A stretch of 24,000 nt of DNA from Magnetococcales bacterium (GTDB taxonomy: Bacteria; Pseudomonadota; Magnetococcia; Magnetococcales; JADGAP01), in the NCBI GenBank assembly GCA_015231965.1, contig JADGAP010000037.1:1-24000 (forward strand), written 5' to 3'. The position numbers were made by a program, and so were the translations under genes. Below, in pieces: positions 1 to 24,000 of the stretch. Every line of letters starts with the position of its first letter. Position 1 is the stretch's first letter. The notes beneath the pieces are model-generated. The model had not been told where the DNA came from and did not search any database. It worked only from the letters and a program-made list of their open reading frames with translations.

Positions 1-1
1 C

Positions 2-235
2 GACGGACAGGCCTACGAAAAACACGAAGCCAAGGATCCCATCACCCTCAACACCGGGCTTTTCCGGGTGATCCGGGGCGGCGGCTGGAACAGCGAGGGG
101 GAGCGGCTGCGCTGCGCCAATCGGGGCTTTGAAAACTACGGCGCCCGCCGGGATGACATCGGATTGCGGCTGGTTCTCGCCCCCAAGGTGGAAGAGCGCC
201 GCCGCTACGACCTCAAGGAACTGTCGCCGTTCTGA
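2..235 (+). CDS. 3' end of a formylglycine-generating-enzyme (FGE/SUMF1) domain protein; the 5' end lies outside the window
   Basis: Frame 2 is open from the window edge to TGA 233-235. It reads ...GLFRVIRGGGWNSEGERLRCANRGFENYGARRDDIGLRLVLAP..., matching the RVxRGGSW...R.A.R...IGFRL signature that closes FGE-sulfatase domains. The 129..593 track ORF is in a different frame. Confidence 0.6.
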   Translation, partial: DGQAYEKHEAKDPITLNTGLFRVIRGGGWNSEGERLRCANRGFENYGARRDDIGLRLVLAPKVEERRRYDLKELSPF

Positions 236-320
236 CATGGGATTTGAAAGGCGATGTTTTTGTGCTAGGATGCAACCTGATGATTTATCAAAGCGCCATG
301 GCTGGGGGAGGGTTGACCAT

Positions 321-593
321 ATGAGCCAGGAACCGGAGCGTGAAGAGGGGGGCGCGCCCGATTGCCCGATGTATTATTTTAACGGCGTCTCCGTGACCGT
401 TAACGTCGGTGATTCCAACATGGTTTTATATCTGGATGGGTGCCCGGTGGTTTCTCTGTATGCCTCGCATTCCACTCTTAAGTCCATGTCTATTGGAATC
501 ATGAATCCAATCAAGATGATGGAGCAGGCGATGGGCCAGCCTGTCTTGACTGGGGCGGAAATTGAGCAACGTGCGAAGAAGGTTGATTCCTGA
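321..593 (+). CDS. hypothetical small protein (90 aa)
   Basis: ATG 321 is preceded by GGAGG at 307-311. The longer 129 start would overlap the FGE gene. No motif recognised. It is the first ORF of a packed three-ORF cluster in a less GC-rich stretch. Confidence 0.45.
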   Translation: MSQEPEREEGGAPDCPMYYFNGVSVTVNVGDSNMVLYLDGCPVVSLYASHSTLKSMSIGIMNPIKMMEQAMGQPVLTGAEIEQRAKKVDS

Positions 594-606
594 CAGGTGA
601 CGCGCC

Positions 607-1269
607 ATGAACCATCCCGCCTTGACGAAGCTTAAGGAGTTCGAACATCTGACGGACGGTTGGTGTCACGGTGAAGGCGTCGCCATCGAGCGGGATGTGC
701 TGATTTCGGCCGGTGATCTGCTGGCGAGCATGGCGAGGGGCGGTTTCGATTCCACGGATGTCTTTCCTGGTTTGTCTGGCGAGGTGCGAGTCACCGCCTA
801 TCACAAGAAGCATTATCTTGAATTCACCATTGAGCTCCCGGAAGATATCACCTTTTTGCACGAGTTTGAGCAACAGGAAATGGTCTGGTTGGAGCATCTC
901 TCCCAGGATCAGGCGTTTTCCTTGGTTTTGGATTACAGCTCCAAACTGAAACCTGATCGGTTCCCGGAGTTCTCGATATGTTCGCAAGAATTATTCACAT
1001 CCGATTTTGGGACAAGAATCGAGGCCGCTTTCAGTCCTTGGCATTCAAACCGCCCAGGGGTAAGGCCATCTCCCTTATCCAAAACGACTGTGCTATCCAA
1101 GCCAGTGGTTCAATTTGCAACCACATTCACCGGTTTTACTCTTCGGTCAGCGGCGAGCCGCCCATCTATTGGTTTTTCGACCCAGCTTGGCTTCCCGCAG
1201 ATTTCCCGTCGGGAGACCTTGTCCAAACCCCAAGCGCCACTGGTGATGAGGAGTGTCACTGGGATCTGA
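607..1269 (+). CDS. hypothetical protein; 3' end uncertain
   Basis: ATG 607 has AGGTGA 6 nt upstream and lies 13 nt after the previous stop. The first ~125 codons look protein-like (MNHPALTKLKEFEHLTDGWCHGEGVAIE...). After ~980 the frame turns S/T/P/R-rich with poor third-position GC, while the overlapping frame (978..1391) looks coding. Confidence 0.4.
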   Translation: MNHPALTKLKEFEHLTDGWCHGEGVAIERDVLISAGDLLASMARGGFDSTDVFPGLSGEVRVTAYHKKHYLEFTIELPEDITFLHEFEQQEMVWLEHLSQDQAFSLVLDYSSKLKPDRFPEFSICSQELFTSDFGTRIEAAFSPWHSNRPGVRPSPLSKTTVLSKPVVQFATTFTGFTLRSAASRPSIGFSTQLGFPQISRRETLSKPQAPLVMRSVTGI

Positions 1270-1391
1270 AAATCGCCGAGCGAGAAGCGGAAAAACTGTT
1301 CAAGAGATTTGCGCCGAGCCTGGAAGGTTTCGCCATTTGCGACCCGCGGACCGGCGAACGCCCCTTGGAACCGAACGATCTGGCGGACTGA
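978..1391 (+). CDS. hypothetical protein (137 aa)
   Basis: ATG 978 has GGAG at 966-969 with 8-nt spacing. C-ending codons are preferred throughout. No family recognised. It overlaps the tail of ORF 607..1269 by about 290 nt. Confidence 0.5.
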   Translation: MFARIIHIRFWDKNRGRFQSLAFKPPRGKAISLIQNDCAIQASGSICNHIHRFYSSVSGEPPIYWFFDPAWLPADFPSGDLVQTPSATGDEECHWDLKIAEREAEKLFKRFAPSLEGFAICDPRTGERPLEPNDLAD

Positions 1392-1510
1392 CCGGGATGT
1401 TGGCGAGACGCGCCTTTGCGATGATTGAATCGTTATGAATTTGATGATTCAAGTTTATCTAAAGCCGCCATGAGCGAACGGAGGGCATTGCCATATTTTC
1501 GTGGAGCGGC

Positions 1511-1903
1511 TTACGAGGCGCTGCGCAGCGTCTCTTTTTGCAGGAGGGCGTGGATCGCCTGGGTCAGTTCCGAGGGTAGGAAGGGTTTGGGCAGGACGGT
1601 GGCGGCGCCCAGCAAGGTGGCGGTTTCCAGCAGCAGGTCGGTGTCGATGCCCTTGACCCCGCCGGTCATGGCGATGACCGGGGTGACGATGCGCAGACGC
1701 CTCATCTCCCGCATGACATAAAAGCCATCCCCGTCGGGCATGAAAATATCGGTGATGACCAAGGCGAAGGGGTGTTCCGTCAAAATCCGCAGGGCTTTAT
1801 CTCCGTTGGCGGCTTCCATGGTTTCGTAGCCCGCCTCTTGCGTCACTTCCACCAGCAGCCGCCGCAGGGCGGGGTCATCCTCAATGATCAAGATCGGTTT
1901 CAT
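1511..1903 (-). CDS. single-domain CheY-like response regulator receiver protein (130 aa)
   Basis: MKPILIIEDDP...LVITDIFMPDGDG...PVIAMTGG...LPKPF carries the acidic pocket, phospho-acceptor Asp, T and K of REC domains. ATG at 1903 has GGGAG upstream (complement of 1912-1916). The track start at 1942 adds 13 unlikely residues. Confidence 0.9.
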   Translation of the reverse strand: MKPILIIEDDPALRRLLVEVTQEAGYETMEAANGDKALRILTEHPFALVITDIFMPDGDGFYVMREMRRLRIVTPVIAMTGGVKGIDTDLLLETATLLGAATVLPKPFLPSELTQAIHALLQKETLRSAS

Positions 1904-1941
1904 CTGGAAAACTCCCGGTGGACGAGTGATGGCAACTAACA

Positions 1942-1958
1942 AGCAAAATCTGTTCCAA
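1942..1958 (-). promoter_or_regulatory. candidate sigma54 (-24/-12) promoter for the CheY-like gene
   Basis: The minus strand reads TTGGAAC-AGATT-TTGCT, against the consensus TGGCAC-N5-TTGCW with exact GG-to-GC spacing. It sits about 40-55 nt upstream of the 1903 start codon. Confidence 0.45.
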
Positions 1959-1992
1959 TAATGAAGGTGCGTTCAGCGTGATGTTTTTATTG

Positions 1993-2017
1993 ATATAAGA
2001 CAACTGTTGTCTTATAT
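1993..2017. promoter_or_regulatory. perfect 12-1-12 palindrome, candidate operator/UAS in the divergent intergenic region
   Basis: ATATAAGACAAC-T-GTTGTCTTATAT: arms 1993-2004 and 2006-2017 are exact reverse complements. It lies in the AT-rich gap between the receiver gene and the sigma54 activator gene. Confidence 0.6.
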
Positions 2018-2078
2018 ATTTCGGGAGTGGATTCTCTTTCCTCCCCCATCTGAAACAGGATGTTGACTTCATGTTTCA

Positions 2079-3998
2079 ATGGGGCATGATGGGGATATTG
2101 GCGGCGTTTCTTCGTCTCGAAAATCGTTTGGGAGAAATCCATTGGACAGACGGATCCTGGTGGTGGACGACGAACTTGCGGTGCGGGGCGTGGTGGGGGA
2201 GATGCTCGCCCATCACGGGTGGGAGGCGGCGATGGTCAGCGGCTGGGATGAAGCCCTGGCGACGCTGGAGAACGATCCCCGCCCCCTGGTGTTGAGCGAT
2301 ATCCGGATGCCCGGTCGGAGCGGACTGGAGCTGCTGGGAGAGCTGCGACAGCGCCATCCCGAAACCCTGGTGCTGCTGATGACCGGTTTTCCCGAAATGG
2401 AGATGGTGCGTCAGGCGCTACAACAAGGGGCGTTCGACTTTTTGGTAAAGCCGGTGGACTCGGCGCTGCTGGTTCGGACGGTGGAGCGGGCGGCGGAAGT
2501 CTACCACCTGCGGCGGGAAAAAGAGCGCAACCAGCGCCTGCTGACCGCGATTTTCGAGAGCCTGGGCGAGGCGGTGGCGACCCTGGATCGGGAGGGGCGG
2601 ATCTTGGAACTGAACACCGCCGCCTGGTCGGTGCTGGGATTGGATCGGGAGCGGATCGGCCAAACCCTGGCCGAGGCCTCCCCCGGATTGAGCGAGGCGC
2701 TGGCTGCCCCCATCGCCGCCGTGGTGGGGGAGGGGGCGTCGTTCCGCGACCTCTCCATGACCTTGACCGTGGCGGGGGCGGAGCGTCAGGCGGGCCTCGC
2801 CCTGACCCCGCTGCGACGGAGCGGCGGCGAGGTGGACGGGGTGGTGCTGATCGCCCGGGATGAAACCCGGTTGCACACCCTGGAGCGGCAGTTGGGGGAG
2901 CGGCGGGAATTTTACGGCATGATCGGCGGCAGCCTGCCCATGCAGGAGGTCTACGATCTGATCGAAAAGCTGGCCGACGTGGAGACCACGGTGTTGATCA
3001 CCGGGGAAACCGGGGTGGGCAAGGAGGCGGCGGCCCGGGCGCTGCACGACCGGGGACGGCGGCGGGACAAACCCTTTGTCGCGGTCAACTGCGCCGCCCT
3101 CAACGAGGAGTTGTTGGAGAGCGAGCTGTTCGGCCACGTCAAGGGGGCCTTCACCCACGCCTTGCGGGACAAGCCGGGGCGGTTCAAGGCGGCGGATGGG
3201 GGGACTCTCTTTCTCGATGAGATCGGCGATATCTCTCCCCGCATGCAGGTGCGGCTGTTGCGCGTGCTGCAAGATAAAACCTTCGAGCCGGTGGGGGATT
3301 GGCGCTCCCAGAAGGTGGACGTTCGGGTTCTCGCCGCCACCCACCGCCATCTGGAGGAGTTGGTTTCCCAGGGGGAGTTTCGCGAGGATTTGTACTACCG
3401 CCTCAAGGTGGTGACTCTGGCCATCCCCCCCCTGCGGTCGCGCCGCGACGACCTCCCGCTGTTGGTGGAGCGGATGGTGGCCTCCTTCAATCGCAAGTTC
3501 AACAAGGTGATTCAGGGGGTGGACGGGGCGGTGATGCGGTTGTTCATGACCAGCGCTTGGCGGGGTAATGTGCGGGAGCTGCTCAACGTGTTGGAACACG
3601 CCGCCATTTTGTGCGCCGGTCGCCGCATCGGAGTGGCGGATCTGCCGCTGGAGTTTTGCGTCGCCCGGGAGTCCGACCGGGTGGCGCGGGGTCGTTTCGC
3701 CCCCGCCGCCAACGCCCCGCCGCCGCGGGCCGGTTTTTCTCCCGCTTCCGCCCCGCCGTTGGACGTTCCCAGGGAGCCGTCGCCCTCTCCCGAGCCGACC
3801 TCTTCCCCCGGAGAGACTGGCGAGGGGCATGGGGAGGCGGAAGAGGAGGGGCTGGAGGGTCAGGATGGACTGACCGCCGAGGAGATCTTCCGGGTGCTGA
3901 ACCAGTGTCAGTGGCGGGTGGGGGAGACGGCCAAGCAGTTGGGGGTGAGCCGCAGCACCTTGTGGCGCAAGATGCGTCAGTTCAAGCTGGGGCGATGA
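2079..3998 (+). CDS. sigma54-dependent transcriptional activator (NtrC family): REC-PAS-AAA+-Fis-type HTH
   Basis: REC: RILVVDDE...LSDIRMPGRSG...LVKP. PAS-like: LLTAIFESLGEAVATLDREGRILELN. AAA+: GETGVGKEAAARALH, GGTLFLDEIGD, ESELFGHVKGAFTHA, RVLAATHR, FREDLYYRL. C-terminal HTH: ETAKQLGVSRSTLWRKMRQF. The start is uncertain: ATG 2079 has no SD, whereas TTG 2142 follows GGGAGA (2130-2135) and gives a typical short leader before ILVVDD. Confidence 0.93.
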   Translation: MGHDGDIGGVSSSRKSFGRNPLDRRILVVDDELAVRGVVGEMLAHHGWEAAMVSGWDEALATLENDPRPLVLSDIRMPGRSGLELLGELRQRHPETLVLLMTGFPEMEMVRQALQQGAFDFLVKPVDSALLVRTVERAAEVYHLRREKERNQRLLTAIFESLGEAVATLDREGRILELNTAAWSVLGLDRERIGQTLAEASPGLSEALAAPIAAVVGEGASFRDLSMTLTVAGAERQAGLALTPLRRSGGEVDGVVLIARDETRLHTLERQLGERREFYGMIGGSLPMQEVYDLIEKLADVETTVLITGETGVGKEAAARALHDRGRRRDKPFVAVNCAALNEELLESELFGHVKGAFTHALRDKPGRFKAADGGTLFLDEIGDISPRMQVRLLRVLQDKTFEPVGDWRSQKVDVRVLAATHRHLEELVSQGEFREDLYYRLKVVTLAIPPLRSRRDDLPLLVERMVASFNRKFNKVIQGVDGAVMRLFMTSAWRGNVRELLNVLEHAAILCAGRRIGVADLPLEFCVARESDRVARGRFAPAANAPPPRAGFSPASAPPLDVPREPSPSPEPTSSPGETGEGHGEAEEEGLEGQDGLTAEEIFRVLNQCQWRVGETAKQLGVSRSTLWRKMRQFKLGR

Positions 3999-4002
3999 GC
4001 GG

Positions 4003-4032
4003 GGCGGCGGGGGCGGTTTGATCCCCGCCGCC
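4003..4032. terminator. GC-rich hairpin between convergent genes (possible bidirectional terminator)
   Basis: GGCGGCGGGG (4003-4012) pairs with CCCCGCCGCC (4023-4032) around a 10-nt loop. It lies between the activator stop (3998) and the CDGSH stop (4041). There is no clear U-tract on either strand. Confidence 0.4.
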
Positions 4033-4040
4033 AAGCCGGA

Positions 4041-4265
4041 TTACGCGGGGAGCGTTTTGTGGGTTCCGTCGCAAAAGGGCAAGCCGGCGCTGTGGTCGCA
4101 GGCGCAGACCGCCACGTCGCCGGCTTCGGGCATCTCCACCTTGCGGGGGGTCTTGCCGGTTCCGTTTTTGTGGGAGCCGTCGCAAAAGGGACGGTTGGCG
4201 CTCTGACCGCACAGGCAGACGTAATGGGTTCCGGCGGGCAACGTCAATTTTATCGGCTTGGCCAT
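4041..4265 (-). CDS. CDGSH-type iron-sulfur domain protein (74 aa, two CDGSH motifs)
   Basis: MAKPIKL...CLCGQSANRPFCDGSH...CACDHSAGLPFCDGTH. ATG at 4265 has GAGGAA upstream. The rest of the 496-aa track ORF (to 5531) is antisense to mtfA and is rejected. Confidence 0.85.
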   Translation of the reverse strand: MAKPIKLTLPAGTHYVCLCGQSANRPFCDGSHKNGTGKTPRKVEMPEAGDVAVCACDHSAGLPFCDGTHKTLPA

Positions 4266-4397
4266 GGGGTTCCTCGCAAGGGGGGGGGAGGGGGGCAGAG
4301 AAGATTTTTCGTTCTCCTTCCTCGCAGCATAGCGCATGTTGGGGGCGGGGTTAAGCGTTGCTTCAGGGATGGCTGATTTTGGCGTCGGGGAGGGGTC

Positions 4398-5225
4398 GTG
4401 TTTTTTCGCGCCGGACGAGACAAGACGGAGGAACCCTCCCTGGCGGCGGAAGACGCCCGGCTGTGGCGGGAGTCGGTGGAGGGATTTTTTTTCCTGGAGG
4501 GGTTGACCGAGGCGGAGCATCGGCGCTTGCAGGGGTTGGCGGCGCTGTTTTTGCGAGAGAAAAAATTGGATCCGGTGGGGGGGCTGCGGCTGGAACGCCC
4601 CATGGCCCTGCAATTGGCGGCCCAGGCTTGCCTGCCGCTGTTGCACCGGGAGTGGTCGTGGTACGACAACTGGCGGACGATCATCCTCTATCCCGGGGAG
4701 TTTCTCCCCGACCGATGGGTGGCCGACGAGGCGGGGGTGTTGCATCGTCCGGGGCCCCATTCCGGCGAGGCGTGGCCCAATGGCCCCATCATTCTGTCGT
4801 GGGACGACGTGGCGGCGGACCTGGAAGATGCCGCCGACTATCCCCGCAATGTCGCGATTCATGAAATATGTCACCAACTCGATGTTCGGAGCGGGGGCTT
4901 CGACGGGGTTCCGGAACTGCCCCGGGAGGTGGGGCGGGGGGAGTGGATCGAGACCTTCAACCGGGCCTTCAAGGTCTTTCGCAAACGGTTGGACAAGGGC
5001 CGCGATACCTGGATGGACCCCTACGGCGAGGAGAGCCCGGCGGAATTTTTCGCTGTCGCCAGCGAAACCTTTTTTGTCGATCCCTGGGGGCTGTGGGAGG
5101 ATTTTCCTGAAATTTACGACCTGCTGACCCGCTATTACCGGCAGGATCCAAAGAACCGACGCCCCTTGGAAGAGAATGTGCCCGAGGGCGGCCCGCCGCC
5201 GGGGGATGAATTTTCTTGGGATTGA
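4398..5225 (+). CDS. mtfA: MtfA-like zinc peptidase (peptidase family M90, Mlc titration factor A family)
   Basis: SWDDV...NVAIHEICHQLD (HExxH)...DGVPEL...MDPYGEESPAEFFAVASETFF...YYRQDP matches the M90/MtfA arrangement. GTG 4398 is preceded by GGGGAGGGG. Confidence 0.82.
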   Translation: MFFRAGRDKTEEPSLAAEDARLWRESVEGFFFLEGLTEAEHRRLQGLAALFLREKKLDPVGGLRLERPMALQLAAQACLPLLHREWSWYDNWRTIILYPGEFLPDRWVADEAGVLHRPGPHSGEAWPNGPIILSWDDVAADLEDAADYPRNVAIHEICHQLDVRSGGFDGVPELPREVGRGEWIETFNRAFKVFRKRLDKGRDTWMDPYGEESPAEFFAVASETFFVDPWGLWEDFPEIYDLLTRYYRQDPKNRRPLEENVPEGGPPPGDEFSWD

Positions 5226-5644
5226 ACGCTGGAACCCTCCCCGTCGTCCAATGCGGACGCACGAAGTTGTGGATGATGGATATCCAAGGTCCGCTGAATT
5301 CCCTCCGTCGTTTTTGCGTAGGAATGAGTTCCCCGAAAGAACCCCGTTCAAGCCGCGAGGCGATTGGTCGTCCTTGGAGACTGTCGCGATGACTTGAGCG
5401 GGTTGTGGAGCATTTTTGCGGGTGAAGGCCCGGGGGCGGGAGGCGGGATGGTCGTTTCTCCCCCGGTTTAAGCCTCCCCCCTTCCCCGTGTCCCGATCCA
5501 TCGCGGCATTCCGTGACATGAGCGAGGCCATGGGGGCGGATTTAAGCCCTTGCCAAGCCTGCCCTCTTTCTGTAGAAATCTATTAGTCATTATTCGCGGC
5601 ATGGGTGGATTATTCCCCGCGTTTATCATGGATGGAGCCCCTTC

Positions 5645-6226
5645 ATGAGCCATGTTCCCATACCCCCATGGAACGTCCAAGGCGTCTTGCCGCCTGTCAA
5701 CGCCCCGGACAGCACGTCCATGGATCGTTCTCCCTACCGGGTTTCCCTCATCGAACTGATTGAGCGATTTGCCACCTCCGACGAACGCCGCAACATTTTG
5801 CAAGGTTTTCTGCGTTACCGCGCCGAACTTCACGCCCTGGGGCTGACCCAGGGATTCCAATGGGTAAACGGCAGCTTCGCCGAACAGGTGGAGACTTTGG
5901 AAAATCGTCCCCCAAACGATATGGACGTGGTAACATTTTATGTACTTCCCAGCGATGTGTTGGAGGAGGAACTTGTTCGCCTCAATCCCAGTCTATTTGA
6001 TCATGATCGGATGAAGCAGAAATTCCTCGTTGATAGTTATTATGAGCCATTAAGTGGAATGCCTCCGGAATATCTGATCGAAACGTCCTCCTATTGGTAT
6101 AGTCTGTGGTCCCACCGGCGCACGATGGCTTGGAAGGGATTCCTGCAGATCAACCTAGCGCCCGATGAGGATGAGGCGGCAAACCTCGAACTCATGAACC
6201 GGATGCCGAGCGGAGCCCAACCATGA
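5645..6226 (+). CDS. Pol-beta-fold nucleotidyltransferase-like protein (from memory resembles the DUF6932 type)
   Basis: VNGSFAEQVETLENRPPNDMDVV shows the GS...DxD minimal nucleotidyltransferase signature. The N-terminus GVLPP...SPYRVSLIELIERF..S..RRNILQGF fits that family as I recall it. ATG 5645 has GGAG at 5634-5637. The segment is less GC-rich than its flanks. Confidence 0.65.
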   Translation: MSHVPIPPWNVQGVLPPVNAPDSTSMDRSPYRVSLIELIERFATSDERRNILQGFLRYRAELHALGLTQGFQWVNGSFAEQVETLENRPPNDMDVVTFYVLPSDVLEEELVRLNPSLFDHDRMKQKFLVDSYYEPLSGMPPEYLIETSSYWYSLWSHRRTMAWKGFLQINLAPDEDEAANLELMNRMPSGAQP

Positions 6227-7155
6227 ACATTGAAGAGCACCATCATCTTCTTGCGGAACGCAAGGAATTGACGCGCTTGCTGGAAAAGGCTCCTCCCCAG
6301 AAAGCCATCCTTCGCATGTCCCTTCAGTCGCGGCTGGAGTCGGTGAACGCCGAACTGGGAAAAGCGCCTGCTTCCAAACGCGCCCCCTTCCGCTCCCGCC
6401 TGACGTTTCGTGGCACCCCGGTACTGGGAAGTCACGGCATCCATGCGGCGTTCGCCACCTCCGCCGTGGAAAAAATGACCGACGCCATCGCCGCGTTCGT
6501 CGCCAGTTTCGCGGGTCCGCTGAACGCCAGGGGAGTTCTTCCCAACCGCGACAAAAATCAGTTGATGATTATCGGTACGGCCATCGGTTCGTTTGGTTTC
6601 GAGTTGGAAGAACGGATTACCAACGATGAAATGGCGTTGGATGTTCCATCTCCCGTGCAAGTCGCCACGGAGCAGGTTTGCGATTTGATGCAGGCTTCGG
6701 TCGAGAGTGACGATGATCAGCTTGCGGTGTTGGCTTCAGGGACGGATGAACGTGCAATCAAGGAGTTGCATGGCTTCATCAAGGTGCTGGCGGACAATGG
6801 GGCGGTTTGCAACCTTTCAACTGGAGAGCGTACCTTCGGCTTTCAATCGATTGAACAAGTTCGTCGTAGCTTTGAACGATTGAACCCCGACAATCTTAAG
6901 GAGACAGAGGAAACATTCTCCGGTCAATTCCTGGGCGTCCTTCCGGAAAAGAGAGAGTTTGAATTCAGCGCCTTCCCGGAGAGTCTTTTGATTCGCGGCA
7001 AGGTGAACCGAGTGATCAAGGATGCCTCGGAGATCAACCGGCTCCTGAATGGTCGGTGCCGGATCACCGTCCACGCAACCCGTGCGGGCAAGGGCAGACC
7101 CAGTTATCAGCTACTCGACTACGTCGAGGAACCTTCGTTCAACGACCTGCCGTGA
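6223..7155 (+). CDS. hypothetical protein (310 aa), N-terminal coiled coil, no recognised domain
   Basis: Its ATG overlaps the upstream stop (ATGA 6223-6226), indicating translational coupling. The composition is protein-like throughout and it is convergent with ubiB. Confidence 0.7.
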   Translation: MNIEEHHHLLAERKELTRLLEKAPPQKAILRMSLQSRLESVNAELGKAPASKRAPFRSRLTFRGTPVLGSHGIHAAFATSAVEKMTDAIAAFVASFAGPLNARGVLPNRDKNQLMIIGTAIGSFGFELEERITNDEMALDVPSPVQVATEQVCDLMQASVESDDDQLAVLASGTDERAIKELHGFIKVLADNGAVCNLSTGERTFGFQSIEQVRRSFERLNPDNLKETEETFSGQFLGVLPEKREFEFSAFPESLLIRGKVNRVIKDASEINRLLNGRCRITVHATRAGKGRPSYQLLDYVEEPSFNDLP

Positions 7156-7200
7156 GAAATCAAGCGAAATGGCGCGGAGCGACGGAGGAATTCCCCAACC

Positions 7201-8835
7201 TCACCGGATGGAGCGGGTGGCCAGCAGCACGTAGATCAGTCCCAGGCCGCAGGGGGCGCTCCACCACCAGAAGGGCATGCCTCCCGCCGCCAGGATGGCC
7301 GAGGAGATGAGGAAGGCCCCGCCGCCGATGGCCGTGGCCTGACGGCGGAAGCCGATGCTCATGCGTCGTTCCAGCCGCTCCATGGAGGCGGGGTGGAGCC
7401 GCACCTTGACCCGATCCCGGGCCAGGCGCTCCACGCCGTCGTAGATCATGCGGGGCAGATTGCCGGCGGAGTGGAACACCTCCTCGGCGTCCTGACGCAG
7501 GGTGCGCAGCTTGCCCTTGGGGCCGAGATTGTCCCGCATCCAGTCGGCGATGAGGGGTTCGGCCAGAACCCACATGTTCATCTCTGGATCCAGTTCGCGG
7601 CCCACCCCCTCCAGGGTGAACATGGTCTTCTGCAATAACAGAAGTTGCGGCTGGACCTCCATCTGGAACTGCTCGGTCACCTTGAACAGTTCGGAGAGGA
7701 GGTTGGCGATGGAGATCTCCTTGAGCGGGCGACCGAAGATGGGCTCGGCCATCTGACGGCAGGCCTCCTCGAAATCGTCCACGTCGGTGTCATCGGGAAT
7801 GTATCCCGCCGCCAGATGGATGCGGGCCACCTTGCGGTAATCCTGGCTGATGAAGCCGTGGAGCAGCTCCGCCAGCCAGATGCGGGTCTGGTGGCTCACC
7901 GTGCCGACGATGCCGAAATCGACGATGATCAAGGTGCCGTCGGGTTTCACCAGCAGGTTGCCCGGATGCTGGTCGGCGTGGAAAAAGCCGTCGCGGAACA
8001 CCTGCTTGAAAAAGACCGTCACCACGTTGCGGGCCACCCGCTGCACGTCGGGCCGGGGTCCGGGATACTGGGCCAGATCGTCGATGGGAACCCCCGTCAC
8101 CCACTCGGAGGTCATCACCCGGCGGGAGGTCAGGGGCCAGTGGATCTGGGGCACGTGCAGCACCGGGTCGCCCTCGAAATTTTTGCGAAACCGCTGCGCC
8201 CGGGCCGCCTCCACCTGAAAATTCATCTCGCCGCGAATGGTGTCGGCGAACTCCACCACCACCTTGCGGACCTTGAAGCGATTCCATTCGGGAATATGCT
8301 CCTCGATCAACTCCGCTAGGGCGGTCAGCACCCGAATGTCCTGCTCCACGATCTGTTCGACGTTGGGGCGCAGCACCTTCACCGCCACATCCCGCCCGTC
8401 CCGGGTCAACGCCCGATGCACCTGGGCGATGCTGGCCGAGGCCACCGGAACCGGCTCGATCTGACGGAACAGGGTCTCCAGGGTGTTGTTGAGATCGTCC
8501 TCGATGGTCTGCTTCACCGTCTCGAAGGGAAACGGCGGCACGTCGTCCTGGAGCCGCTTCATCTCCAGGCCGATATCCTTGGGCAGGGTCTCCATGCGGG
8601 TGGAGAGGGTCTGGCCGAACTTGATGAAGGTGGGGCCAAGCTCTTCCATGGCCATGCGCAGCCGCACCGCCCGGGGGGTGCGCCGCCGATGCCGCCACAT
8701 GAAAGGGTTCAACCCCACCACCCACACCACGGCCCGGGAGAGGAAAAACCGGTCGGCGAAGGGGACCACCCCATGCCGCGCCAAGGTGCGGAAGATGAAG
8801 GCCAACCGCAGCAAATTATGGAAAATGGAGATCAT
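7201..8835 (-). CDS. ubiB: ubiquinone biosynthesis regulatory protein kinase UbiB (ABC1/ADCK family)
   Basis: FIKFGQTLSTRMETLPKDIGLEMKRLQDDVPPFPFE...ASASIAQVHRA...VAVKVLRP...HADQHPGNLLV...DFGIVG, plus C-terminal TM segments. It is the last gene of the ubiE-ubiJ-ubiB order. Confidence 0.93.
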   Translation of the reverse strand: MISIFHNLLRLAFIFRTLARHGVVPFADRFFLSRAVVWVVGLNPFMWRHRRRTPRAVRLRMAMEELGPTFIKFGQTLSTRMETLPKDIGLEMKRLQDDVPPFPFETVKQTIEDDLNNTLETLFRQIEPVPVASASIAQVHRALTRDGRDVAVKVLRPNVEQIVEQDIRVLTALAELIEEHIPEWNRFKVRKVVVEFADTIRGEMNFQVEAARAQRFRKNFEGDPVLHVPQIHWPLTSRRVMTSEWVTGVPIDDLAQYPGPRPDVQRVARNVVTVFFKQVFRDGFFHADQHPGNLLVKPDGTLIIVDFGIVGTVSHQTRIWLAELLHGFISQDYRKVARIHLAAGYIPDDTDVDDFEEACRQMAEPIFGRPLKEISIANLLSELFKVTEQFQMEVQPQLLLLQKTMFTLEGVGRELDPEMNMWVLAEPLIADWMRDNLGPKGKLRTLRQDAEEVFHSAGNLPRMIYDGVERLARDRVKVRLHPASMERLERRMSIGFRRQATAIGGGAFLISSAILAAGGMPFWWWSAPCGLGLIYVLLATRSIR

Positions 8836-8866
8836 GGACAGATGGGGAGGCCGACTCTTCAGGAGG

Positions 8867-9529
8867 TTACTTTTTCAACGCCTTGGCCACCGCCGCCTTT
8901 TTGCCCAGGCGGTGGATCGCCCCTTCCGTCTTTTCCAGGCGACGGGCCAGGGCTTCGGTTTCGTCCCGCAGGTCGTCCAGATCCCCCTTGCGGGGGGTGT
9001 GAACCCGCTCCAGGGCGTCGTCCGCCTCGCCTTCCAGCCACTCCCGCCCGGCGGTTGCCCAGCGCAGGGAGCGGCGTCCAGATTCGGCCAGGGCGTGGGC
9101 CGCAGTCTCGCCCACCAGCACGGCCAACTCCCGCTCCCAGTCGAACTCCACGTTGTCCAAAATATTTTTGAAGCGCAGCCCGGTGTCGGTTTCGCCGGAG
9201 AGTTTCAGTTCCCGGGAGAAAAAGAGGGAGTCGGGATCGGCGGTGTTGAACAGCAGCGCCAGAAAGGCCTCGCTCTTGCCCGCCATGGTGACGTTGGGCT
9301 CCAGGTCGCTGTAGGTGTGAATCCGCACCCCGCCTCCGGCGTCCACCACCATGTGAAAGGTTTGATCCAGATCCTCCACCTCGAAGCGAAAGATTTTTCC
9401 CGTCAACTCGCCCATGCGCTCCCGCAGTTCGGGATGGGTGGTGAAAAACAGGTTGAGGGTGACGCCCAGCCCCACTGCCGTCAGGGGTTGGGGGAGAAAG
9501 CGCAAGGGGGTGGTCCAGAGGGGAAACAT
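8867..9529 (-). CDS. ubiJ: ubiquinone biosynthesis accessory factor UbiJ (SCP2-domain protein)
   Basis: SCP2-like segment: ...VTMAGKSEAFLALLFNTADPDSLFFSRELKLSGETDTGLRFKNIL. It is positioned between ubiE and ubiB and has a strong AAGGAG SD before ATG 9529. Confidence 0.78.
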   Translation of the reverse strand: MFPLWTTPLRFLPQPLTAVGLGVTLNLFFTTHPELRERMGELTGKIFRFEVEDLDQTFHMVVDAGGGVRIHTYSDLEPNVTMAGKSEAFLALLFNTADPDSLFFSRELKLSGETDTGLRFKNILDNVEFDWERELAVLVGETAAHALAESGRRSLRWATAGREWLEGEADDALERVHTPRKGDLDDLRDETEALARRLEKTEGAIHRLGKKAAVAKALKK

Positions 9530-9545
9530 GACCTGCTCCTTCCGC

Positions 9546-10292
9546 CTAAAGCTTGACGCCGACGTGGACCGCCGCGATGCCGGCGGAGAGATTGTAATAC
9601 TTGACCCGGGAGAGCCCCGCCTGCTCCATCATCTCCTTGAACCGCTCCTGCTCGGGAAAGCGGCGGATCGACTCCACCAGATATTGGTAGGAGTCCCGAT
9701 CCTTGGCCACCCGTTCGCCGATTTCGGGCAAAATTTTGAACGAATAGGCGTCGTAGATCGGTTTGAGGAAGGGCAGGACGACGTGGGAAAATTCCAGGCA
9801 CAGGAACTGCCCCCCGGGACGCAACACCCGGGTCATCTCCTTGAGGGCCAGATCCATGCGGGTGACGTTGCGGATGCCGAAGCCGATGGTGGCGGCGTGG
9901 AAGGTGTGATCGGGAAAGGGGAGGGTTTCGGCGTTGCCCTGGATCCAGTGAAAGCCGGAGACCATGCCCAGATCCGCCAGTCGGGTGCGTCCCACCTCCA
10001 GCATGCTGGCGTTGATGTCGCACACCGCAAAGGTTCCCTGTTGTTCCAGCCGTTCGGCCATGAGTTTGGTCAGGTCGCCGGTGCCTCCGGCCACGTCGAG
10101 AATTTTGTCCCCTGGTTTGATGTGCAGTCGGGCCACGGCGTAGCGCTTCCACAGCCGATGGACCCCCATGGACATCAGATCGTTCATCAGATCATAGCTT
10201 TGGGCCACCGAGTCAAACACCTGGCGGACCCGCTCCACCTTTTGGGCCGCAGGAATTTCGCTGAATCCGAAGTGGGTGGTTTCCTCGACCAT
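9546..10292 (-). CDS. ubiE: demethylmenaquinone/ubiquinone C-methyltransferase UbiE
   Basis: FGFSEIPAAQKVERVRQVFDSVAQSYDLMNDLMSMGVHRLWKR...ILDVAGGTGDL...GFGIRNV is the classic UbiE/MenG signature. ATG 10292 gives ~248 aa. The track start at 10379 adds an unlikely 29-aa extension. Confidence 0.92.
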   Translation of the reverse strand: MVEETTHFGFSEIPAAQKVERVRQVFDSVAQSYDLMNDLMSMGVHRLWKRYAVARLHIKPGDKILDVAGGTGDLTKLMAERLEQQGTFAVCDINASMLEVGRTRLADLGMVSGFHWIQGNAETLPFPDHTFHAATIGFGIRNVTRMDLALKEMTRVLRPGGQFLCLEFSHVVLPFLKPIYDAYSFKILPEIGERVAKDRDSYQYLVESIRRFPEQERFKEMMEQAGLSRVKYYNLSAGIAAVHVGVKL

Positions 10293-10451
10293 GCCAGGGG
10301 CGCTCCAAGGGGGTGAAAGGCTTTTCCGGTCCCGGGCGGCGGGGAAAATTCCGCTTTCGCCCGAGGGTGCATCGTCCATCGTGCCGTAGCATCAGGATAC
10401 GTCATTCCCCCGAAGGTCGAAAGGTGCCAGGGGATCGATGGCTTGCATTCC

Positions 10452-12974
10452 TCACGTTGCGGCGGGGCTCTCCAGCGCCTCCAGCAGCCGCCGGGCCGCC
10501 TGATTGAGGGGATCGTCCCGCAACACCCGCTGGTAAAGCTCCCGTGCCTCCTCCGTCCGCCCCAGGGAGACGAGAAAACGGGCCGCCTTGATCAACGTCA
10601 CGCCGTCGCCGGAGACCACCGCCAAATAGCGGCGATAGGCGTCCAGCGCCCCCGCCTGGTCCCCCAGCAGACGCAACAACTCGGCGTAGGGCGGCACATA
10701 GGCCGGGGAAAGTTCGGCCATGCGCCGCAACACCGCCCGCCCCTCCTCGTAAAGGCCGCGCCCCAGGGTCAGGCCGGTCATGCGCTGCAAGGCGTCAGGG
10801 AGCAACTCGGGATGGTCCACCTGACGATATTCGGCCAGGGCGGCCTCGGGATCGTTTTCCAACTCCCGCAACAGGCCCCGGGCCAGATGCAGGGCCGGTT
10901 CGCGATCCGCCATGGCCACCGAGGGGAGGGAGGCGACGAAATCCCGCAGCTTTTCCAACTCTTTTTGCAGAAAAAACGATTGGGCCTTGGCCCGCACCGT
11001 CGCCGGGGTGGGTTGGGTCTGCCAGGAGCGCTTGGACAACTCCTCGCCATGAAACAGCGCCTCGTGGGCGGCGAGAAACGCCTCCAGCCGCCGGACGACG
11101 GCGGGGGGATGGTCCGCCAGGGGGCGGCCGCAACGGTCGAGATAGACCTGGGCCCGCCCGGGGGTTTGGTCCCGCTCCCACTGGGCGAAAAGAAGCTTGA
11201 AGTCGGGCCGCTCCTTCTCCTCCTCCACTCGGGAGCGCACCCGCTGTCGGGCGGCGTCGATGAACTTCACCACCTCGGCGGCGCTCTCCCGATAAATTTC
11301 GTAGTAACGCCGCCCGGTGCGCTCCACCTCGGCGACGGACCACGCCTTCTCCTTGTCCGGGCGGGAGAGGCGGAGGAATTCCGATACCCCCCAGCGTCGC
11401 ACCATCAGGGACCAGGGCCCCAGCCGCTGATTCAACTCCTCTTCCAGACGATCCATCTTGTCCTTGCAGGAAAAATCCGCCGGTTTGCCCTGGCGTCCGA
11501 AGAGCCGGTCGTTGAGCTCGATCCCCTGGGCCGCCAGGGCGCGAATCTCCTCCACCACGCCGCGCACCCGGAACAACTCCCGCTCCACCGCCTCGCAGTG
11601 GGCCAGCCGCTCCGCCCGACCGGGGAGGGGGAGGCGTTCCCACAAGGTTTCCCGCGCCGAGCGGGGGAGGGGGGCGATGGCCACCGACTCCAGGGGTTGA
11701 TGCCGCACGTGGGGAACTTTCGCCGCCCCGGGGGCGGGGTTGATCACCGCGCAGCCCCGCATTGCGCCGAACTCGGCCACCTGCCCCAGGCTGGGGATGG
11801 CGTGGTAGAAGTCGTACCAGGTTTCGGCCATCCAGCCGCCGTTGGTCTCCACCTGCAACTCGGCCAACTCCACCGAGGGGCCCAGGGCGCTTTCGGCGCT
11901 GCCCTTGGCGTAGATGTACCCCTCGCGGCTGAAGCAGAGATCCAGCCCCGCCAGCACCACGTTGCGGCACCCCATCTCGACCATCAGCCCCAGCAGTTGA
12001 TGGGAGACGGTGATGCCGGGAAAATAATAATTGTCCGGATTGTTTTCGGTGGGCCAGGGAAAGCGGTAGCCCATGTAGGCCGATCGACCCCGCCAGGGGG
12101 CCAGCAACCAGGGGTGGACGTGGAAAAAGTTGACGTAGAGGCTCTCTTGCCAAAAATCCAGCATCTCCTTGCCGTTGTGGAAGATGATGTCGTAGGGGTC
12201 GATGGCCATGAACAGGTCGGGGATCACCCCCGCCTCCCGCAACTGCCGGGCGTTGCGCGACACCGCCGCCACCAGCAGATGCTCCCGATGGGCCTTGACC
12301 CAGGGAATGACCGCCTCCCACGACGGCCCCCCGGCGAGCAAAATCCCCGTCGCCCCGGGCAGAACGTCCCGCAGCAGCGGTGCCGGGGTGAGGTTTTCCG
12401 CCAGATTTTCCATGCCCCGCAGCAGGAAAATCTGGTTGCCCATGTCCATGTCCACCTGGATCTTGATCATCCCCAGGTCGTGCTTGAAACGGTTCCACAA
12501 GGGGACGTAGCCCGGATGGAAGCCATCCGCCGCCGCCAGGGATTTATAGGCCCGCACCCGGTCGGAGTAGTAATAGTCGCTGACGCCCAGCTTTGTCGCC
12601 GCCTCCACCCACTCGCCGGGAGGGAGAAGCAACATCTGGTGGGGCAGACCCTCGGGCAGAACCTCCCGCCGGATGCGGGGGATCAGCGCCTCGAACTCGA
12701 CGAAAAGGTAGCGGCTGCCGGCGGGGAGGGGTTGGCGCAAAATGTAGCGGATCAACAGTCCGCCGTCGCAGCCGACGAAAAGATAGAGGGCGTCCTCTTC
12801 CCAGAGGTCCTCCAGGTAGATGCGGCGAAACACCGCCTCCGAGCCGACGCCGGAAAAACTTTCCCGGTTGAGGGCGGGCAGATAGGGTTCGCCGAAGGCG
12901 TTGCGCAAAAAGGGTCCGAAGTCGTCGGTCATGATGATGGCGCGGCGCGGGAAAAAGTGGTATTGATTCACCAA
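10452..12974 (-). CDS. Maf-type (DUF115/MptE-like) putative flagellin glycosyltransferase fused to C-terminal TPR repeats
   Basis: ILLAGGPSWEAVIPWVKAHREHLLVAAVSRNARQLREAGVIPDLFMAIDPYD reproduces the GxGPS...PD...D core of DUF115/Maf proteins. The C-terminus has TPR-like repeats (AEYRQV..., LYEEGRAV..., AYRRYLAV...). The start is uncertain: TTG 12974, GTG 12971 or ATG 12932. Confidence 0.78.
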   Translation of the reverse strand: MVNQYHFFPRRAIIMTDDFGPFLRNAFGEPYLPALNRESFSGVGSEAVFRRIYLEDLWEEDALYLFVGCDGGLLIRYILRQPLPAGSRYLFVEFEALIPRIRREVLPEGLPHQMLLLPPGEWVEAATKLGVSDYYYSDRVRAYKSLAAADGFHPGYVPLWNRFKHDLGMIKIQVDMDMGNQIFLLRGMENLAENLTPAPLLRDVLPGATGILLAGGPSWEAVIPWVKAHREHLLVAAVSRNARQLREAGVIPDLFMAIDPYDIIFHNGKEMLDFWQESLYVNFFHVHPWLLAPWRGRSAYMGYRFPWPTENNPDNYYFPGITVSHQLLGLMVEMGCRNVVLAGLDLCFSREGYIYAKGSAESALGPSVELAELQVETNGGWMAETWYDFYHAIPSLGQVAEFGAMRGCAVINPAPGAAKVPHVRHQPLESVAIAPLPRSARETLWERLPLPGRAERLAHCEAVERELFRVRGVVEEIRALAAQGIELNDRLFGRQGKPADFSCKDKMDRLEEELNQRLGPWSLMVRRWGVSEFLRLSRPDKEKAWSVAEVERTGRRYYEIYRESAAEVVKFIDAARQRVRSRVEEEKERPDFKLLFAQWERDQTPGRAQVYLDRCGRPLADHPPAVVRRLEAFLAAHEALFHGEELSKRSWQTQPTPATVRAKAQSFFLQKELEKLRDFVASLPSVAMADREPALHLARGLLRELENDPEAALAEYRQVDHPELLPDALQRMTGLTLGRGLYEEGRAVLRRMAELSPAYVPPYAELLRLLGDQAGALDAYRRYLAVVSGDGVTLIKAARFLVSLGRTEEARELYQRVLRDDPLNQAARRLLEALESPAAT

Positions 12975-13151
12975 GCCCGTCTTAATTCATGAATTTCTGC
13001 TGCAAGCGCACCAGGAGCGCGCCAGGACTGCGTTGCGCTCGGTCGCCGATCCTCACCGCGCAATGAGCGCGGTTCCGGTCGTCGCCCTTCGCGCGCCTTG
13101 TCCTGGCGCGCCCTGGACGCTTTCGCGACGAAATTCATGAATAAGACGGGC
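12975..13151. repeat. 177-bp imperfect palindromic (MITE-like) element with 22-23 nt terminal inverted repeats
   Basis: GCCCGTCTTAATTCATGAATTTC (12975-12997) matches the reverse complement of GAAATTCATGAATAAGACGGGC (13130-13151) with one indel. Subterminal GCGCGCCAGGAC blocks are also inverted. It lies between divergent genes. Confidence 0.6.
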
Positions 13152-13238
13152 CAAGACAAAAAGCCCCAGGGGGAGTATCGGCTCAAGCGACGCCGAGGCG
13201 CCACCCTTTTTCCATCGTCCGGAAGCGATTATCCCCCC

Positions 13239-15332
13239 ATGAAGAGTCTTTGGAACGACCGCGTCGCCGCCGACATGACCGCCCGCCTCCTGGAAAGCTG
13301 CGGCGAACCCCTGGCGTGGCGCACCTACGCCAGTCGGCTGTTGGGGGCCTCGCCGGCGCTGGTGCTGCACGGCGGGGGCAACAGTTCGGTCAAAACCGCG
13401 TGGCCCACCCTGACCGGCGAGTCGGTTCCGGTGGTCTGCGTCAAGGCGTCGGGGTGGGATTTGGGGGCCATCGAGCCGGAGGGCCACGTGCCGCTGGAGT
13501 TGTCCCGGCTCCTCCCCCTGATCCGCCTGGAGGCCCTGGACGACGGGGCGATGGTCAATCAATTGCGCCTGGCGCTGTTCGACCATCAGGCCCCCACGCC
13601 GTCGCTGGAGGCGCTGCTCCACGCCTTTTTGCCGCCGATCTTCATCGATCATTGCCACTCCGAGGCGATTTTGGCCCTGACCAATCGTCCCGACGGGGAG
13701 GAGACGGCGCGGCGGGCGTTGGGGCCGGGGGTGATCGTGCTGCCCTACGTCCGCCCCGGATTTCCCCTGGCCAAGGCGGCGGCGGCGGCCTTCGCCGCCC
13801 ATCCCGACGCCGAGGGGATGGTGTTGGCCCGTCATGGACTGGTCACGTGGGGGAAAACCGCGCGGGAATCCTACGAATCCACCATCGCCCTGGTCTCTCG
13901 GGCGGAGGCCTTTCTCGGGCGGGAGTTGGAAGCCTCCCCCCCCTCCCCGGTGCCGCAGGTCGGCGCGGTTCCGGCGCTGGACGAGGCGGAACGGCGCTAT
14001 CGCGAGACGGCCCCCCTGGTGCGGGGGGTGTTGTGCGGTGAAGCGCCGGAAGTGGGGATTTCCCATCGTTTCGTGCTGCGTCCGTTGCTCGACGAGCCGG
14101 TGTTGCGACAACTGGCCATGCCCGGGGCGCGGGAGTTGGCCCTCTCCCCCCCGCTCACCGCCGACCATCTGGTGCGCTTGAAGCCGTGGCCGCTGTGGGT
14201 GGAGGATCCCGCCCAACTGGCCGAGGGGGTGGCCGACTACGCCCGACGTTATCAGGAGTACACGGCGCGCCACGCCCATCGTCTGCCGACGGGGGCGCGG
14301 TTGGCCGATCCCCTGCCCCGGGTGATCATGATCCCCGGCGTGGGCATGATGTGCGCCGGTCGAACCGCCCAGGAGGCCGACGCGGTGCGGGATCTGGCCG
14401 AGCAGAATCTTCTGGTCAAGGGGGCGATGGCGGCGGCGAGCGTCCCCTATCAGGGGTTGGACGAAGGGCATCTGTTCGACATGGAGTATGGCGTCACCCA
14501 GTTGGCCAAGCTCCACGCCCCGTCCCAGCCCCTGGCCGGTTCCACCGCCCTGGTGACGGGGGCGGCGGGGGCCATCGGTTGGGGGCTTTGCGAAACCCTG
14601 CTGCAAAACGGCTGCCACGTCGCCGCCTCGGACCTCCCCGGCGAACGGCTCAACGATTTGGCCGTGGCCTTGAGCGCCCGGCATCCCGGACGCCTCCTGC
14701 CGGTGGCCATGGATGTCACCGACCCCGCCTCGGTGCGGCAGGGGTTCGGCGTGGCGACGGATGCCTGGGGCGGTCTGGACATCGTCGTCCCCAACGCCGG
14801 GCTGGCCCACGTCGCCGGGCTGGAGGAGCTGGAGTTGGAAGCCTTCCGCCGTCTCCACCGGGTCAACGTGGAGGGGACGCTGCTGGTCCTGACCGAGGCC
14901 TCCCGGATGTTTCGTCGCCAGGGGTGCGGCGGCGACGTGGTGTTGATCTCCACCAAGAACGTCTTCGCCCCGGGGGCGCAGTTCGGGGCCTACAGCGCCA
15001 CCAAGGCGGCGGCCCATCAACTGGCCCGCATCGCCTCGCTGGAGCTGGCCCCCCTGGGGGTGCGGGTCAACATGGTCGCCCCCGACGCGGTCTTTTCCGG
15101 CGGCGCCGCCCGCTCCGGGCTGTGGGCCGAGGTGGGGCCGGGGCGGATGAAGGCCCGGGGTCTGGATGAAAAAGGGCTGGAGGAGTATTATCGTCAGCGC
15201 AATCTGCTCAAGGCCCGGGTGACGGCGGAACACGTGGGGCGGGCGGTGCTGTTTTTCGTCACCCGCCAAACCCCCACCACCGGGGCCACCCTGCCGGTGG
15301 ACGGCGGCCTCCCCGACGCCACCCCAAGGTGA
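13239..15332 (+). CDS. bifunctional class II aldolase/adducin-domain + short-chain dehydrogenase protein (rhamnulose-1-phosphate aldolase/SDR-like family)
   Basis: The N-terminus MKSLWNDRVAADMT...YASRLLGASPALVLHGGGNSSVKT is typical of this bifunctional family. The C-terminal SDR has ALVTGAAGAIG (TGxxxGxG) and YSATKAA (YxxxK). ATG 13239 is chosen over the 13098 track start, which lies inside the palindromic element. Confidence 0.88.
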   Translation: MKSLWNDRVAADMTARLLESCGEPLAWRTYASRLLGASPALVLHGGGNSSVKTAWPTLTGESVPVVCVKASGWDLGAIEPEGHVPLELSRLLPLIRLEALDDGAMVNQLRLALFDHQAPTPSLEALLHAFLPPIFIDHCHSEAILALTNRPDGEETARRALGPGVIVLPYVRPGFPLAKAAAAAFAAHPDAEGMVLARHGLVTWGKTARESYESTIALVSRAEAFLGRELEASPPSPVPQVGAVPALDEAERRYRETAPLVRGVLCGEAPEVGISHRFVLRPLLDEPVLRQLAMPGARELALSPPLTADHLVRLKPWPLWVEDPAQLAEGVADYARRYQEYTARHAHRLPTGARLADPLPRVIMIPGVGMMCAGRTAQEADAVRDLAEQNLLVKGAMAAASVPYQGLDEGHLFDMEYGVTQLAKLHAPSQPLAGSTALVTGAAGAIGWGLCETLLQNGCHVAASDLPGERLNDLAVALSARHPGRLLPVAMDVTDPASVRQGFGVATDAWGGLDIVVPNAGLAHVAGLEELELEAFRRLHRVNVEGTLLVLTEASRMFRRQGCGGDVVLISTKNVFAPGAQFGAYSATKAAAHQLARIASLELAPLGVRVNMVAPDAVFSGGAARSGLWAEVGPGRMKARGLDEKGLEEYYRQRNLLKARVTAEHVGRAVLFFVTRQTPTTGATLPVDGGLPDATPR

Positions 15333-15551
15333 GGGGATTGTTCTGGACTCGCGTCATGAATTGGAATTACATGGAGGCATCCGTTCATAGTTTTATCCCG
15401 TGTATCCGTGGACCCCGGTGGAACGTCCCTGATCCAAGCGCCCCTTAAAAGGCCACGTCCACCGGGGCCGGTTTATAGCAATTCCATTTTAAAATTGTAC
15501 GTATCGTCAAGCGGAGCCTGGGTTATGCAACCAGCTCCCCAACCACGGAAA

Positions 15552-15696
15552 CGTCATTCCCGCGAAAGCGGGAATCCAGGGGGCGGGGGCGGGAGATGCA
15601 GAGATTGCTACGAGGGACCAAGCCTTTTTTCCGTTTGTTTGAAGGGAGCCATTCATCAATCGGCTTTCCTGGATTCCCGCTTCCGCGGGAATGACG
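15552..15696. mobile_element. MITE-like element with 29-nt terminal inverted repeats, each holding its own hairpin
   Basis: CGTCATTCCCGCGAAAGCGGGAATCCAGG (15552-15580) matches the reverse complement of CCTGGATTCCCGCTTCCGCGGGAATGACG (15668-15696) at 28 of 29 positions. Each arm contains a TCCCGC-N4-GCGGGA stem-loop. ORFs across it give the artefact peptides RHSRESGNPG and LDSRFRGNDG. Confidence 0.6.
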
Positions 15697-15820
15697 GTTT
15701 ATTTTTTGGAGTGAGTTCCTTGCTCCCTCAAGCTCATGGTGCGCCAATCTCAAATGTAACGACTATAAAAAGCAGGCGCGCCCTCGGGTTGGCGGGGAAA
15801 TTCGTCCTGGAAGGGTGGTC

Positions 15821-16069
15821 ATGATCGCTCTTACGCTGCCGCAAGAGGCGGAAAATCGGCTTCAAGAGTTGGCCCATGAAACGGGTCGGTCGGTGGAGGA
15901 GTGCCTAAAGGAGGCTGCCTTTCTCTACCTTGAGGCGATGGAAGAGCGGCGGGATGCGGCGGACGCCCGAGTGGTCCTGGAAGAGCATCGACGCGCCCCC
16001 GGTGCCCCGTTCACCCTGGATGACGCCCTGGAGCGCTATGGGCTCCGACGGGAAACCTTGGGTCCATGA
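15821..16069 (+). CDS. ribbon-helix-helix type II antitoxin (RelB/DinJ/ParD-like)
   Basis: Small acidic protein MIALTLPQEAENRLQELAHETGRSVEECLKEA... with an N-terminal RHH pattern. ATG 15821 follows GGAAGGG. Its stop overlaps the downstream toxin start (ATGA 16066-16069). Confidence 0.72.
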   Translation: MIALTLPQEAENRLQELAHETGRSVEECLKEAAFLYLEAMEERRDAADARVVLEEHRRAPGAPFTLDDALERYGLRRETLGP

Positions 16070-16329
16070 GGTTTACCGTTGATTTGCAACTGGTCCGGAA
16101 AACCTTGGACCGGTTGTCCCCCGAGATGCGGCGGCAAATTCTTTACGCCGCCATGACGCTGGAGGCCGATCCTCATCCTCCGGGTTCCCTCAAATTGCAG
16201 GGATTGGACGATGTGTGGCGCCTTCGGGTTGGAGATTACCGCATCCTCTACACCGTTGAAGAGGAACAGGTACGGATTCTGCTGCTGAAAATCGCTCATC
16301 GGCGCGAGGTTTATCGAGGACTTCCATGA
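16066..16329 (+). CDS. RelE/ParE-family type II toxin
   Basis: ...LKLQGLDDVWRLRVGDYRILYTVEEEQVRILLLKIAHRREVYR is the canonical RelE/ParE C-terminal pattern (yRlRvGdYRiiY...v.v..i.hRr.vY). Confidence 0.85.
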   Translation: MRFTVDLQLVRKTLDRLSPEMRRQILYAAMTLEADPHPPGSLKLQGLDDVWRLRVGDYRILYTVEEEQVRILLLKIAHRREVYRGLP

Positions 16330-16467
16330 TGCCCGGCACGCCTTCCGCCTCGCCCGCCCCGTCGAACGGCGTTTCCCCTTGAGTGGATTGACCACTCTCC
16401 CGAACTTCCGCCCCGGCGGGAGCGGGGGCTTTGCCGCGCCCGTTACCGTGAAAGAACATCGTCCAGG

Positions 16468-16514
16468 CGCCCCCTCTCCCTGTCGTGGCGAGGGGAGGGT
16501 CGGGGTGAGGGGAG
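16468..16514. repeat. REP-like hairpin repeat (left copy)
   Basis: GCGCCCCTCTCCC...GAGGGGAGGGTCGGGGTGAGGGGAG. Its reverse complement shares TCACCCyG, CTCyCyC and GGGAGAGGGG blocks with 17931-17963. Confidence 0.4.
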
Positions 16515-16605
16515 CCGGGGCCGGATGAGAGCCCTTGGTTTCTTCATGATCCGAGGGGAGCGGGGACTTTGCCACTCTCGTTAGGAATGACGACCCCAAC
16601 CCGGC

Positions 16606-17628
16606 TCAATGGCCAGGTTTTTGTTGCGGAATCGCCTTGCCCAGCAGATCGCTGACCTTGGAAAAAATGGCCTCGTGGCTCTCTTTTTCCAGGCGCGCCT
16701 TTTCCAGATCGACCGTGGTCTCGTCCTTCTTCAAAATAAAATTCCGCTCCGTCTTGGAAAGCTCCTGAATGATGGCCTTGACCGATTCGGTTTCCTTCAT
16801 GGCGATGGCGGTCATCAAGGCCACCTGCTTGCATTCCAGGCTGGTCAACTCGTTTTGGTAATATTTGATGTGATCATGGCTGAGTTTGTAGAGCCGGAGA
16901 AAAAATAGGGAGAGCAGTTCGACCATCAAGACCATCGACACCCGTGGCAGATAGATTTCCATAATAAAATCCGGTTTAACATATTTCGGATCCAGGGGCG
17001 CGGTTGGTGCGCTCCCCATTGAGAGCACCGACCACAAAATATAGACGCCAAACACCGCCAGCAAAATTCCGATGATCAGGTTGACCTTTCCTCTTCTTAA
17101 TAAGCTTGAAATCTCGTTGATAATCCTTTGTCTTGTATCATAAAAATAGTCGTCAATTCTTTTCATGCGATGGTCGTCCCCGACCTTTTCCTTGATCTCC
17201 CCGAGCAACTCTTCTCCGGCGCTTTTCTTGGCGGAATCCAGAATCGACTCCACAATTATTTTCCGATCATTTTCATCAATCCCTTGCTTGGCATTTTGGA
17301 TGGTGAAAATCAAATTTTTGAGTTCATTTATTGTTTGATGAAATGCAGGGTATAAATTATCTTTTCTTGAGCGCGCTATAAGCTCGGAAAGATCATCCCT
17401 ATGATTTCCTGATAGCGTGCGCCACAACATGAAAATCACTGAATATATTGCGAGCCCAAAGATAAATATCTTAAAATAATTCTTTGTTGCCAGCGCACTA
17501 ATAATATTAGCAGCATGGTCACGGGTATCTTCCGAAGTGTACATAATCGATAAAATCACCGTAAGCATCATCGCAATTACCAACAAAGCTTTTGAAACTT
17601 TATGTATACGATCTGGATTTATAAACAT
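16606..17628 (-). CDS. hypothetical membrane protein (340 aa; about four predicted TM helices plus coiled-coil segments), strongly AT-rich foreign-looking gene
   Basis: ATG 17628 has AGAGGTG upstream. Hydrophobic helices: ALLVIAMMLTVILSIMY, IFIFGLAIYSVIFMLW, VNLIIGILLAVFGVYILWSVL, VSMVLMVELLSLFFLRLY, separated by charged K/E-rich helical regions. Codon usage (AAA, ATT, TTT, GAT) is unlike the rest of the window. Confidence 0.8.
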   Translation of the reverse strand: MFINPDRIHKVSKALLVIAMMLTVILSIMYTSEDTRDHAANIISALATKNYFKIFIFGLAIYSVIFMLWRTLSGNHRDDLSELIARSRKDNLYPAFHQTINELKNLIFTIQNAKQGIDENDRKIIVESILDSAKKSAGEELLGEIKEKVGDDHRMKRIDDYFYDTRQRIINEISSLLRRGKVNLIIGILLAVFGVYILWSVLSMGSAPTAPLDPKYVKPDFIMEIYLPRVSMVLMVELLSLFFLRLYKLSHDHIKYYQNELTSLECKQVALMTAIAMKETESVKAIIQELSKTERNFILKKDETTVDLEKARLEKESHEAIFSKVSDLLGKAIPQQKPGH

Positions 17629-17854
17629 GGATCACCTCTTGACGGGAAATTAAGAGTCCTAGCCTCAACATCACAAAACTGCTTGACAGCGTAATCGGGT
17701 TATTGTTTTGACTCAAGGAAAATCATGCAGAAAATATTCTCAACCCATAATAATCCACATCTCCTCCCATGATCGCCAGTGGCGACGGGTGGACGCATCG
17801 CGCCGGATTCCAGTCGTCGACGTGGTGGAGGGTTTCTTTCCACGGGAGAGACGG

Positions 17855-17935
17855 AAACGCTCCCTCTCGGTGGAAATCCTCAAGGCCCTGGCCCGCGCGC
17901 CAAGTGGACGCGACGAGGCCCTTGTGGGGATCACC
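17855..17935 (+). pseudogene. orphan fragment duplicating the 3' end of the HTH antitoxin gene
   Basis: 17855-17911 (AAACGCTCCCTCTCGGTGGAAATCCTCAAGGCCCTGGCCCGCGC-GCCAAGTGGACGC) matches 18554-18612 with one substitution and a 2-nt indel. Weaker similarity continues to about 17935 and 18637. It encodes KRSLSVEILKALARA versus KRSLSVETLKALARAL, with no upstream remainder of the gene. Confidence 0.6.
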
Positions 17936-17963
17936 CTGCCTCTCTCCGGTGGGAGAGGGGGCG
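17931..17963. repeat. REP-like hairpin repeat (right copy, inverted relative to 16468-16514)
   Basis: TCACCCTGCCTCTCTCCGGTGGGAGAGGGGGCG. CTCTCC/GGAGAG forms a stem around a GGTG loop. Confidence 0.4.
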
Positions 17964-17980
17964 TTGCGCCGAATGAAGAC

Positions 17981-18008
17981 TTGCATTTTCTTCACTGAGA
18001 GTTAATAT
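17981..18008 (+). promoter_or_regulatory. candidate sigma70-type promoter for the toxin-first TA operon, implying a leaderless or near-leaderless mRNA
   Basis: TTGCAT (17981-17986), a 16-nt spacer, then TAATAT (18003-18008). The toxin ATG is at 18015, with no SD between. Confidence 0.35.
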
Positions 18009-18014
18009 ATCTCC

Positions 18015-18272
18015 ATGTACGCCATCACCTACGAAAAGAACGCCCTGAAAATGCTCCAGAAGATGCCCCGGAACGAAGCGCGGCGGGTGCTTCAGGCGGT
18101 GGAGCGGCTGGCCTCGGACCCTCGGGTGCCGGGGTTGGACGTCAAAGCCTTGCGGGGCGAGTCGGGGTACAGGCTGCGGGTTGGGGATTGGCGAGTCCTC
18201 TATGAACTGCTGGAAGACCGTCTGATCGTCTGGGTGTTGGACATCGGCGCCAGAGGGGGGATCTATTCATGA
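18015..18272 (+). CDS. RelE/ParE-family type II toxin (HigB-like gene order, toxin first)
   Basis: ...LRGESGYRLRVGDWRVLYELLEDRLIVWVLDIGARGGIY has the same RelE/ParE signature as 16066..16329. Its stop overlaps the downstream ATG (ATGA 18269-18272). Confidence 0.85.
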   Translation: MYAITYEKNALKMLQKMPRNEARRVLQAVERLASDPRVPGLDVKALRGESGYRLRVGDWRVLYELLEDRLIVWVLDIGARGGIYS

Positions 18273-18646
18273 ACGTGCAGCGCATCGAACAAGATGGCGA
18301 GGCGGTTTTCGCCGTCCTGCCCTACGCGGAGTTTCAAAGCCTGATGGAAGAGCTTGAAGAGCTGCGCGACGCGGCAGCCTTCGGCGCGGCCCGGGCGCGG
18401 CGGGAGGAGGGCTTTCCCGGCGCGGTGGCCCAGCGACTGCTCAACGGCGAATCTCCCGTGAAGGTGTTTCGCGAACATCGGGGGCTGACCCAGGCGGCGT
18501 TGGCCCAGCAATGCGGCGTCGCCCCCGCGACCATCAGCCAGTTGGAATCGGGCAAACGCTCCCTCTCGGTGGAAACCCTCAAGGCCCTGGCCCGCGCCCT
18601 CCAAGTGGACGCCGACATGCTCTTGGGGGGATCAGGGAACGAATGA
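18269..18646 (+). CDS. XRE-family HTH antitoxin (HigA-like) with an N-terminal extension
   Basis: LTQAALAQQCGVAPATISQLESGKRSLSVETLKALARALQVDADML is a Cro/C1 (HTH_3) motif. It is translationally coupled to the upstream toxin. Confidence 0.85.
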   Translation: MNVQRIEQDGEAVFAVLPYAEFQSLMEELEELRDAAAFGAARARREEGFPGAVAQRLLNGESPVKVFREHRGLTQAALAQQCGVAPATISQLESGKRSLSVETLKALARALQVDADMLLGGSGNE

Positions 18647-18966
18647 TCATGAAATTTTAGCGCCGATGATTTTTCTCGACGCCGGATTGACGGGGAGAGC
18701 GGGATCCAGGCCCCGCAGTCATGGGGATATTTTCCTTCAAGGGTCGTTCCCGGCGCGCCACCAGAGGAGTCCCGGGGGCCCCCCCGGCAACAGACGCATC
18801 TCCTGAAAATCGCCCTCTTGCGTGACGATCCCACCTTCTTCCTCCTTGGCATCTTCCCGGAAGCGCGGATCCGAAGCGACGGCCACGTCCGGCTCAAGCC
18901 GGGGGGGATTTCAACCGATGAACCTCTCATTCCCCTTTCCCTCGATCCCGACCCGCCGCGCCGCTC

Positions 18967-20517
18967 ATGCCCCTTCCCCTGTTTCGCCTGCTGCTCATCG
19001 AGTGCGACGTCTTCTTCTTCTCGGAGGAGAAGGGGATCCATGTCAACGAGGCGATGCCCCCCATCGGGTTGATGTACCTTTCCAGCTTTCTCAAGAAGCA
19101 TCTGGCGGGGGAGGCGCGGGTGGAGGTGGGGTTGATCGACATGGCGGTGGAACGGCTGACCCGGGAAAGTTTGTCGGCCCAGCCCACGCCCCAGCTCATC
19201 GGACTGCGGGCGCTGACCAAGAACAAGGAGCTGTTTCACCAGACCGCCGCCCTGTGCCGGGAAATTTTTCCCGAGGTTCCCATCATCGGGGGCGGACCCT
19301 ACGTCACGGCGGACTACGACGCGGCGCTGCTGGACCCCCATCTGGAGTGCGGGGTCTCCGGCGAGGGGGAATATCCCTTGCTGGAGATGGCCCGGCGGCT
19401 GCTGGCCGGGGATCGGGCAGGGTTGCTGACGGTGAACGGCGTGGTGCGGCGGGACGGCGTTTCCGGCGAGATCCTGCAAAATCCCCCCCAGCAAAAGCCC
19501 GATCTCAACGCCGAGCCCATGCCCGACTACTCCCTCATCGACATGGACCGCTTCGCCCAGGTGATCTGCAACGCCAAGGTCAAGCGCCGACAGGGGGTGA
19601 TTACCGCGTCCCGGGGATGCCCGTTTCAATGCATCTACTGCCACAATATTTTCGGACGGAAAATTCGCGCCCGTACCCCGGAAAACGTCCTGGATGAAAT
19701 CTCCTACCTCTATCATGAACATCAGGTGCGGGATTTCTTTTTCGTCGATGACGTATTCAACATCAGCGCCAAGCGGACCATCGGGCTGTGCAATTTAATT
19801 CAACAGTCCGGATTGAAGATCCACATGTATTTTCAGAACGGTTTTCGCGGCGATTTATGCACCCGGGAGGTGGTGGACGCCTGCGTCGAGGCGGGGATGA
19901 TCCTGGTCAACTTCGCGGTGGAGTCCAGTTCGCCCCGCTTGCAGGCGTTGATGAAGAAAAACCTCGACGTGGACAAACTGGCGGAGATGATCCACTACAC
20001 CTGCACCCACGACATCATCGTCGGCATCAACTCGATGATCGGTTTTCCCAGCGAGACGCTGGAGGAGGCGGAGGGGACGATTCGCTATCTGGCCCAGTTC
20101 AAAAAGGTGGCGCTGCCCTTTTTCTTCATCGCCCGTTACTATCCCCACACCGAAATGTACGCCATGGCGGTGGCCGACGGTTTTCCCCAGTCGATGCTGG
20201 ATCGCCATTCGGAGAAGGTCTACCACGACGTGACCCTGCCCACCCCCACCCTGTCGGCGGGGCAGTTGCAGGGGTTGTTCCAGAAATATCTGGTGGAGGT
20301 CTTTTTCAATCGGGAGCGGCTGGAAAACGTGCAGCGGATTTTGCAGCGTTTTTTCACCCCCGAGGATATTCGGGATTTCTACTCCACGCTGCTGAACCGG
20401 CGGATCGTGGATGTGGAGCGGGAGGTGTTGGGGCGGGGCTTTGGTCCGACGTCGGAGTCGGGCGGTGCCCCTCCCCGGTCGGCCCACGCCGAGCCCCACG
20501 ATCGGGGCGAGGCGTGA
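18967..20517 (+). CDS. B12-binding domain-containing radical SAM protein (class B radical SAM family)
   Basis: The N-terminal cobalamin-binding-like region is RLLLIE...MPPIGLMYLSSFLKKH...IGLRALT...PIIGGGPYVT. The radical SAM cluster motif is ITASRGCPFQCIYCHN (CxxxCxxC). Confidence 0.9.
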   Translation: MPLPLFRLLLIECDVFFFSEEKGIHVNEAMPPIGLMYLSSFLKKHLAGEARVEVGLIDMAVERLTRESLSAQPTPQLIGLRALTKNKELFHQTAALCREIFPEVPIIGGGPYVTADYDAALLDPHLECGVSGEGEYPLLEMARRLLAGDRAGLLTVNGVVRRDGVSGEILQNPPQQKPDLNAEPMPDYSLIDMDRFAQVICNAKVKRRQGVITASRGCPFQCIYCHNIFGRKIRARTPENVLDEISYLYHEHQVRDFFFVDDVFNISAKRTIGLCNLIQQSGLKIHMYFQNGFRGDLCTREVVDACVEAGMILVNFAVESSSPRLQALMKKNLDVDKLAEMIHYTCTHDIIVGINSMIGFPSETLEEAEGTIRYLAQFKKVALPFFFIARYYPHTEMYAMAVADGFPQSMLDRHSEKVYHDVTLPTPTLSAGQLQGLFQKYLVEVFFNRERLENVQRILQRFFTPEDIRDFYSTLLNRRIVDVEREVLGRGFGPTSESGGAPPRSAHAEPHDRGEA

Positions 20518-21404
20518 GCGGCACCGGGGCGATTTTTCCCGAAGCGGCGTGGATCGACGCCCACCTCCCCCGACGGGCGCGGATTCTGCTCTACGCCGCC
20601 TTGAACCGTTCCACCGGCGGGGGATGGGGACCGTTGCTCGTCCAGGCCCTGGGGCCGACCAGCGGCTGGCTGGCCCGCCGCCGCCTCCTCCGGGAGGTTC
20701 GGGAGGAGGGGGCGTGGAAAGTGGCTTTCCGGGGGGTGGACGAGACGCTTCATCTGCCGGAGGACTATCCCCCCGCGATGTTGTGGATGATCGCCACCGA
20801 GCAGTTTCACCCCTGGCATTGGCATCAGTACGAAATTCCCCAAACCCGGGTGCGTCCCGACGACGTGGTGCTGGATTGCGGCGCGGCGGAAGGGTTGTTC
20901 GCCCTGCGGGTCCATGGACGTTGCGCCCGGGTGGTCTGCTTCGAGCCGGTTCCGCTCTATCTCCGTTTTTTGCAACGCACCTTCGCCGGGGTCGGGAACG
21001 TCTCGTTGGCGGCGGCGGCGTTGGGGGCGGAGCCGGGGCAGGCTTTTTTGTATGAAAACGGCGCTGCCTCCTTCGTCACCTCCCGGCCCAACGGTCATCC
21101 GGTTCCGGTGACCACGGTGGACGCCTATTGCGCCGAGCATGGGTTGGCTCCCGGCTTTCTCAAGGGGGATTTGGAGGGTTCGGAGCGGGCGGTGTTGTTG
21201 GGGGCCGAGCAGGTCATCCGGCGTCATCGTCCCCGCATCGCCCTCACCACCTATCATCGTCCGGGGGATGCCCAGTCCTTGCGGGCGTTGCTGGCGGAGT
21301 GGGTTCCGGAGTATCGTTTTCTCGTCAAGGGGATTCATGATCGGCGGGGCGGCGAGCCGGTGATGCTTCACGCCTGGGTGGACGACGGGCGCGCCCCGAC
21401 GTGA
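20514..21404 (+). CDS. FkbM-family SAM-dependent methyltransferase
   Basis: VVLDCGAAEGLFAL...VVCFEPVP...FLKGDLEGSERAVLLGAEQVIRRHRPRIALTTYH resembles the FkbM pattern (DxGAN.G...EP...iKiDvEGaE..vL.G). GTG 20514 overlaps the radical SAM stop (GTGA 20514-20517). The track ORF from 19788 is an off-frame extension. Confidence 0.78.
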   Translation: MSGTGAIFPEAAWIDAHLPRRARILLYAALNRSTGGGWGPLLVQALGPTSGWLARRRLLREVREEGAWKVAFRGVDETLHLPEDYPPAMLWMIATEQFHPWHWHQYEIPQTRVRPDDVVLDCGAAEGLFALRVHGRCARVVCFEPVPLYLRFLQRTFAGVGNVSLAAAALGAEPGQAFLYENGAASFVTSRPNGHPVPVTTVDAYCAEHGLAPGFLKGDLEGSERAVLLGAEQVIRRHRPRIALTTYHRPGDAQSLRALLAEWVPEYRFLVKGIHDRRGGEPVMLHAWVDDGRAPT

Positions 21405-21491
21405 TGAGGGAATCGGCGCGCCGCGCGAGCCGGATGGTTCATGAGAGATAAAAAGTGCTTTTATAAGTAAAAAAAGGTGAAGGGGGGTATT

Positions 21492-21515
21492 GGGGGGACA
21501 GTTCCCTGTCCCCCC
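21492..21515 (+). terminator. candidate intrinsic terminator after the radical SAM/FkbM pair
   Basis: GGGGGGACAG-TTCC-CTGTCCCCCC is a perfect 10-bp stem, followed by a T-rich AAGGTTTTGCTTTTGCTTTTGA. Confidence 0.55.
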
Positions 21516-21748
21516 AAGGTTTTGCTTTTGCTTTTGATCTTTTGGCGCGCTTTCAAGTGAAGCCGAAGCGTCTTCTGCTTCGGCGCAGCGCGCCCAATCG
21601 TTGCCGCAGGCAACCAGATTTTCACGGAACCATACCCATTCAGTTTCGGCTCTCTACCCCCCAATGTCTTGCTTTTGCTTTTGATCTTTTGGCGCATCGC
21701 GTCCAATCGTTGCCGCAGGCAACCAGATTTTCAAGGAACCATCCCATT
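21510..21748. repeat. two direct copies of a ~100-nt intergenic repeat with a conserved hairpin
   Basis: Copy 1 is 21510-21650 and copy 2 is 21657-21748. Shared blocks are CCCCCCAA.GT.TTGCTTTTGCTTTTGATCTTTTGGCGC and CCAATCGTTGCCGCAGGCAACCAGATTTTCA.GGAACCAT(A)CCCATTCAGTTTCGGC. Copy 1 carries an extra ~40-nt insert with its own CCGAAGC/GCTTCGG hairpin. Confidence 0.7.
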
Positions 21749-21780
21749 CAGTTTCGGCCCAGTGATCGGACCTTTTTTCC

Positions 21781-22881
21781 ATGCCCCTAGCCTCTCGCGC
21801 CGCCTTTCTGGAGCAACTTTCCGGCCTCTTCTACCCCAAAACCGACTCCCCCCTGTCCGACGCCCAACTGCGCGCCCTGGGGCGTCGCGAACCGCCGCCG
21901 GAATCCTTCCCCCTGCCGCTGCTGCATGAGTTGGCCCGCCAGTGGCGCGGGGAGACGGCCCGGTCCATCGTCCCCCTGGCGGAACAGGGGACGTTCCATC
22001 GTCTGTTCCGCCTGAGTTGGGGCGACGAGACGGCGATTTTGCGGGTGCAGCTCCCCCAAACCCCCGACGAGCCCCCCGATCCCCGCCTGCCCCTGGAAGA
22101 GCAACTCACTCGACGGCTGCGGCAAGCGGGGATCCCCGCCGCGCCGATTCTCCACACCGACATCAGCCGCCGCCACGCCCCCTGGGATTGGCAGATGCTC
22201 GCCCCCGCCGCCGGACGCCCCCTCACCGAACTGGAAGGGGACGAATCCACTCTGCTCCAACTGCTGGAACGGCTGGGGGCGATGATGGCCCGGCTCCATC
22301 GGGCTCTGCCGGTGACGGGGGCGGGATGGCCCGATCCCTGGTCGTGGAGCGACGCCCCCGCCGACGCCCCTCGGGAGGCGCGCCCCCTGCGCGGTCTTTT
22401 TCCCCAGTGGACCGACTACCTGACCCGGTGCCTCGACGACCACCTGCGCCGCCTCACCGACGATCAGCTCCTCACCCCGGAGGAGGCGCGGACCATCGCC
22501 AGCCATTTTGCGACCTTCGCCTCGTCCCCGGTCGCCCCGGGGCTGCTCCACGGCGACCCGGGGAGCCACAACGCCTTTCATCAGGCGGGAGAGATCTCCG
22601 CCCTCCTCGACTGGGACGACGCCCTCATCGGCGACCCCTGGTACGATGTCGCCTTTTGGGCCACCTTTCACCCGGAACGGCGGTATGGGGCCTTCCTCCG
22701 GGGCTATCTCGGGGGAAGGGCGTGGTCACCGGAGGAGGCCCGGCGGTTCCGCCTCTACCATCTGCGCATCACCCTGGCCAAGATCGTCCACCGTCAGCGT
22801 TTCAGCTACGCCGATCTTCCCGGTCGCCCCACCGGACGCCAACGGATCCTGGAGAGCGCCCAACGGGTTTTTTCTACCTAG
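21781..22881 (+). CDS. aminoglycoside phosphotransferase (APH)/choline-kinase-fold phosphotransferase family protein
   Basis: LLHGDPGSHNAF (HGDxxxxN catalytic loop) and LLDWDDALIGDPWYDVA (DxD...GDP..D) are the APH-family signatures. The start ATG 21781 lacks a clear SD. Confidence 0.78.
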   Translation: MPLASRAAFLEQLSGLFYPKTDSPLSDAQLRALGRREPPPESFPLPLLHELARQWRGETARSIVPLAEQGTFHRLFRLSWGDETAILRVQLPQTPDEPPDPRLPLEEQLTRRLRQAGIPAAPILHTDISRRHAPWDWQMLAPAAGRPLTELEGDESTLLQLLERLGAMMARLHRALPVTGAGWPDPWSWSDAPADAPREARPLRGLFPQWTDYLTRCLDDHLRRLTDDQLLTPEEARTIASHFATFASSPVAPGLLHGDPGSHNAFHQAGEISALLDWDDALIGDPWYDVAFWATFHPERRYGAFLRGYLGGRAWSPEEARRFRLYHLRITLAKIVHRQRFSYADLPGRPTGRQRILESAQRVFST

Positions 22882-22886
22882 ACCTT

Positions 22887-23125
22887 AGGGCCTGTTCACA
22901 ATCACCGGATTATGCTAAAGGCTGGTCTCCAGGGAGGAACCAGCCATCGAACGGAACATATTACGGGACGACCAATGGGAACGGATCAAGGATCTGCTCC
23001 CAGGGCGTATTGATGACCAATGTGTTACTCCAAGGACCACCGACTGTTTCTGGAGGCAGTTTTCTGGATTGTGCGCACGGGTTCGCCCCGGCGTGATTTG
23101 CCCAAGGAATACGGTAAGTGCACAG
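22887..23125 (+). mobile_element. truncated, frameshifted 5' remnant of an IS5-family insertion sequence (DUF4096-type transposase N-terminus)
   Basis: GGGCCTGTTCACAATC resembles an IS5/IS427-group terminal repeat. Frame A reads ILRDDQWERIKDLLPGRIDDQ. After a 1-nt shift near 23020-23030, frame B reads KDHRLFLEAVFWIVRTGSPWRDLPKEYGK. Both match the conserved transposase N-terminus. There is no ATG (ATC in its place), and similarity stops near 23125, before the catalytic domain. Confidence 0.62.
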
Positions 23126-23142
23126 CGGGCATTCGGCCACAA

Positions 23143-23174
23143 AAGGCCCCGGGGAGGTCAATCCCCGGGGCCTT
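23143..23174 (-). terminator. intrinsic terminator of pgk
   Basis: AAGGCCCCGGGG-N8-CCCCGGGGCCTT is a 12-bp stem. On the minus strand it is followed by TTTTGTGG, about 32 nt after the pgk stop. Confidence 0.65.
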
Positions 23175-23205
23175 GCGCCACATCGGAGGCCTGATGGTCG
23201 AGAAA

Positions 23206-24000
23206 TTACCGGTCGGTCAGCACCGCGAGGCCGGGCAGTTCCCGCCCCTCCAGAAGTTCCAGGAACGCCCCGCCGCCGGTGGAAATGTGGGAGATGCGGG
23301 AGGCCACCCCCGCCTGTTCCACCGCCGCCACCGTGTCCCCGCCCCCCACCACGGTCAAGCCGGAGTGGGCCGCCACGACCCGCGCCAGGGCCATGCTCCC
23401 CGCGGCGAAGGCGGGCCGCTCGAAGACCCCCGGGGGGCCGTTCCAGACGATGGTCCGGCAGCCGTTCAAGACGTTGGTGAAGGCCTCGATGGTCTTGGGG
23501 CCGATGTCCAAACCCATCCAGCCGTCGGCAATGGCGTCGCCCTCGTTGACCCGGGCCTCGGACTCCCGGTCGAGGGCCGGGGCGATGATCGCGTCCACCG
23601 GCAGATGGAACCCAACCCCCCGCTGGCGGGCCGTTTCCAGGGCCTGCAAGGCCACCGGCAGCATCTCCTCCTCCACCAGCGAGCCCCCCACCGGACGCCC
23701 CATCGCCTTGAGAAAGGTGAAGGCCATCCCCCCGCCGATGAGCAGGTGATCCACCTGCCGGGTCAAGGATTCGATCACCGCCAACTTGGTGGAGACCTTG
23801 GAGCCCCCCAACATCGCCGCAACCGGACGTTCCGGCGAACGCAGGCTTTTTTCAAAGGCGTTGATCTCTGCCTCCAGCAGCAACCCCGCCGCCACCGGCT
23901 GAACATATTGAGCGATGCCGAAGTTGGAGGCGTGCCCCCGATGGGCCGCGCCGAAGGCGTCGTTGATCACCACATCGGCCAGTTTGGCCAGGGCCTGGGC
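23206..24000 (-). CDS. pgk: phosphoglycerate kinase, C-terminal ~265 codons (the 5' end lies outside the window)
   Basis: ...VVINDAFGAAHRGHASN...ERPVAAMLGGSKVSTKLAVIESL...LLIGGGMAFTFLKA...VWNGPPGVFE...VVGGGDTVAAV...HISTGGGAFLELLEG are the canonical PGK motifs. The frame stays open to the window edge, and the M at 23973 is an internal GTG Val. Confidence 0.95.
   Translation of the reverse strand, partial: AQALAKLADVVINDAFGAAHRGHASNFGIAQYVQPVAAGLLLEAEINAFEKSLRSPERPVAAMLGGSKVSTKLAVIESLTRQVDHLLIGGGMAFTFLKAMGRPVGGSLVEEEMLPVALQALETARQRGVGFHLPVDAIIAPALDRESEARVNEGDAIADGWMGLDIGPKTIEAFTNVLNGCRTIVWNGPPGVFERPAFAAGSMALARVVAAHSGLTVVGGGDTVAAVEQAGVASRISHISTGGGAFLELLEGRELPGLAVLTDR

Follow-up and report, generated by a model that had tools for sequence, protein, structure and literature searches.

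The window analysed here, a stretch of 24,000 nucleotides from a Magnetococcales bacterium, carries two overlapping genes (A and B) which constitute a divergent relative of PDC-M63, a catalogued phage defence candidate; the pair is mobile and uncharacterised. The contexts in which its homologues are found probably point to an anti-phage role, and we lean, with some reserve, towards a horizontally acquired, mobile two-gene cassette acting as a toxin-antitoxin-like abortive-infection module, a function that we infer solely from genomic context. The features of the locus, in positions of the window, are the following:

5226..5644, no strand: upstream spacer of 419 nt between the Peptidase_M90 gene and gene A, with a GGAG Shine-Dalgarno sequence at 5634-5637
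5600..7200, no strand: segment of lower GC and GC3 holding the A-B pair, delimited by composition
5645..6226, plus strand: gene A, 193 aa, ATG start; DUF6932 protein, predicted minimal Pol-beta-fold nucleotidyltransferase
5870..5926, plus strand: catalytic motif of A, G76-S77...D92-x-D94 (hG[GS]-x14-DhDh), formed by invariant columns
6032..6034, plus strand: D130 of A, candidate third metal-binding carboxylate, a role suggested by conservation
6092..6139, plus strand: family-specific motif YWYSLWSHRR...WKG of A (Y150-G165), defined by conservation
6223..6226, plus strand: ATGA stop/start overlap of A and B, read from the sequence; translational coupling
6223..7155, plus strand: gene B, 310 aa, ATG start; partner without a curated domain, phrog_18731
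6229..6363, plus strand: two-helix coiled-coil hairpin of B (residues 3-47), from AF2 helices 3-22 and 28-47
6391..6879, plus strand: alpha/beta middle domain of B (residues 57-219), fold unplaced, from the AF2 model and invariant columns
6895..7128, plus strand: C-terminal OB-fold-like beta-barrel of B (residues 225-302), b1-b2-b3-helix-b4-b5, from AF2 topology and Foldseek

An earlier, sequence-only reading had described two ORFs overlapping by ATGA, in a segment less GC-rich than the flanking mtfA and ubiB genes and converging on the ubi operon. Both ORFs and their overlap are indeed present, the start codon of each being preceded by GGAG and a 7-nt spacer, and B ends 45 nt from the convergent stop of ubiB. 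A scan of the window gives a GC content of 0.51-0.59 across 5600-7200 and of 0.62-0.69 in both flanks. GC3 is also lower in the pair (0.603 in A, 0.646 in B), lying 0.15-0.25 under that of the neighbouring genes, namely the mtfA-like Peptidase_M90 gene (0.757), the CDGSH gene (0.814), ubiB/ABC1 (0.881) and the next two genes of the ubi cluster (0.814 and 0.791). Taking into account this lower GC3, together with the fact that the closest homologues of the window pair sit in unrelated genomic contexts, horizontal acquisition, which had already been suggested, is supported. Neither a sigma-70-like promoter, a terminator or an Rfam element, nor flanking direct or inverted repeats, att-like sites or tRNA genes, were detected around the pair in the window sequence. 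A search of metagenomes for the empty insertion site found no locus in which a Peptidase_M90 gene adjoins ubiB, the nearest UbiB relative being only 56% identical.

The association between the two genes is near-obligate. A immediately precedes B, in the same orientation, in all 78 loci anchored on A and in about 115 of the 119 anchored on B, which answers affirmatively the question, raised by the first reading, of whether both genes are conserved as neighbours. Among 135 non-redundant homologous junctions, 122 overlap, 84 of them by exactly 4 nt, and well over 100 independent loci show genes ordered and overlapping in this way, too many for chance. Moreover, both proteins co-diverge, their distance matrices giving a Mantel r of 0.887 (permutation maximum, 0.118). 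B is present in at least 258 species, archaea included, and the pair, which comprises 1,945 clusters at 50% identity, has been found on 94 viral contigs, on 3 plasmids and in integrase-bounded elements; tblastn with A and with three variants of B gave no match in 50,697 genomes of isolated phages. The genes downstream of the pair vary among loci, and a conserved third gene was considered and discarded, since the candidates, a 274-aa ORF overlapping the stop of B in one locus (L001) and a 264-aa ORF upstream of A in another (L200), are unrelated.

It has to be noted that the two genes do not decay alike. Of 76 species-level loci with an intact B, about 11 have a disrupted A or none at all, including one in which hsdS abuts B directly (L062), and in these loci (L062, L070 and L080 among them) B is full-length and high-scoring. 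Among 60 prophage loci anchored on A, a single one has a truncated B. The more frequent loss of A fits its being the costly component, although the asymmetry sets MAG chromosomes against prophage contigs, two different data sets, and is not statistically clean.

The resemblance of A to DUF6932 proteins, pointed out in the first reading, is corroborated by the Pfam profile PF22014, matched with an E-value of 1.5e-31 and 110.2 bits (curated gathering threshold, 27 bits) between residues 7 and 170 of A, over the whole profile (positions 1-142 of 142); the same profile is matched by 56 of 56 A homologues. A also matches phrog_9194 (E 2e-37). The GS...DxD signature noticed in the sequence (VNGSFAEQ...NDMDVV) corresponds to G76-S77 (5870-5875) and D92-x-D94 (5918-5926), and conforms to the motif of the Pol-beta-fold superfamily, where the strand after hG[GS] carries [DE]h[DE]h. 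In the classical pattern the spacer between hG[GS] and DxD has 9-13 residues, and in A it has 14. These four residues are invariant both in an alignment of 56 sequences (56/56) and in another of 132 homologues (132/132), and D130, located on a predicted strand (129-135), is Asp in 131 of the 132 and Glu in the remaining one, so that the catalytic Asp residues, whose conservation had been put forward as a check, are kept. Conservation extends to the family-specific motif, with Y150, H157, W163 and G165 invariant, W151 and K164 kept in 131 of 132 homologues and R159 in 125; this site may be a substrate-binding surface.

The AF2 model of A is confident (pLDDT 93.8) and sets the catalytic residues on the expected strand-turn-helix-strand elements, with GS after strand 70-75 and DxD opening strand 93-99. 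The top Foldseek match is a putative nucleotidyltransferase (2rff; probability 0.90, E 0.029), and the matches listed also include MNT proteins (HI0073, 1no5; MntA, 7ae9), CdnC (6u7b, 6p8v) and CCA-adding enzymes; Pol-beta-fold enzymes are enriched among what are weak matches, all PDB fold matches having E-values above 0.01. At the sequence level, no homology to any characterised nucleotidyltransferase family was found with Pfam or hhalign: a Pfam scan at E-values up to 5 returned nothing but DUF6932, with neither an NTP_transf_2 nor a Polbeta model, and aligning the A profile by hhalign with a Polbeta-domain protein encoded beside the pair in one locus (L010) gave a negative result. Pentatricopeptide-repeat matches, which appeared in PDB sequence and profile searches, contain no individually significant stretch and were taken as repeat artefacts. 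Full-text literature searches on DUF6932 and PF22014 found no papers. From its conserved residues and its model, A is predicted to be a minimal DUF6932 nucleotidyltransferase whose catalytic site is intact.

B matches phrog_18731 (E 7.8e-64) and no Pfam, NCBIfam or PADLOC model (the last at E-values up to 1), and the PDB, searched by sequence and by profile, yielded nothing. Its AF2 model (pLDDT 94.2, pTM 0.85) begins with a helical hairpin, in agreement with the coiled coil read earlier at this end. The middle domain, for which Foldseek gave no significant PDB match, contains the invariant motifs TFRGxP (F62, G64, P66) and GSFGFE (G122, F124, G125, F126), and T61, T119 and S123 are near-invariant. 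The C-terminal barrel is matched in Foldseek by the anticodon-binding domain of LysRS/AspRS, RPA, Stn1 and ExoVII (probability 0.99-1.00, E-values from about 5e-3 to 3e-2) and, in BFVD, by cold-shock, SSB and eIF5A domains, and conserved residues (R244, F246, E247, F248, G259, K260) are found on its strands 2-3. Taking into account the model and these matches, whose E-values are modest, the C-terminus of B is predicted to be an OB-fold, nucleic-acid-binding domain.

No membrane segment was found in B or A, and no effector, sensor or DNA-binding regulator domain was recognised in B. A HEPN Rx4-6H motif is not conserved either: in the alignment of 80 B sequences no His column exceeds 74%, and the His of the patterns R177...H183 and R278...H284 is kept in only 20 and 25 sequences, respectively. 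Two further candidates were dismissed, the class I release-factor "matches" in Foldseek, which extend over some 300 columns at an rmsd above 20 Å, and the SnoaL matches that 17 of 80 B homologues gave when Pfam was scanned leniently, which are sub-threshold (best E 0.0039) and do not constitute evidence. B shows near full-length structural likeness to three uncharacterised phage proteins, a DUF6575-domain protein of Siphoviridae sp. ctoic9 (A0A8S5QA00), A0A8S5T657 of Myoviridae sp. ctLIM9 and Q6NE06 of Leptospira phage LE1 (Foldseek E-values from 1.6e-12 to 5e-9 over 288-331 aligned columns, with 10-15% identity and TM-scores of about 0.4). The sequence-only reading had called this partner novel and had allowed that it might match a housekeeping family. 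B matches no such family and is uncharacterised, but its novelty has to be qualified, as it is already catalogued in phrog_18731 and is a remote relative of PDC-M63B and PDC-M32A.

PDC-M63, composed of genes A and B, is a PADLOC phage defence candidate obtained in a guilt-by-embedding screen (Payne et al., bioRxiv 10.1101/2024.01.29.577857), which defined it independently from its occurrence inside BREX, DISARM and type I R-M systems. The PDC-M63A model is matched by A (E 2.9e-11) and by all 56 A homologues (best E 2.7e-14), and the two-gene layout, the type I R-M embedding and the carriage on prophages are common to both families. The difference lies in B, since the window protein has no PADLOC match; within its family, 7 of 80 members match the PDC-M63B models (best E 3.9e-7) and 28 of 80 match PDC-M32A. 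These matches at the family level indicate remote homology and not membership. Thus, PADLOC would not call the window locus, and censuses of defence systems made with its current models undercount this branch. In the sole published test of PDC-M63AB, its deletion in E. coli NILS69 revealed no defence activity against 10 virulent dsDNA phages.

Two stereotyped habitats have been found for the pair. In 28 of 80 species-level loci it occupies the gap between hsdS and hsdR, giving the order hsdM-hsdS-A-B-hsdR on one strand, with the stop of hsdS often 3 nt from the start of A; Pfam confirmed the identities of HsdS and HsdR. Prophages are the second habitat: a CI-like repressor gene lies immediately upstream, on the same strand, in 51 of 61 such loci, a position which implies expression in the lysogen and suggests co-transcription, and the genes nearby, for CI, CII and a RecE-like exonuclease, belong to the early/immunity region. 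Elsewhere, the neighbours include MmeI, Eco57I and type ISP enzymes, DarT/Macro, GmrSD, AbiEi/AbiEii and Schlafen. Homologues therefore do sit in defence contexts, a point that the first reading had singled out for checking; the window copy has neither R-M genes nor a repressor as neighbours.

The possibility, raised from the sequence, of a two-component toxin-antitoxin or anti-phage module is thus strengthened by co-conservation, defence contexts and invariant Asp residues. In the mechanism that we propose, the pair would be expressed constitutively beside other immunity genes, within type I R-M operons or behind the prophage repressor in lysogens. A and B would form a stoichiometric complex in which A may act as effector enzyme and B as regulator or sensor, restraining or directing A and binding nucleic acid through its OB-fold. 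An infection cue would then release or activate A, and nucleotidylation by A of a target in the cell or the phage (RNA or tRNA being the most plausible, a protein less so) would halt growth or phage replication. Several observations weigh against this reading: the negative PDC-M63AB deletion result, the failure to find sequence homology between A and a characterised nucleotidyltransferase family, the lack of a recognised effector, sensor or regulator domain in B and the modest E-values of its OB-fold matches, the decay asymmetry that is not statistically clean, the enzyme-first gene order, and a window copy with no R-M or repressor neighbour and no detected promoter. The formation of the complex, the identity of the toxic partner, the substrate and the anti-phage outcome are all presented here as inferred elements.

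Three other explanations have been considered, each of them unlikely to a similar degree. First, the polarity could be reversed, following the type VII logic of MntA-HepT, so that B would inhibit growth, for example by binding nucleic acid with its OB-fold, and A would be an antitoxin nucleotidylating B. The enzyme-first order and the tight translational coupling match mntA-hepT, the MNT-type structures 2rff, 1no5 and 7ae9 are among the best fold matches of A, and T61, T119 and S123 of B could serve as acceptors. However, B lacks the HEPN motif or any other known toxin domain, and it is intact in the approximately 11 loci in which A is disrupted or absent, which cells could not survive were B a toxin left unneutralised; we consider this polarity improbable.

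Equally doubtful is that the pair be a plain addiction cassette, which would retain the host mobile DNA or R-M operon without direct anti-phage activity. The overlapping two-gene architecture, the presence on prophages, plasmids and integrase-bounded elements, and the lack of a phage phenotype upon PDC-M63AB deletion in E. coli would fit this proposal. Against it, the insertion points, between hsdS and hsdR and behind cI, are very specific and typical of exclusion or abortive-infection genes (prrC, rexAB) rather than of generic addiction modules, and B carries no DNA-binding autoregulator domain of the kind usual in type II antitoxins.

Little probability is also given to a non-defence accessory role in mobile elements, such as the modulation of lysogeny, induction or restriction, or the processing of nucleic acids in replication or repair. 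The early/immunity neighbours in prophages are consistent with it, and DNA ends are a conceivable substrate for an OB-fold protein together with a nucleotidyltransferase. Nevertheless, the cassette is also found alone among housekeeping genes, in the window and in other loci, and in archaea and R-M operons devoid of phage regulatory genes, occurrences that argue for an autonomous function, independent of the life cycle of any one element. Finally, the CBASS-type signalling that had been mentioned at first, in which infection would prompt A to synthesise a signal nucleotide sensed by B as the effector (as in CBASS or Pycsar), is very unlikely, since, despite CdnC being among the weak fold matches of A and a superficially similar enzyme-plus-partner layout, A is far smaller than CD-NTases, neither protein matches a SMODS or CBASS model in PADLOC or Pfam, and B has neither a known effector domain (nuclease, TIR, patatin, membrane-spanning) nor a signal-sensing one (SAVED, STING, CARF).

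If the abortive-infection reading holds, the pair would be an immune or toxin-antitoxin module of wide distribution, from bacteria and archaea to prophages and plasmids, neither of whose proteins has a characterised relative. To the PADLOC listing, this analysis adds the linkage and co-divergence of the pair, the invariant catalytic residues, the predicted OB-fold of B and the two stereotyped homes, which mirror those of PrrC and RexAB and give clear expectations about expression.

Among known systems, MNT-HEPN modules (MntA-HepT, HI0073/HI0074), in which the enzyme is the antitoxin, share with the pair a small GS...DxD enzyme, of predicted Pol-beta fold in the case of A, whose gene opens an operon of two overlapping genes, the position of MNT structures among the best fold matches of A, and a frequent presence in defence islands. 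They differ in that B is not a HEPN protein, and A matches neither NTP_transf_2 nor Polbeta and is extended at both its N- and C-termini by segments that carry family-specific motifs. With AbiEi/AbiEii and MenA/MenT the likeness is one of concept, a nucleotidyltransferase as the growth-arresting effector of a two-gene module; MenT toxins nucleotidylate the acceptor ends of tRNA. However, A is not a DUF1814/AbiEii protein, B has no AbiEi/COG5340 winged-helix or HTH match, and the gene order is reversed, the enzyme coming first in the window pair.

PrrC and RloC, anticodon nucleases whose genes lie within type I R-M (prr) loci, occupy the same niche, between hsdS and hsdR and in their orientation, but their ABC-ATPase and HEPN nuclease domains are absent from A-B, A being a predicted nucleotidyltransferase and not a nuclease; the resemblance of the B OB-fold to the LysRS/AspRS anticodon-binding domain speculatively hints at a tRNA connection. 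In the exclusion operon cI-rexA-rexB of lambda, as in 51 of the 61 prophage loci, a two-gene cassette follows a CI-like repressor on the same strand, although no homology exists, RexB is a polytopic membrane protein, unlike A and B, and no Rex structure stands among the listed fold matches of either protein. Tentatively, and with less confidence than we place in the defence module itself, it may be proposed that a DUF6932 enzyme with a coiled-coil/OB-fold partner represents a mechanistically new immune class, distinct from CBASS, MenT/AbiE and MNT-HEPN, in which a nucleotidyltransferase effector would be checked by a nucleic-acid-sensing OB-fold partner and co-expressed with restriction enzymes and prophage repressors, as a functional analogue of RexAB and PrrC spread over the bacterial and archaeal species, at least 258, that carry it.

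The two genes proposed in the sequence-only reading, together with their ATGA overlap, are both present on the same strand:

5645-6226, + strand: A, an ORF of 193 aa
6223-7155, + strand: B, an ORF of 310 aa

The ATGA is shared by the stop of A and the start of B, and reading of the sequence places GGAG and a 7-nt spacer before both start codons. In this segment, neither a tRNA gene, an Rfam element nor a flanking repeat was found, and no sigma-70-like promoter or convincing terminator was detected. The lower GC content claimed for it is borne out (0.51-0.59 at 5600-7200 vs 0.62-0.69 in the flanks on both sides), and GC3 separates the pair from its neighbours even more sharply, with 0.60 for A and 0.65 for B, compared to 0.76 for the upstream Peptidase_M90 (mtfA-like) gene, 0.81 for the CDGSH gene and 0.79-0.88 for ubiB (ABC1) and the next two genes of the ubi cluster. 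B shows 100% identity with a "hypothetical" protein of a Magnetococcales MAG, and A is the hypothetical protein adjacent to it on the same contig. The nearest relatives of the pair, found in other Magnetococcales and one unbinned contig, lie in unrelated genomic contexts, which, with the GC3 offset, supports its horizontal acquisition.

Genes surrounding the pair in the window are as follows, those at 2079-3998, 10452-12974 and 13098-15332 looking ordinary:

2079-3998, + strand: NtrC-family sigma-54 response regulator
4041-4250, - strand: CDGSH iron-sulfur domain gene, about 69 aa (Pfam zf-CDGSH, E 1.5e-18)
4398-5225, + strand: Peptidase_M90 gene
10452-12974, - strand: DUF115 protein (the source's own annotation name)
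13098-15332, + strand: class II aldolase-like domain fused to a short-chain dehydrogenase

A 496-aa 'ORF' at 4041-5531 (-) appears to be a GC-rich shadow opposite Peptidase_M90, the real gene being the CDGSH one inside it. Further downstream, a 340-aa ORF at 16606-17628 (-), with a GC of 0.435 and a GC3 of 0.54 (window average GC 0.62), did not match any solved structure by sequence. At about 16600-17800, local GC drops as low as 0.385, a dip far stronger than that at the A-B pair, and this region is probably another foreign insert.

A and B constitute an obligately linked, translationally coupled and co-diverging gene pair. A DUF6932 gene precedes B directly in 7/7 contexts recovered through B homologues, and, in a B-anchored set (80 species-representative genomes, 31 viral contigs), A lies immediately upstream on the same strand in about 115 of about 119 loci; of the four exceptions, two retain a remnant of A, one lies at a contig edge and one lacks A cleanly. 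Conversely, B follows A in 78/78 confident A matches on viral contigs, so that the co-conservation of the two genes as neighbours is confirmed from both sides. The genes overlap at 122 of 135 non-redundant junctions, 84 of them with the same 4-nt overlap. Pairwise distances of A and B are strongly correlated (Mantel r 0.887; permutation maximum 0.118), and therefore the partners have not been swapped.

A third conserved gene was sought around these loci and none was found. In Magnetococcus sp. DMHC-1 (homologous loci L001/L002, 7002-7826), a 274-aa ORF overlaps the stop of B by 4 nt, making a three-gene overlapping string; it has no Pfam match and no counterpart in the window, and is unrelated to a 264-aa ORF upstream of A in locus L200. 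In loci L008 (7950-8507) and L009 (6041-6523), B is followed directly by a DUF6933 (PF22016) gene within a type I restriction-modification (R-M) operon, which also carries HipA_2/DUF3037 and a PAAR-Tle1-like T6SS effector pair. The near-consecutive Pfam accessions of DUF6932 and DUF6933 may reflect a shared curation source. Loci with B intact and A gone or reduced to a remnant include L062 (6652-8921), where A is missing and hsdS abuts B directly; L070 (6100-8897), with a DUF2326/ABC-3C CTD10 protein upstream of a short C-terminal remnant of A; and L080 (7770-8918), where an in-frame fusion joins the first 33 residues of A to B.

The resemblance of A to DUF6932 proposed in the sequence-only reading is correct, since it matches this family over its full length (PF22014, E 1.5e-31), as well as phrog_9194 and the PADLOC model PDC-M63A. 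A carries an invariant catalytic triad candidate. An alignment of 56 homologues has no variation at G76, S77, F78, D92 or D94 and at least 90% conservation at D130; among 132 non-redundant homologues drawn from genomic loci, G76, S77 and the catalytic Asp residues D92 and D94 are kept in 132/132, with 131 Asp and one Glu at D130. In the AlphaFold model (pLDDT 93.8), GS directly follows strand 70-75, DxD opens strand 93-99 and D130 is on strand 129-135, an arrangement expected of a Pol-beta-fold nucleotidyltransferase. The direct likeness of the model to characterised enzymes is weak: its top match in PDB, with probability 0.90 and E 0.029, is 2rff, a putative nucleotidyltransferase, followed by HI0073, MntA, CdnC, CCA-adding enzymes and FAM46C, all with E >0.01. 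No nucleotidyltransferase Pfam family was matched, even at E up to 5, and hhalign gave no match to a Polbeta-domain neighbour; a YWYSLWSHRR...WKG motif is family-specific and almost invariant. Judging from conserved residues and the model, A is very probably an active minimal nucleotidyltransferase, of a branch without a studied member.

B had no match in Pfam, NCBIfam or PDB by sequence and profile searches, and belongs to phrog_18731 (E 7.8e-64). In an exhaustive profile search, 1,945 clusters (50% identity) matched with an E-value of 0.001 or better, and 665 with one of 1e-30 or better; the best 150 are all about 300 aa, with no fusions. B is soluble, no membrane segment being found, lacks a conserved HEPN-type Rx4-6H motif, and its confident model (pLDDT 94.2, pTM 0.85) contains three parts:

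residues 3-47: two-helix hairpin
residues 57-219: alpha/beta middle domain, with the invariant TFRGxP and GSFGFE
residues 225-302: C-terminal five-stranded barrel plus one helix

The barrel resembles OB-folds (probability 0.99-1.00, with modest E-values), including the LysRS/AspRS anticodon-binding domain, RPA, Stn1 and ExoVII in PDB, and cold-shock, SSB and eIF5A domains in BFVD. Strands 2-3 are the usual nucleic-acid-binding site of OB-folds, and it is there that R244, F246, E247, F248, G259 and K260 are conserved; thus, B would bind nucleic acid through its predicted OB-fold. In BFVD, full-length B is structurally like three phage proteins, all of them uncharacterised and one carrying the annotation DUF6575 (E 1.6e-12 to 5e-9).

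At least 258 species-representative genomes encode a relative of B, and they range from Pseudomonadota, Planctomycetota, Verrucomicrobiota, Chlorobiota, Acidobacteriota, Clostridia and Dehalococcoidia to the archaea Methanoperedens and Methanothrix; the pair is also present in 94 viral contigs (searched through A) and 3 plasmids. Its placement in immunity loci is strongly non-random. In 28/80 species loci it is embedded in a type I R-M operon as hsdM-hsdS-[A-B]-hsdR, all on one strand, often with 3 nt from the hsdS stop to the A start; by Pfam, HsdS is the immediate upstream gene in 12/75 and HsdR the immediate downstream one in 7-8/77. Other immediate neighbours are MmeI, Eco57I and type ISP enzymes, DarT, Macro, GmrSD, AbiEi, AbiEii, Schlafen/AlbA_2 and MazE. 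Prophage copies mostly neighbour CI-like repressors, CII-like activators and RecE-type exonucleases, and, of the 61 non-redundant prophage loci whose upstream sequence is long enough, 51 have a same-strand CI-like repressor gene as the direct upstream neighbour, mostly within 600 nt. The window copy has neither an R-M nor a CI-like repressor neighbour and stands alone between housekeeping genes, as do those of loci L001, L003 and L007.

Some loci have singular arrangements. In L010 (2846-4964), HsdS of the R-M operon housing the pair carries a Polbeta-type nucleotidyltransferase as an N-terminal fusion, and an NTase_sub_bind (HEPN-like) gene comes before it, so that an MNT-HEPN-like module is joined to hsdS. 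In L005 (Sagittula sp. MA-2, CP126145.1, 5411-6867), a small integrase-bearing element with a VapE-like primase, the genes on either side of the pair are those of the large terminase (GpA) and the portal, a cargo position unlike that of most prophage copies, behind a CI-like repressor. In L282 (P. aeruginosa CP109682.1, 349378-350839), it is just inside an integrase-bounded element of a cultured clinical strain (integrase, BamE-like, BRCT-domain protein, A, B, HTH protein), A and B being annotated as hypothetical; this 425-kb 'plasmid' record also contains lptF and lptG, unusual on a plasmid.

The finding is real, and the proposal of an acquired two-component toxin-antitoxin or anti-phage module survives every in-silico test suggested with it; we hold a defence or toxin-antitoxin-like role to be slightly better than an even bet, and any specific substrate of A much less so. 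A and B might form a complex in which B, binding nucleic acid, restrains or directs A; infection would unleash A, and nucleotidylation of RNA, tRNA or another target would lead to growth arrest. A is disrupted or missing in about 11/76 species-level loci with intact B, and B is truncated in 1/60 A-anchored prophage loci, which is what a toxin (A) and its antidote (B) would leave, although this is only suggestive, the two samples differing in origin. A pure addiction module is a rival reading of such a pair, as are a non-defence function for the mobile elements that carry it, nucleotide signalling and a type VII-like reverse polarity. The persistence of B where A is lost argues, again only suggestively, against B as an unneutralised toxin. 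The two stereotyped genomic homes offer clear, testable predictions, in a widespread family where neither protein has a characterised relative.

The literature search found no mention of DUF6932 or PF22014. PDC-M63A is matched by 56/56 A homologues; no PADLOC model matches the B of the window, and 7/80 members of its family match PDC-M63B and 28/80 PDC-M32A. The pair is therefore not categorically new: it is a divergent branch of the catalogued, uncharacterised candidate PDC-M63, a variant that current PADLOC models would not call. The 145 PDC candidates come from "guilt-by-embedding" in BREX, DISARM and type I R-M (10.1101/2024.01.29.577857), which agrees with, and is partly independent of, the neighbourhoods described here. 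PDC-M32 has been noted in Sinorhizobium prophages. In the only functional test found, deletion of PDC-M63AB from an E. coli NILS69 prophage left the infectivity of 10 virulent dsDNA phages unchanged, its authors conceding limited phage diversity.

Among known systems, MNT-HEPN is ruled out, since its partner is a HEPN protein whereas B lacks the motif; AbiE/MenAT, since its toxin is AbiEii, which A is not, and its gene order is reversed; and CBASS, since both a SMODS cyclase and a known effector are absent. The gap between hsdS and hsdR is the niche of the anticodon nuclease gene prrC, and that behind cI the niche of lambda rexAB, both of which serve abortive infection or exclusion and are expressed in uninfected cells; the A-B pair shares the first position in its R-M-embedded loci and the second in its prophage loci.

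Follow-up and report, generated by a model that had tools for sequence, protein, structure and literature searches.

An intact open reading frame (ORF) on the minus strand, at positions 16606 to 17628 of the window (the whole 24,000-nucleotide stretch analyzed here), encodes a 340-amino-acid (aa) protein. The ORF itself, a profile match, and an AlphaFold2 model together describe it as a predicted four-transmembrane (four-TM) inner-membrane protein of the family that matches phrog_5157. No other gene of its islet is on the minus strand, as the first-pass annotation had observed, and the good Shine-Dalgarno sequence claimed for the ORF is present: the start codon is ATG, preceded at a distance of 6 nt by a GAGG core (17638-17635). 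The database gene call starts at Met20 and gives 321 aa. We prefer the 340-aa start, because it has the Shine-Dalgarno sequence and keeps TM1 whole. The 5' leader (17629 to 17770, minus strand) is AT-rich and belongs, by GC scan, to the same low-GC segment as the gene; GC is 0.37 to 0.40 upstream of the gene up to ∼17740, with a change-point at ∼17773. This leader is a putative promoter region, in which a simple scan found no consensus sigma-70 promoter.

Two toxin-antitoxin (TA) modules on the plus strand flank the gene. The first (15815 to 16329) comprises a ribbon-helix-helix (RHH) antitoxin with an RHH_5 domain (15815-16069) and a ParE/RelE-family toxin (16066-16329; PF05016, ParE_toxin, at 1e-9). 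The second (18015 to 18646) has the reverse order, with a ParE/RelE-family toxin (18015-18272; PF05016 at 3e-8) followed by an antitoxin carrying an HTH_3 domain (18269-18646). In each pair a ParE_toxin domain stands next to a small DNA-binding antitoxin, the mark of a type II TA module, and the RelE/ParE modules read from the letters alone are therefore confirmed. The same holds for the broken antitoxin copy. By sequence comparison, positions 17855 to 17933 (plus strand) duplicate the ∼80-bp 3' end of the HTH-type antitoxin gene at 18554-18634; the copy falls into two adjoining pieces, 98% and 78% identical. The homology starts abruptly at 17855, a sharp left breakpoint beside the foreign AT-rich segment.

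A repeat search placed a GC-rich 33-nt repeat (16551 to 16583, plus strand) just 3' of the stop codon of the 340-aa gene. Further copies of this direct repeat lie at 16413-16445 and, across the gene and right after the antitoxin remnant, at 17946-17978 (plus strand), the latter being a degenerate (67%), GC-rich, palindromic REP-like element. These direct repeats are the elements that actually flank the gene. The inverted REP hairpins said to bracket it, ATTCCCGCGAAAGCGGGAAT and ATTCCCGCTTCCGCGGGAAT (15549-15580 and 15668-15699, together spanning 15549 to 15699), sit instead at the left edge of the islet. No integrase was found in the whole window, and no tRNA or Rfam element is present. An origin of the islet as integron cassettes was considered and set aside, since the window has no integrase and the 33-nt repeats were unconvincing as attC sites on inspection. 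Relatives of the flanking aldolase-SDR gene in metagenome contigs do not exceed 59% identity, and they have no synteny with other genes of the window.

The position of the gene between two ParE-type modules, adjoining an antitoxin remnant, could mean that it is a functional part of them, either as a third component or as a membrane toxin under the control of a neighboring antitoxin; TA genes also lie near the family copies of E. coli and of loci L004 and L007. We regard this as very improbable. The 340-aa gene lies on the strand opposite to all the TA genes, both modules are complete pairs without it, and the adjoining antitoxin copy is a dead 80-bp remnant. Moreover, ParE or HTH homologs occurred near the family gene in only 2 to 4 of 142 non-redundant loci of the family, so that TA association is not a family trait.

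A large nameless family with a conserved C-terminal module

The 340-aa protein had been called an orphan of no recognizable family, and neither description survives. Residues 20-328 align to positions 25-325 of the 331-position phrog_5157 profile (PHROGs v4) with E = 2.1e-29. A first-pass search returned 55 homologs, and a profile search returned 3,059 clusters at 50% identity (E ≤ 1e-3), 1,795 of them at ≤1e-30; against the family profile, A1, the window ORF reaches 305 bits. The family spans many bacterial phyla. Its members were found in no fewer than 203 species genomes and in 89 predicted proviral contigs, each <45% identical to the window copy. Membership in this very large family classifies the protein without explaining it, since phrog_5157 has no name, function, or category and is one of the approximately 87% of PHROG families of unknown function. 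Public names of members are all "hypothetical," apart from two spurious JGI names. A literature search found nothing on phrog_5157 or on the enterobacterial accessions of the family, and no description of the family in work on SLATT and Thoeris TM effectors.

Profile databases gave as little. Pfam, NCBIfam, and PADLOC returned no significant match for the 340-aa protein and 54 aligned members, and PADLOC-DB 2.0.0 returned no family for the 340-aa protein at E ≤ 1. Scattered weak PADLOC matches were seen in 4 of the 54 members (1e-4 to 1e-5), to reverse transcriptase (RT)-associated SLATT and ZorB models. Sequence and profile searches with the family against solved structures yielded only noise. 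Fold searches against the PDB (full-length and C-terminal-module models) and BFVD (full-length model) reached at best E values of 0.1 to 0.6, to generic long-helix proteins. No domain fusions were present in 830 profile hits or in the best 150 representatives. Structure-based and BLAST/HMM searches, the checks proposed at the outset, thus produced many nameless homologs and no clear match to a known transporter or structural family.

The two N-terminal and two central hydrophobic helices described earlier were recovered by hydropathy (approximately residues 12-31, 52-72, 182-205, and 226-244), with long charged helical stretches separating the four segments, and the AlphaFold2 model is all-helical (pLDDT 79). 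Hydropathy and positive-inside counts predict an N-in/C-in topology for the 340-aa protein and its family: loops 1 and 2 are short and poor in K/R, while the N terminus, linker, and tail are K/R rich. In this predicted topology, the cytoplasmic side holds approximately 200 of the 340 residues and each periplasmic loop has only 11 to 20 aa, an arrangement that fits the sensing of a cytoplasmic cue better than the blocking of entry from outside.

In the family alignment, the N-terminal half (TM1, TM2, and the helical linker; residues 1 to ∼165) is variable, and TM4 and the tail are best conserved. The conserved C-terminal half comprises a pre-TM3 helix with the motif RRxNxNLxIG, TM3, a TM4 with the pattern F-x-E/Q-x-F-A-x-F-F-L-R-L-Y-K, and the tail motifs IKYYQNELTN and KTERNFILKKDETT. 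The window protein has all of the C-terminal motifs (RRxNxNLxIG, the TM4 E/Q, FFLRLYK, KYYQNELT, and ERNFILKK-D/G-E-T/S-T). E/Q237 is present in all 54 aligned members, and N183, L184, G187, E237, F243, L244, Y247, K255-T262, E294-K301, and T305 vary little or not at all.

In topology the protein follows MotA: TM1-TM2 lead into a large helical domain in the cytoplasm, TM3-TM4 and a cytoplasmic tail come next, and the last TM holds a conserved carboxylate. Weak Pfam MotA_ExbB matches occurred in 2 of the 54 members (0.003), and Foldseek aligned the protein to ExbB and TolQ at E values of 3 to 5. Kinship with MotA, ExbB, and TolQ was nevertheless rejected: hhalign of A1 gave 0.15% against E. coli TolQ and 0.12% against MotA, a result that, with single-sequence templates, is weak but clearly negative. 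The 142 loci showed no conserved neighbor of the MotB/ExbD/TolR type.

Base composition and genomic contexts of the family

The 340-aa gene has, as first noticed, the lowest GC content in the window (0.435 versus 0.62 for the window as a whole), and no bin of the window falls below that at 17-18 kb (0.454). The accompanying claim of A/T-ending codons throughout was overstated, given that GC3 is 0.537 (host, 0.84) and about half of the codons end in G or C. The deficit extends to all three codon positions (0.46/0.31/0.54 versus 0.69/0.45/0.84 in the host). It is also a trait of the family: in 99% of 130 loci the family gene is less GC-rich than its flanks, with a mean deficit of 0.13, and low GC alone is therefore no proof of recent transfer, a caution that applies to any such argument from composition. 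Recent acquisition of the 340-aa gene, proposed in the first-pass annotation, is accordingly plausible and no more than that; what speaks for it in the sequence is foreign codon composition and an AT-rich segment that abuts a truncated TA module. The gene lies on an AT-rich segment of ∼1.15 kb that, as we envisage it, replaced most of one ParE-HTH module, the receiving site being a small TA/REP islet in an otherwise housekeeping chromosomal region. At the level of the window the result is modest: a further copy of a mobile cargo gene, lodged in such an islet.

When all ORFs within 5 kb were clustered across the 142 loci, no obligate or conserved partner gene emerged; the top neighbor cluster is an integrase, present in 16. 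The recurrent neighbors are integrases, a CI/S24 repressor, terminases, portal proteins, Dam, and antiterminator Q. The integrase in the 16 loci lies directly downstream and convergent, with a CI-like repressor ∼2.3 kb away, and one locus has the order tRNA-Ser, family gene, integrase (L072). The enterobacterial copy is cargo of an integrative and conjugative element (ICE), beside HipBA and a HEPN protein; another copy follows a Dcm-HATPase-Vsr cluster, and a third shares a P4-like island with a BglII-type endonuclease. One defense island contains, together with the family gene, an integrase, a ThsB-TIR gene, a restriction-modification (R-M) pair, AbiTii, and GmrSD. When four neighbors per locus were sampled at 49 loci, the defense-type genes among them included OLD/Gabija/PARIS-type ATPases, MADS components, AbiLi, and a defense RT. 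A PADLOC near-versus-far comparison found defense genes directly adjoining the family gene to be no commoner than at 6 to 8 kb. The finding of homologs at accessory sites of prophages, on an ICE, on a P4-like island, in restriction clusters, and in a defense island, together with a patchy distribution across phyla, bears out the earlier description of a cargo gene, and the conclusion that the phrog_5157-family gene is mobile-element cargo is well supported. Tblastn with three different queries found no family member in 50,697 isolated phage genomes, so we treat the "viral" contexts as predicted proviruses with uncertain borders.

Further features would fit a membrane protein that is an ordinary chromosomal product and serves the cell in some conserved way, the low GC of its gene reflecting amino acid composition. 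The GC content of family genes tracks that of the host (r = 0.83), which argues for long residence in lineages of similar composition, and low GC is not specific to the window. In addition, a 280-aa subclade (P0007 and P0013) occupies the same position in two related genomes (valS ... gene ... convergent 338-aa gene) and thus looks stably chromosomal. Inspection of the neighborhoods found, however, no synteny across the 142 loci and frequent prophage, ICE, and island contexts. The distribution is extremely patchy, the enterobacterial variant being present in 1 of 5,426 complete E. coli genomes. GC3 of the 340-aa gene lies 0.30 below that of host genes, which makes the GC deficit more than a matter of amino acid composition, and the window copy disrupts a TA module. 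An ordinary chromosomal role is, on balance, improbable.

The mobile-element contexts themselves admit two readings other than abortive infection. The first is superinfection or entry exclusion, in which the protein would block the DNA of an incoming phage or conjugative element in a lysogen or ICE host without killing. Superinfection exclusion (Sie) genes of temperate phages are typically found in lysogeny-side accessory positions, and the family gene is solitary, occupies such positions at the integrase-linked loci, is ICE cargo in one case, and encodes an inner-membrane protein with no enzymatic domain. The classical prophage membrane Abi and exclusion proteins include lambda RexB, which has four TMs, P22 SieA, and lactococcal Sie2009. 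Like these, the family protein is a small to mid-sized inner-membrane prophage accessory product encoded near the integrase/repressor region; unlike them, the 340-aa protein is much larger, has two long cytoplasmic helical regions, and has no RexA-like partner, and Pfam and PADLOC detected no homology to RexB, SieA, or Sie2009, nor similarity to SieB or known exclusion families. The periplasmic loops are tiny (family means of 11 to 16 aa) and poorly conserved, and conservation falls instead on TM3, TM4, and the cytoplasmic tail, a pattern that fits cytoplasmic sensing or gating better than an external block of an injection apparatus. The TIR-linked operons described below also tell against exclusion, which we consider unlikely.

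The second reading is an accessory membrane protein unrelated to defense, with a role in envelope or stress fitness, in lysis timing or lysogeny modulation, or in maintenance of the element. That phrog_5157 shares its lack of assigned function with most PHROG families is compatible with such a role, as is the absence of significant similarity between the family and any defense model. Some copies have antiterminator Q on one side and the lysis region on the other, or lie beside holins, and 59 of 77 genome loci have no mobile-element or defense marker, as judged with a limited marker set. Against this, the gene occupies several different accessory positions rather than one functional module, which speaks against a part in the lysis or replication of the phage itself; none of the isolated phage genomes searched carries it; and R-M, Abi, TIR, HEPN, and OLD-type genes are found in its company. 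A non-defense role thus seems to us a minority prospect.

A candidate membrane effector and its links to TIR genes

Genomic context leads us to a tentative preference, at somewhat short of an even chance, for a different function: a stand-alone inner-membrane protein, carried as mobile cargo, that acts as a triggered, membrane-permeabilizing anti-phage effector of the abortive-infection type. More broadly, a membrane-acting Abi or exclusion protein, as the first-pass annotation suggested, is the best available hypothesis, with some support from two TIR operons and defense-rich neighborhoods. The protein, if expressed, would insert in the inner membrane with both termini in the cytoplasm. The conserved TM3-TM4 hairpin, which is predicted to hold the membrane-embedded E/Q237 with N183, G187, and T/S191, and a conserved polar cluster on the cytoplasmic side of the membrane (Y247, K255, Y256, Q258, N259, E260, T262, and the ERNFILKK motif) may together form an effector or gate module that oligomerizes. 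The variable N-terminal half, with TM1-TM2 and the ∼100-residue helical linker, would set specificity or hold the gate shut. A cytoplasmic infection cue would then open the gate as a pore, collapsing the membrane potential and aborting the infection; in a minority of loci, the cue may be the product of a neighboring TIR enzyme.

If the family is a defense effector, a function would be gained for ∼3,000 clusters that lack a Pfam, NCBIfam, or PADLOC model and bear no annotation beyond "hypothetical protein," in bacteria of many phyla, clinical Enterobacteriaceae ICEs included. The catalog of defense systems would gain a membrane system of one gene and, linked to TIR, its three-gene variant. The N-terminal half is hypervariable and the TM3-TM4/tail module near-invariant, a sharp division that offers direct handles for mutagenesis.

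SLATT-type two-TM effectors, reportedly described by Burroughs et al. in 2015, are one point of comparison for the proposed effector. The family core resembles them as a TM hairpin flanked by cytoplasmic helices, of ∼190 aa versus ∼186 aa for the UG17 SLATT, the comparison of size having been made with the SLATT-5 protein of DRT10/UG17. The PADLOC RTasSLATT model matched 4 of 54 family members weakly (best E, 7.6e-5). Pfam gave no SLATT model for the window protein, nor is there one among the 25 families listed, of 79 matched by the 54 members. Unlike SLATT proteins, the family has an extra N-terminal TM pair and mostly stands alone; a further shared trait is occasional coupling to an enzyme of the nucleotide-signal type, here TIR. 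In the window, no nucleotide-signal enzyme partner of the kind to which SLATT effectors are coupled (SMODS, SLOG, RT, TIR, or mCpol) was found.

This coupling is seen at two independent loci, L004 and L010. In both, a small TM protein, a ThsB-like TIR protein, and, third, the family protein are encoded in one operon, on one strand and with tight spacing. These cases suggest a signal-activated effector. A TIR-like upstream gene occurs at 2 of about 126 to 142 loci (3 if a DUF4062 neighbor is counted), and about 98% of family loci have neither a TIR nor a small-TM neighbor. The 340-aa gene is among the latter, with no TIR or small-TM partner beside it in the window. Nor does it resemble a Thoeris system as it stands: the window has no TIR gene, and SIR2, SLOG, and Macro domains are absent from the 340-aa protein, which has no PADLOC match to ThsA.

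The name Rst_2TM_1TM_TIR is given in DefenseFinder to a TIR plus TM system of phage AC1. In this P2-like phage, a TIR protein and two TM proteins constitute an experimentally validated defense system (PMC9122126). Its TM proteins were proposed to be activated by the product of the TIR protein (Rousset et al. 2022; PMC9122126). The general view of TM proteins of defense systems is that they are suicide effectors (PMC9122126). The three-gene logic of AC1 is shared with L004 and L010 only, the 340-aa gene of the window lying outside any such operon, and TM counts differ between the AC1 system and the family. No PADLOC match of that name was found for the family, in a database version (PADLOC-DB 2.0.0) that may not include AC1 models.

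The small-TM and TIR partners had no matches in viral contigs, and the small-TM protein had none on plasmids. A mobile Vibrio cassette, by comparison, carries the same small-TM plus TIR core (E values of 4e-82 and 2e-45 to the L010 proteins) with different membrane proteins. It is possible, if doubtful, that the family represents a new and widespread class of membrane anti-phage effector that mostly acts alone and, in its three-gene form, is gated by a nucleotide signal from TIR; that form would then be a Thoeris-like system not described before, with interchangeable membrane effectors. The Vibrio core, in carrying other membrane proteins, indicates that the family protein occupies a swappable membrane-partner slot.

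A widespread, unnamed family of four-TM proteins

The minus-strand ORF at positions 16606 to 17628 encodes, as the first-pass annotation had described, a protein of 340 aa and begins with an ATG; its claimed Shine-Dalgarno sequence is present as a GAGG core 6 nt 5′ of the ATG within an AT-rich leader. The deposited gene call begins at Met20 (321 aa), within window positions 17566 to 17628. Because a Met20 start would cut TM1 and has no Shine-Dalgarno sequence, we prefer the 340-aa start; the ATG at 17628 keeps both features, and the deposited call probably lacks the first 19 codons. Hydropathy analysis bore out the two N-terminal and two central hydrophobic helices, with segments at residues ∼12 to 31, 52 to 72, 182 to 205, and 226 to 244. 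An AlphaFold2 model built with the family alignment was all-helical (pLDDT 79). In it, the cytoplasmic linker continues into TM3 as one very long helix (residues 119 to 204), and TM4 continues into the tail as another (residues 219 to 276).

The gene had been called an orphan, but the first search returned 55 homologs at 30 to 44% identity, and the protein matched phrog_5157 (“unknown function”) over its full length (E = 2e-29). A search with the profile of 54 aligned members retrieved representatives of 3,059 clusters (50% identity) at E ≤ 1e-3 and of 1,795 at E ≤ 1e-30. Members occur in at least 203 species genomes from Proteobacteria (all classes), Bacteroidota, Acidobacteriota, Verrucomicrobiota, Nitrospirota, Chloroflexota, Gemmatimonadota, and one Firmicute, as well as in 89 predicted proviral contigs. 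Neither the window protein nor the 54 members had a significant match in Pfam, NCBIfam, or PADLOC, and searches of the PDB by sequence and profile and three Foldseek searches, including one with the conserved module alone, returned noise only. Public names were “hypothetical protein” throughout, with no family name found, and no domain fusion appeared among 830 profile matches (160 to 345 aa). We rate the family as uncharacterized candidate mobile-element membrane effectors, with a member matching phrog_5157 in the window; the window copy is an ordinary solitary member.

Conservation is concentrated in the second half of the protein. It is weak in the N-terminal half, which comprises TM1, TM2, and a helical linker of ∼100 residues; the mean frequency of the commonest residue there is 0.17 to 0.35, against 0.48 in TM3, 0.68 in TM4, and 0.56 in the C-terminal tail. 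Invariant or near-invariant positions are R168; the pre-TM3 motif R-R-x-N-x-N183-L184-x-I-G187; T/S191; P228-R229, where TM4 meets the periplasm; E/Q237, embedded in the membrane (E in 44 and Q in 10 of the 54 members); F242-F243-L244-R/K-L-Y247-K; K255-Y-Y-Q-N-E260-L-T262; E294-R-N-F-I-L-K-K301; T305; and E309. Within each TM pair, the connecting loop is short (11 and 16 aa on average) and K/R-poor, while the N terminus, linker, and tail are K/R-rich, and we therefore predict an N-in/C-in topology with ∼200 residues in the cytoplasm. The TM hairpin with flanking helices resembles that of SLATT-type effectors, to which 4 of the 54 members had weak PADLOC matches. The topology also resembles that of MotA; a MotA/TolQ relationship was rejected (hhalign probability, 0.1 to 0.2%).

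Base composition and mobile contexts

The gene does have the lowest GC content in the window (0.435 versus 0.62 for the window and 0.60 to 0.70 for neighboring genes), and the 17- to 18-kb bin is the lowest. Values at codon positions 1, 2, and 3 are 0.46, 0.31, and 0.54, compared with 0.69, 0.45, and 0.84 for pooled host genes, so the composition is foreign at every position; the description of A/T-ending codons throughout was nevertheless overstated, given a GC3 of 0.54. The low-GC tract extends from ∼16.6 to 16.7 kb to ∼17.77 kb and takes in ∼140 bp 5′ of the gene start. Across 130 family loci (L001 to L168), the GC content of the family gene was below that of its flanks in 99%, by a mean of 0.13 (difference, −0.13), with 90% of loci differing by >0.05, and it followed host GC (r = 0.83). 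In hosts of >58% GC, family genes range from 0.38 to 0.60, and the 0.435 of the window copy is typical. The AT bias is systematic across the whole family and not a local anomaly of the window; it therefore marks the family and gives no date for the acquisition. Low GC likewise marks much mobile and defense cargo.

To survey genomic contexts, 168 loci were fetched and reduced to 142 nonredundant ones, and all ORFs within 5 kb were clustered. No neighbor family exceeded 16 of the 142 loci, and thus there is no obligate partner gene across this set. The genes that recur nearby are typical of prophages: integrase (two types), CI/S24 repressor, terminase (two types), portal, Dam, and antiterminator Q. 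The integrase often lies directly 3′ of the family gene and convergent with it, and the immediate 5′ genes are varied (Rha at three loci; holin, antiterminator Q, valS, C5-methylase, and ThsB_TIR at two loci each). An integrase or phage marker was found within 8 kb at no fewer than 18 of 77 genome-derived loci versus 43 of 60 proviral contigs. Three different queries found no member among isolated phage genomes (50,697 records); the “viral” contexts are predicted proviruses, with the gene often at the provirus edge.

Several loci place the gene among mobile cargo. At one (L072), the order tRNA-Ser, family gene, integrase puts it inside an integrative element. Another copy sits in a defense island (integrase, small TM protein, ThsB-TIR, family gene, methyltransferase and Endonuclease_7, AbiTii, and GmrSD), a further one directly 3′ of a Dcm-HATPase-Vsr cluster, one in a P4-like island with a BglII-type endonuclease, and one on a phage- or plasmid-like contig with a protein-primed polymerase. 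In E. coli MS 16-3, Citrobacter, and Klebsiella aerogenes, the enterobacterial copy is carried by an SPI-7/PAPI-type ICE, within its cargo region; in the E. coli strain (NZ_CP146667.1, 4018875 to 4043912), this cargo also encodes a HEPN-domain protein, a HipBA module, and an autotransporter. This member (WP_001230900) recurs with the same or nearly the same sequence on 448 contigs from E. coli, Citrobacter, and K. aerogenes and is present in only 1 of 5,426 complete E. coli genomes. An accessory role other than defense is, for the window protein, an unlikely alternative. A subclade of 279- to 280-aa members (L001:8001-9982, L169:8001-9951, and L003) shares a convergent 338-aa unannotated neighbor and keeps its position after valS in two related genomes; it is possibly a domesticated, stably chromosomal branch. 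For the window protein, we consider a housekeeping membrane role very improbable.

TIR operons and a candidate function

In 49 genome loci with full flanks, the two immediate neighbors were compared with the two outermost genes 6 to 8 kb away. OLD/Gabija/PARIS/Septu-type ATPases occurred in both sets, and the far set additionally held MADS components, AbiLi, and a defense RT. By this near/far comparison within the 49 loci, the neighborhoods are therefore rich in defense-type genes, with no tight adjacency of such genes to the family gene.

Loci from an unclassified bacterium (L004) and a Pseudomonas (L010) share a tightly spaced order of a small multi-TM gene (L004:7044-7472 and L010:1459-1905; 142 and 148 aa), a ThsB-like TIR gene (148 and 131 aa, with Pfam ThsB_TIR/TIR_2 matches), and the family member; the small TM proteins are mutually homologous, as are the TIR proteins. 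The small TM protein represents a separate family, likewise large and unnamed (2,023 matches of 142 to 152 aa, in hosts including Vibrio, Pseudoalteromonas, Halomonas, Serratia, Citrobacter, and Xenorhabdus), without a Pfam domain and annotated “hypothetical” in every case. Close Vibrio homologs of the L010 small TM and TIR proteins (E = 4e-82 and 2e-45) lie in a mobile cassette (L256:3030-8052; also L257 to L261), seen in at least two different chromosomal contexts, that encodes a 621-aa P-loop protein, the 148-aa small TM protein, a 127-aa TIR-like protein, a 121-aa three-TM protein, and a 551-aa protein with two C-terminal TMs. None of the five has a precomputed Pfam match, and the cassette looks like an undescribed TIR-based defense candidate. 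Here the P-loop, three-TM, and 551-aa proteins stand in place of the family member, which thus, at a minority of loci, takes an interchangeable membrane-partner position in a TIR module. At a prophage locus (L007), a 342-aa DUF4062 gene (6509 to 7537) is immediately upstream of the family member; if a link between DUF4062 and TIR-like or nucleoside-processing folds holds, this would be a third signaling-type neighbor. The four-TM family as a whole is very large and still without a name, and its TIR-linked form is open to testing. The window itself contains no TIR or small-TM homolog.

The published analog of the L004 and L010 operons is a validated three-gene system of the P2-like phage AC1, a TIR protein with two TM proteins, whose authors suggested the TIR product as the activator of the TM proteins (PMC9122126). 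TM proteins in defense systems are generally viewed as suicide effectors (PMC9122126). As the likeliest reading, on purely contextual grounds, we tentatively propose that the window protein is mobile cargo acting as a stand-alone, cytoplasm-sensing, membrane-permeabilizing Abi-type effector. An oligomeric gate would be built from the conserved TM3-TM4 hairpin, which contains a buried E/Q and polar residues, together with the polar cluster next to the membrane; the variable N-terminal half would provide specificity. Nonlethal superinfection or entry exclusion is doubtful: compared with exclusion at the outer face, we favor an Abi-type function because the cytoplasmic part is large, the periplasmic loops are tiny and unconserved, and the family occurs in TIR operons.

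The islet and its surroundings

The gene lies, as had been noted, between two TA modules, RHH plus ParE at 15815 to 16329 and ParE plus HTH_3 at 18015 to 18646; a functional tie to them is highly improbable. The broken antitoxin copy is also real: positions 17855 to 17933 duplicate the final ∼80 bp of the HTH antitoxin gene at 98% and then 78% identity. This homology has a sharp left boundary at 17855, and an inserted palindromic repeat, GC-rich, comes after it. Copies of a 33-nt GC-rich repeat lie at 16413 and 16551, the latter just beyond the gene's stop codon, and a degenerate copy lies at 17946. The inverted REP-like hairpins said to bracket the gene exist as a pair (15549 to 15699) but lie at the islet's left edge. 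In the simplest history, most of one ParE-HTH module in a small TA/REP islet was displaced by a foreign segment of ∼1.15 kb that comprises the gene and its leader. No integrase, tRNA, or Rfam element was found in the whole 24-kb window, the remainder of which is ordinary proteobacterial chromosome (sigma-54 activator, ubiE-ubiJ[SCP2]-ubiB[ABC1], aldolase-SDR fusion, B12-radical SAM enzyme, APH-type kinase, and pgk). In metagenome contigs, the flanking aldolase-SDR gene has relatives of no more than 59% identity, and these have no synteny with the window.

A second lower-GC patch (0.54 to 0.57) at 5645 to 7155 may be another small accessory islet; there, the stop of a DUF6932 protein gene (5645 to 6226) overlaps the start of a 310-aa ORF (6223 to 7155) without a Pfam family. 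GC is also below the window value at positions 1 to 2000 (0.55 to 0.56), which include a 220-aa ORF without a family (607 to 1269), and is 0.53 to 0.58 at 19400 to 20400, inside the B12-radical SAM gene. Mosaicism in this part of the chromosome may extend beyond the TA islet itself. At 10443 to 12992, two ORFs of ∼840 aa on opposite strands overlap nearly fully; domains (MptE-like and TPR) are found only on the minus-strand ORF, and the plus-strand ORF is a typical high-GC shadow ORF.
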